Positions 1-64,000 of a stretch of 64,000 bases of DNA are shown here, in pieces (position 1 is the stretch's first letter; every line of letters begins with the position of its first letter). A program made the position numbers and the translations under genes. The DNA is from Fimicolochytrium jonesii (taxonomy: Eukaryota), in assembly GCF_025526975.1 (NCBI RefSeq), contig NW_026515688.1, positions 62,001 through 126,000 on the forward strand, in the 5' to 3' direction. The notes beneath the pieces were generated by a model. It was not told the DNA's origin. It searched no databases and was given only the letters and a program-made list of their open reading frames with translations.

Positions 1-258
1 TGGGCGCTTCTCGAGGTCCCTCTTTGCCTAACGCCCTGTGAGCCCTTTGCTGAGTGAGCGTGGGAAACTGGAGAGAATGGGCAACGGGGCGACTTGCGAC
101 TTGGACCGACGACGACGGCTGTGCGCAACCACCACCCTCACATTAGCACTCACTCTGCCCCAACCCTACAACAACCCCAGCAGCCCCGCTGAAACCCAGC
201 CAGCGGCAGGACTAGCGCCAAAGGAGCCCCTACACTCCCCTCCCTCTCGAGACTTCGA

Positions 259-2079
259 ATGACTCCTGCACCAGCAATGGCCCTCTTATACCTAGAGGTA
301 CCCTCACCCCTACACCCTTCCCACTACTACCCCCACCATACCATATCGCTGCTAACACCCACCACCCCTCCCTCGTACGCAGGACTACCTCGACAGTAAG
401 CACTCCCCCACCTTGCCGCTGCTTGTCAAAACGACCGCCGCGCGGTGTTTCCTTAAAACGTGGGACAGTGTTCTTACCATTCCGTTGTTATGTAACTCCC
501 CCCGCAGCGATCGAGTCCCTCCCAATTGAGCTCGGTCGAAACTTCTCCCTGGTTAATACCCCCTGTCTCGTCTACGTACCAATAGCCATTCCGAATTTAC
601 TTATTTCCATGTTCAGATGAGAGAACTCGACTCCCGCGCCCACGACGCAACAACCCGCATATCAACCGATACTAAGAAGTTTATGGATGATCTGAAGGAT
701 TTGAACCCAGAAGAGGTGGAAAATAGATTGAAGGAGATTTCGAGGTGTTTGAAGGAGACGCTTAGGCATGGGGAGGAGAAGGTCGCGCTGGCTGTTCAGA
801 CTTATGAAATGGTGGGTGCGAGAGCCGAGCGATGGCGAGCCCCTCGATTGGCGAGCGTTAGCGAGTCACGTTAATTAGCGAGCGAGCGTCAGATCTTTTA
901 GCGAGCAAAGCGAGCTACGCTCCTGCCCACCGCAACCCAACCTCCTCACCGTCGCGAGCGGAGCGAGCAGGATGTCGCTTCTTCCATCAACCAACCTTCG
1001 CTTCGCTTCGCAACGCTTTATCCATCCACACTCACTCCATTCGGCTGACCCACTTTCGTTCGCTTCGCTTCCCTCCTTGTATTTTTTGCAGGTCGACAAA
1101 CACTGCCGCCGGCTAGACGACGACCTTTCCAAATTCGAAGAAGAGCAAATGACCGGGCCTAAAGCCTACGGATCGATGAACGTCGATGTGTCCTCCCACA
1201 GCCGCGGATCCACTGCTTTCCAAAAGGGTGATAAGCGTGGCTTACCCGGTGCGGGTGGGGAGACGCCCAAAAAGAGTGAGTTCGTGTGATTGCGCATTTG
1301 CGTTTTTTGAACGGTGGTTGACCATGGGATCGATTTTATACTTTAGAGCAAAAACGGGGCACGCCACGTCTGGAGGATCGCTCGACACCCAAACCGGGGA
1401 ACGACACGCGCGCGTCTTCGGTCGCTGACAGGGACTTGGTGTCGCAAAATAATAAGAAGAGCTCGGCGGCGACGCAGGGGAAGAATACCAAGAAAATGTA
1501 CGGTTGTTTGCATCCCTTCCTATCACACGCCCAGACTTATCTCATAACATTTTTTGACAGTGTATCAACAACCACCCACCCAACCCTCGATAAACGTCCA
1601 ACGGCAACAACGACAACAACAACAGCTACGACGGGTGCGGGGTTGAAGGATAAGATAGTGATGGATTTACCGATTGATCCGAACGAGCCGACGTATTGTA
1701 TTTGTGGGCGGGTTAGTTTTGGGGATATGATTGGGGTGAGTAACGGAAGGATGGTGGTGGTTATTGTGGGGGTGGTTTGGTGATTGGTGGATGATGCTGA
1801 CTATGTGGTTTTTTTAAAATGATTTAGTGTGATAATTCGGATGTAAGTTTTCTCCTCTCGTTGCATGTACAAGACATCCTCATATGCCAACCCCTTTTTC
1901 CCACACATAGTGCGACCTGGAATGGTTCCACTACGAATGCGTCGGCCTCACCGCGCCACCTAAAGGGTCGTGGTTCTGTCCCGCGTGTGCTGCTACGCAT
2001 AAGAAGGTGGAGGCGTTCCATTCGAGTGCCATTTGCGTCGTTTATATACTCATTCTTTTGCTCGATGTTGTAGCGATGA
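259..2079 (+). CDS. ING-family (ING3/4/5, Yng2/Pho23-like) PHD-finger chromatin protein, multi-exon
   Basis: Spliced translation [37 protein letters not shown]...[25 protein letters not shown] is the ING N-terminal domain. C-terminal [53 protein letters not shown] is a PHD finger. GT-AG introns, with 13-nt (383-395) and 15-nt (1828-1842) microexons. Confidence 0.93.
812..1091 (+). repeat. GCGA-rich intronic repeat element (ING intron)
   Basis: 280-nt intron packed with GCGAGC/GAGCG units in its 5' half and TCGCTTCGC units in its 3' half. Confidence 0.55.
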
Positions 2080-2677
2080 AGAACAAGCCGTCACGACCTG
2101 GCGCATGAGCCACGATACCCACCCCACCCCACCCGCAAGTCGTTCTTTTGCAACCTGTATATGTTTAAGCCCCCGCTTTTTTCGCTCACCCCCCGCGCCG
2201 ACTCCACCTGTGCGCAGGCCGTATAGTCTTGTGAAAAAAGCATTGAATATATCGCGTCTATCCGGCGCGCCTTTCACAGTCCGTCGATTTCAGACTTGTG
2301 TTGTTTTCTCTGCGTGAATGGAAAGTTGAACGTAGATTGAAGACGGAGACGGGGATGGGCCGCTTCATCGAGGCTTTGGACAGGAGCGGCTTGCTGATGG
2401 GGAGAGAGGGTAACGAGAGGACGAGTGGTCCGGCAGCCGTCTGAGAGAACAATCCCAGTTCCATTATGCATCACACACATCGTCATTGGGGTAACACACA
2501 AAGTACAGTACAGCGTGATATATACACAACGAACAGAGGTACTTTCATCTGTTAGGAGCGGGTCGGAGATGATGTAAAACCACGGACGCTCTATAGCTAT
2601 ACAGATGGGGGATCTCAATCGGCCAGTTTGATCGCATTCTGTTTCCCCGCCACCTGCGGGATCCCCCGTTCCTTCCT

Positions 2678-5600
2678 CTACGCCCACAAAAAATAGTTAA
2701 TAACCCCATCCAAAAACATCTCAAGCCGGGGCGGAACACCCAAACCTACCAAACTCGGCAACCCCCCCGTCTTCCCGCCCACGGCAACGTCGACGCCCGC
2801 CTTGTCACCCGCGCCCCTCCGCTTCCCACCCAGCATGCTCGGCACCTCGATCTGCGCGAGCGGGTAGTATGCGAGCATGTGGTATACCGCCGAGGAACTG
2901 ACGTTGAGGCGCGGGCGCGGGGGGTGCGGTTTCGTCGGGGGGCGGAGGGCGAAGTGGTGGGCCTGTGAAGTCATCATCGGGGAGCGTGAGAGTGAGAGGG
3001 GCGGAGGAGGTTTCGGTGATATTAAGACGTACCTTTGTCTGCGACCCGCCACCCGTCAAATCAGGCGTAACAGTCCAATCCGCCGCACATTTTCGGCGTT
3101 CGTATACATCTGGTTCCCCCAAAACAGATGTCAGAAGCAGAGCCTTTATCTTCCCAGGGCCTTTTGGAGTATTGAACTGGGCATACCAAACCATTTCGTC
3201 AAAGCCTGCATCCGGATCGCCCGCACCCGCATCCGCTTGATATCCGCCATCGCCGTCCCGCCGCGCGCTTTCCCGCCCGATTCCAGAGGTTGTGACTCGG
3301 CCCGTTCGCCGGGTTCAAAGATCTGCTGATTGTCGGGCGTCGAGGAGGCCGACGACCGGTCCTCGGTCGGTGAGTCTCCCTCCTTCGGGTCCGTCACCTG
3401 CCGCGGTGGGTCGTCGTCTATGCGCACCCATCCAAAACATCATTAAAATCCCCAAACCATCATCCGCCCCGCAACCCCTTTACTCACCGCCCAAAACCGC
3501 ACTCACGGCCCCGGCACCCCTCAACCCCCTCCAACTCTCAATGACATTCTTCTTCAGCCCCTCCTGATGGCGCACGATCATCCGCATGTACTCCGCCTCC
3601 ATCCGCGCCGCCTGCTGCACGTCCTCCGGGTGCGGGCGGTACGTGGACGCGTCGCCGAGGATCCACGGCGTGTCTTGCCCGAAGATCCCGATGTGGGTGC
3701 CCGAGAGCGTCCAGACTCGGATCGTGCAGTCTTTGGAGCATGTGAGGATGATGTTGTGGACGTTGGCGTAGTTGACGCTGCGGAAAGAACAATCGAGTAA
3801 GGACAATCGATGCAGGGTGGGGTTTTGGGACAGATGCGATGTGGATGGTGTGTGACTCTGACTCTAGGGGGGATATGTTATGAGTGGGGATTGCGAGGCG
3901 GCATACCTGGAGATACTCTGCATATGCGCCCTCCAGATCGTCTTCTGCACACAGAACGGGTCCCCGTTCCCTCCTCCTCCCGGGGGTCTAGCCGCCAGCG
4001 CGGCGGGGTTGACATCCAACACCTGTGCACATCACAGCCCCGGTCAGATGACGGGCTAGAGAAAGAGGAGGTGGTGACACGTACCCTAACATGCCCCTTC
4101 GACCCGCCCAGGATAATCAACCCCCCATCCGAGCTGATCGACATCACCGTCAGGCCCTCGTCCTCCGACGCCTGGCAGTTCATCTACCCAAGACCATTAT
4201 ATATCAGTACCCCAAAAAATTCCCCCGTTAATGTATGCACGAACCTCGAACACCATCCCCCCCTCCCCGGCATCCCACGCCCTCAGACACCCATCGGCAT
4301 GCACGGACACCAGCACGGGCACCTTCTTGGACCGCCTATCGAGCGAGGGCATGAACACGATCTTTTCGATCGATTTTTCTTCTTTCGAGCGGAGGTCCAG
4401 GAACGGTTCCGAGAGGGTCAGCTTCATGTAGCCTGCGCGGGGGTGGGGGGTGGTGGGATGAGGTATGTGGCTGTGGCTGTGGGTTCTTTTTTGAGGGGCA
4501 AGCTTACCGGACTCGAGACTCCAGATGACGATGATCCCGTCGACGCTTGCGGTGGCGAGCACCGAGGGCGGGGCGAACGCGACCGAGGAGATATCATCCT
4601 GATGTCTATTCCACAACGGGGAGATCAGCATCCCCCGCAGATGTCGTGGGGTGTGACTCGAAAACTCTTACCCCCGATGCGTCCCCGCCCCGCCCCCATG
4701 CATGATCCGCACCGGCCGCGCCTCGAAATGGCCCGGGTCGTCCAGGAATATCGTCACTTTGCGGTCCCAGCCCACGCCTACGATGAACCGGTTTGCTCCC
4801 TAACGCACAGTTCACATTCATTAATATCGCTGGAGAGGAGGGGGGAAGGGTATGTTTTGTGTATTTTGGTTTTGTTTTTTTTACCATCTCGACGTAGAGC
4901 ACGTCGGTGACTTCCAACGCGTTGTCTTTGTTCATGCGGCGGAGGATTTGGCCGTTGTTGAAGTTCCACATCTGCGAAATCAGGGGGGATGTCAGTCATT
5001 GTGTCTCACTGTGATGGGAGAAGGAAAAGACATGGGGACATGGGTATGGGTATGGGACGGCATGGGGATGCAACGCACCTTGATAACCCCGTCCCGACTG
5101 CCCGTGACGAGCCGGCGGCCGCTGCGGTCGAAACACATTGCTGTGATTTCCAGTTTCTGGCAGAATATCCTACATCAGTTCATCGGGAGTGAAGGGGCCG
5201 GGGGGAGTGAAGCTGCCGTACCCCATGAGCGTTATGATACGAGAACGCGCGCTCGCCCGTCGCAATGTCCCAGATACAGATCGTGCCGTCCTGCGCGCCG
5301 CTGACCACCTACAAAAGTAGAAGATGGTGAGCGTCGGGTGTGCTGAAGATGAAAGGGGGGAGGGGACCGTTTACCTGATGGAAGTTCTCGTTGAACATGG
5401 CAGCGACGACGCCAGCGTCATGGCTCCTCGACACAGCCGCGCGATGGGTTTTATACAGCTTTACAAAACAAAACCCACACCACGGTTCATCAGCGCCCCC
5501 GATTCTCGTCCTCAAAAGACAAAGTCCTCGGCTTTCCGCACGGTACCGGCCAACTCTGCAACTTCTCACTCCCCATGACCAGCTGCCCGTTCCACTGGTC

Positions 5601-7791
5601 GAAGAAGATGGCCGAGATCAGGTCGTCCGGTTTCTGCGGGATCTTTTCGGCGAGCGTTTGCATGCAGTTGAGGCTGCGGGCGGACCAGATCTTTATCACC
5701 TGGTGGAAAGATATCACCGTTAACGGGATGAGGATGATGGGGGTTGGGAACAGGGGGTGATTGTACGAACCCGGTCCTCGGACAGGGAGATGATATGCCC
5801 TTCCTCGTGGTTAACGCAGATGTTAGCGATCGCGGCGGTGTGGCCGTGCAGCGTGCCGGCGGGTTTGGAGAGAACATATGGGTTCCACAGCCGTCTGTCA
5901 CCGGAACCCATCACTCATAAGTCCCCTCACATCCACACACATCCATAACGGTGTCCCACGACATACATGATCTTATCCCTCCCGCCCGTAACCAGAAACG
6001 ATGGGCGGCGACAAAACTCGAAGCATTTGATCCCTTTGGGCACGTTGACGCTGCGGAAGCTTTTGCGCTCGATGTCGCCGATGACGAGGGAGCGGATGCT
6101 TTCGGGCGCGCAGGAGATGAACGCGTTGATTTCGGGGTAGTAGTGGACGCGGGTGACCCAGTCGTTGTGCACTTTTCGCTAAGAGATCAGAAAAGGGCGG
6201 GTTAGTGAGTGGGGGCATATGATGGGAAAAGCGGGGGGGGGAGATGAGGCATACACGGAGGAACGTAGCGTTATGTTTCTTCAACGAGTCCTTTTTGCTC
6301 AGCTTCAACGGGGAGAGTTCCTCGTGGGCTTCGTTATCGGTGAGGAACTTGCGCGTGATGTTGAGCACGTTGACGTAGCCGCCTTCGTCGCCAAAGAGGA
6401 TAAGGTCGCGGTCTTCGTCTAGGTGGCCTCCGTAGGCGATGCACAGCGGGTTATGCTCCAACTGCCCCAGCGTCACGACCAGGCGCGGCTTGACGGAGGC
6501 TATGTCATGTACGCAGAAACTATCCAGGGGAATCACAAGTCCGAACAGATCAGCAAGGGGACAGATTTCCACAACACGCACCTCACACGCACACTTACTC
6601 ACTGTCGATCATCCGTCACCGTAATCAACCGATTATGTTCCGCCAGGTACACCGCATCAGCCACCCACGCATGGCGATTGAAATCCTTGGCGGCGATGAT
6701 CCGCTGCAGTTTCAGGGTGGAGGACCAGTAACAGACCGTCCCCTCGCGGCTGACGGTGATGTATTTGCGCTCTTTGGCGATGTAGTCGATGTACCGGATG
6801 ATGTCCTTGTGCGGGGAGTTGAAGAGCTTGCGGACGCGTTCGTCGAAGATGCTTTGCTATGAAAAAAAAGAGGGGCAGAAACGTTAATAGGGGACCATGG
6901 ATGAACGATACCCTGCTTCCCTCAGCTTGCTCGTACGAGGATGTTGGACGCGAGATGCAGATAGAACCGATGCCAGGTCTCAAGTATCCCTGCGACCCGC
7001 CTCGCTCCCCACAGGTTCCTCGCCATCGCACGATGGAATCAGCTTCCCCATCCTCGAGCAACCCCGCAGTGTACCACCCGGCCCGCACCTGCCCGCCTCA
7101 CCCTCCTTGTCCCACGCTCACGGCTCGCCCCAGCCTTTTGTTTCCCGCCTCCCCCCTCTCCTCTCCCAAATACATACCGCCTCGGAATTCTCCTTAGCCC
7201 TACCCATCATATAAGTACTAAACTCATCCCAATCCACACTCCCATCGCTGTTTGCGTCAATCTTCATAAACAGCATCGTCATCTGGTCGTGTGTTAGGTT
7301 GCCGCCTACTACAATGCCAAACACCTCCCTAAACTAAAAAAGAAAAAGAAACGACTCATTCTATCAGTCATGGGGGTGGGAGGGGGAAATAATAAAGGAT
7401 GGGAATGAAGACGCACCTTGTCGATATCAAACCCGCCTTCCCCCGTCTCGTCCTCATGTTCCTGGAAGAGCACCATGAGCTGCTCGAAATGGTTCATGTT
7501 CATGTATTGTTGCACGTCGACGTTCATTCCCGTCCTAACGAACATCACATCACGTCACATCATATGTCAGTCTGCGAATCGTCGTCGCTCTTTGGAAGTT
7601 TGAAGCGGAGATAACTGGACTTACTTTCCCAAACCCCGCGCAACGCTTTTATCTGCTGCATTTTCGGGGACTGGTGCGAAACAGATAGGTCGTTTGGTTC
7701 AAGGGTCTGCACGTGTGCTATGAGGGACGGTTATGCGGTAGATACCTTGATTGCTTGCGGGTCTGTCTGTGGGATCTGCCGCTTGGCTCAT
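2678..7791 (-). CDS. EF-hand + WD40-repeat protein, WDR49/WDR64/EFCAB8-like (probably cilia-associated), many exons
   Basis: N-terminal EF-hand LFMKIDANSDGSVDWDEFSTYM, then many WD repeats (HNDWVTRVHYY, FLVTGGRDKI, LHGHTAAIANI, RLVTGSRDGVIK, VLATASVDGIIVIWS, IILTCSKDCTIRVWTLSG). Start ATG 7791 (MSQAADP) and stop 2678 inferred by manual splicing. Confidence 0.8.
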
Positions 7792-8176
7792 TGTGTGCGT
7801 TAAGTGTTTGAACGTGCGGCTGTCGTATGTTGTCTTCCACCGGGTGGTGCAGTAGTTGCAGTTAGTTGCAGGATCCGCTGTCAGTTTCTGGTTCCTCCGC
7901 CAAATGACAGGCGCGTATCGCGTATCCCCCTCAACGGACTTTTCTGAAAAGACCTAGATACCGTATGTACCGTTTCCTCTGATTCTTATCGATGCGTTGC
8001 AATGGCCGCATTACCCTCATTTCATTCACTGCTCCTATCACGACAAGTATGTACAGTGTGGCCTTTGTCCTCAATTTCGTGAATCCTTATATACAGCAGA
8101 CGCTGTTCCCGCGAGACTGTCTACATCCGCCCTAACACGCCGTATGGGTCGAGATCAAATACTGTACCAAAAGCTT

Positions 8177-9035
8177 CTACCTCCCATACGCCTGGCCTCC
8201 CTCCCCACCTTCCTGTTGATTCCCATTCTCCTCTGCCTGATGCTCTCCCTCCCCACCATCTTCCTGTTCCTGCTGACTTGGACCGAACTCCTCATCCGCC
8301 CGCCGTGTCACATTGAGCCCCTCTGCATACACAGACTTGACGGATAAGAAGCCAAGGATGAGGTTTGCCAACTATTCGCCGAAGACAACTTACCCTGTGA
8401 CACTTTGATCTGCGCAACGGTCGGGCCGTCGCCTTTCCGCTTGTAGTAGTGCAGCTTCCCTTCAACGATTACATAGGCTCTACAAACCCCAAACCAATGC
8501 CTCAAATCAACCAACACAATCGTCTTCATCTCCCACAGAAGTCCATTCCTACCCCTTTTCAAAATCCTTCGGCAGCTCCTCTCCATTAAACGAAATCTGA
8601 TGCCACAGATTAACCGTCTTCCATCCACCCGTCTCTTTATCTTTCTTCCGCTCTTTGGTGACCAGGGGGAATTTCCATATGCAGCCGCCGTTTTTGAAGG
8701 TCATCCGCTTGGCGTCTTCGCCGACGCTGCCGAGGAGGACGACTTTTTGGTAGTCGGCTGGGAGGGGTGCGTGTCGTTAGAATCCGGTTGATTATAGTAT
8801 ATGTGCCGAGTGATCTTTTTAGGAAGTAGAAGTCTCCAGGCCCGAGACCGGGACTTACGACGAAGGAAGGCGGTAGGAGTCGTCGTTGTGAAGGACTAGA
8901 GTGAAGGAGATGTCACCCCGTGAGACATCTTGGCGGAGATGACCTGTCACTGGCGGGCGTGCTTCACCCTTCGAAACTCACCCTTGTCTGGAACAGGGCG
9001 GTAGCGACGCGGCGGCGGGCCTGGACAGAGAACAT
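8177..9035 (-). CDS. RIM1: Mitochondrial single-stranded DNA-binding protein (SSB/Rim1-like OB fold)
   Basis: Arg-rich presequence MFSVQARRRVATALFQTR, then YQKVVLLGSVGEDAK...FPLVTKERKKDKETGGWKTVNLWHQISF...FEKG|AYVIVEGKLHY, an SSB signature, and an acidic tail. Missed by the ORF track because of introns. Confidence 0.85.
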
Positions 9036-9399
9036 TTCGGTTTGGAGTTGTGCTTCCGAAGGGCAGTGTGAGGGTTGTGGTTGTCAGGACTCTGTCGAGT
9101 GGAGGTGAGACGTCGTGGCGCGGGGTGTTCTTCGCGTGAGACTTCTTTCCCTTGCGTCGACTCCGACCACTTTAATGCCGCAACATTAACCTCATTAACC
9201 CTCCCCTGTTCCCCACTCATACCATCTGCAGGCGGCTCGCTTCGTTTTGAATATTAACTTCCCTTGCAAGTACATACCCGCGGGGAGTCGTGGAAAGGAA
9301 CTTGCAACACTACGGTTTTCAGTGTGAAGTGGACATCCATTGGCGGCCGGGAGGAGGACGAACAATGCCGCACAGCGCTCGACCAATATCACTAGCAAC

Positions 9400-11365
9400 A
9401 TGACCACTAAACAGGCGTCGTTGGGCAGAGGGAAGGTGGTGGCGGAGAGGTCTCGTGCGCGGAAACGGCTAACAACGCATTTCATACACAATTACCGACG
9501 GCACCCTGCGACATGGACATTCACACTTCTCGTTCTCCTCACCCTCTTCGCCATGTTTCCCCCCGCCCGTGGGCAATACTCAAACTCTGACACCAAGGAC
9601 AGTGACACCGTCGCCATAACCGTCGCCGTACGAACCCAACGGGACCTCTCGCTCTCACTCCCCGCCAACCGCGCCTCAGGCGCCGGACTCGTCCTCGACC
9701 CGCTCGTGCTCAACGGGAATTACACCCTCACGGCGTTCGCGCAGACGCAGCGGCTGCTTTCGGGATTGTTTCGTCGTATTGTGTTGGATTTGTATTGGGA
9801 TAACCGTCGGAAGGCGTGGCAGACGTGTCCGGTGGCGTACTCCGACTCCGTGTGGGATGAGGCGATCAGATTGGGAGCGGATGCGGCGATGGCGAAGGAG
9901 ATGAGTATGGGGAATGAGACGGTGTGTTCGGCGGTACCATTGCAGGCAGGCACGGTGGTTTCTGCGTTTCCGACGTGGCTGGCGTCGCAGGAGAACGGGG
10001 GATCGCAGAATACCGTCCTGCAACTCATTCTGAATCTACATGATCTGGGAACCACGTACGACGCATCCATCACGCCCGGCTCGACACGGAACCTGTCCCA
10101 AACCATCTCGTCAAACAAAGTCTACACTCCCGTGATGCTCAAAGCCTTCCGCGACAGCAACGCGACCGACTCACCCTACCACACCATCCCGCCAAACACC
10201 GACCCAACCCTACCCATCGCCGCCCGCTGGCCGCTCGGCAAAGACCTCGTCGCAAGCGGCACCCAAGTCCTCATCGCGTTCGGAACCAACAACCTGAATG
10301 CCACCTCCGGCTACGACACCACCGCCGACGCCGACTTTATCTTCCCCGCGGCCGAAATGTCCGGCATACCCCCCCTCACCACCGCGGATATCTACCCTGG
10401 GTCCCAACTCACATCCTGCGCAAACCCCGGGCCGGGGATCGCGATGCTCGGCACCGGGTTCGATCTCGCCAACCCGAACTTCACCGCCTCCGCCGCTCAA
10501 CTCGCCACCTCAACACGCAACATCTCCTTCTCATGGCCGTACGTCGCGGAATCGACCGCGAAGCCTTTTGACCAGGCCACGGTAGAGAGAATATTACAGT
10601 GCGGGTTTTTCCCGCTGTTTAGTGTGGGCGTGCCGCAGCCGCTGGTGCAAGCTAGTACCTGGTCGTGGGAGGCGAATCAGCCGGCTCAATGGAGGGGTTA
10701 TGATTGTGCTGTGATGGAGCGGGATACCGGGAAGTGGTTCGTATCACATCATCCCATGCGTTGTCCACACTCTCCAAATAGCTAACCCACCCCTCTCTCG
10801 CTCCCGTTTACAGGACAGTAGACCGCTGCGACACCCACCACCCCGTCGCCTGCCACCTCACCACCCCCAACCACACCCTCTCCAACCCCTACACCTGGTA
10901 CATCCACCCCACCCCCCTCCCCTTCACCTCCGCCACCACCGCCTGCCCCGCCCCCTACACCTTCACACCCCCCGAAACCTCCCCTCAATCCCACGCCCTG
11001 CACACCCTCCTCCTCTCCACCCCCCACACCCACATCTGGATCTCCCTGCACCAGCCTTTACCGACATGCTGGGTGAACGGGTTGACGGGGAGTTGTCCGT
11101 ATACGGTGACGGACGATAGTTATCAGGCGTATGTGGGGGCGACGCTGAAGCAGGGGATTGTGATTGTGGTGCTTGGGGCGGTTTTTGTATTCTTTAGATG
11201 TAGGAGGCAGGTGAGGGTGGCGAGGGGCGCGAGGAGGAAGGCGGAGGTGGCGAGGATGGTTAGGGGCGTGGAGGTTGTTACTGTGCCGGTAAGGCTTTCT
11301 CTCGGTCATGGGGGAGGGGTGTGCGAGGGTAGCGTGGGCTGACCCTTATCTCGTTTTAGGCGTGA
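9400..11365 (+). CDS. MTC6: Mtc6-like membrane protein (PLC-like fold plus C-type-lectin-like module and C-terminal TM helix)
   Basis: Hydrophobic signal-like segment, AVRTQRDLS, RRIVLDLYWD..WQTCP, TWSWEANQP...CAVM...GKW, a lectin-like exon and TM GIVIVVLGAVFVFFRC. Two GT-AG introns near the 3' end. Confidence 0.75.
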
Positions 11366-12171
11366 GTGTGGGCCAACAGAACCCGGCGACGAGCCTTCCC
11401 AGTCACGGATCCGATGGCAAACTCATACCCGCGAACGTATGCGCGGAGTAGACATCCACTCGCCTCCAATTCCACCTGGCCTACGCCCCGTATATACACG
11501 GCTCCCACCCGCACCCGACACCGCAACACAACAACCCAGACACATCCACCACCTCCATCCGGGCCAATACCAACACAAGTTATTCCATCTAAATTATTAC
11601 ACACAACGCAGGACGGAGGGTACTCACGGCGCCGTTGGTGGTGTGGGAGTATGGAGGGTGCGTGTGTGCCGCATCTCCGGTCATTGGTCATGAACCTCTC
11701 TGCGTTGACGCGAATACCTGTTTGCTTCGTGTACAAATATCGTCCGCGACCGATCGAATTATACCCTCGCGCATTATCTGCCCACAGACAGTCTTCCGCG
11801 TCTGTGTCCTTTCATCGACGAATATTTTGGTCTGGAGGGCAAGATGCGTTTTCGGGGGCGATGATGGGTTTGGGGAAGCAAGAATGGGAGTTTGTATCGT
11901 TTCTTCGTTTTACGTATACATCGATGGGCTGTAGGTGACGGTTTCGTTTGATTGTGATCTGCGGGAATGTCCAGCCAGACGCACATGCATGGGTACATTG
12001 GGTAGATGCAGTGCGGCTCGTTTAGGTCCTTCTTTCGTACCGATTTTCGTGCCCGGACCGGTACTGTGGAAGAACACAAACAGTGCACCTTCCCGGCGTG
12101 CCTTTATGTGGTGGGCGCTAATATCAAGGGGAATCCGCGAACGCTCCTTCGGAATCATTATTTCACCAAAC

Positions 12172-12701
12172 ATGATATGTAAAAAGCGATGTCCCACATG
12201 CAACAAGGATATTGGTCGCCGTGCATTCGAACGACACTTTTCGGACTGTCGCACTTGGACGTGCGAATGGTGTCCATCCACGTACAACAACAAGGACTCG
12301 TACAACCATCACATCGTGAAATGCGACCAGAACCCTGCGTGGGTCCCCTTGATCTGCCGTTTTTGCCAGAAGGAAAACTTTGCCACCGCAAAGACCCTCT
12401 CGAACCATGAAGCAAAATGTACAATCTGTTGCCATAAAGCAGGTCGCCCACGAAATTAAGTGAGTGTCCGAGTGTCCTCGCCGCTGATCATTGCATCATA
12501 CGAGACCCCTAATCTGAACTGAATCTGTCACTGTCCTAGGCAACCACTGCTGGGGCCGACTGCGCACGGCCAGGTGCGACCTGCTTTATGGCAACAGAGG
12601 ACATGTCGAAACCGAAGCCCACATGTCGCCATTGCAACAGAGAGTTCAAGAGTGCAACCTGGAGAGACAAACATGAAGCCAAGTGCGACGAGGAGCAGTG
12701 A
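12172..12701 (+). pseudogene. Small tandem C2HC zinc-finger gene (4 fingers) interrupted by an inverted-repeat insertion
   Basis: CPTC..H...C, CEWC..H...C and CRFC..HEAKC precede 12425. A fourth finger, MSKPKPTCRHCNREFKSATWRDKHEAKCDEEQ*, follows 12598. An in-frame TAA lies inside the insert at 12457-12459. Confidence 0.6.
12425..12598. mobile_element. 174-bp MITE-like element with perfect 23-bp terminal inverted repeats
   Basis: TCTGTTGCCATAAAGCAGGTCGC (12425-12447) is the exact reverse complement of GCGACCTGCTTTATGGCAACAGA (12576-12598). No target-site duplication is evident. Confidence 0.6.
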
Positions 12702-13094
12702 TGCTTTGCAGTATAATGACAACAAAGAGTTATGAACGTAATCCATAGGGCGGGAATGGTGTTTGGTAAGACCGGGGGTGTTTGTGTTGTCTGCTGACTT
12801 TAGCCTCTACATCAGTAGGGTTACCCGCTATGAACTTACACCGGGAGGATCGGTTCCAATCGTTGGATATCAGCGCAGAACGCATGGCTACTGATCCCAA
12901 CAGAAAGCGCCATTGCACGCACCTCAACATACTCGTAAACCGCAGTTATGAAGTGCTTCAAGAACCCCGGAATCAAACTTCCCCGCCGATTTACAAACGC
13001 CTCGCCCGTTCTCCCCAATGCGACTGCACCAGCTGACAAGTCGACATCAGAGTCCCTCCATTTTATGTTTCTCCCTTTATTTGTGGTGCTCAAG

Positions 13095-13285
13095 GAGCTT
13101 CGGCGTCACCCAGAAGTAGTGCAATACTGGGGACACCAGTGTCAGGGCCATGAGCAAGCCCATGGTGGGCCCAACGAGTTTCAAAAATCTGATTGACAAA
13201 GATACTCGGCATGCGAGTAGGTTTAGTTGTCAAACTAAACAGAACAGATACTACACTTGATCTTAGCCAAAAGGCCAGAGAGGAT
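13095..13285 (-). ncRNA. U2: U2 spliceosomal snRNA
   Basis: Minus strand reads ATCCTCTCTGGCCTTTTGGCTAAGATCAAGTGTAGTATCTGTTCT (stem I and the GUAGUA branch-point recognition sequence), Sm site ATTTTTG (13182-13188) and stem-loop IV with loop TATTGCACTA. Length ~190 nt; 3' end approximate. Confidence 0.97.
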
Positions 13286-13325
13286 TGGAGAGAAAGGAGA
13301 TGGGGGATGCGGGGACGGGGGCTCC

Positions 13326-13332
13326 TTTTATA
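13326..13332 (-). promoter_or_regulatory. TATA box of the U2 gene
   Basis: TATAAAA on the minus strand about 47 nt upstream of the U2 5' end, followed by a pyrimidine-rich spacer ending in CTCCA. Confidence 0.7.
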
Positions 13333-13495
13333 GACGGCGGCCGGGATGGTGGAGATGTCGGGGAAGTCGGTGGAAGAAGCTCGCAGCGTGGCACAGCCAT
13401 GCTAAACACCCGCAATCCGTGTCACATTCGACGTGCTGCGCAGCTTCCGAGTCAGAGTCGGTTGAGTCAAATTTCCACGTTTTGTTTGCAGTGGA

Positions 13496-13532
13496 GGTTA
13501 GGGTTGAAGCAAAGCAATCGCATGGGGTTAGG
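13496..13532. promoter_or_regulatory. Two telo-box (TTAGGG) motifs in the U2 upstream/bidirectional region
   Basis: GGTTAGGGTT and GGGGTTAGGG. Telobox-binding Tbf1-type factors are known at yeast snoRNA promoters; function here is inferred. Confidence 0.4.
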
Positions 13533-13724
13533 GATATGGGCAAAAAAATTGCGCGCCGAAGGAAATGTTACAGGCACACTGTCCCGAACCCCGACTCAGC
13601 GAGCCTTCTCTGCTTGAGGTCCACATCAGAAAGAATAGCGGTTCCAAGAGGTCCGGTTTCAAAGCGACAACGAGATCCCAAGACCTTCCCGTTCGTCAAA
13701 TCTTCACAAAACGTCTACATTTTG

Positions 13725-13758
13725 AACCTACCGCTTACCTAAACCTACCGCTTACCTA
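13725..13758 (+). repeat. 17-bp tandem duplication AACCTACCGCTTACCTA x2
   Basis: Exact direct repeat at 13725-13741 and 13742-13758. Confidence 0.85.
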
Positions 13759-13858
13759 ACGCGCGTTTCGACAGGTGGCGCACGTGTGGCTTCAAAACAC
13801 CTTTCTCTTCTTCCGCCCAAGCCACTCGAGCCACCCCTGCGCCACTCACTCTCATCGG

Positions 13859-13866
13859 TATATAAG
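13859..13866 (+). promoter_or_regulatory. TATA box of the putative ncRNA divergent from U2
   Basis: TATATAAG followed by a pyrimidine-rich spacer ending TTTCTCCA at 13902, paralleling the U2 promoter. Confidence 0.55.
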
Positions 13867-13901
13867 CCCGCACGTCCATCCCCTCTTCCCACTTTTTCTC
13901 C

Positions 13902-14370
13902 ACCGGCCGTCGGGGTAAAACCCACGGCCACGCAATACAAATAATACACATATCACCCGATGAAGAAACCCGGCGTCTTGTCAAGGGGATCTCTTTGAGG
14001 CTGCGCGACAGATAGCGGAGGGTGGCAAAACCATTCGTGTGTTATTTGGCGTATTGCGTTCGTGGAGGCCTGAGAAAAAGCGGAGTCTCGGAATCGATAC
14101 GGGCAGTGTCGCTGCGATTGTTCCCACACTCCTTTTCCAGGCCTCGCGAGGACGGACAGTGGTACGGATATTAGAGACCCGCCCCTTCTGCGGTCCACGC
14201 CCAAGACATTACACGGTTGGCGTGCTTGACCTTCTGAGAGGCGGAAGAGGAGGAAACCAGGGCCCGGTGTCGGTGGTGTCGGAGCCAACGCCCGGGCTTG
14301 TGGCTTGTAAAGCAGTTCCCTGTGTTTATGAAGTACGTTGGGGACTCTAGAGAGTTGCAGACATTTTTGT
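13902..14370 (+). ncRNA. Putative unidentified structured ncRNA (snRNA-type unit with 3' Sm-like site)
   Basis: Successive stems at 13905-13929, 13930-13949/14037-14059, 14065-14072/14138-14145 and 14262-14267/14292-14297. ATTTTTG at 14363-14369. Downstream AAGGGAGAAA (14382-14391) is identical to the box downstream of U2 (13068-13077, minus). No convincing ORF. Confidence 0.55.
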
Positions 14371-14763
14371 TTTATGAATTGAAGGGAGAAAATTGGATGC
14401 GATGTGTGTTTCGCCTGATGTGGGAGTGGATCCGTGCTTGGTGTGCCTGGCATCCTCGGGCACGGCCGTTGGCTGTAAGCATCTTGGCCCGCTTCCCAGG
14501 TTTCCCTGTTTGGCATAGACAGATGTTTTCCAATGCGAAATGTGTTCCTGCAGGTCTTTTCGCTGGTATCTTTTCCACTTGGTCCCTATCGTAGCCAAAG
14601 GGCCTAATTGAGAAGCCCGCACAGAACGCACCGCATTTAATGACATAAAAGAAGTCTATTCGAAAGTATTCTAACGTTTATGTGTATGCGGGATCCAAAA
14701 CTATGAAGACCCAGTAACAGAAATGATATTCTACAGGCGGAAGCTATAAAGTTACATGGCCCA

Positions 14764-17700
14764 TCACTTCCTCCTCCCACCCTTCCCCTTCCCACCCTTC
14801 CCACCTCCGGCAGCTCCACCAGCAGCAGCCGCATCCGCCTGCGTAAGCACAACCTTCACCTTGCCCAGCAGCGCATTCATCATCTCCATCTCCGGAATCG
14901 CTCTGATCAGCTCCTTTTGTCGTTTCGCACTGTCGATTTCCTCGTTCGTTGTTTCTTCGGCTGCGGCGGTGGTGGGTAGCGTGGCCGGGGACGGATTTTC
15001 ATCCCCGTTCGTTCCGTTCACAGGCGGTACAGCCACCGGAGGTATCTTCCTCCCCGCGATTTTCCCTTCCGCAACCCTCCCCCTCCCCTCCGCAACACCC
15101 ACAAACGCACTAACAAGGCTCTTGACCGCCTTCCCCTTCTTCAAACCCCCAGGCATCAATTTCGCCTTATACGCGTATTTCTGCAATGCACTCCAAGGCG
15201 CACAGACGGGGATGGCGTGGAGGAGAATGTCGGAGGGGTGGGGTTGGCCGGTGAGGGTGTCGAGGAAGGTGGCGGTTTCGGAGATGTAGGAGATGTTTTC
15301 TTCGGCTAGGAGACGGGTAATTTCGAGAGAGTCGGCGGCGGTGCTTGTTGAGTTGCGGCGGGTAAGATCTGCGTGTGCTGCTGCGGTTTGTTGTTCCGTG
15401 GGTGTGGTGGACTCGGGTGTGGCGATGCCGTTTCTGGTTTGCGTGACGGTCCCGGACTGCTGCTTTTCCGTTACTGCAACCTGCTGTGGTTGCTGCGGCT
15501 GCTTCCCGCCCTTCACCTTCACAGCCTCCTGCTGTCGTCCACCCTTTCCCTTCTTCCCTTCCCCAACCGCCGCCGAAGTCGGCCGACCCTCTTCCGCAGC
15601 TTTAGTCCCCGCGGGCCCACGACTCCCCAACAACTCCAACATCATCTCGCGATCCTCCTCGTCCTGATCCGCGTATTTCGATTTCAGTTTCTTTATCTTG
15701 CCGCGTTTTCCGCGGACTTGTTGCTGTTGTGGCTGCTGTTGTTGTGCGGGTTGATCCGCTCCCTTGTTCCTGTTCTTGCCCTTGCCTTTAGCCAGTGCAT
15801 CGGCATCTTTCCCATTTGATCGCTGAGGAGCAGGTGTGACCTTATCGTCCCGCGAGTCAACAGACCCGTCATCCACACCACCACCAGCCTTCTGTTTCTT
15901 CAAATCACGCCGCTCTTTCGCCGTCAGCCGCTTCTTCGTCACGACAGGGCCGGCCGGGTTGGGACGGAGAATGTCAGCGATCCCGCCTTGTAAATCGTCG
16001 TCGTCGGAGTTGTCTTGGTTGAGCTCTGCGAGCCCGTATTTGTCGTCGGTTGAGACAATAACGGGAGTGTTGATGCTCGTGTCGGTGGGAAGGGGAGGTG
16101 TGCTGACGGATGGATCGGCAGCAATGTCGTCTGCATCTTCGTTGTCACTGGATTCGGAGCCGGACCCAGAGGCGCCCCCATTTGCCTCATCATCGCCGGC
16201 TTGATCCTCTCGGGCGGTAGCGGGCTCCGCCTCGGCATCGTCCTCGCCATCAGCCCCTTCGTTGTCTTGAGCTGCTGCGTCATCGTTGCCCTCAGCATCG
16301 TCGAGCTCAACGTCCTCCACGAGACTTTCATTAGACTCCATCTCCTTCTCCCCCCCAGCCTCAACGACACCCCCACCCGCCGCATCCCCTCTCCACGGCC
16401 TCCTTTCCCAATAATGCCGTCCCGCCGAACTGTCATCCACCCTAAACAGCAGCCCAAACCCATACACCAGCTGCACCGGCGGCAACCAATTCTTCTTGCC
16501 TCTAATCATAAAACTGCCCGTGGTCAGGTACTCCCCCGTCGGCGCCGTCTTGCTGACCTGGCCCGCCTCGACCCACCACGCGGACGTGACGATCTTCGTG
16601 TCCCATGCGCGCGACTGGCAGACGGACATTGTTCCTGCTTGGTGGAGGGTGGTGGGCGGGATCATGGCGGGCGCGTCCGGGTCCGTGACGTTTTTGACGA
16701 TGACGCTGGCGGCGCCGTGGAGGTCGGCGTGGACGTAGATGTCGCCTTTGCCGAGGTATCGTCTAACCAGCAGTTCGTTCTGGCCGGCGTCGCGGCCACC
16801 GACGACCAGGTAGTTCTCGGAGGAGATGAACCAGAGGAATTTTTCGAACCAGAAGGGTTTGCGCATCTTGGTGATAGCGGCCGGCGCGGCTTTCTGCGTG
16901 GTTTTGAGCTCCGTTTCGATCTTGCGTTCGGCGGATTTGAGAGCTTTGGAGGCGGCTTGCAGGGTCTTGTCCTGTTTAACGGCTGCGACTTTTTTGGTGT
17001 CGTAGTAGCGGCGAGCATTGGCATAGGCGGAGGCGTAGATGTCAATGTCAATGGAGAGGAAAGTTGGTTGGGGTTTCTTTTGCTTTGGCTGGTCGCGCTT
17101 CTTGCGATGAGATGAATTCATGTTCTCATCATCTTCACTACCGCTCTCGTCCTCTGACTCTGTCTCCGTCGCGTCATCCTCGTCGTCATCGCTATCTTCC
17201 TCCGTAGCGTCCCTCAGGCGTATATTCACCATCCCCACATCCAACTTCAACTTCGAAATGACGCTCGCTACTGGGTTCCCATTCTTCTTCTCCTCCTTGA
17301 CAAGTTCCTCCAAATCGCCCCAATCCATACCCGACGCAATGAAACTTCGGACAGTATTGATCAAACTCTCGATCAGCGCCAGATTGGCCTCAATCGTCTG
17401 AGCAACTTTTGCGCTCTGCTCCTGCATGGTCACCAACCCGCGGACCTGGTTCATGTGTCCGGCTTTGACGCTGTCGAGCTTCTTGATGGCGTTCAGTTCT
17501 GCTTGGCGAGCCCGCATTTCGAGTTTCTGGGCTTCGAGCTTGGAGAAGAACTCGTCGACGCATTTGTCGAAGCTGGGGTATTCAATCGCCGGTGGGTCTG
17601 CGTGTGGATCGGTTTCGGAACTGGTGGCGAATTGTTGGAAGAGGAAGGGGTGGAATTCGTTGTATGCCACGAATGAGGATTGTGTATTTTCGGCGGTCTC

Positions 17701-18865
17701 CGCGGCGCCGGCGGAGGGTTTGGCGGCAGTTTGCATCTGTTTCACTGTGATCCACCCCTTTTGTGGGGAATCCATGCAAGATTTTACGATTGCGTCGCCT
17801 TCTCGGAACGCTCTCAACAGTGCCTGAACTACGTGTGATGTTGAGGACAAGTCGAGTTCGGCCGTTACTTTCATAGATGCGTCCAATTCGGAGCGCAAGA
17901 TGCAATGCTCCACCAACGCCGGTCCATAATCGTGCCCCAGCTTGTCGCGAATGACTCTCCTCAGCGTCAGATCATTCGCCTTCTTGTCTTTCGCGCTCTT
18001 GAACCCTCCGCCGCCACCTCCGCCGGCAGTTTTCCCTTTTCCTCCCGCTTTTCCACCTTTCCCTCCTTTCCGTTTCTGTGCGTCTTCCGCTGACGCGCTG
18101 TTCGAATCTTCGGCTGTCTGCTTTTGCGAAGCACCAGCAGCTGCTTCCGTGACGGCGCTCTCCAGCACAGCTCTGATCTTTTCCTCCGTAATTACCTCAA
18201 ATTCTCTGATGCGGGTCGTATCGTAAATTTCTCCAACCGCAAACTTCGTATCGCCTTCCGTCTTTTCACCCGTAGCCGCATCCGCCGGACCACTAGCAGT
18301 CGCCGCTGCAGCCGTAATCGCAGCCGCAGCCCCATCGGCACCTCCCGCCGCCGCACCCTCAATCTCCACCACCCTCAACAGCGCCAAAATCCGATACTCC
18401 CAATCCGTCAAGATCACATTCCCCGACGCATAAAATTCGAGCAACAAATGGTACGCATGCTCGCCCTCGCCAAATCGCAGATCCATCACCCGGTCCGCAC
18501 CCAACTGGTCCAGACCCGTCAACCGCCGGGTGCGCAGGTGTTTGCGCAACTTCATGCAGAAATGCGAGGGGGTGGAGTTCTTGTCCCGTGCGAATTCGGT
18601 GGAATGCACCCGGATGCCCGATTCGACGAGCAGCATCTCTTTGTTGTCGGGGCGGGAGAACTTGAGGAGGTAGACCTTGTTGGTGACATCGTAGACTAGA
18701 AGACGAGGAGAGAGGTGATCTTGCTGTGTGAGTACGGGGACGACGGAACTCGGTCAGAGGGGTGGGTCAATGCAACGCACCGTTTTGCAGCCGTAAGCCG
18801 ACCAGCCTCGGCCGCAGTTCTGCGACCTGCGCCGAGACGTCGAGCGTTGAGAAGCGTTGTTTCAT
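14764..18865 (-). CDS. RQC2: Ribosome quality control subunit Rqc2/Tae2/NEMF
   Basis: MKQRFSTLDV...LVGLRLQN|VYDV..., KLRKHLRTRRL, LEFYASGNVILTD, WFEKFLWFISSENYLVVGGRDAGQNE, QVSKTAPTGEYLTTGSFMIRGKKN and AIPVCAPWSAL..Y.YKAKL.PG..KKGKA. One intron near the 5' end. Confidence 0.97.
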
Positions 18866-19483
18866 TGCCTTCTATGTGTGTGTAGTGCTGGTGTGTGTAT
18901 GATGCTTGTGATTGCAGCCAGCGTGGGAAAATGAGGGAATAGGTAGTCGTCGGGCAGGTCGTTGGTGGAGTTTTGAAGTCGAAGTGGAGTTGGAACTTGC
19001 CCACGGGTCCGCGGCGGAGAATGACGTCCACTTGAAGGGAGAAACTGCAAAAACTGTCTGGATCGTCCGGGAATCGAACCTGAGCCTCCCGGGCCTCCAT
19101 GCGCCGTCATTTTTGCCAGCTTGGTGCTGTCATCTTGGGTGCGCCTGTTTCTTCGGATGTTGATATATAGATGGGTAGGTTTGCGTCTCTTACACCTGCA
19201 TAGTAGGAGAAGCAAGGATGTTTGACGGGCATGGGGACGCGGAACGAGTCGCAAGAACCTTTCTTTCTTCATACTGTATGTTTCCCATGAACTTTCCGAA
19301 AATCTGCGAGGTTTCCACCAGATCTTTTGAAATAGCGGACGGTTAAATACAAGACGGGGGGAGGCTCCAGATGAAGCGCCGTCTTCGAAGAAAATCGGGA
19401 ACAGATACATAAACACAAGAATTCCCCCATCACATAGAAAGCAAAAGAAAGCCCCTTCCCAACCAAACCAAACCAACGTTCTC

Positions 19484-22400
19484 CTACGCATGCTGCAAAT
19501 CCCAACTTTTCATCCACTTCCTCCTCCTCAACTGCACCAAATCCGGGAACCCCGTCCCATACGTCAGGGGCGAAAAGTACGCGAACCCCCACGCCGCGAC
19601 GGCAACGAGGACGGCGAGGCCTGCGTAATATGTGAGGCCGCCTTGTGGTGTTGCGCGGCGGCGGCGCAGAGGAGCGGGGAGGGTGTGGGCGAGGTGACCG
19701 CGGGAGGGTTTGCGTTGTTGGAGGTGTGTGGAGGTGTCGGTGGCGATCGCGGCCGTGGCGGTGTTTGGCACGGGAACGGGTGGGCCCAAAGGCGCCGGCG
19801 ATTCCGCGACCCTCAAAAACACAAACTCGATGATACACGCAAAGACCATCGCCGAGAAGATGAAACTCGGCAGATAATGGTGCAAGAACAGCATTCGGCC
19901 CTGCAGGAAGAACGGGATCCAGTGCATTGCCCAGCACACGAAGAGGAACCCGGGAGCTTTATCCCACCAGTTCCTGATCCTCGGTCCGAAATCGTCGATC
20001 CCGCGGCGGAGAAGCAATCGGTCGATGAGCCACATGGCGGCGTACATGACCGTTCCCGTGATAGCGGGCCACCACACAAGCGGGTTGCCGAGGAGGTAGA
20101 TCTGCTTGAGACCTTCTTTGCGTTCCCAGAAGGAGATGCCGCGGAGTACAAAGGGCCATGTGATGGGCGTGGACGAGTACGGGTGCGGTTTAGTAAGGCC
20201 AGAGTTGTGCGCGATCATGAGACCTTGGAGCTCGAGGAATTTTTGGAGGAAGCTGAGCTTCTTCTTGGATTTGCTGGCTTTCGCGGCGGCTTCTTCTTTT
20301 TCTCTGGCGGCTTCAGCATCGTCTTCGCCCTTTTCGACGCCGTCGACGATGCGCTCGTGGTGCACCTCGTCAATCCACCATATATTGAACTTTTCCGCCT
20401 GGTTTTTGTTTCCATTCACCTCCTGTTGTCCGAAACCCCATTCGGGAAGGATCCCTTTATGGCAGTGCACGGCCACGTTGTGGTGGGCATTGATGAGCTT
20501 CAGATGGCTCCTTTTGCTGCGAACCTTGTCGCCCACCTCGCCATCCACAACATCCACGCGCCACAGCGTCTCGTTGTAGCGGCTTTCGGCGACATCGCCA
20601 ATCAGCGTGGTCATCTCCATATGCGTGGGTGTCAACGGCGATGCGACGTCGTGTGTGACGAGGAAGCTTCCCGTGCGTGCGTGTTGGAGGCGCAGAAAAT
20701 CGTTGTGGCGGACATAGCGAACGTTACGTGAGATCTCCTCTTCGGTAGGCTCGTACTTGGGTGCGGCGGGGTACTTTTCCACGTCGACGGGGACAAAGAT
20801 CCAGTGGTTGTTGGCGTCCCGGTGCGGGTACCCGGTCACCTGCTGTCCTTGCGTACTGACACGGTTGTCTTTGTAGCGCAGTGGGTATTTGTCGACGTGG
20901 GAGTGTAAGAATGCTTTTGTGTCGCGGTGTTTCAATGTGACGTTGGCAAAGTATGGAATAGCTATAATGCGAATAAGCCGAGTCAGCATCTTCGGCGCAC
21001 GAACATAGAACGAAATCCTGCTGTTTAAAACCCACCACTCGAGTTGACGCTCATCTCACTCCCAATAAGGCCATCCTGGAATCCAGGGCTCATGAAAGCA
21101 TCTCCAGGTCCGCTCTTGATGAGCAGCGCAAAATGGATGTAGAAGAATGACAGGTAGATTGCCAACGGGAAGAAAATCAAGCACAGCGCTCGGGCCGCGA
21201 AATGGCGGGAAAATTGGCGCTAAAAATCATATGATACCATCTATCAGGATTTGCCATTCTTTCCTGTGCGGGGAAGTCTCCGCAAATATATAGATATACT
21301 CACCATTGACAGACCCCGACGATAGTCGAGCAACTCCCAGAGATCAAACAGAACAGCGACTCCGACGGCAGCGATGGTCAACATTCCCACCATCTTCACT
21401 CTATTCAATAAGAGGTGCAACTTTGTCAGAACCATCTTCGGCAGGAAGGATACGAATCCCAATGGGACCCTCACCCTGTGGTGAACGCAAGTCCCGCTCC
21501 GGTCATGAGAAGCCATCCGTACCAGCGTAGACTGAAAGGCCTGCGTCGGAAAAGAAATATGAGCATCGAGTGCCAATTCTCAACTCTGCCACATATGTGA
21601 TCCGTACTCATGCTTGTGTTGTTGGAACTTGACCCAGGCGTAGATGGAGCACACGCAGAAGAGCGTCAGCATACTATCCAGTAGAATCAGCCGTGACTGC
21701 GTGATCAGGGAGTTGTCTGCGCGTATATCGATGTTAGCATTCACAACAACCAAGTAAATCTTCCCAACTCAGTAAAGCTCACCAAGAACAAGCAACAAAG
21801 CGCCAAAAGTAGCTCCCGCAACGCTCAATCCCAGCTCCTTCAGCGTCAAAAACACCACAGGCACAATCAAAGCCCCGCACGTGGCCGGGAGCAGCCTCAA
21901 CCCGACGTACGGCACATTATTGGCCACATAGTCATCGCCGATATTGTCAAACAAAAAGTGCCCGTCGTAGCCAAGGAACCAACCCGCGCCCGCGAGCAAC
22001 AGCTTCCCGAGCGGCGGATGCACGTCGAAGTAGTACTCCCGACGGAGGTAGTACGAGGCGAATTTGCCGAAATGGACTTCGTCAAAGCTATGAGAAGAGC
22101 GGGAATGAAAATCAGCCCTCGACGTTCCTATATCCCTTGGAAGAAGGAACTCCGCTTCACATCCCTCTAAGGAAGGTAACTTACACCACTTGCCCAGGAT
22201 ACCCAATCCCCCAACACCTCGTCACAAACGACAACAGCGTCACAACCACCAACGCCGCTTGGTACCACCCCTCGCTGTCCCTCCCGTTCCCTCTCGCCAC
22301 ACCCACGCCCACATTCCCTTTATGCGAAAGCGCATGCTGGATCGCTGCGGCGCGCGTAGGGGAATGCTCAGCGGACTTTGCTTTCGGTGGCGATGACGAG

Positions 22401-22552
22401 GCAGTGGTGGTAGTTGAGGAGTCGTCGACAGGATTGTTGTTTTCTTTGTTGGAGTTGGAGGCGTCTTTATCTTTCTTGCCTTTCCCTTTGCGTTGATGCA
22501 CGCCGGTGAGTGCGTCCACGGCGTGATCGGATGGGGATGGGTCGTTCGGCAT
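19484..22552 (-). CDS. PMT4: Dolichyl-phosphate-mannose:protein O-mannosyltransferase, PMT4 subfamily
   Basis: QVV|FDEVHFGKFASYYLRREYYFDVHPPLGKLL (GKFASYYL is PMT4-type), MIR domains (LHSH..YP, GQQVTGY, GQQEV), HPYSS.P..WP, QIYLLGNP and LFLHHYLPS. Several introns. Confidence 0.93.
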
Positions 22553-23076
22553 TATGTGATCTGCGCTCCGAGGCAATAAGACAGCTATTGGGAGAGGACT
22601 CCCACCTAACACTGAAACTCCGTGAGGTCCCAGCGGGAGGGATACTGCGATAAGAAGCTGCTAGGGACAAATCCCGAATCCTTCGGCGGCAGGCAGTTTA
22701 GCAGCCGGTGGGAAGCGAGGTCTTTGCTTGGAAGTTGGATCATGAAGGAGGCCGCAACGGTGCTGCGCAAACGAATACTGTCACTGCCTGTCAATAGCCC
22801 CCATCCCAGATGATCCCTCAATTTCAACCCAATCGACGGAGACACGACTCTCATTCACAAGGCTTTTCCCATCCGTGCCTAATATCATATCAGACACGAT
22901 ACTGTCTACATCATCTAAAGAGAACCGGAAGTATACTCGTAAAGAAGCAACGCTTGGTTATTTCCTCCGACTCCTTCTCAGACTAGATGCTGGCACCTCG
23001 GCTAGAATTCTCGTTCGCAGAGCCATTCTACTACATCTACATATATTATTGCCACACGGACCTGTGACGATCAAGA

Positions 23077-24346
23077 ATGCCATCTGGAAAGAGCCGCAAC
23101 TCAGAAGTATGGATATTGATCGCAACTCTCCGGTTCTCGCCCGCCCGCCCGCCCGCGACATCAATTCACGCCACCCATGTTCTCATCACCGAAGGGAATC
23201 TCCTCAAACCTTTGCATCGAGACTCCGCGCACCCCACCCATCCACGTCCTCCGAGCGACCGGCACTCCGAGGAGCGGCACTCCTTCGCCCACCAGACCCG
23301 AAAGCGCCGAAAGCCGACCGAATCGCCAGGATGGATCGCTTCTGGAGCGTATTGCTGAAGCGGGACGGCCCGACTTACGTGGATTATGCCAGCTTGGTCA
23401 AGGTGTTAGTTGCCTGGCCGGGCGCAACGCATATTCCTCCTCGAGTCACGGGCGTTGTGCTGGGCGAAAAGTTCACTTCCCTCCATACTCTGGACTTCCG
23501 AGGTCATGGGTATCGCGATATGAACGCCGAACTTGTGCAACTACGCCGATGTGCCTCCGGATTGGCGTTACCACGGGAATCCCCATAAGTGGTTTATCAC
23601 TGCGGAGGAGTTTGACGCTCTAAGCCCTCGCATCAATCATCTTATATTAGGTGTGCGCGTGGGATTCATCGTCTCCATCAACAAAGGGAATACTCATCAA
23701 ATAAATCGCTACAGGGGCATATGTGGACTCTCCATGGTTCAGATTCTTCGTTGCTAGGCTGAGGAACTTTGAAACGGTCGTGTTCGTTCACGCAGACTGG
23801 GACCGGGAACTGCTTGACCCCGACCCGGATGCAAGAAAGTTTTTGGACGATGACTGGGGTGAAGATATGCAGGACCACTGCACATATCCTTTTAGGCGCG
23901 CTGGTACGCTCACCCGCTTTGAAGGCATCGCTTTCAATGCGCCTTCGATGTGTCGTTCGGCCTACAAAAACATCGCCAACCACTCGAAAGATACTCTCCG
24001 CAACGTCTCGCTGGATCTACGACCATTTGGCTCCAACGTGAATACTCTTACTAGATTTCGAACGCGTATGGTGTCCACCGAAGTTCCTCAGGAGTATTTA
24101 ACAAACTTTCTCGAATCCATACGAAAGACCCTTCTGGGAATTTACTTCGTGCAGGCAGATAGATGGATAGAGTATCTGGACGGATCGCACATCCATCTTC
24201 GAAGTTTGGAGTTGGGACACGGTTTGTCGCGATTGAACGATGACGCAGTCTTCCGTCTCGCAAAGGCGAACCGCAGATTGACTTCACTCCGATTCACGGG
24301 GCCATTCTTTCTCTGGCAGGAATCTCAGCTGTCCTCACGGCATTAA
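23077..24346 (+). pseudogene. Frameshifted F-box/LRR-like gene
   Basis: Protein-like fragments in different frames (MPSGKSRNSEVWILIA; MDRFWSVLL...YVDYASLVKVL...FTSLHTLDF; FDALSPRINHLILG|AYVDSPWFRFF...HLRSLELG...RLTSLRF). Frame changes near 23150-23300 and 23530 are not explained by introns. Confidence 0.45.
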
Positions 24347-24724
24347 ATGCACGTAGCCGAGCGAGCTTGATAGTAGATACTGTATGTAGCTCTGGAATGT
24401 GACGCGCGAAACGTCATGGGTTAGTCGCCCCCAATAAACCCCCAATCCAATTATCCCACCCGCAGAACACGTACTGTACGCAGCACATATTACAGTACTG
24501 TACCCCACCACGCGTCACACGCACTCATACCGCACACACATGAGACGGGGCGTGAGGGCGTCCGTTGCGTGCGTTGCGTTATTCAAATCCAGATCCCACG
24601 TCCATATCTATACAGTATATATATATAGATGCTCCTTCTCCGCTTGGCTGGCTCTTGCCCGTAAGATCTGTCCCTTTCTCTCTCGCTGCTCGCTACGTAC
24701 ATACATACTGTATATCCACCAACA

Positions 24725-26134
24725 ATGAACCGTCTCCTTAGTCTGAGTGGGCGTCGCCAGCTTACCTCCCGTCTCGGTCAACTGTTGCCGGGCCGTCCAA
24801 CAACATCGGTCGTTCCTGCCCGCACCCTGCTAACTCGAAAGGGTCCTTCCGTCCGCTGCCAAACCCTCCAAGACGCCGTCTCGCATATCAAGTCAGGAGA
24901 CCGTATCTATGTCCACGGTATCTCCGCTGTTCCGATCGACATGCTCTCTGCCCTTCGGCAGAGAGAAGACTTGCGCAATCTTGAGTTTAACCATCTCCAC
25001 CTCGAGACCCTCAACCCGTGCGATGACCCCGCTCTGACATCTGCCCGTGGCTTCTTCACCCAACACTTCTTTGTCGGAAGCAACGCTCGCAAAAACGTGG
25101 CGAAATCCACTGGCGCGTACATTCCGGTCTTTCTAAGCGAGATTCCCAAACTCATGCGGACGGGCCGCCTCAGGCCCGACATCGCGCTCCTCAACCTGTC
25201 GCCGCCGGATAAGCATGGTTACTGCTCGCTTGGGACTGAGATCGCTTGCGCGCTACCGGCAGCAGAGACGGCTCCCATCATCATCGCTCAGATCAATCGT
25301 CACATGCCAAGAACGTTTGGCTCCGCCCACATCCACGTTGACTCCATCGACTACGTCGTCGACCATGACAAACCCCTCCCACAATCACAAGTCATTACGT
25401 GCTCCGATGTCGAACAGAGGATTGGGAAGCATATCGCAGAGCTTGTACCTGACGGGGCATGTCTCCAAATGGGCATCGGAGCTCTTCCAAACGCTGTTCT
25501 CCAGCAATTGAAATCTCATAAAGATCTCGGTATACACACGGAGATGTTCGAGGAGGGTGTCATCGATCTCACCCGTACTGGCGTGGTCACCAATCTCCGT
25601 AAGAACTTCCTACCAGGAAAGTTGGTCACAAGCTTTGTGATGGGTACCCAACGCGTCTACGACTACGTCGACGATAACCCGACGGTGGTCTTCCTCGACT
25701 CGGCCGAGACGAACGACCCAGTGACGATCGGCCGTAATGACCGCGTTGTTGCCATCAACTCCGCGATTGAGGTCGATCTCACCGGGCAAGTGTGCGCGGA
25801 TTCCGTTGGAACCACACAGATCTCCGGTGTAGGTGGTCAGATCGATTTCGAGAGAGGTGCTGCGATCAGTCACGGCGGCGTGCCCATCATCGCGCTTCAA
25901 TCCTTGACCAAAAAAGGCGCCACACGCATCGTGCCGACCTTGAAAGTTGGAGCGGGGGTCGTCACCACCCGCGCGCACGTTCATTGGGTCGTAACGGAAC
26001 ACGGAGCCGTAAACCTATTTGGAAAGAACATGCATGACAGAGCGAGGCTGTTGATATCCATCGCACACCCAAAGCATAGAGAAGAGTTGGAAAAAGCGGC
26101 ATATGACCGGTTGGGCATCCGTGCGTGGCGATAG
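24725..26134 (+). CDS. Acetyl-CoA hydrolase/CoA-transferase (4-hydroxybutyrate CoA-transferase / ASCT family-1B-like), mitochondrial, intronless
   Basis: Single 469-aa ORF with Arg/Ser/Leu-rich presequence, YIPVFLSEIP, SPPDKHGYCSLG, LQMGIGALPNAV, DLGIHTEMF, INSAIEVDLTGQVCADS, SGVGGQIDF and VVTEHG...LISIAHPKHRE. Confidence 0.95.
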   Translation: MNRLLSLSGRRQLTSRLGQLLPGRPTTSVVPARTLLTRKGPSVRCQTLQDAVSHIKSGDRIYVHGISAVPIDMLSALRQREDLRNLEFNHLHLETLNPCDDPALTSARGFFTQHFFVGSNARKNVAKSTGAYIPVFLSEIPKLMRTGRLRPDIALLNLSPPDKHGYCSLGTEIACALPAAETAPIIIAQINRHMPRTFGSAHIHVDSIDYVVDHDKPLPQSQVITCSDVEQRIGKHIAELVPDGACLQMGIGALPNAVLQQLKSHKDLGIHTEMFEEGVIDLTRTGVVTNLRKNFLPGKLVTSFVMGTQRVYDYVDDNPTVVFLDSAETNDPVTIGRNDRVVAINSAIEVDLTGQVCADSVGTTQISGVGGQIDFERGAAISHGGVPIIALQSLTKKGATRIVPTLKVGAGVVTTRAHVHWVVTEHGAVNLFGKNMHDRARLLISIAHPKHREELEKAAYDRLGIRAWR

Positions 26135-26194
26135 GACGTGAGAGGTTGTGCACGACCCGCTCCGCCCTCCTCTTCCTACACAGCGATTGAAAAT

Positions 26195-26209
26195 TTAGGG
26201 TTAGGGTTA
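26195..26209 (+). repeat. Short interstitial telomere-like repeat (TTAGGG)x2.5
   Basis: TTAGGGTTAGGGTTA just downstream of the CoA-transferase stop codon. Confidence 0.6.
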
Positions 26210-27544
26210 TTGTTCATGGGGTGATATATTCGAAGATTTCAATATACAAGGTTGTTTTTAAGTAGGGGAAGGGCGGGGGGCGAAGGTTTTAGAGGGCCAA
26301 GCGGACTCCTGGGGCAAGCCTCTTGAGCTCAAACTCGGACGGCTGCACCCACCAGCGCACCCACTTTGCACATGCTGCGCAAGCTACATAGAAACGCAAC
26401 GATGGGATAGAGTCGAGCATCGAGATGGGTGCATGTGAGTCGAGCGCAGAACGTCTGAAGCAGTTAATAATTTGGCATTACACGATTTGCGCAAGGTTCG
26501 TTTGTTGCTCCGTTGCCTTGTCGCGCTGTCGGATTTGCCGTCATGCCCAGATCACGTGCGGAAGGCTTTTGGTTTGGCAAAAGGGGGGTCGCACAATAGG
26601 AAGTCCGAGTCCGAAAGCAAAGCATTTCCTTCATGGCCAGTTAATAATTAGTTATGTTAAGTGCCATCACTTAAACAAGGGACAAGTTGCAGGCCGCAAA
26701 CTGGGCTGTGTGTGTGTGGATGGATGGAAATAATAATCCATGCATGGGTGGAGTAATAAAATAAAATTGAGTTTGGCGTCGCTGGCGGTCCATGATGAAC
26801 CCCCTATGATATTGTTAAGGTTAAGGTCATGAGATAATGCCAAAGCGAAGAGGGGGAAAACGCCCGCTCCTCCTCCCGACCCAAAGGAAGGACGCACTCC
26901 CCAACCTTATGCTCCCTCACTCGGCGAAAGCGAAAGCGAAAGGGACTGGAGACAACATTAGAGACCACACTGACAGACACCAACCCCCCCCGGAATTACG
27001 GCTGAGACTCTCACCTCCATATACTCAGCATTACGGCTCCTCTATACAGGGTCCTACTACCTTAGTCTTTGACGGAAGTACTCCACAGAGACGGGTATGT
27101 CTTCCATTAACACGTGCGACGTTGTCCCGTAAATGCTCCCACGCTAAAGCATTTCCCACTTCAGCCAGATAACTCGTCGCTAATACGACTGTGGAATACA
27201 GCAAGCGTTGCAACCCCCACTCAGCGACCAGCACCACCCGAATTTCGTGTCGCAACCTTCAGAAAACACGTTTCCTTCGACTTTTGCAACAGGTCATTCA
27301 CGATCAATTGCACAAACACAGAAAGACGAACAAGCGAGAACCCACAAGCATACCGGCCTAAAACCGGCGTCTCATCTCTCGGAAGAGAGAAAGAGCGCTT
27401 AACATCTCCCTGCTGGACTTTGGGGAAAAAAGCAGCGGTTTCCATCGGTTCGCAATTAAGTCGAGCCCCTACAATCAGCGTTCGCGGAAACGCCTGTATA
27501 AAGATTTTTTGTCGGGCCCGTATATAGTATAAAGCTTCACAACC

Positions 27545-29226
27545 ATGGAGACGTGGCACGGTATAATCAATTCGCCGAACGATGCGCTTTTGCTTTTTGA
27601 GGCGTGTCGGCTTGGTCACATGAAGCGGATTCAGAGGCGGCTGTCGGATTCGGAGCGCATAGCGTATGTCAAGTCGGGGGCGATTTTCCTGTGGGATGAG
27701 GAGGAGAGTGGTATCAAAAGGTGCGTTTGTGGAGAAACTGATTATGACTGTTGGAAATGGTTCCTCACTAACAGTCGTCATTTTTCTCTCGTAGGTGGAC
27801 AGATGGAAAGCACTGGTCTCCATCACGTATCAACGGCAGTTTCCTCATCTACCGTGAGGTCGAGCCTCGCAAGAGCAAGATCCCAGGGATGGACGATCGC
27901 ATCGAGTACGTGATCAAGGAAGATGGCTTAACCAAGAAGGCCATCTCCATCACCACCTCCGACGGGCGCCGACAGCACCTGGTCTCATATTACCTCCGAG
28001 CGGACCTCAACCAGCGGATCCTTGACCCACCGTCGTCGATCCCTTCGTTCTCTGAGCTCGTCATATCGACCGAAATATACCCCGAGTTCATGCCGGAGAA
28101 CACCACCCCGTCCCTCGCCTCGTCGTCATCCTCTATTACCTCATTTACATCCATCGCTTCTACCCACACGCAAAGCACTACTGATTCTAGCAAACCGAAT
28201 TACGTCCCCGTCGCCAAGTACAAGACCAAGAGCGCCCGTGATTCCTCGCCGTACCGGTACGAGCCATCCTCGGCGAAATCGCGGACGTCGCAGCAGGACA
28301 TCGCTCTTGTTGACGGGGGCTTGCCACGCCCATCGCGCGACTCGGGCAAGCATGTCAGTATCCTCAGCAAAGCGCCGCTGGACGACGGCAGATCTTTCCG
28401 GTCCTACGACGGCTCGTCCATCCGGTCGTATGATAATCACTCCATCCGGTCATTCGACACTCAGTCCGTCCGTTCGTTCAACAGCAGGGACGAGCCGTGG
28501 GCGCCACCTGCCCAATCGGAGTACTACGGGTCACATCAAGGTTTCCAGGTCGTCATCCCTTCGCAAGAAGAGAGCAGACGCCAGAGCGAGGCGAAACAGC
28601 AGCAACAGCAACAGCAACTGCATCACATGCAAGTGCAACAAGCCCAACAGCAGCAACAGGGCTACCACTCCTCCACCTCCTCCCGCAACTCGCCCTCCAC
28701 CTCCCACACCCAGCTGCACCGCACACCCTCCGTCATCTCCAACTTTTCCGCCCTCACCGCCCCACCGGACATGGACATGCACCGCTACGGCATGGACACC
28801 AGCACCAACCATCACAGTAGTAGTTCCCCTCACCGCGGCGCACCCTCCGTGCGATCCCTTCCCATCGGCCTCTCCGACTCCCATGAAGGAGGAGGCTTCC
28901 ACCACCCACACCACCACCACCCGATCCTACCCATGCCCAAACCCTCCTCGCCCGCGCACCATTTCATCGGCGTCCAATCCCGTGGGGCGTCCCCGACGCC
29001 TATGGACATCGACTCTGCGCCGTCAGATTCAACGATGTCTGGCACTAGCAATGGGAACGGGGAGAAACCGCCCATGTTTCTAGCGCACTCGAATTGGGCG
29101 CCTGGGATGGATTATCGGCATACGGGGGGCAGTTTGGAGGGGTGGGGGTTGGGGGGATTTGGGGGCGGTAAGGGCGGGAATGGGAGTGGGGAGGACGGGA
29201 GCGGGAGGGGTGCAGGACGTGGGTGA
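27545..29226 (+). CDS. Gti1/Pac2 (WOPR) family transcription factor
   Basis: METWHGII....DALLLFEACRLG....IQRRLSDSER...VKSGAIFLWDEEESGIKR|WTDGKHWSPSRINGSFLIYRE and LTKKAISI.....QHLVSYY. Intron 27721-27794; Q/S-rich tail. Confidence 0.95.
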
Positions 29227-29994
29227 TAATGGATGATGATGATGGGGTCCCAGCGATCGGCTTTGACCATGACAATACCTACCATCCATGGAGGTCGCGC
29301 CGCCCGCCGCCGCCGGTCCTTCATGACCGTTCGCAGCGTTGTCCTTTGCTCATGGGGGGCGATGTTTCCTTTCCCCTCGTCAACCCCCCTCTCGGTCTTT
29401 TGTGTTTTCTCCTTTCAGTAACCCCCCTCCCCTCCCCTTGTTCGTCCCGCTTTTGTCCTGTCAGGTTTTTCTCTGTGATTTTTTTTTTCTTGTTAACATA
29501 TGAAATGAATTTCTCCCGCTTTTCTATCGAGTATGGGGGTTTTCGTGCGAAGGGATGCATTATTGTCAGTACCCGTCTGGTATATCTCATCGAAGTGGGG
29601 CTTACTTTGCGTCGCAACCCTTGGCTTTTGGCTTTTTCGTGCGAGAAAAAAAAAACGAGGGTTAGCGAGCGGGACACTACTGGCAGGAACAGGTTCGATT
29701 CCCGCAGGGGGAGGCGCCATCCTCGATTTTGTCTGTAATTTACCGCGAGATGACATCACAGGCCCTGAACACGAACGACCACGAGACGGACGCCCCCGGC
29801 AAGCAAGCAATCGATGGGGCTTTTTTTGAACAACCAACAGCCATCTCATCTCATCTCAACAACCCCATCTGCCTGTTTACCATATCATACCAACTCACCC
29901 AACACACACACAAGTACTCGTACGCACCCTATAACGTGCCACTCGCAGGATCATACTACCCATCGAAACGGATTGTGAACCCAAGATCATCACG

Positions 29995-32406
<2,412 letters not shown>

Positions 32407-34964
32407 AAGCTACCCTTCTGCGAACATTGGAGTGTTGACTTCGTGTGGGGCTCTCGCTCCCGCCCCAGTGTAGTTTTTTTCTCTTATGATTGGACAGAAC
32501 GGGTCTCTCTGTAGCAGTTTAGCGCATGTATTCGCCGGTTTGGGTGATCGTTCCCTTTTTCGTTTGCTTTTTTTTTTTTGCATTGCGTTGGCTGGGTACG
32601 GGAATGAGATGACATTGGGTCGGTTTTGAACTCGGGCGACGCTCTCAGTGACTTTATTACGCGCGTCCACAGAATCAGTGGCACAGATCCCTCGACATCT
32701 TCGCCCGTCTGCACCCATCCCGTGCAATCCCCTCACGGCCCCATCTTCATCCGGTACGTTCCTAAAATAACGGGCCAGCCGTAATTGTTAGCTTGACATT
32801 TTGGTGGGTGGGCATTCTGCCATTGCTTTTCGGGTGTCATGCCCATGCCCCGCCGGCACGGGAGCGCGTCAATCTTTCCTTGGGGGATTGCCACTGTACA
32901 GAGAGAATCTACACCCCAAATTTCCAAGTATATATGTTTTTCCTATGACATGGGTGTGTCCGGCTGACAGAGTGGGAGAGCGGTCGGTCCTCCCCTTACT
33001 CGTGCCAAGGTCTCGTATCATACTGTATCATACTCGCCCGCAGTCGCGCCGAGGGCGCTCCGGCGGCACTCTCTGGAGAGAGTGCCGGACAGTCCAACGC
33101 ACTTTTCTGTCGCAGAGCAGCTCCCATCTCCCTTCGCTCCGCCGGATCCTCCCGCCTCGCACTCCATCTCAGCATCTACTTCATCTTTCGCGAAACGCCG
33201 GAGGGTCGGCCTCATCAAGCAGATTCTCTATCTCACGCCGGGATCGCTGGGGATCCAGCTGGGGATCGCAGCAGTTGAATCTGGGAGGTCGTCGACGAGG
33301 GGCAGATGAACTCTCGATAGTGTGCGTCCACCCGTGCTTGCTCTGTCATGAAGGTTTCTTTTGTTTGCGCGTGGTCGGATTGAATTTGCAGGGCTTGTAA
33401 TGCGGCATCGCGGGCGTCCAGTGCATGGGTCAGCTCATTCATTTCCCGCTTGCGTTCGCTTGGAGTTTTCTCTTTAGCGCCCGAACCTTTCTTCCTCATG
33501 GGACGCTTTGAGAGTTCTTCAATTCTTCCTCCGGCTTCTTGAGGGTGGTCGCCTGCGAAATGAGCAGGGTCCAGTGGTTTTGCGCATTCGGCTTGCGGGT
33601 GCGGGCGTGGTTTTGGCGTGGGTTGGGCTTATGAGGCCCATGCTTGTGTTGATTTACGAACAAATATGGGGTCCCGGCATCTCTGACCATGCGCAATGTC
33701 CCGGACACAGCTTCGATTCCCCGGTGGATTCCGGCTGGATGGCCTGCTGCACACTCTGGAACATCATCGGAATGCCTTTCGGTCAGTCCGGACTTTGAAG
33801 GAGGCAGACGAGTTGGACGTACCCCTCCCGGCTGGTGACGGGTCTTGAGCGGGGCCAACGTGCTGGGGATACCGGCGAATGGACCAATGGGGGCCGGTTG
33901 CGGGTGGACGCCTCTCGCTGGCCACCGATACGCGGGAGGGGTGACCCTGCCCTTTGGGTCTCCAGGAAGAAAAGGTTTACAGTAGTGCCTTCCGCACCTC
34001 GTCTTGCATCCAGACAATGGTTGTCACCGGCCGGGAGTAGCGACACCGACGGGCAAATCGAATACCCCGGGTCAGTGCCACCGCCCTCGTCCAGAGCGGC
34101 ACGTCGACATCTCCGGGACTCCCCATCATTGATCTCTACTGATAAGTTTCGACCTCATGGGTACATCGCTCAAATGAACCGCAACAAAAACCTGACCTAA
34201 TCCAGGAACCCCGCAAGGCCCCTCGTGCATCGTCGCCCCAACTCGCCGAGTTCCCGAAGACCGCACGCAGGAAGCTGATCGAGAACGGGGAGAGGATACC
34301 CAACCCCGCCGTTGGGTTCGTTACGTCGACGCGTTTAACGGCTTTTGGTTTGTCTAGGATACTTTCGTCTCGACTTTCTATTATACAGTATCTCCACGCC
34401 CGTCCTTCTCTCTTGCTTTTTCCTTTTTGGGGTTACGGACATGCATCGTGGATTTGTGGTGTCCATCCTTGTGAAGGTAGATATGTGGGGGGTACCGAAG
34501 GAGCAGCGGATGCGGGTGAGATAGTTGCAGCTAGTTTGTCGGGCATAAATGTTGTGCACATGCCACCATATATTCCCTTGGGGAGAGATCAAGATTTGGT
34601 CCAAATGGTGCAAAAAAAAAAGAATATATTGCATAGTCTTACGAAAACAACAAAAAAGAGGTACAAAGACAAAAGACAACGACTGCAAGTCGTTTGAGGG
34701 TTACTACATAGTATTCGCGCCATGGGGGGTGTAAGCGACGGTACAATATTCATGAGGTGAGATATACATTTTGCCCCGGCGGCGGGAGAGAAGATCATTA
34801 TCCATCTTGTGTTTGGGTGGTATACGAACGAGGTGGGGTGAGGTAGACCGTGAGGGTGCAAATATCTGTGTGAGAAAGCTGATTTGGCGGGTGGTGTCGG
34901 AGGGCTCGGAGGCAGAGCAGCCGCGTGGGATCAGAGCGGAGGGGCTGCGGCGTCGGGATTTCCT

Positions 34965-37322
34965 TCACGTCACAATCACAGACGGAACCAACGCCGCGCT
35001 GCCACCACCACCATCATTCTCCCCACCCATGCGATCCGACTTGTGCACAAACGACGCCTGGTCCGCACCAGGCGACATATCCTCCTCCTCCTCCTCCTCC
35101 TCCGCCTCATTATCCGTCTCATCATCGTCCGCGTCTCCATTATCCATCGCTTCGTCTTTCACATGGTCATCGTCGTCGTGATTCTGATCGGCTGTAGTTA
35201 ACCCGCCATCAGCAGCAGCAGCGGCAGCAGCAGCAGCCGCCGCCCTCTTCTCCATCTTAGCCGTCTGCATCTGTCTAATCTTAATCGCACACGCATTCTC
35301 TCTCGGTCCCCTTAGATGCCGTCTGAGGGCGTCCGACCTCGCAAAGGCCTTTTTACAGGCGGCGCAGACGTGCGGTTTGAGGCCCGCGTGCAGTTTGGCG
35401 TGGCGTTTGAGGTCGTGTTTGCGGGAGAAGGTGGCGGGGCAGTGGGCGCAGACGAAGGGGCGTTCGCCCGTGTGCGAGCGGTAGTGGGATTTGAGGTTGT
35501 AGGGGCGTGTGAAGGCTGGGGGGATGGCATAAGGGGAGGGTTAGTCGCTTGTAACCGGCATGGGATTACAAAAGAGCCCGCAGAAATACTTACTCTTTCC
35601 ACAATCTGGGTAAGGACACTTGTACACAGTCTGCTTCGGCGTCTTAATAGCCATCTCAGACGGTTTCGGTAACGGCGGCGCGTCCGAACGCGGGGGTACG
35701 GGCGACCCCGTCCTCTTCATATCCTGGTGGTGCTGTATCCCGTTCGCACCGAAATTCAACGAGTGCTGACTGGCATTCGAGTACCGTCGTCCATTGTTGT
35801 ATGAGGCATCCAGAGGTGCGTACTGTTCCGGCGGCGTGATGAGGCCTACGGGTTGGTAAGGTTGTTGCTGTCCTTGGTAGGCGGAGACGCCGATGGTGGG
35901 AAGCGGTGGATTGACTGACTGTTGCAGCTGGCCGGGCATTTGTTGCATGTCTGGGAACATCTGGTTCATCATGGTCGGTTGTGAACCTTGCTGGGTGTAT
36001 GTCAGTTGGTTGGACTGGCCGGGGTTGGGATTCGAGTAGTTTCCCATAAAATCGACGATTGCGGCTGGCGGTAGTTCGAAGTTTTGTGGCGTTGGGTAGT
36101 TGTCGGCTTGCGATGTTCCGTCCAGGCTGTATTGTGCGGGCGACGGGTGGTAGTTTGGAATCGGGGATGCGGAGGGTGACGGGATGGCGTGGATCATTGG
36201 TGAAGTCAAATGGACGATGTTTGCGTATCTATTTGACAACCGGAATTTTGCAATGAGTTTCGAGCTCGGAAGAGAGACAAATGAAAGGAAAGAAAAGAAC
36301 TCGATTACTCACTGCAAGTCGCCGTTGAAGGACCCCGTCGACAAATATCCATCGTCACTAGCATCATCCGTAAGTTGCAAATCCTCCAACCCGCTCAACG
36401 ACCCCGAACTCGGTCTCCGCCTCTGAGGAGATGGCACAGCCAAGAACGGCGCCGTCACATCAATCCCAGAGGTATATTCCGGATTCGGGCTGAGATATGA
36501 ACCAATAGACGTCACAGACACTGCCGACTCATTGTCTGACTCGCTGAAAACCGAAGAGATATCGTCGTCCCGCCACCCGTCGTACCCCTGGAAGTTGGTT
36601 GGCCCTGCATTGTCGATCTGCACCGTTAATTGTGGTACGGCGGGTGCTGTGTAGGCCATACCAGCGCTTGATGCGGGGAGGTAAGGGAGGCTGTCGAAGG
36701 AGGTGGTGTTGTGCTGGGAGAATTGCTGGTTGTATTGCTGCTCTGGCGTTGAGTATGCCTGGGTTTGTTGTTGTTGTTGTTGAGGGCTTTGTGATGACGT
36801 TCCGGAACTGAATTGTCCGTAAAGCGACGGATTTTGACCGTACGCAAAATTGTTCTGCGAACCGACATTTTGCGCAGGTTCCAGTGGGAACCTGTAATTC
36901 ATCTGTGATTGCTGTTGGTAGCCCACAGAGCCGTTTCCCACCGATAGGAGATTCGCATTCGGAGCGGCGGAAGAGTATGCTCCGTTGCTAACATTCACTC
37001 TGTCCGCCTCGAACAGAGCGTTGATAATATCATGCTGATTTTTAAGCTGACCCGCCTGCCCAGAGTTTATCCCTTGCTGCTGCTGCTGTTCATTGTATTG
37101 CGGTGGACTTTGATGGTTAAACTGATTATACGCCCCCTGCGGCGTGAGAACGCCCTGAAAACCAGCGCCTCCCATCGCCGCATGGTTGTTCATGAACTGC
37201 GTTCGCTGAGCGGACTCTGCGAAGAGTGCAAGAATCTCCGGGTCGTCCACCTCACCCTCCTCGAGAGGCATGCCGGTCGTGCGAGCTAAGGTTCCGGTGA
37301 ATGGGGCGTTTGTGGTGGTCAT
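34965..37322 (-). CDS. CRZ1: Crz1-like calcineurin-responsive C2H2 zinc-finger transcription factor
   Basis: Fingers YKCPYPDCGK|.FTRPYNLKSHYRSHTGERPFVCAHCPATFSRKHDLKRHAKLH...CAACKKAFARSDALRRH. Q/S-rich N-terminus with a Ser-rich region, PQLTVQ (PxIxIT-like) and LAVP (LxVP) motifs. Two introns. Confidence 0.8.
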
Positions 37323-38823
37323 TCGCCCAACTTAACCCCTCGTTTGCTGCTGACTGTGCTCGGCTTCAAAAGTCTCTTTCCGTATCCTCCGCCGCTACTC
37401 TCGGAAACCGTACGGGAGTTGCCGATGGCCCGTTTGACTGCTCCGCCAACCTTTGAGATAGCGCTACTACGGCGGAGAGATCAACCTTTCCGCAGCACAC
37501 CGGTGTGTATCCCAAAACCAAGTGAACAGTAGTCCGCCAACGCTGCAGACAACAACGTTGAGTTGAGTGCTTGTTCTCTGTGTATTCAAGAAATCACTTT
37601 GTGAGGATGCAGTCGTGGGTGAATTGCTACATGTGGGGGTCTGGTACAACACCGAGAGCGAGATGCCCCATTTTCCCACGACCGCAGAAGGGACGTTACC
37701 TACCGAATATGAATCCTTCAACAGACGGGGTTCTGCGGCGAGGACGATATGCTTGCACGGAGTTGAGGGTGCGTTTTCTGTCTGTACGAGTGCTTGCAGT
37801 TGATTTCCGCGGACCTGTTGTGAGCGAGTTCTCGCGGCGACGAAGGGAGGCCCAGTTGCGTTCTGATTGATGATGGCTTTGATATGGAGGCCCTTGTTGG
37901 GAGTCCAGTCCCAGGCAACAAGCACAAGCACACGTCAAACCAAACCCGAACGGTCAACTTCCTCCATCCATCCATCCCATCATCACCATCACACGGACGC
38001 CCGGCACAGGGGGAGCCCCTCAGGTCTGGCTGGTTCCTGGCCTGGCGTGCATCCCGCATATGACTTGGGATATGGCTCCCGGTACTCCAACTTGCAACAA
38101 TCAAACGACCCCTTGTTCTCGTTTTAAAACGCCTTCAACCCCACCCCCTGGGAGTCGGGACTCCTCGACTACAAATTAAAATCAGTTTATATCCGGTGCT
38201 TCACATTGCGTCACAAGCGGTCACTCCCGTATATGATTACGTGAGCATGACTCATGTTGGCCCACCGACACTTGCTGGCGCATTTTCCCTCTGCTGCAAT
38301 TCTAAATCCCCGACAAGAACTACAATGTCAGCAAACCCACCCGGACTTTCGCGTGCCTGACTTGCCTTTTGAGAGGGGCGCCCGAGAAGATGAGGGGTGT
38401 GCTTACGGAGAGGGAGATGAGGGCGCTGTTGGGTGGGCATTCATGGACGGGTGAGAGAGGACGGAAATGCTCATTCACTCAGTTTTGGAATAGAGCATAT
38501 ATAGTAGGTAGACAGACAACTATCGACGGTGGGCAGGACAAGTGCAGTATAGACCACTGTCGGATTTTCAAACGACACCACTACGAAGGTTCGTATGGAA
38601 TTTATGGACCACCCATCGCACAGCGATATTTGGGTCCCATCCCACATTTAATGTGCACATATACACAACAATAACCCGAACCCGAAACCAGCGTCATCCC
38701 TCTCACGATCCGAGAGCCCTGATGAAGATTGACGACCCCCAACAACCTCCCTCCTCCCCACACACTCCCAAAAAGAATACTGTCCAAAAAGAATATTGTG
38801 CCCAACGCAGGGCATCTACCCAT

Positions 38824-39648
38824 TCACTCAAAATAGCACCCAAACACAATCGCAACTGCAAAGATCGTCGCCTAAAGAATCAACCATGACAGCCCATCAG
38901 CCATTTTCCCATTTGAAAGGGCACCGTTCCAAAAAACACCCAGGTACATACGTTCTTGAATGACGCCGAAGCATACGAGTCCGTCGTTGTATCCCACACC
39001 GCGCGCGAGGCAACCCTGATCCCCTGTCCTTTAAACTCGCCGATGGTTACGTCCACCACGATTTTGTAGCGCTCATAGTCCAGTTCTGTCACAAAAAAAC
39101 AAACAGACAATCAGAATGAGCGAATGATTCACACCTCCAAAACACCTCCGACTTGACTTTTGAAAAACGTACTCTTAACCGCCCCCAGAATCTCGTTTGA
39201 AATACTCTGCGCAAGTATGGGCGACTTCCCGCCTTCGTACTTCTGTTTCGTCAAGTTGCGGTGCAGGATCTCCTCCGCGATGCGGCGGACCGTCTCGCTC
39301 TGAAACCTGCCTCAAAAACAATCAATAATGACCCCCGCACATACATGCTTCCCCTCCCCCCCTCAAAATTTGCCCCATTACGCACTTCCGATCCGGCTTC
39401 AACTTAAACGTGTTCTCAAACACCACCGCGTTCACAGGCGCATCCGCGACCGTGCGTGCGCTCTGCGGGGCGCCTCCTGCTCCGCGCGGTTCCGAGAGAT
39501 TCATCCGGCTGCCTGCGCGCGACATGGCGAGGTTGTTGCGGGAGCTGGAGGGTTTGGTGTGGCCGGTCGGGGCGCGGGTGGGTGGGGCGGAGTCCGTTGT
39601 TGCGGAGTGGGCGCGGGAGGCGTCGGTGGGGGGGTCTTCGGTTGGCAT
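38824..39648 (-). CDS. Tctex-1 domain dynein light chain (TCTEX1D1/D2-like, ciliary)
   Basis: FENTFKLKPDRK|FQSETVRRIAEEIL...SNEILGAVK|.LDYERYKIVVDVTIGEFKGQGIRVASRAVWDTTTDSYASASFKN|ATIFAVAIVFGCYFE*. Confidence 0.9.
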
Positions 39649-40059
39649 ATTTTCGGCAGGGGTGGGTGCGAGTGGTGACGGTGGTGGTGTGGGTGGGTTT
39701 GTTTGGGTGGACTGTGTGCCCGATCCAGCCTTTCCTTGGAAACTACCGTCCCGTGGTGGACAACCAACAAGCTGTTAAGCGGAGAACAGACCAGTCCAAC
39801 GCGTAACGCGTCTGCTGTTGACAGCGCCCGTTCCGAGACCGTTTCGGGTCGAGTTTTGCCTTCTATTCACATGCCCTGAGATTCTACACATTCATGATAA
39901 TACCAAGCTATGCCATCCCGTCGCTCTCAACGTCTTGTGAGAACTGCGGCCGACATCAGCGCCTCCATCATTCTCCTGGCGTTATCGTTCGCGGTCGCCG
40001 TCGAGTGATTGGGAAAGGTGAGAGGGGAGTGTATTTCAGGTCCGTTGATTGAATATACT

Positions 40060-40092
40060 CATTGCACCATACATTCCACCATACATTCCACC
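40060..40092 (+). repeat. 12-bp tandem repeat (CATTSCACCATA)x~2.7
   Basis: cattgcaccata cattccaccata cattccacc. A second short tandem (GAGGGATGGTT x2) lies near 40233-40259. Confidence 0.6.
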
Positions 40093-40443
40093 GGTGAATG
40101 GGTCTCAAAAGTCCTCGAAGAAAGCGCCCGGCCAACGTTTCTATATACAAGCCGACCGGAGTTGGGAGCGGAGTTGATGGAGAGATCGGGGAGGGAGGGT
40201 CACGGTGTCGATGTAAGCAAATCAGGGGACATGAGGGATGGTTGAGGGATGGTTGAGGGGTTATCTAGCTAAAAAGCCACATACGCCGATTAAGGATAAA
40301 GGTAAGGTGCGAGAATTTACAAATTAGCGTTATGGGTGGTGGGTGGTGGTATATTTGGAGGCTCAAAAAGGGGGGATGGGGAATTGTCAAACTGGGGTGG
40401 AATGTTTTGCGATGGGCGCTGGGGAGCGGTGCTGGGGTTGGTT

Positions 40444-42879
40444 TCACGGTTCGTCGAGGGTAAGGGGGTGGTTGTGGCCCATTTTGCTGCTGGCGCGGTA
40501 TTCCCACATCCGGGGTGTTTGGTTGCTGGGAGGTACGGAAGAGGTGAAAGATGGTGTCAGTATTCTTGGGTCTCTGCGCCGGGGTAGGCCCGGGAATACC
40601 AATAGAGAAGCTGAGTAAACTTACTTTTGCGGCAATCGTCTAAACAATATAATATGCCACTCGCAACCCGTAACAGCCGCCTTCTCCTTCTTCTTCCGTT
40701 TCTTCCTCGGCGGCTCCTCCTCCTCCTCCCGCTGCTGCTGCTGCGCGGCTGCAGCCTGCTGTTCCTCCGTCTGCGGCTTCGGTCGCGACCTGCGCCCACA
40801 GCTGCATATGATCACAACGTAATCCGATCTCGACGTGCGCACAAGGACGTTGAACCCCGCCATGCGCGCCTGCTCTTTTAGGAAATCCAGCGCACCGTCT
40901 CTGTCCTCGAATTTATGCCGGATGATACGGTTTTTGAAGCTTTCGTCGGCCGGGTTGAGCGGCTGCGAGTGGGAGTCGTTGTCGAAGAGGGGGACGTGCG
41001 GGAAGACACCGGAGCCGAGAGAGGATGGGATGTTGGGCGGTCCGCTTAGCGCGTGGTGGATCGCTGAGGGCCCTGGTGGTGGCGGGTTGGAGGAGACGGC
41101 GGAGATGGGGCCTGCGCTGTGTCTGAGGGAGGAGACGTAGGGGTTGAAGCTCTGGGTGGGACGACGGGCATAGTTTGCGTCGGCAGATAACGCCTGATCG
41201 TAATGCACGTACCCTGAAGAGGAGCAAGGTTCTGGAATCGTGGGACCGAAGATACGGTTTAGGGAGAGTGATGGATGTTTGCCCGGCGGGAACGGTGGGC
41301 GCAGGGTGGGCGGGAAGGCTGCTCCCGCATACGTGTGGTAGGGTGCTGGATTGTGAAGTGTCGTTGGTCGTCGGGATCGCGGTAACGACGTCAGTTGAGA
41401 GGGATTTAAATAGCCGGTACTGGCATGGTCATTCAGATCGCCGATATCCTCCGAGAACGACGCGCCGAGTGGATCGTTGGAACCGTAGAGGCTCCCACTG
41501 GCGCCACTTAGTTGCAATGGAAGGACGGTCCGATGTCGTTCGGCCGAAGGCGCAAAGAATTCGGGCTCGACCGGGTGATGTGAGCCTTCCAATATTGAGT
41601 TGATGGAGGAGGTAGGTCGGTACGTCGGGAAGGACTCTGCCCGTGACATAGCATAGTTGAGCCGCCGGGTCATATCCAGATCTCCTGGAGGGCCGCTCAG
41701 TAACGACGACATTGGCCCGCGCTCATCCGGCTTTGGGACGCTGTGAGTACTACTGCTCCCCTGCGAAGAATACCGCCGCCCCGGCAGAGAAAGATATGGC
41801 TGCACTCGTTGCTCGGAAACGCTTTCATAATCTGGCCAATCCTCGTCGTATGGTGCTGATGAGTGGGTCGACCTCAGCATGTCATTCTCCCCGGGTGCGA
41901 TGGGTGGAAGCGGGTGGTGAGGGTAAGCTTCCGAATACGGTGAGTAGCCGACCGGTTGCTCGGTATAGTTTGGGTTCTGGAACTCATATGATATCGCCAG
42001 AGTTGGGTCTGGTGGATCAGGTTTTTGCCACGAAGGGGCCGGAAACCTTTGGGGTTGTCTGCGAAAACCATACTGATACGGCGGCTGGTCGTCGATGTCG
42101 CCTATGCGGCCGGTGCTCATCAACTCATGCAATGGTGGAACTCCCAGATCTGTCTCCTTTTTCATTGGCGGCGACGTTGGTTGCCGGGCCGCGTGCGTGA
42201 GCTCCGAAGGATCGGGACTCCTCGCCCTTTTGCGAGCGTTTTGCCGCGGTGATGTGGAAAGAGACTGATGATTCGATCGCAAAGATGGTACCGGTAGGGT
42301 GGACAATGATGTGCTGTTATGCCCAGGCGAGCGCTGGCCCTCCAACGAAGGGAAGCCGCCATCATCATTGTGAGTATAATTTTGCGACATGAGGGGAGGT
42401 ATGCGAGTCATCGGTCGGTTAGGCAACTCGTAGAAGTTGGGAGGCCTGTCTGCACGATATCCTGTGCGCGACGGGAACTCCGACTCTCCGCTGTCCCGGG
42501 GGTCTGCAAACTTGAGATTGCGCGATTGTATCGGCGATAGCTCATTCTGCGAGCGTAAAACTTGCGTGGAGTGCTCCTGATACGGATATGGAAGTTGATG
42601 CGAGGGAAGTGGATCAGAGATGGGGAGCGGGTGGGTATGTGGATGATGAAGGTATGCTTGAGATGATGATCCTTGGCCGTGGCCTCCATGGTCGCCGGTC
42701 TGACCTAATCCTAAAAGACGGGGGTCTGTACTCCCGTAGTATTTCTTCTCGTTCGAGGCGGGTAATCGCTCCATTCGGAGGTTCGTGGACGGTGCGTTGG
42801 GATCAGCCCGATCGACCGAAGGATCATAAGGATACCCTCGCTCGTCATCGTAAGCATATGTAGCGTACGTCCGCTTCAT
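40444..42879 (-). CDS. Low-complexity protein with C-terminal FAR1/AFT-like (WRKY-GCM1 fold) Zn DNA-binding domain
   Basis: Long P/S-rich ORF ending FEDRDGALDFLKEQARMAGFNVLVRTSRSDYVVIICSCG...TGCEWHIILFRR, then after an intron MWEYRASSKMGHNHPL. The start codon is uncertain and there may be upstream exons. Confidence 0.7.
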
Positions 42880-44290
42880 GATGATCGTTTCTCCCGTCGA
42901 TATGGATTTCCGGGAAGGCCTTCCTCTTACGCTCTGGAAGAACGGAGTCGGCCGCACGCGGAAGGTAATGTGATGGACGACGGTATAGTCGACCACGTTG
43001 CTCTACAAGATTATATACACTCTGGTTTTCCTCTTGCTGAGCGACGCTTCTTCGCATGTCGGGCTGGGGGGCGGGAAGGGACGGAAGGGGGTGCACGTCG
43101 GCCACACACAGGTTTCCGAGTATGGTGCCTATGTTTGAATATGAGTAGAATCCGATTAGTGCGTGTTTCCTCATAAGCAGATGATATGGAATCCGCGACC
43201 CATGCCGTGCCGGCGAGGTTATAGCGAGGACGACATCGGCATCGTCGGAGAATGGGGTTCCCCATGTTCCCACGCGTACATAGCTATAATGCTGAGCATG
43301 GCCATCCTCGTCCGCGCCCGGCCTTCCACGTCCATCAAAGACATCCTCAAGCTCGTCGTCGCCCGCTCTGAGTCCAGCGTTAACCCTCCATGTTCGCAGG
43401 ATGTAAGTTGTTAGCTGAGCGTGGGGAAAAAACTACTCACCTGAACCGCGCCCTATGGACCGTGTTTCTTTACTGTGCCCCGACGCGACGGCTTTGGGGG
43501 GAAAAGGGCCTCTAAGGAGCTGGGAAACACTTCACCCACGATCTTAGAATAGAAGGTGGGAAAGGGTATTCTGCGCGCGCATGCTCGACGTAGGACGTTG
43601 TTATAGGGTCACCCCAAAAACCTTTTTGCAACCTTGTTTCGTGGTTTTGGGCCAGCCGCTCGTGCTTGTCCCCAGCGGCTGTCGCTCGGCTTTCCCCAGC
43701 GATATCCCCGAAGCGACCCCACACCGTAATACTACCTCCGGCCATTATTGGCAGCCCAAAGTAAATGCGATAAATAACAAACCTACACACCTCGGCACGC
43801 GGGCGGCCGAGTTGGGAATAGCAAAATCGTACAACTTATTGCGAGCCAACGCGCGGAACAGCGCCAACCTCATATTGGATTTGGGCCAGCAAATTCCTGG
43901 GGTTTTATATCATTCCGGCTGCAGCGCTCAAAATTGGGCGTCGCCAGGGGCCTTGTATCCGACGGAGTCTGCAACAATGACGAGGTGAGCGATTGCGGGG
44001 CCCAAATTGACTTACGGCTCGCCGTATGTGTGCGCGTCGCGCCAGGGGAAGCAGCCCGCAATACCGAAAACAGACGCGCTGCGTCGTGGCTGGGCGTTCT
44101 TCTATCTTCAACATCACGATTTCGACCGGTACCGCTCTTTGTTCACGTTTTACCGATTAATGTACGCTTGGACGGTACTTGGTAGGAGTAACCCATGTAA
44201 CCGATCACCGAATTGCGAGGCTTGGGGAGTTGTGGCCGGTTGGACAAAGTCTACAAGGTGGACGTGCTCAAAGAACGCGTTCCCAAGGGT

Positions 44291-44710
44291 TCATGAATCT
44301 AGCGACTTCACTTCACGCCCGGGAATGCTATCCATATCGCGTTCGCAAGTTCGCATGCGTTCCCAAACCATGGACGTTGCAGGCCGAATCGGACGCTGGT
44401 ACAGTAAATTGCGATCCTGGGTCAATTTGTGGACGTCATCGTTGGAAAGCTCCCAGGAACATGAGAAGATCGTCCTAATGTATGTACATAATTTCCTGCT
44501 GCGCTGCAAAGATGTATTCTTGTGAAACCTTTGGGAAACATCGCAATACCTCGCCACAGCTTCGTCGATTTCCGTTGGGATTCTGATCAGGATACATCTG
44601 CCGCACGCCTTTTTATGTCGAGAACATGGAGGCGCATTTCAGGAATTAAGCCGAGGATACTGCTCAATCCTTGCAGAGCTGGATTGCGACTCGAGGTGCC
44701 AATAGCCATC
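44291..44710 (-). pseudogene. Possible degraded F-box-like gene fragment
   Basis: Minus strand MAIG...LSSILGLIPEMRLHVLD resembles an F-box start but runs into a stop; protein-like text continues in another frame. Confidence 0.2.
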
Positions 44711-46465
44711 GAACGTGCGACATCCGGTTCCTGGGATATCGCACCGAATGCGACTTGAAACCACCTTGCAAGCTGCTACGTAGGCTCGTCTTTTCCTCGA
44801 GCTTTTACGTCGCTGATCCTGACCGGTGCCTGATGAGGCATGGCAATCTACGAACATACTGTACATCTCTGGCGCAGGCTCGTGATTCCTTCAATGACCC
44901 TCGCCTGGACGGCCACCTGCGTATTGGAGGACACCTGCATAGTGCACACTGCACAGCGCGGCATCTGCACACCCTGGCCTGACGAACAACATCGCTGACA
45001 TGTGGGTGATTAACCCTGGAAATTGCTAACGAGGCGAGTTCAACAACTATAGCTTCAATCAATAATATCGATATGTACAGTACGTGGGTTACATCCTTCT
45101 TCTCTCCGACGGTGTTTGCTTTTTTCGTCGCCAACCTGACTGGTGTCTGGTGAAGCTCTGGTGAACTTACATCTCCACCCGTACACTAATGATTCCCTCA
45201 TAACCACATGTTTATTAGTTCTCATTCCACACCATACAAGGTCTGATAGGAGGTAGATCGAGGAACATCCAGATACCCCTGGTGCGCCACTTTCTGACAG
45301 GAATCGACACTTCTCCCCCCTACCGGTCCCGACAAAGCACATCCCTTGAATTATGGATGCCGCCGCTCAACACACAAGCGTAAATGCACTTGGGCCGTTG
45401 GGTGCAACTCCCGTTACAACCGCGTGGGCTATCGGAACCTGCAAAAACAGCCAAGAAACGATGATGTGCAGTCGGATGTTCTTCAATTTTCGTGGGATCC
45501 AACAAAAGTTTGGCTCTGAAAGGACGAAAGTACCTCACCAGCTTATCACGTTGCGATATCATATACTATCGTATACCGTACTTAGTCGACCATGGCACAG
45601 ACTTCCTGTCCGCCAAGAGCCTTGTTACTTTGAAGCGGTCCAAAAAGTTCGGAGTTGAAGCAATGCAAGGCACCCGTGAAACGGTCAGAATACGGCTTCC
45701 AACAGAAGGTAGTCCACATCACATGGTAGCACCTTCTAAACATATTTGCGTTTTAAGGTTCGGAAGGGCCCAGCGAATCAGAGCGCGACGAAGGAGGATT
45801 CACAAAAGTGGAGATCCAATAAGCGCCCACAGTTCATCCACATAGCACCCACCGGCTTCCATTTTGCGCGTTTTACTTAGCCGCTAGTTTAGCCATCACT
45901 CATTTTCCATCTCAAATCGGTCTAATCATGTAAACCGGAATATGGAATCGACGTCTGCTTAGCGTTTGTTCCATTTTTCTACCAACATTGCGCTGGGAAA
46001 ACATTGACCAGGGACTCTCACAGGAGTGGCTCTTCACAACGACGGCCAACACAGAAGTTTTCTGGTGGGCAGGAACCAGGCCACTTACAACTTCCCCTGA
46101 CTTTGTGTCGCATTCTAGAAGGCCGTAGCGGCTCAGCGTCGGTTCAGCCAATTGAAGCCACTTGCCTCACTGCCCTTTCTGATCTCAACGGCAAAGTTGG
46201 ACTCCGGAGTCTTCCACTCAACTTCTCAACACGCCTTTCGCCGGAAGCTGGAAATTCTTTTCGTCTCGACTCGCCTGAGCCTCACCGCAGGTGACTGTAT
46301 CGGTCCCGAAATCACAGTCCCTGAGGCAGCTGGGAGTACGTTGAAGTCTACGAACGAGCAAACAGCAAAGCACTACAGGGGAAGTTGGACGACAGACGAG
46401 AAAGAACAGGGAAAGGGGATTGTTTGGGAGACGGTCGGATATAGGTTCTCGCGCCCACATAAGGG

Positions 46466-49324
46466 ATGGGGCAGCCGAACGAGAGCCCCAACCCTTTCGG
46501 GAAAGCATTCCCACAACCCTTGTTCCTGTCATACGAAAACGATCGTGGGTCAGCACCACCTTCGCAAGTTGCCTCCAACTACCTCGCACAGCAACATGAC
46601 TTTGCAGCAGGCCACATGCCTTCGTTTGGGGGCATGGCCGAAATCGAAGATATCGACTCGCTCTTCAATGACCTGGTGGATGTGGGACGATTCGATGTGG
46701 GGCCGTTTATGGGGATTGGGGCAGATGAACCTGTGATGGTGGAGCTGGACGAAGAGCTTTCGGCCGTGGCGAATGCAGATTCAGCACAGCAGAGTTTGGT
46801 GGGCGGCACGCAGTTTGTGGATCCTTACCAGGTGACTGTACACCAGTCGCAACAAACGGGATTGGCGAACGTAAAGACGAAAACAGCTGCTCTGCGGAGG
46901 AAGCTCGATGCAGCGAGGAAGACGGTCGAGGGGTGTCCGGTCAATAGGGAGGAGACGCCACCATTTTCGGCCCCAGCAGGACCTTCCACAGGGACAGGCC
47001 AGCCATCCCACCCGAACGCAGGACCGTCTGGAGCTTCAGGGGCGCCACAACCGCAGCAACGAGGGACAGTGAAGCCGGGGAAGCGGAATAGGAACGGGGA
47101 TAGGGAGAACAAGCGGCGGAAAGTATGTCAAGCATGCATACATTGCCGGAAAGCCCACATGTCGTGTGACGAAGTCCGGCCATGTCGGCGATGCGTCAGA
47201 AGGGGAATGGCTCACATGTGCTTGGACGCACCACGGCAGCCTGTGATCCCCAAGCCCGTCATCACATCCGCTGGACCGGTACCTATCCTTCCCGCACCCA
47301 TGAAGGACGGAGACCAGATAGTGCCGCTGCCGGCGACTTCTGGGCAAATGCTGCAGCCGTTTACTCTCCCGCTGCCACCGCAGATGTCGCTCGCGCAACA
47401 GGTCTCCTTCCTCAACATGCTCACTGCGAATGCGAACGCAAACGCAAATGCGAGTGCGAGTGCGATTCAGAACACCGGGTCAAACCAATCTGATCCGCAA
47501 ATCGGCAATGCATCGATAACCGCCCCAACTCCACATCCTACATCACCATCTCAGAACGTAAATACATCCGCACCCTTCCCCAATGTCGTATACCCGGACG
47601 CATCCTACATGAGCATGTTGACCGCGACCCTCAGTCCTTGCTCACCCGCCCAATCCGTCTCTCCCAAGACTCGACCAACGTCCGCTCAAAGCCCGGGCGT
47701 GGCCTCACCGTCGCAGACGCATAGCCCGATGCTGGAGATCAAATCGGATCTCGCGTCAACGCCTACGTCAGTGCACCAGGATTCGATGCAGGGTGTTCGA
47801 CATTCCGCCAGTCCGGCACCACAACCAACTGCACAGCGCAGGCGGACTTCTGGACCATCGCATTCCTTCCTTCCCTCAGAACTCTTGGCATTCGCACCGC
47901 AATCGAGCACTGTGCCGTATCCCTCTGCGCAAACTCCGGCGACGATGCATATGGGCGATCGACCTATGAGCGCGTTTACTGTCGATAAAAGTGCTGCGTC
48001 GTCGCCTGTTTTCGCCGTGAAGCATTCAATGTCGCCGCATGTACATCCCCATTCTCCTTCGTCGAATATCGACACTGCTTTCCAACCGCAGCAAACGATG
48101 CGATCTCAACCTGGAGAGCAAGAAAAGCGGCATCCCTCGGTTCCGCTACCGCAACCGATGCCGACCGAATGCGCCGATTTCCAAACAATGCTCCCTGTGC
48201 AACTCCAGAAACCCGAATCCCTGTTTGCCAGCACGTCCGTCGGATCGGAGTACGCCGCGCTGGCCGACCTTTGGGCAACCGTCAACCACGCCACGGCCAC
48301 GGAGGAGAGCGAAAACCAATCGAACAACGCGACCAACAGCCAGACAAAAGGCAACAGCAACTACACCTCCACCGCCCTCCACACCTGCACAAAAGAAGGC
48401 GAAAATAAATCCCGCTGCAACTCCTGCCCCTTCACCCTCCTCGAACGCTTCTACCTCACCGCCGCCGGCGACCAGCCCCCCTCCACCTCCCCAACAACCA
48501 CAACAACCACCGCCGACCGCCTCACCCACATCCTCTCCGCGAAACGCAAAGCAGGCCTCCTCACACCCTACGACTACAGCTCCGGCTACGCCCGCCTCGG
48601 GCACCACCTGACAACCCAATGCTCCTCCACATCCCGCCAACGCATCCTCAACGTCGTCGCCTCCTTTCAAACCGGCCTCGCCCACCTCGCGCGAAACGTC
48701 ACCGACACCGAGCTGTTACACCACGAAGACACTTTCGAACGACTGTTGTTGGATTACGACGTCATGTTTGGAATCACCGGGATCCCTGCGGCTATCTGGC
48801 GTAGGACAGGCGAGATTGTGCGTGCCAACCAAGCGTTTGCGGAGCTTGTTGGACTGGATTTGAGGTTGTTGGTGAACGGGATGGTGTGCGTTTATGAGCT
48901 GATGAATGAGGATTCCGGGGTGGGGTATTGGGAACGGTTTGGGAGGGTTGCGTTTGATGGGGAGGAGAAGGCGTGGATGGGGACTTGTACGTTGAGGAAA
49001 CGTGCGAATCACAGGAATGAGGTGGAGAAATCGGTGAAGTGCGCGTATAGCGTGACGGTTCGGAGGGATACCGTTGGCGTGCCTCTCGTCTGCGCCGGCA
49101 ACTTCCTGCCCGCCACGGCGCCGACGCCCACCCAACCGCCGCTTGTTATACCCGCTTGGGTGCAACAGGGGATGGCGGCTGGCAAGACCGTCGCTGGCGG
49201 GAGTAGAAGCATGAATCCCGCGAATAAGGCGACGGGTGAAGGGCAGGTTGCGGCGATTACGGCGGGGTTGGCGGCGTCGTCTGTGAACCCCAGGGAACCG
49301 GCTTATGTATATAACTTAAATTAA
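46466..49324 (+). CDS. RDS2: Zn(II)2Cys6 + PAS transcription factor, Rds2/AcuM type
   Basis: KVCQACIHCRKAHMSCDEVRPCRRCVRRGMAHMC binuclear cluster, SEYAAL, FYLTAA, AKRKAGLLTPYDYSSGYARL and IPAAIWRRTGEIVRANQAFAEL. 952-aa uninterrupted ORF. Confidence 0.9.
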   Translation: MGQPNESPNPFGKAFPQPLFLSYENDRGSAPPSQVASNYLAQQHDFAAGHMPSFGGMAEIEDIDSLFNDLVDVGRFDVGPFMGIGADEPVMVELDEELSAVANADSAQQSLVGGTQFVDPYQVTVHQSQQTGLANVKTKTAALRRKLDAARKTVEGCPVNREETPPFSAPAGPSTGTGQPSHPNAGPSGASGAPQPQQRGTVKPGKRNRNGDRENKRRKVCQACIHCRKAHMSCDEVRPCRRCVRRGMAHMCLDAPRQPVIPKPVITSAGPVPILPAPMKDGDQIVPLPATSGQMLQPFTLPLPPQMSLAQQVSFLNMLTANANANANASASAIQNTGSNQSDPQIGNASITAPTPHPTSPSQNVNTSAPFPNVVYPDASYMSMLTATLSPCSPAQSVSPKTRPTSAQSPGVASPSQTHSPMLEIKSDLASTPTSVHQDSMQGVRHSASPAPQPTAQRRRTSGPSHSFLPSELLAFAPQSSTVPYPSAQTPATMHMGDRPMSAFTVDKSAASSPVFAVKHSMSPHVHPHSPSSNIDTAFQPQQTMRSQPGEQEKRHPSVPLPQPMPTECADFQTMLPVQLQKPESLFASTSVGSEYAALADLWATVNHATATEESENQSNNATNSQTKGNSNYTSTALHTCTKEGENKSRCNSCPFTLLERFYLTAAGDQPPSTSPTTTTTTADRLTHILSAKRKAGLLTPYDYSSGYARLGHHLTTQCSSTSRQRILNVVASFQTGLAHLARNVTDTELLHHEDTFERLLLDYDVMFGITGIPAAIWRRTGEIVRANQAFAELVGLDLRLLVNGMVCVYELMNEDSGVGYWERFGRVAFDGEEKAWMGTCTLRKRANHRNEVEKSVKCAYSVTVRRDTVGVPLVCAGNFLPATAPTPTQPPLVIPAWVQQGMAAGKTVAGGSRSMNPANKATGEGQVAAITAGLAASSVNPREPAYVYNLN

Positions 49325-49719
49325 TCTCCATATACATAGCTACGTACGGTGAATGAAAAAAACGTATTTGTACATACGACCGTCTTGGAAACCATTGGGC
49401 CATAGGACTTGGGATATGAGTCCTCTCCTCCCTACGACACGGCGCTCTTGACCATTGGGCCGGTAATACATATTCCGAGTGAGGCGATGAGTTTGCCACC
49501 GCAGCTACGTTCTTTTGTTGTGCGTGGGGTGGATATACTGTACGCTCTGGCTGAGGTCCTTCGCCTTCTGTTCTTCAAGTTCACGAGTGGACGCGTTTGA
49601 GGACAGGCGCACGCGAGGTTGTTCTTTTTCCTCTCGCCAAATTCGAAGGCCAACGCCATAGCAGAACTGCCCCTTGCTTTCGGGCGAAACAACTACACTC
49701 AGACAGGCACACACACAGT

Positions 49720-52150
49720 ATGCCAGCGGATACAGAGCAGCAGAAGAAGAACAACGGGAAGGCCCCCGTCGACGAGTCGGCGCTTCCAAAATGGAAATCC
49801 TACGGTCCCGACGGCCAGGTCTACATTACCGAAGGTATTGTCAAACAACGAGGGCATGTCGCGGAAGACCCCTCTGTGAACATATGTATTAAAGCTATCA
49901 GCGCAGGGGCGGCCAAGATCGAGTTTCCGTCAGACAACTCCGTTTTCTACAACCCGGTGCAGGAATTCAATAGGGATATGGTGGGTTGGAAGAGGAGAGC
50001 GCAGCGAAGAGCGGGTTTAGGAGTGCGAGAACCGCTGAGCGTTTGAGGTGGTCACACAGTCTACGGCAGCCATCACGACTTGGAGCAAGTTGTTTTTTGT
50101 GGAGCAGGCGGCGGCGAGCGAGAAGAAGCCGAGGAAGAAAGTGGTTCCGCCAGAGGCTGAGCCTGCAGCAGGTATGAGAGAATACGAGGAGGATACGTGC
50201 AGGATACGTGATGAAGGCTCACAAACATCGGGAATCAGTAGCAACAGCCGCAGATCAGCCGGACACGCCCTACCCACCCGTCAAAATGTCCTACATGGAC
50301 ACATTCAAAGAGATCGACCCTAACACATTAGAAGATCCGGACATGGAATCCCCCGCATACAAAGACCAAAAATTCACAATCCTCGAAGCACTCTCTGCAA
50401 CAGGTCTCCGCTCCATCCGCTACGCCAAATCAATCCCACAGATCAAATCCATCATCGCGAACGACCTCCTCGAAGACGCTGTCGCAGCCATCACCAAAAA
50501 CGTGAAAGCCAACGGCGTCGAGGATATTGTCATCCCCAACAAAGGCGACGCTACGGCAGTCATGTACCAGGCGATAGGCGCCGGAACGAAATACGACGTT
50601 ATTGACTTGGACCCGTACGGCACCGCCGCCCCGTTCCTAGACACGGCCGTTCAAGCGGTGTCCGAAGGCGGGTTGCTGTGTATCACATGCACGGATCTGG
50701 CGGTATTGGCAGGCAGCCAGCCAGACGCATGTTGGGGGAAATATGGCGGCATGCCGGTCCCGAACTCGCCGTACTGCCATGAAATGGCCCTGCGGATCTT
50801 GTTGCATACCATTCAGTCGTCGGCGGTGCGGTACAAGCGATACATCGAGCCGCTGGCGTGCTTCAGTATCGATTTCTATGTGAGGGTGTTTGTGAGGGTC
50901 TATACGTCGGCGCAGATGGTTAAGCGGGCTGCTGGGAAGACGTCGATGGTGTTTCACTGCACTGGCTGCAAGGATTTCGTTACCCAGCCCATCGGCAAAT
51001 CGGCTGAGAATGGGGACGGGCGAAAGGTCGGGCCCGTTGTGGGTCCCAATGTTGGTAGCCATTGCGAGCATTGTGGGAAGCGGTTCCATGTACGTTACAA
51101 TGATTTCTACCGCCCTACTATTAGTCGCCCATTCTGTTAACTCTATCACTCATTGTGCCCTCAGATTGGTGGCCCGTTCTACAACGGCCCCCTCCACAAC
51201 CGCGAATTTCTACTTCGTATGCTGAAAGAGGTGCAGTCCGCGCCAGACGCGAAGTACGGGACCAAGCCGCGCATGCTGGGGATGCTCACCGTCGCGTCGG
51301 AGGTAACGCATCATCCCCGTCATGTCGTTTCTATGAGCAAGCGGTATGGGAAACAGAGCGCTAATGTTCCTTCATGACAACAGGAACTCCCACTACCGTT
51401 CTACTACGAAGTCTCCGTCCTCGCCTCAGTCGTACGCTCCACATCTCCCCGACTTCTCGACATCCTGTAAGCTCTCTTCGCCCCACCCCATTCTTCACCC
51501 CCCCTCTAACCCACCTCACCCTCCCCCACCCAGATCGGCCCTCCTGAACATGCGCTACTCCGTCTCACTAACTCACTGCTCCACCAACTGCTTCAAAACC
51601 AACGCCCCCGGCCGGGCCGTCTGGGACGTGCTCCGGAAATTCGTGGAGAACCATCCTGTGAAGATGGATAGTCTCGCGAAAGACGCGGCTGGGAGGACGA
51701 TTTTGGCGGCGCAGGGAGGGAGTGTAAGCTTTGAGATGCATCCGAAAGCGAACCCGCCGAGTAGGAAGGTGAAGCTGGTGAGGTATCAGGAGAATCCGAC
51801 CAAGAATTGGGGCCCGTTGGTATGTTGTCACCGGCTCTTGGATAGATGGATGTGTCGTGCGCTTAACTGATCTGGGGGCCGTGCGTACGTTAGGCAAGAG
51901 CCGGTAAATCCAAACATACGACCGGACAGGTGAAGCCCGCCAACCACAATCCAGCTGCGAACGGTAAGCTTTCCCACACCCTCGGCCACCAGTGGGAAAT
52001 TCCTCGCTGACACCCCTCCCTCCCTCTATTCATCTTTCCCCTATCTCGCATATTCGTAAAGTCAAGAGAAAACGTGACGCCGACGAGGGAGATAAAGCTC
52101 CAGCAGAAGATACCGACGCGGCAAAGACGAAAGTGCCTCGGGCTGAATAG
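49720..52150 (+). CDS. TRM1: tRNA (guanine26-N2,N2)-dimethyltransferase
   Basis: VFYNPVQEFNRDM|S, ILEALSATGLRSIRYA, DVIDLDPYGTAAPFLD, GGLLCITCTD, HEMALRI, SIDFYVRVFV and RYQENPTKNWGP. Multi-exon. Confidence 0.97.
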
Positions 52151-52846
52151 GTCCCATGTCCTGAAACCCCACGTAGCATATCATGCAGCGGGTAGCAAGA
52201 CACTGCACGTGGTGGCTTCTACCTTGTCGCTCAATCATCGCCTGTCCTCTCATCCTGAAGAGGTCATGCCTGGGATGTGATGGGATGTGGTGTGACGAGC
52301 CACCGAGGTCGATCATGAGCCCATAGAACTATATAGAATTTATAGCCCGCACGTAGCATCCACCCACACTTCACGTCCCATCCGGAAGCGCACAGTCGCA
52401 ACCCCTGATAGGGAGGGTCGATGTATGCATTCGAGTATGTATTTCATGTAGACGGAATCAAGATGATTCTGTATGTGTCTCATTTTTCATTTGCATGAGA
52501 GTTGTTCCTTTTACGTATAATATCACCATCCCTCGGGTACACAGGAACCCGTTGTACGGCACATACTGCTCCCATTTATGTTCTATTCTGTCGAATGCGA
52601 CTCATGATGATTCAGAGATGACTACGTCCTCGCCATCTACCAGGTCAAGACCCCTCCATCCGCATTTCTCATCTACGCCGCTTGTCGCTTCACATCACCA
52701 CCACCTAGAGCTATCCGGTTCCGGGAGAAACAAATCCGGGCACTCCGCGAGATCTCGAAACAGTACCGTGCCGCCGCCTTCATACCCAGCCCGAACCAGA
52801 GCCCTGCAATTCTCCATACAGAACCTTCGTTTTGAGACGTAGTAGA

Positions 52847-53718
52847 TCAGCTTTCGATTGTTCTTCTTGGTGCGCCATTGCGGGAAGAGCGGGTTGGGCA
52901 AGGAATTATGTATGATGAGCGAGTTGGACAAGAGACCCGGTATGATGATGATAAGTCTTTCGATGGTACTGGGGAGCGTTGAGATGTATTTGGGTCCACC
53001 TCGTCCGTCGAGGAAGCGACGTCGGGGCCTATCACTAGACGGACAGTCTTCAATAGGGCATCGGCGAGAGATCCTATATCGTTGAGCATGTGTTCGTCAA
53101 GAACTGTCTGCAGTTTCCTGGATTTTCGCCGAGGTGGATCCAGTTTTTGTGGCGGGTCGTAAGGACCCGAGAGGGTCAGGCTGGTGATTTTCGTTACATA
53201 TCGCGCCCAGATGGCGGGAAGGATTTTGTATGTGGTGCCGCTGCACATATATACGCAGCGGCGGACGTGAAAATGCCCGTTGGCATAACTTATGAAGCCT
53301 TCGTCATTTTCGTATCCAGGCGTCGTCCAACAAAAAAGCGGTTTCACAGCTTCCACATGACAGGTATCGAAAAGACGTTCAAATTGGGTAAGTTTATCAT
53401 GCCACACCTTCTCCCGGTCTTCCTCATCGTCCACATCCCCCTGGTCTTCCTGGTCTCCCTCATCTCTCGCAACGGGGTCCGAATAGTCGAAGGCTACCTG
53501 CAACGTCTTGATCCAAGCACAGCGGGCCGGTTCCTGGTCGAGCGTCCGGCACAGAGCAGTGAAACTGTCGTTCCGGCGTGCTTCACACTCCGAGGTAACA
53601 CTGACATGCTTGTAGACGTCCCGAAGAAGCACGGCTTAGAAGCCGTGAGCAGGGCGAGTCGAGTCTTCCCGTCGCAGTAGGATAGAATCACCCGAAATAT
53701 CTCCAGTGGAATGCGCAT
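52847..53718 (-). pseudogene. F-box protein gene with a frameshift
   Basis: MRIPLEIFRVILSYCDGKTRLALLTASKPC (F-box) continues only in another frame (LLRDVYKHVSV...LCRTLDQEPARCAWIKTL) with no intron between. Confidence 0.6.
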
Positions 53719-54160
53719 CCGTGATACGTGGCTACCGATCCCGGTGGCAGTAGAAGAGCAGAGCAAAGACGTCGTGCTGACGAGTTCCGACATTCTTGAG
53801 TACGCAAATGCAGATTTGAGTGGTCGTCCCGGAGCTGGCGATTCCTTGGAAAAATGGGGTAGGGCTGAAAGGTGTCAACCGTGCGCTGTACTGTGCTCTA
53901 TGTATGCAGCTATTCCGTACGTTGCCCGCCGTGTCCCGTGAGCGCCGAAAGAGGAGTCGGCTCGAGAAGCGCTGTGCTTGCTGAGGCTGCGAGAAAAGGA
54001 TGTTTCGTGAGTTTTGATGCGGGGAAGCTCCTGTCTGAGAGCTCCTGGGAAAAAGTTGGAAATGGCCCGCGTCCGTGTCAAATGGAATTGGTACGTACAG
54101 TACATTCGCAAAACATCACAATACAGAAACAGTAAACCGCAGGCATCACCCACCGCAACG

Positions 54161-55685
54161 ATGGGCGACAGGGGGCAGGGCGGTAGGTCGTCGCTCAACC
54201 AGCAGAAGCGATCCGTTACCATAACCAGCAGCGGGTCTCGGCAACGACCCACCCCACCTCCAAGTTCACCTTCAGTTCTCAACTCGGTCGTATCAGATCT
54301 TATGCGAGCAGCTGTCGGAGGGGTCCCCTCCATCGTCCCCGACGACGACTTACAACGCTACATTGCAGCGAAGATACTCGAAGAAACCGCGGCTGCAAAG
54401 AAGCGCTATGAGCACGACGGCAATAGTGCGTTCTTGCCGGCGAAAAGGCAAGTTGCATATCCGCCCGGGGCCGGTGACAGTCCTTTTGGTCAGTTTTCCT
54501 TTACATTGGTATGGGAAAATCGGGCTGGGGCGATGGTTTGATGTATGATCAACAAGCTGACGGCCGGCCCCAACTTTTCTCCAACACAGTCTCCCTAAAC
54601 CGAACAAACGCTTCCTAGCGAACGTCATCAAAAGCACGGACGCGCACAACGATGCGCTCCTGCGGAAAGAACGCGAAGAGGCCCAGCAGCGGTTTGAGGA
54701 GCATCGGCGGAAAAGACCACGGCGGCGAGGGTCTCGGTCTAAATCTCGTTCACGATCGGACTCGGGGAGCAGAAGCCCGTCACGCCGATCGAGGGACGAG
54801 CGGAGTGGACGGTCTTCCCCGCGACGGCGGCGACGGAGGGAGGGGTCTGAATCTGCTTCGGACGACTCTACGTGTTCTGATGGCCGGCGCTCACGACATA
54901 CACGGCGGCGGAAGGGCTCTGCGGACATGTCGGATGATGCGAGAGGGGGTATGAGGGACGTGTCGTCAACGCGTAGACGAGCACGGCGGACGGATACACG
55001 AGATCGTCACCTCGGAAGCCATCCGGAGTACGACGCTCGGACACGACCACGCCGAAGCAGCAGCGCAAGCAGTGCCGGGGCGGAAAGCGGTCGAATTAGA
55101 TCCACACACCCAGGTACATCCCCCACATCACCCACAACCGCCCTATCACGACGACAATCAGCAGACCCAACCACTACTACGACCTCCCCAGCACTACCCA
55201 ATCAGCGCATCAAACGCGGCCGCGGCGCCATCGGGTCCTCCCGTCTCGACAAATTCTTTGACGACGGTTATGACCCGGCCTTGGATCTGGACAACTACGA
55301 CGATGCGAGTCTGGTGCATTATGTGGAGCGGTTGGAGGAGCTCGCGCGGAAGCCACGCGGTGGCGATGAGTCTTCCCGTACGGCTGCGTCGTCTCGAGAT
55401 CGGCCGGGTAGGGAGCTGGATAGGGACGAGAAAAAAGAGGATCGAAAGAGGAGAAAGGAAAAAAAGGAGAAGAAAGCAAAGAAAGAGAAGAAGGAGAGTA
55501 ATGGCAAACGAGATCGAGAGCGGGATACCACGTCGTCGCGTCGTCGGCGGCGATCACGGAGTCTCGTGTCATCATCATCATCTGAGGATGAGAGGGAGAG
55601 GAGGGGAAACCGGGGAAGGGAAGTGACGATGCACACTCAGTTGTCGAACGTACCGCGAGATCTCCCGACATCGTGTCCGTGGTGA
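54161..55685 (+). CDS. Conserved fungal RS/charged-rich nuclear protein (often labelled pre-mRNA-splicing factor 38B-like), with a GC-AG intron
   Basis: DDDLQRYIAAKILEE....KRY, then LPKPNKRFLANVIKSTDAHNDALL, RGRGAIGSSRLDKFFDDGYDPALD and a K/E/R-rich tail. Intron 54448-54589 (GCAAGT...CAG) keeps the frame to the stop at 55685. Confidence 0.75.
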
Positions 55686-56162
55686 TTCCTTGTGGGAGAT
55701 GTACGTTGTACCAATGTACCCGCCAATTTGGAACGATGGTTTAGTTTACACTGTTGAAGGGGGATGTGACATTTCCCTCTGCATAAGGGATGGCAGGGGC
55801 GTAGATAAACTGTACATTAGGCAAGTTATGTCTCTGTCGACCTATAGTGAATCCTACGTTCTTCAATTCTACACTTTTGTAGTTTTGATGAACATCCATC
55901 TCTGCGCAACAATCCTTCCATCGTAGAAGCGTGCGCTATTTTCTTATCGATGAACGATATCCAGTGGCAAACTTTGAAATCTGAGCCTCTGTCATGTTCA
56001 ACATCGTCCAACAAGATATACCCGGATGGCCCTGCATGTCGCAAGCTCTCTATAGTGACATCCGGTCAGAACTTGATTCAGGCAGTGGAACTGCGACGCG
56101 GTCAGATTCCCGCTCGGCCATGCCGTCTTGTTTTCCAGCAATCGTCAGATGTAACGATCTCC

Positions 56163-57898
56163 CTATCGATGGTGAGCCTCATGCTCAGGCCGGATGCTCC
56201 CTCCTAGCAGGGCGCGACGAAATTTGCGACGGCTTGGGCAAAGGTGACGGAAGCTCTTGTAGGTCATCATCATGCAATCATTGAGAGATGATGACACCTC
56301 ACGGAGGATAGCCTCATCCTCCGACTGCACTCCGACTGGGTGCTCTTTCCGCTTCAACTACAACTCATCATAAATCTCATCTACCATCCCCACCCAGTCA
56401 ACCAGATTCCTGGAGTGCTCCTCCGGCAGTTCCCTGAAACTGAATGGAAAAATTTAATCGCAATTCAGTAGAGAAAAGTCGGACACCGCGCTGACCTTCT
56501 TCGCATGATGGACGTGACGTTGTCGAACTCAGCAGATGAAGTGGCTTCCTGCGCTGCCTTATATGCCTGCTCCGCCAGCGACAGTGACGTTTTCCATTTC
56601 TCGTAACTGGGCCTTCTGGCTCCGGGTCCGCCTGTCTGAAAGGATGCCATTCCGGGTGTTGAGTAAGCTTATGACGAGATGGGTGAAGTAAACGACCGCA
56701 TACCTTCTCGCTTTTCGATATAAAACCTTTCAGCGACCGGATATAGCCGTCGAAAAACATATCGTAAAAAATGCCAAACATCTTCACGAGTTCTTTCGCG
56801 TCCGCCAGCGGATCATGGTGTCGTATCAAGAAGTTGGTAGATTGTTGGAAATTGGTACCATCGTAACGCCAGTACTGCCAGATGTCTCTGCTGCACAGGG
56901 CACCAGTGAGGATTGGGGTGCCCAGTTGCTGCATTACATTATTGTGCCACGCGGCTGCAAGTGACGATGGCGAGAGTCAGAATCCAACGACTCTCAAACG
57001 TGAAAGAAGGGCCATCCATACCTTCCAATTCCACCATCATTTGAGCGACGTCATCCTGAGTATACGTGTTATATTTGCACTCGATGACGACCACCACGCA
57101 AGCCTCCAGCACCATGTATATGAATTCGATGAACCCACCCGTTGACGAGGAACTTTCACCCAATTTGCCCTCCGCGTCATTGTTTATGACGCCGTTGAAC
57201 ATTTGCAAAATGGGGGTCAGCATCTACAAAAGGCATATGGTCAATGTTAAATGTGATAAAGGTGGGAACAGCAAGCACGTAGCCTACAGAATTCATCCAG
57301 GTCACTACTTTGGTCTCACTTGTAGCCTGGCTTAGCGCGCAAGTTGCCATTTCGTTGGCCTGAATGCCCTGGAATATGTCCTTGCACGTTTCCCTTGAGA
57401 TATAGAGCACAGAAGGCCGGAACACCGGGATCTTCTCGACATGTTTGATTCCATATAACTCAAAGATGTGCTTCCACTTCACGTTTGAAAAAGACCGGCG
57501 CAACCTCTCTGTCACGCGAACCGAATGACAAAAGGTAAGTCCCACCCGCATGTCGTTATGAGTACCAGGGCGTTACCTTTGTAGTCCAGAAAATTGCTTA
57601 GCGGGACAAGGTTGGTCCGGGCGAGCTCAATGAGCATCCTCGCCCCGCTCGCGTCCCGCGAGAGTTCCTCGAACTTTCGTTCAAAGTCTCCCAAACTGAT
57701 CGGGTCCGTGCGAGGATGTTTGCTCTGTTCGGCCGAAGCCTCCTCTTCCCGGCCCCGTTTCGATCCTGCTGCGGCCTGAAAGAACAGAGGGTCAGTTGAG
57801 TGCACTCTGGAAGGCGTGCTGGACAGCATTTGAGGGGAGGCCTTGAAAGCGGCCAGTACGGATACGCACCGAGCCGAAGCACCCGTGGAGCTGCTCAT
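56163..57898 (-). CDS. Restriction-endonuclease-fold (PD-(D/E)xK-like) protein of the Crinkler/fungal REase type
   Basis: Spliced core DAEGKL.....TGGFIEFIY......VVVVIECK.....DDVAQMMVELE|AAWHNN...ILTGALCS..IWQYWRYDG matches the E...E...ExK...AQ...EL pattern. The 3' exon structure is uncertain. Confidence 0.65.
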
Positions 57899-58486
57899 GT
57901 TGTTGTTGAAAAGAGATGCTTGTTCAGTGAGAGAGTGGAAGAGAGTGAGTGGGGGGACGCATATCTCTGACTAGCGCCGGTCAGAAATGAACCACTTCTA
58001 AGCCCCATCAAAAGAATGCCCCCCGCGACGAACTCGGCGACGACTTGGACGTAAAGCTTTCGAGAAGGAACGACTAAAGGTATTACCTGGCAGCTGAGAG
58101 AACACCGCTAGCCTTCCGATCCATGTTGATTTTCAAGCCACCAGGGGAGTAGTCGTCATCGCACCTCGTCGACCTAGGTCTCTTAACACACGGAATGGCT
58201 TGGAATTGTTGTTTCGATATCACGGGCAAACAGGACCGGAAGAAGCTCCCGTGGCGCTCCGTTTCCGGCCAAGTAAGCGAACGGTCGTGGTAGATCCCCC
58301 TTCAGCGAGAGAATAGAAAGTCGTGTCCCGCAATCTTGTAATTTCGAGAGTTACTCTTGGAGAGAAAAGCGCAAAAGTCTCCAGTTCGGACTCGCTGCTT
58401 TCTGCTCTTCTCTTTTTTCCCCACGATCGTCCGCATCTGCAATACACACACACATACACACATACACACACCAGGACTCTCACCCC

Positions 58487-60233
58487 ATGACCTCAGCTCA
58501 CATGGCTGATGACAACTCCACTCTCAGGGCTGCCTGGCTGGCTCACAAGCACACAAGAGGCTCCCCGCCTAAGGCTGTGCCTTCGCGTTTCGGTAGGTTC
58601 TCAATCAGGTTCTCAATCACTCATCGGCAAAGAATTGGTTCACGGGACGGGAAGCTGAGGCCGGCCCGAACGCACTGAGGATGGAGAAGAACCTTCAGGG
58701 GCCTTTGCTTTGTGATTTGTGACTGACAATCCGAATTCCACATTTTACATCTTGAAGAGTCCGACGCCGTCATCTCGTATGTTCCCACTGGCCTCATCTA
58801 CCGTGGTCACCGCGAAATTGAGGTCCTCCTCGACCAGATGCGGAATTCTTATCAATGCATTGAGGAAACTGAGGTCTTGAGTACGATCTACGGACAGAAT
58901 GATGTGGTATGTACTGAGAGGAAGGGAGGGAACTGCCGCTAGCGAAGGAATGCGGACTGTGGCCAGCGAATCGAGCGCCAGCGGAGCGAGTTCCGCGCCG
59001 TAGGCGCAAGTCATGAGCGAGCAGTGAATATGAGCGACAGCGAACAGTTGTAGTTTGAAGGCGAGCGATGCATGCCCGTATCTTCAACTGTTGGCGACCA
59101 GTCGTTTTTCCCGTTTGTTTTTCTGTTGTTTTTGTGGATGTTCTTTCTCCATCGTCCATGCACTTGCATGATGTTTCATCGACCGACACTGATATGTTTC
59201 ATCTCTTCGCATTTCGCAGTTCGAAGAGTCGATCCTTACCATCCGCCATGAGCGTTCTATCGAGTACCTCTTGCCCGGCATCAAGGAAACCGGCAGGACC
59301 TTGAAATGTGCCATGTGTACCGTCTCGACTTTCAAAGACGACAAGCTCGCGTACCAGCGTGTGTACTGGGACCACGCCAGTCTCTTGCAGCAGGCCGGAG
59401 TCCTTCCTCCTAGTGTTAGGGGAAAGACGGCCACTAGCCCCCAGATTGTGCTCAAGGTTGCAGGCACTAAGGTTGAGGATGTCATCAAGGCTGCCCTCCC
59501 TAAGGAAGGCGCCGAACCCAACGCCGCCAAAGTGCAGCAGGAGCAGCAATCGGCCGCAGCTACTCAGGCTACTTCTGATGAAGACCGCCCCCTACAAAAC
59601 AACGGGCACAAGAACGCGGCGGCCGACCACTTCGATGAGCAGCCCGTCGGCGCCACTGCTCAAAAGCAAGCCATTACCAAAGAGTACGTGACCCCCGACC
59701 CGGCCGTCGCCGTTGCAAACCGCAACAACCCCGTCACTGGCTCCCGCCAAAGCGTCAAGCTCCACGCTCCTCCCGGCGGCGTCTCCCAATTTAGTCTCGG
59801 CGGCGACGCTCCCGTGTCCAACGCGCGTGCCGCTCAACAGCAGCCCACGCCTGCCCTCACCGAAGACACCGAAGCAACAGCCAACTTCGCCGCCCGAAAC
59901 ACCTACGCCGCCCGCAACCGCGGCTCCTTTGCCTTCGACTCCTCCTCCCCTACCCCTTCCACCACCACCACAACCGAAGACCCAGCCCTAACCGCCAACA
60001 ACGCCGCGCGCAACACCTACGCCGCCCGTAATCGCGGATCCTTCGGATTCGGCGACGACTCAACCCCCAGCAGCGTCACCACTAACCAGCAGCAGCAGCC
60101 GAGGTCGACTGGACGCACCCATTATGCGCCGGCGGAGAGTAAGATTGGCGCGCCGCCGGTCACGGGAAGTAAGGTGCCGAGTGTTAAGTTGCATGCGCCG
60201 CCGGGGGGGCAATCGCAGATTACGTTTGGATAA
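58487..60233 (+). CDS. NTF2/SnoaL-like domain fused to repeats and two SPIRAL1/Jupiter-like PPGG motifs
   Basis: DAVISYVPTG..YRG..EI..., EESILTIRH..SIEYLLPGIKETGRTL.....VSTFKDDKLAYQRVYWDHASLLQQAGVLP (SnoaL-like), then SVKLHAPPGGxSQxxxG x2 and TANxAARNTYAARNRGSFxF x2. Confidence 0.75.
58965..59045 (+). repeat. GCGA-rich intronic repeat element (SnoaL-gene intron)
   Basis: AGCGAATCGAGCGCCA (58965-58980) and a 30-mer (59016-59045) shared with the FUR1 intron. Confidence 0.65.
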
Positions 60234-60556
60234 AGGCGTGTGCACATGTGGGTGGGACGCGGTAAAGGAAACGCATCATGAAAATAAGAGCAGGATTTAC
60301 CATAGATATGAGTATGAGCAGTACGGCGTACGTAGCGTTTTTAGTCCCACGCCACCCGCATCTTTTTCATCGGGGCTATACCCACCATCGATATAGCCAC
60401 TACTTCTAAAAGTATACTACCATTGAAAAAATCATCACACCCGATTGTGCTTCAACACACCATATCTTGAAAAACGATAAATGCATGGACCGAAAAGAAT
60501 ACGTATGTACAGTATACGGAACCTTTCAGAAATCCCCCGTTCTGTACAACCCGCTT

Positions 60557-62315
60557 TCACAAGAACCCCTCCTCCTCAACCTCATCCTGCAACGCCTTCA
60601 CATTCTCGGACTGCGGTTGCGGCGCCGGCGCCGGCGGCAACGCCTTTTTCGTCGCTGTGGGTGCTTTGAGAGTGTGTGCTAAACGGTTCACCTGTAAAAA
60701 AATCACATCCGCGTGTCAGATGACTGGTTTGAAGAGGAGGGGGGGGGATATGTAAGATACCTCGTTCTCGAGATACTGCACCGGATGCCGCTTCAAGCTC
60801 GAGTCGATGGCGGGCTGGTCGCCGTCCTGGAACGCTTGCACGAGGGTTTGCGCGATCTGGCCCTCTTCTGAGCTCGCCAGGCCTAATTGTCTGATAAAAC
60901 ACGTGGGGGTGTGTGAGTTGGAGGCAGCCGGTGCATCATCCGACCCCCCCCGGAAAGCTTACCCCATCCCCATCTCCAACCTCCGCGCGGCTTCCCCGAC
61001 GTCGCCCAGCGCCAGAAGGATGACGGTGCTTGAGAGCATCTGTTTGTGGAAATTCATCTTTTGGTCTAGCTTGGCGAAGGCGGTCGTTAGACGGGTCGAC
61101 AGGTCCAGTGCTTTCGGTAACCTACGGAAAAAACAGAGTCAAGCGATCGGTGGGTGCGATTATGATGTGAGAGGATTGATGGGAGAGGATTGAGGGGAGG
61201 GGAGGTTACTGACCGGTTATTGCGCACGCAGACACCGATGGCGCGTTTGAAGACGTCGACGCCGAACCGCATTTTGTTCTCTTCTTCGTACAACTTGCAG
61301 GATTCGTCGTACATCTCAATACTCTTTGTTGGGTCTGCTTGTTCCAATACCCTGTGGGGGTGCATCGTAGACAGGGGGATCATCAGCCACCACCATTCGC
61401 AATCGACATCAGAAACGAACACGAAACGGTTGAGTGGACGAGCACACATACTTGGCACCCTTCTCCAAACTCTCCCCTGCCCGATCGGCGCTCCCCTGCG
61501 CCAGGAACAGGTCGCTGACTTGTCTGTACAGATCTGCAGCGTGCGCGGGTTGGGAGAGGTGCGTTGTTGTGAGCAGGGCGGCGGCGTCGAGGGATTTTGC
61601 TGCTAGGAAGAGACTGTGGGATAGAAGGGGCGGGTGAGTGTTGACGCTTGGCATATAGGGTAGCACGGGAAAACAAAGGGGTTTCATACGAATCGAGGTG
61701 GCGGTGACATTCCGATGCCTATACAGATCTCGCAATATACGAGCAAACAAACAATCAGTCGTCCGCCAAACGTCGTCATTTGATGGGAAGAAACGGCATT
61801 TTCACCTTGACGTACGCCTCACAAGCCTGATCAAACGCACGAGCGTTCTTGAAACTCGTTGCTGCAAAATCAGACCAGCCTATTAGGTAAAGGAAACAGA
61901 AGCATTTTCCATCTCACTCATCGTCCTTTTCCTATCACCCCATATCACCCATACGATCCATCACCACACCTCGCACACATGCATTGCGACTCGCTCCCTA
62001 GATGCACATACCACCTCCGTTTCCCCATCTCCCGGCCCCTCTCCGCCTTTCCCCCCATCCACATCCCCGCAACCCCAGCGACCCGTCATCCCCACAACTC
62101 ACCCGCAGCCTCGTACCCCTGCACAGCCATATCCCAATCGGGCTTCTCTTTCCCGAACAGTGTCTTTTTGTTGCGGGCCTTTTCGGCTGCTGTCATGAAT
62201 TCCATGCCTGTCGCGGAGGGAAAGACGATGAGGTGAGTGATCTGCGGGAGGTGAGAAGAGGGGAAGCGAGGGGAGGGGAGGATGGGCTACCTTCGCGGAG
62301 TTTTGCGTCTGCCAT
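60557..62315 (-). CDS. NAPG: Gamma-SNAP (NSF attachment protein gamma)
   Basis: MADAKLRE|GMEFMTAAEKARNKKTLFGKEKPDWDMAVQGYEAA, AAKSLDAAA, GSADRAGESLEKGAK and acidic C-terminus DEVEEEGFL*. Multi-exon. Confidence 0.85.
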
Positions 62316-62661
62316 CTTTGAAGTCTGGGGGGGCTGGAGTTTGGGGCGAGGGGGTGTGGGATGTTGTGCTGGATTGGGTGTTGCAAGAAGTTTGGGAAAG
62401 GTGCGAGAGTTGCGGTTGCGCCGTCATCGCTTTGGGAGATTTGCACGCGTTGCCCAACGCTCCCCTCGCACCTCGCAAAAACCCATGTTGAATCATTAAA
62501 TGATGTAGAACGCTACGACTATGCCGGGATGATACATTGATGAAGAAAGCCGAACGCCGATAACATCACAAGCTTGAGGTCCTTTGGGGGAAGCATCTAC
62601 GTCTGCGTTTGTACACTACGAAGCCGTATCCCTCCCTAGCTTCCTCCTATTCCTATTCCAA

Positions 62662-63657
<996 letters not shown>

Positions 63658-64000
63658 GGTTGCTGGAGGAACTTGTTTTTTTTGGCGGCAAGTCCCAGGC
63701 CAAGAAAGAGTGGAATGAGACGGAAGCCACGAGAGGGAGTCGAGAAAAGGAACGCGCATCCGGTGACCTCCCGCTCGATTTGCTCTTGCGGCGGGAGAGA
63801 AAAAGACACCCCAGCGCGTGTTCTCCTGTTGCCCCTCTTTCAATGAATACTGTCCTCAGTAAGTCACTCGGACTCAGGAGTCACTCGGGGTTCTGCACGT
63901 TGCAAGAAGATGCACACCGTGTTCTTCTGTCTGATAGCGTGTCCGATCTTCCCTTCGGCCTCCCAGTCCGCCCCCCTAAAGGAATCCACTTCATTCCCCT

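What the first reader, a model, noticed from the sequence alone, without database searches (positions are those of the whole stretch)
13859..14391. Unidentified ~470-nt structured, Sm-site-bearing RNA gene head-to-head with U2
Seen in the sequence: a TATA box (13859) and pyrimidine spacer ending CTCCA, spaced like the U2 promoter on the opposite strand (43 vs 47 nt). A run of stems follows: a GGCCGT/ACGGCC hairpin, a long ACGCAATAC-AAATAATACAC/GTGTGTTATTT-GTATTGCGT arm enclosing sub-hairpins, a GAGGCCTG/CAGGCCTC arm, and a possible three-way junction closed by CAGGG/CCCTG containing GCCCGG/CCGGGC and a small GCTT/AAGC hairpin. Then come ATTTTTG, identical to U2's Sm heptamer, and AAGGGAGAAA, identical to the box downstream of U2. 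By eye it lacks the hallmark motifs of U1, U3, U4, U5, U11, U12, SRP and RNase P/MRP. Inference: a novel Sm-class snRNA-type RNA. A 3'-terminal Sm site plus three-way junction recalls yeast telomerase RNAs, but no CTAACCC template is visible, so that identity is unsupported unless the telomere repeat differs from TTAGGG.
Basis: partly seen in the sequence, partly recalled or inferred. Interest (0 to 1): 0.9.

Follow-up and report, generated by a model that had tools for sequence, protein, structure and literature searches.

The report
Chytrid snR43-type H/ACA snoRNA beside U2
The mystery RNA gene next to U2 in this chytrid fungus is most likely an ordinary pseudouridylation-guide snoRNA, the predicted counterpart of yeast snR43, made with a long folded leader that is probably cut off, and not a new Sm-class or telomerase RNA.

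Summary
The promoter, the stems and the U2-like 3' box are in the sequence, but the Sm-RNA/telomerase reading is not supported. Bases 14179-14366 fit a box H/ACA snoRNA: hairpin, H box AGAGGA (14246), internal hairpin, 3' hairpin, then ACA plus UUU (14361-14366). The 'Sm' heptamer overlaps this tail. I fixed the first pocket (14 nt before the H box) from the fold, then searched 1244 uridines of fungal rRNA and U2. Its two best targets are the equivalents of yeast 25S U966 (11 bp) and 5.8S U73 (9 bp), the two sites that published tables assign to snR43. No pocket shuffle reached both scores (0 of 200,000), and only this one of 368,580 box geometries in the window did. Neurospora Nc ACA9 shows the same pocket and layout by eye. 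The 5' 270 nt are strongly folded and showed no convincing guide or TTAGGG-type template. They are likely a removable leader, as yeast snR43 is Rnt1-processed; that step is untested. The three-way junction has pairing probability under 0.02. The host is Fimicolochytrium jonesii or a very close relative. No homologue, expression data or host rRNA was available. Verdict: new member of a known family, low interest.

The parts
13068..13077 (-). 3' box AAGGGAGAAA of the U2 gene, 16 nt after the Rfam 3' end
13094..13285 (-). U2 snRNA gene (divergent neighbour)
   Evidence: Rfam RF00004, 154 bits
13326..13332 (-). TATA box of U2
13496..13533 (.). Two GGTTAGGG motifs in the shared spacer; the first reads AACCCTAA on the minus strand, matching the yeast snoRNA-promoter motif aRCCCTaa; possible telomere-protein (Tbf1-like) sites (inferred)
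   Evidence: motif from PMC4660826 passage
13725..13759 (.). Perfect 17-nt tandem repeat (2.1 copies) in the spacer; role unknown
13859..13865 (+). TATA box of the candidate gene
13866..13902 (+). Pyrimidine-rich spacer ending CTCCA; inferred start site at 13902 +/- 1
   Evidence: likeness to the U2 promoter; inference
13905..13929 (+). 5' leader: first short hairpin
   Evidence: pair probability 0.97-1.00
13930..14059 (+). 5' leader arm A: about 21 bp near-continuous stem closing a multiloop
   Evidence: probability 0.80-0.95; z -3.6
14060..14149 (+). 5' leader arm B: long irregular hairpin, candidate RNase III-type substrate (inferred)
   Evidence: probability 0.68-0.98 for the main helices; z -4.0
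14179..14244 (+). H/ACA hairpin 1: lower stem CCGCC/GGCGG, pocket, upper stem 14192-14231
14184..14191 (+). Pocket 1, 5' guide strand CCTTCTGC
   Evidence: pairs 3' of LSU U966-equivalent and 5.8S U73
14232..14239 (+). Pocket 1, 3' guide strand TTCTGAGA, starting 14 nt before the H box
   Evidence: pairs 5' of both targets
14246..14251 (+). H box AGAGGA (ANANNA)
14260..14298 (+).
   Evidence: probability 0.6-0.95
14299..14359 (+). H/ACA 3' hairpin with a pocket 14 nt before ACA; no known target found
14361..14366 (+).
   Evidence: unpaired probability 0.82-0.99; box offset
14382..14391 (+). 3' box AAGGGAGAAA, identical to U2's, 15 nt after 14366

Best explanation
This is likely a separately transcribed gene for a box H/ACA snoRNA, predicted to be the chytrid counterpart of yeast snR43, whose first pocket would guide pseudouridylation of both large-subunit U966 and 5.8S U73 (yeast numbering), with a folded 270-nt 5' leader that is probably removed. 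Shown in the sequence or by calculation: promoter, stems, H and ACA boxes at canonical 14-nt spacing, complementarity to both sites. Inferred: RNA polymerase II starts near 13902, about 570 nt from U2's start and in the opposite direction; the shared box sets the 3' end and trimming stops at ACA+3 (14366); Cbf5, Nhp2, Nop10 and Gar1 bind the hairpins; an RNase III-type enzyme cuts a leader stem and 5'-3' exonucleases trim to about 14172-14179, giving about 190 nt. Odds: snR43-type H/ACA domain about 0.92; leader removed, given that, about 0.6.
For: (1) The fold gives a pocket 14 nt before AGAGGA and a 3' hairpin ending just before ACA; this geometry was written down before any target search. 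The published rule is 14-16 nt and 9-13 bp, with ACA 3 nt from the end (PMC2780460 passage). (2) Of 1244 U sites in one fungal 18S, 5.8S, two LSU pieces and the window's U2, the top two are LSU CTCAGGA[U]A-GCAG (7+4 bp, score 27) and 5.8S GAA[U]U-GCAGAA (3+6 bp, score 22); the next scores 15. (3) The 5.8S site is position 73 counted from the 5.8S start in 8 of 10 loci (2 lacked the start motif); anchoring the LSU site as 966 reproduces 10 of 12 tabulated modified bases in L051 and L054. (4) Two reviews list snR43 for exactly 25S-966 and 5.8S-73 (PMC8307265 Table 1; PMC5699541); 966 is also modified in human and Arabidopsis. (5) Controls: both scores reached in 0 of 200,000 pocket shuffles; 1 of 368,580 H-box geometries in the window, this one; best-site score of 27 or more in 2 of 300 shuffles. 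(6) Neurospora Nc ACA9 (201 nt) has, by eye, AUCUGC and UUCCUGG around its first upper stem, H box AGAUUA, an internal hairpin, then UGUGGC as here. (7) Fungal H/ACA median length is 188 nt. (8) Yeast snR43 is one of the Rnt1-dependent H/ACA RNAs made with a 5' extension (PMC5934358). (9) The 3' box lies 15 nt after 14366 and 16 nt after U2's end.
Against: The host's own rRNA was not available; targets come from other eukaryotes' rDNA, and a stretch of LSU between L051 and L067 was not searched. In L006 and L007 the LSU site does not score because the bases after it differ. The free fold partly closes pocket 1 and pairs four H-box bases (unpaired probability 0.10-0.27); opening boxes and pocket costs 4.5 kcal/mol, and the domain is no more stable than shuffles (z -0.5). 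A score of 27 alone is not exceptional: three other box geometries score 28-29 at sites that were not checked against modification tables, and a pocket shifted by one base scores 31-32 on a spacer upstream of 18S in two loci. The 5.8S pairing has only 3 bp on one side. Pocket 2 has only a weak 8-9 bp hit, at the yeast 935 position, which none of the tables read lists. Rfam gave no snoRNA hit. For the leader: no AGNN tetraloop caps arm A or B in the predicted fold, 270 nt is longer than the snoRNA itself, and no RNase III gene of this organism was looked up.
Confidence: 0.85

Rival explanations
1. The leader is kept: the mature RNA is about 465 nt, a capped H/ACA snoRNA with a large 5' structured domain that has a role of its own, such as rRNA chaperoning or protein binding.
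For: The 5' part is more stably folded than the guide domain (z -3.8 against -0.5). Most yeast H/ACA RNAs (21 of 27) keep their cap. Long H/ACA RNAs exist (snR30, 606 nt). No AGNN loop caps the arms in the predicted fold.
Against: The 190-nt domain matches the family size (Nc ACA9 201 nt; fungal median 188 nt). Yeast snR43 loses its extension. Long stems are what an RNase III substrate would have. No convincing guide was found in the 5' part.
Confidence: 0.17
2. The transcript is a two-part or host precursor: the 5' part is a second small RNA or a non-coding exon, and the snoRNA is released by splicing or cleavage.
For: A donor-like G/GTACGG lies at 14162 just before the snoRNA and a CTGAT at 14416. 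Nc ACA9 is intronic. Co-hosted snoRNA pairs cut by Pac1 are known in fission yeast (PMC12508059 abstract).
Against: By reading, the first YAG after the CTGAT is about 80 nt away. The U2-type 3' box directly after ACA points to a transcript end. The 5' part has no H box after arm A, no good C box, and no Rfam hit.
Confidence: 0.12
3. One reading: a novel Sm-class RNA or a telomerase RNA with a 3' Sm site and a three-way junction.
For: ATTTTTG identical to U2's Sm site, U2-like promoter and 3' box, length near 470 nt. No chytrid telomerase RNA turned up in four paper searches, and this organism's telomere repeat is unknown to me.
Against: Junction helices have probability under 0.02. No plus-strand stretch longer than one repeat for TTAGGG inside or upstream of the gene, and none inside the gene for seven other repeat types. 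It cannot explain the double snR43 target match. The heptamer overlaps ACA-UUU.
Confidence: 0.04
4. Not a gene: chance structure in the gap between U2 and the 3' end of Rqc2.
For: No expression data and no homologue were obtained; 62-167 aa stop-free frames overlap but none was tested as a gene.
Against: Promoter, 3' box, folding and double target match are each rare in the window.
Confidence: 0.03

Closest known systems
snR43 of Saccharomyces cerevisiae (box H/ACA)
   Same: Same two predicted targets, 25S-966 and 5.8S-73; own transcription unit with a 5' extension. Recalled, not seen: Decatur and Schnare 2008 report that one guide element serves both sites and that an internal stem-loop is conserved.
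   Different: No Rfam hit; sits head-to-head with U2 and shares its 3' box; no AGNN loop on the leader arms in the predicted fold; leader processing untested.
Neurospora crassa Nc ACA9 (EU780988) and fission yeast AJ632018, family HACA_9
   Same: By eye: same pocket strands, H box, internal hairpin, UGUGGC at the start of the 3' hairpin, about 200 nt. AJ632018 is matched to snR43 in PMC5824354.
   Different: Nc ACA9 is intronic and was published as an orphan. No alignment was computed.
Arabidopsis snoR151 and the human guide for 28S U1670 (SNORA9, name recalled)
   Same: Same conserved LSU pseudouridine.
   Different: Not known to guide the 5.8S site; PMC8351944 says snR43 could not be identified in Arabidopsis.
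Telomerase RNA (vertebrate H/ACA type, yeast Sm type)
   Same: Length near 460 nt and a structured 5' part in front of an H/ACA or U-rich 3' end (recalled architecture).
   Different: No template, junction not favoured, and the H/ACA domain has an rRNA guide pocket.

Membership tests
Box H/ACA snoRNA | Hairpin-hinge-hairpin-tail fold | tested here: met
   one extra hairpin in the hinge; domain not more stable than shuffles
Box H/ACA snoRNA | H box ANANNA in the hinge | tested here: met
   AGAGGA at 14246; partly paired in the free fold, 1.4 kcal/mol to open both boxes
Box H/ACA snoRNA | ACA directly after the last hairpin | tested here: met
   14361-14363, unpaired 0.82-0.99
Box H/ACA snoRNA | Mature 3' end 3 nt after ACA | tested here: inconclusive
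   3' box offset 15 nt against 16 for U2 fits; no RNA data
Box H/ACA snoRNA | Pocket 14-16 nt from a box, 9-13 bp around a target U | tested here: met
   pocket 1: 14 nt, 11 bp and 9 bp; pocket 2: 14 nt, only 8-9 bp
Box H/ACA snoRNA | Binds Cbf5, Nhp2, Nop10, Gar1; nucleolar | not testable with these tools
   needs co-precipitation and imaging
snR43 / HACA_9 family | Guides LSU U966 | tested here: met
   top hit in 5 of the 7 loci that hold the site (L028, L032, L049, L051, L054; not L006, L007); host rRNA not held
snR43 / HACA_9 family | Guides 5.8S U73 | tested here: met
   first or second hit in 11 of 12 loci
snR43 / HACA_9 family | Internal stem-loop after the H box (feature recalled; seen by eye in Nc ACA9) | tested here: met
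   14260-14298
snR43 / HACA_9 family | Sequence homology by covariance model or alignment | tested here: inconclusive
   no Rfam hit; whether Rfam holds an snR43 model was not checked; only a by-eye comparison with Nc ACA9
snR43 / HACA_9 family | 5' extension cut by RNase III (yeast) | tested here: inconclusive
   long stems present; no AGNN-capped arm; cleavage untested
Telomerase RNA | Template of about 1.5 telomere repeats | tested here: not met
   for eight repeat types; the host's repeat is unknown
Telomerase RNA | CR4/5 three-way junction with P6.1 | tested here: not met
   probability under 0.02; single-sequence folding only
Telomerase RNA | Pseudoknot with triple helix | not tested
   no pseudoknot prediction was run
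Sm-class snRNA | Single-stranded Sm site inside the mature RNA | tested here: inconclusive
   heptamer present, but it overlaps ACA and an end at 14366 would cut it
Sm-class snRNA | Match to a known U snRNA, U3, SRP, RNase P or MRP family | tested here: not met
snR30/U17 | m1 and m2 motifs in the 3' hairpin before ACA (motifs recalled) | tested here: not met
   an m2-like AAACCAT lies at 14029 in arm A, far from ACA; none in 14299-14359

The most novel reading that the evidence does not exclude
The 270-nt 5' domain stays on the mature RNA, giving a 465-nt chimera in which an snR43 rRNA guide carries a separate functional module, made from an snRNA-type gene that shares promoter region and 3' box with U2. 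At the far end (about 0.02) this would be a telomerase-like RNA with an unusual template joined to a working H/ACA guide, bearing on how vertebrate telomerase RNA gained its H/ACA end.
Probability: 0.1. Interest if true: 0.65.

Novelty: new member of a known kind. Interest (0 to 1): 0.2.

Why it matters
It is mostly an annotation gain: a snoRNA that Rfam misses. If right, the double-target snR43 guide (LSU 966 plus 5.8S 73), its internal hairpin and perhaps its 5' leader reach back to chytrids. Ten paper searches showed no chytrid snR43, but none was aimed at that alone, and the supplement of the fungal snoRNA survey PMC5824354, which maps family ranges, could not be read, so chytrid members may be listed there. 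The 10-nt box shared with U2 suggests a common 3'-end signal for small RNA genes in this fungus and could help find others. It also warns that fungal ACA-UUU ends can mimic an Sm site.

Tried and rejected
Rfam at gathering and at E up to 10: only U2. No whole genome was held. No sequencing run was listed; this is no evidence on expression. Earlier findings by place, sequence and first words: nothing. Metagenome scan for this U2's 5' variant: 0 hits. Second scan, TATA plus U2: 50 loci; none had a pocket scoring for both targets, and blastn of 13331-14700 against them gave one 41-nt match at E 3e-4, outside the candidate RNA. None of the 50 is known to be a chytrid, so synteny is untested, not refuted. 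L110 has a similar U2 5' end and one LSU-only pocket hit upstream; rejected as likely chance because it has no 5.8S match and does not fold as a pocket hairpin. Telomerase template and junction rejected. A longer RNA starting upstream to include the 17-nt repeat was considered (13700-14400 fold): it would bury the TATA box inside the transcript; not supported. snR30, U3, RNase P/MRP and SRP were considered by eye and by Rfam and dropped. Hinge GGAAACCAG complementary to LSU between the two pocket targets and three 11-nt complementarities are at chance level. A second H/ACA or C/D guide in the leader was not found. Decatur and Schnare 2008 and a second yeast H/ACA paper were not held.

Full report
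Setting. The window encodes an Rqc2/NEMF protein that is 97% identical over residues 1-500 to a Fimicolochytrium jonesii protein, with other Spizellomycetales at 53-66%. The host is that chytrid or a very close relative. U2 lies at 13285-13094 on the minus strand. The candidate lies between U2 and the 3' end of Rqc2 (stop near 14764).

Checking the observation. The TATA box, the pyrimidine spacer and CTCCA are as described. Of 27 TATA-type sites in the window, only this one and U2's have such a spacer. The three 5' stems have pair probabilities of 0.80-1.00, and 13903-14171 folds better than 100 of 100 shuffles; its limits were chosen after seeing the fold. AAGGGAGAAA follows both genes, a match seen in 20 of 42,638 sampled windows, the two genes included. 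Rfam finds nothing in the candidate. The three-way junction is not favoured: its closing helix has probability 0.001-0.002 and the small hairpin 0.004-0.016.

What the fold shows instead. The preferred 3' structure is a hairpin at 14299-14359 with an internal loop, ending just before ACA (14361-14363) and TTT. Upstream is a hairpin at 14179-14244, then AGAGGA, which fits the H box ANANNA, then an extra hairpin at 14260-14298. In both main hairpins the upper stem ends 14 nt before the box. The published rule is 14-16 nt, 9-13 bp, ACA 3 nt from the end (PMC2780460, passages). I noted this geometry before searching for targets. U2's 3' box starts 16 nt after its end; here it starts 15 nt after ACA+3 and 12 nt after the end of the heptamer. 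That favours, but does not prove, an end at 14366 inside the 'Sm' heptamer.

Target search. Eukaryotic rDNA was taken from contaminant contigs in a bacterial genome collection (L051 verified as 18S, 5.8S and LSU 1-2215; a 3' LSU piece L067). At the predicted geometry, pocket 1 (CCTTCTGC / TTCTGAGA) gave as best hits an LSU uridine and a 5.8S uridine (16 geometries per pocket tried). Among 1244 U sites they score 27 and 22, the next 15. The 5.8S site is position 73 in 8 of 10 loci, the other two lacking the start motif. Setting the LSU site to 966 reproduces 10 of 12 tabulated modified bases in L051 and L054. PMC8307265 (passages and Table 1) and PMC5699541 (passages) list snR43 as the guide for exactly these two sites. 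The 966 site is also modified in human and Arabidopsis (PMC8351944, Supplementary Table 2).

Controls. Shuffled pocket strands reached the LSU score in 6, the 5.8S score in 44, and both in 0 of 200,000 trials. Of 368,580 H-box geometries on both strands of the window, only this one passed looser cut-offs at both sites. A best score of 27 at any site arose in 2 of 300 shuffles. The sites were chosen after the hit, and any pair of targets of one known guide would have counted, so the true odds are somewhat weaker. Against: with free geometry three other boxes score 28-29 at single sites; a one-base shift scores 31-32 on a spacer in two loci; L006 and L007 do not give the LSU hit; the free fold partly closes the pocket and pairs the H box. 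It is the double match that carries the case.

Family comparison. Earlier scan notes pointed to Neurospora Nc ACA9 as the snR43 counterpart. I read its sequence in the supplement of PMC2780460 (passage). By eye it has AUCUGC and UUCCUGG around the first upper stem, H box AGAUUA, an internal hairpin and then UGUGGC, as here; no alignment was computed. Four other entries in that passage end in ACAUUU. The paper lists Nc ACA9 as a 201-nt intronic orphan. PMC5824354 (passages; supplements not readable) matches fission yeast AJ632018 to snR43 and gives a fungal median of 188 nt; the domain here is about 190 nt. From recall only, Decatur and Schnare 2008 (not held) report a shared guide element for both sites and a conserved internal stem-loop.

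Pocket 2. Its best hit is 8-9 bp at the uridine 31 nt upstream of the first target, the yeast 935 position. None of the tables read lists it. It may be inactive, help anchor the same rRNA segment, or target a part not held.

The 5' 270 nt. No convincing H/ACA or C/D guide was found, and no template for eight telomere repeat types. Yeast snR43 is among six H/ACA RNAs made with a 5' extension removed by Rnt1 (PMC5934358, passages and one Results section). Long stems ahead of the guide fit that pattern, so I read them as a leader. This is inferred: no AGNN loop caps the arms in the predicted fold, and 21 yeast H/ACA RNAs keep their cap. A retained domain or a spliced host remain open; a donor-like site lies at 14162 (PMC12508059, abstract only).

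Shared spacer. Two GGTTAGGG motifs lie between the TATA boxes; one matches aRCCCTaa, 1 of 4 such matches in the window. That motif marks yeast snoRNA promoters (PMC4660826, passage). A factor of that kind acting here is inference.

Homologues. Two metagenome scans gave no relative. Covariation and synteny with U2 are untested.

Verdict. It works like, and on the features tested belongs to, the box H/ACA guides of the snR43 family. New member of a known kind, interest 0.2. The open point is the fate of the leader.

Noticed in passing
L001:986-1025: A 1767-nt viral contig that looks circovirus-like by eye (rep-like and cap-like frames, TAGTATTAC near the end) carries about 38 nt matching the 5' end of U2 snRNA, on the minus strand between the two genes' ends. 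Capture, chimera or assembly artefact is undecided.
   Followed up: no
window 13725-13759: Perfect 17-nt tandem repeat, 2.1 copies, 100 nt upstream of the TATA box; it contains ACCTAA and CTTACCT. Role unknown.
   Followed up: partly
window 13496-13533 and 26195-26208: GGTTAGGG twice in the U2 spacer, and a tandem TTAGGGTTAGGGTT at 26195; the second site may mark another small-RNA or ribosome-biogenesis promoter.
   Followed up: no
window 13958-13967: CGATGAAGAA in the leader is identical in sense to 10 nt of 5.8S rRNA; probably chance.
   Followed up: no
L002-L060: At least 59 stretches of contigs in the bacterial and archaeal genome collection match a eukaryotic 5.8S primer; L051 is verified eukaryotic rDNA. 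Many look like contamination.
   Followed up: partly
L110:821-1013: A metagenome U2 with a 5' end like this one (AUUCCUCUCAGGCC) but without the AAGGGAGAAA box downstream.
   Followed up: partly
window 11935-12456: 174-aa frame rich in Cys and His pairs, zinc-finger-like by eye, no Pfam hit.
   Followed up: no
window 9328-11339; 18747-18865; 19487-21055: Neighbours: MTC6-like gene, an Rqc2 gene whose first 28 residues map to a separate upstream exon, and a protein O-mannosyltransferase.
   Followed up: no
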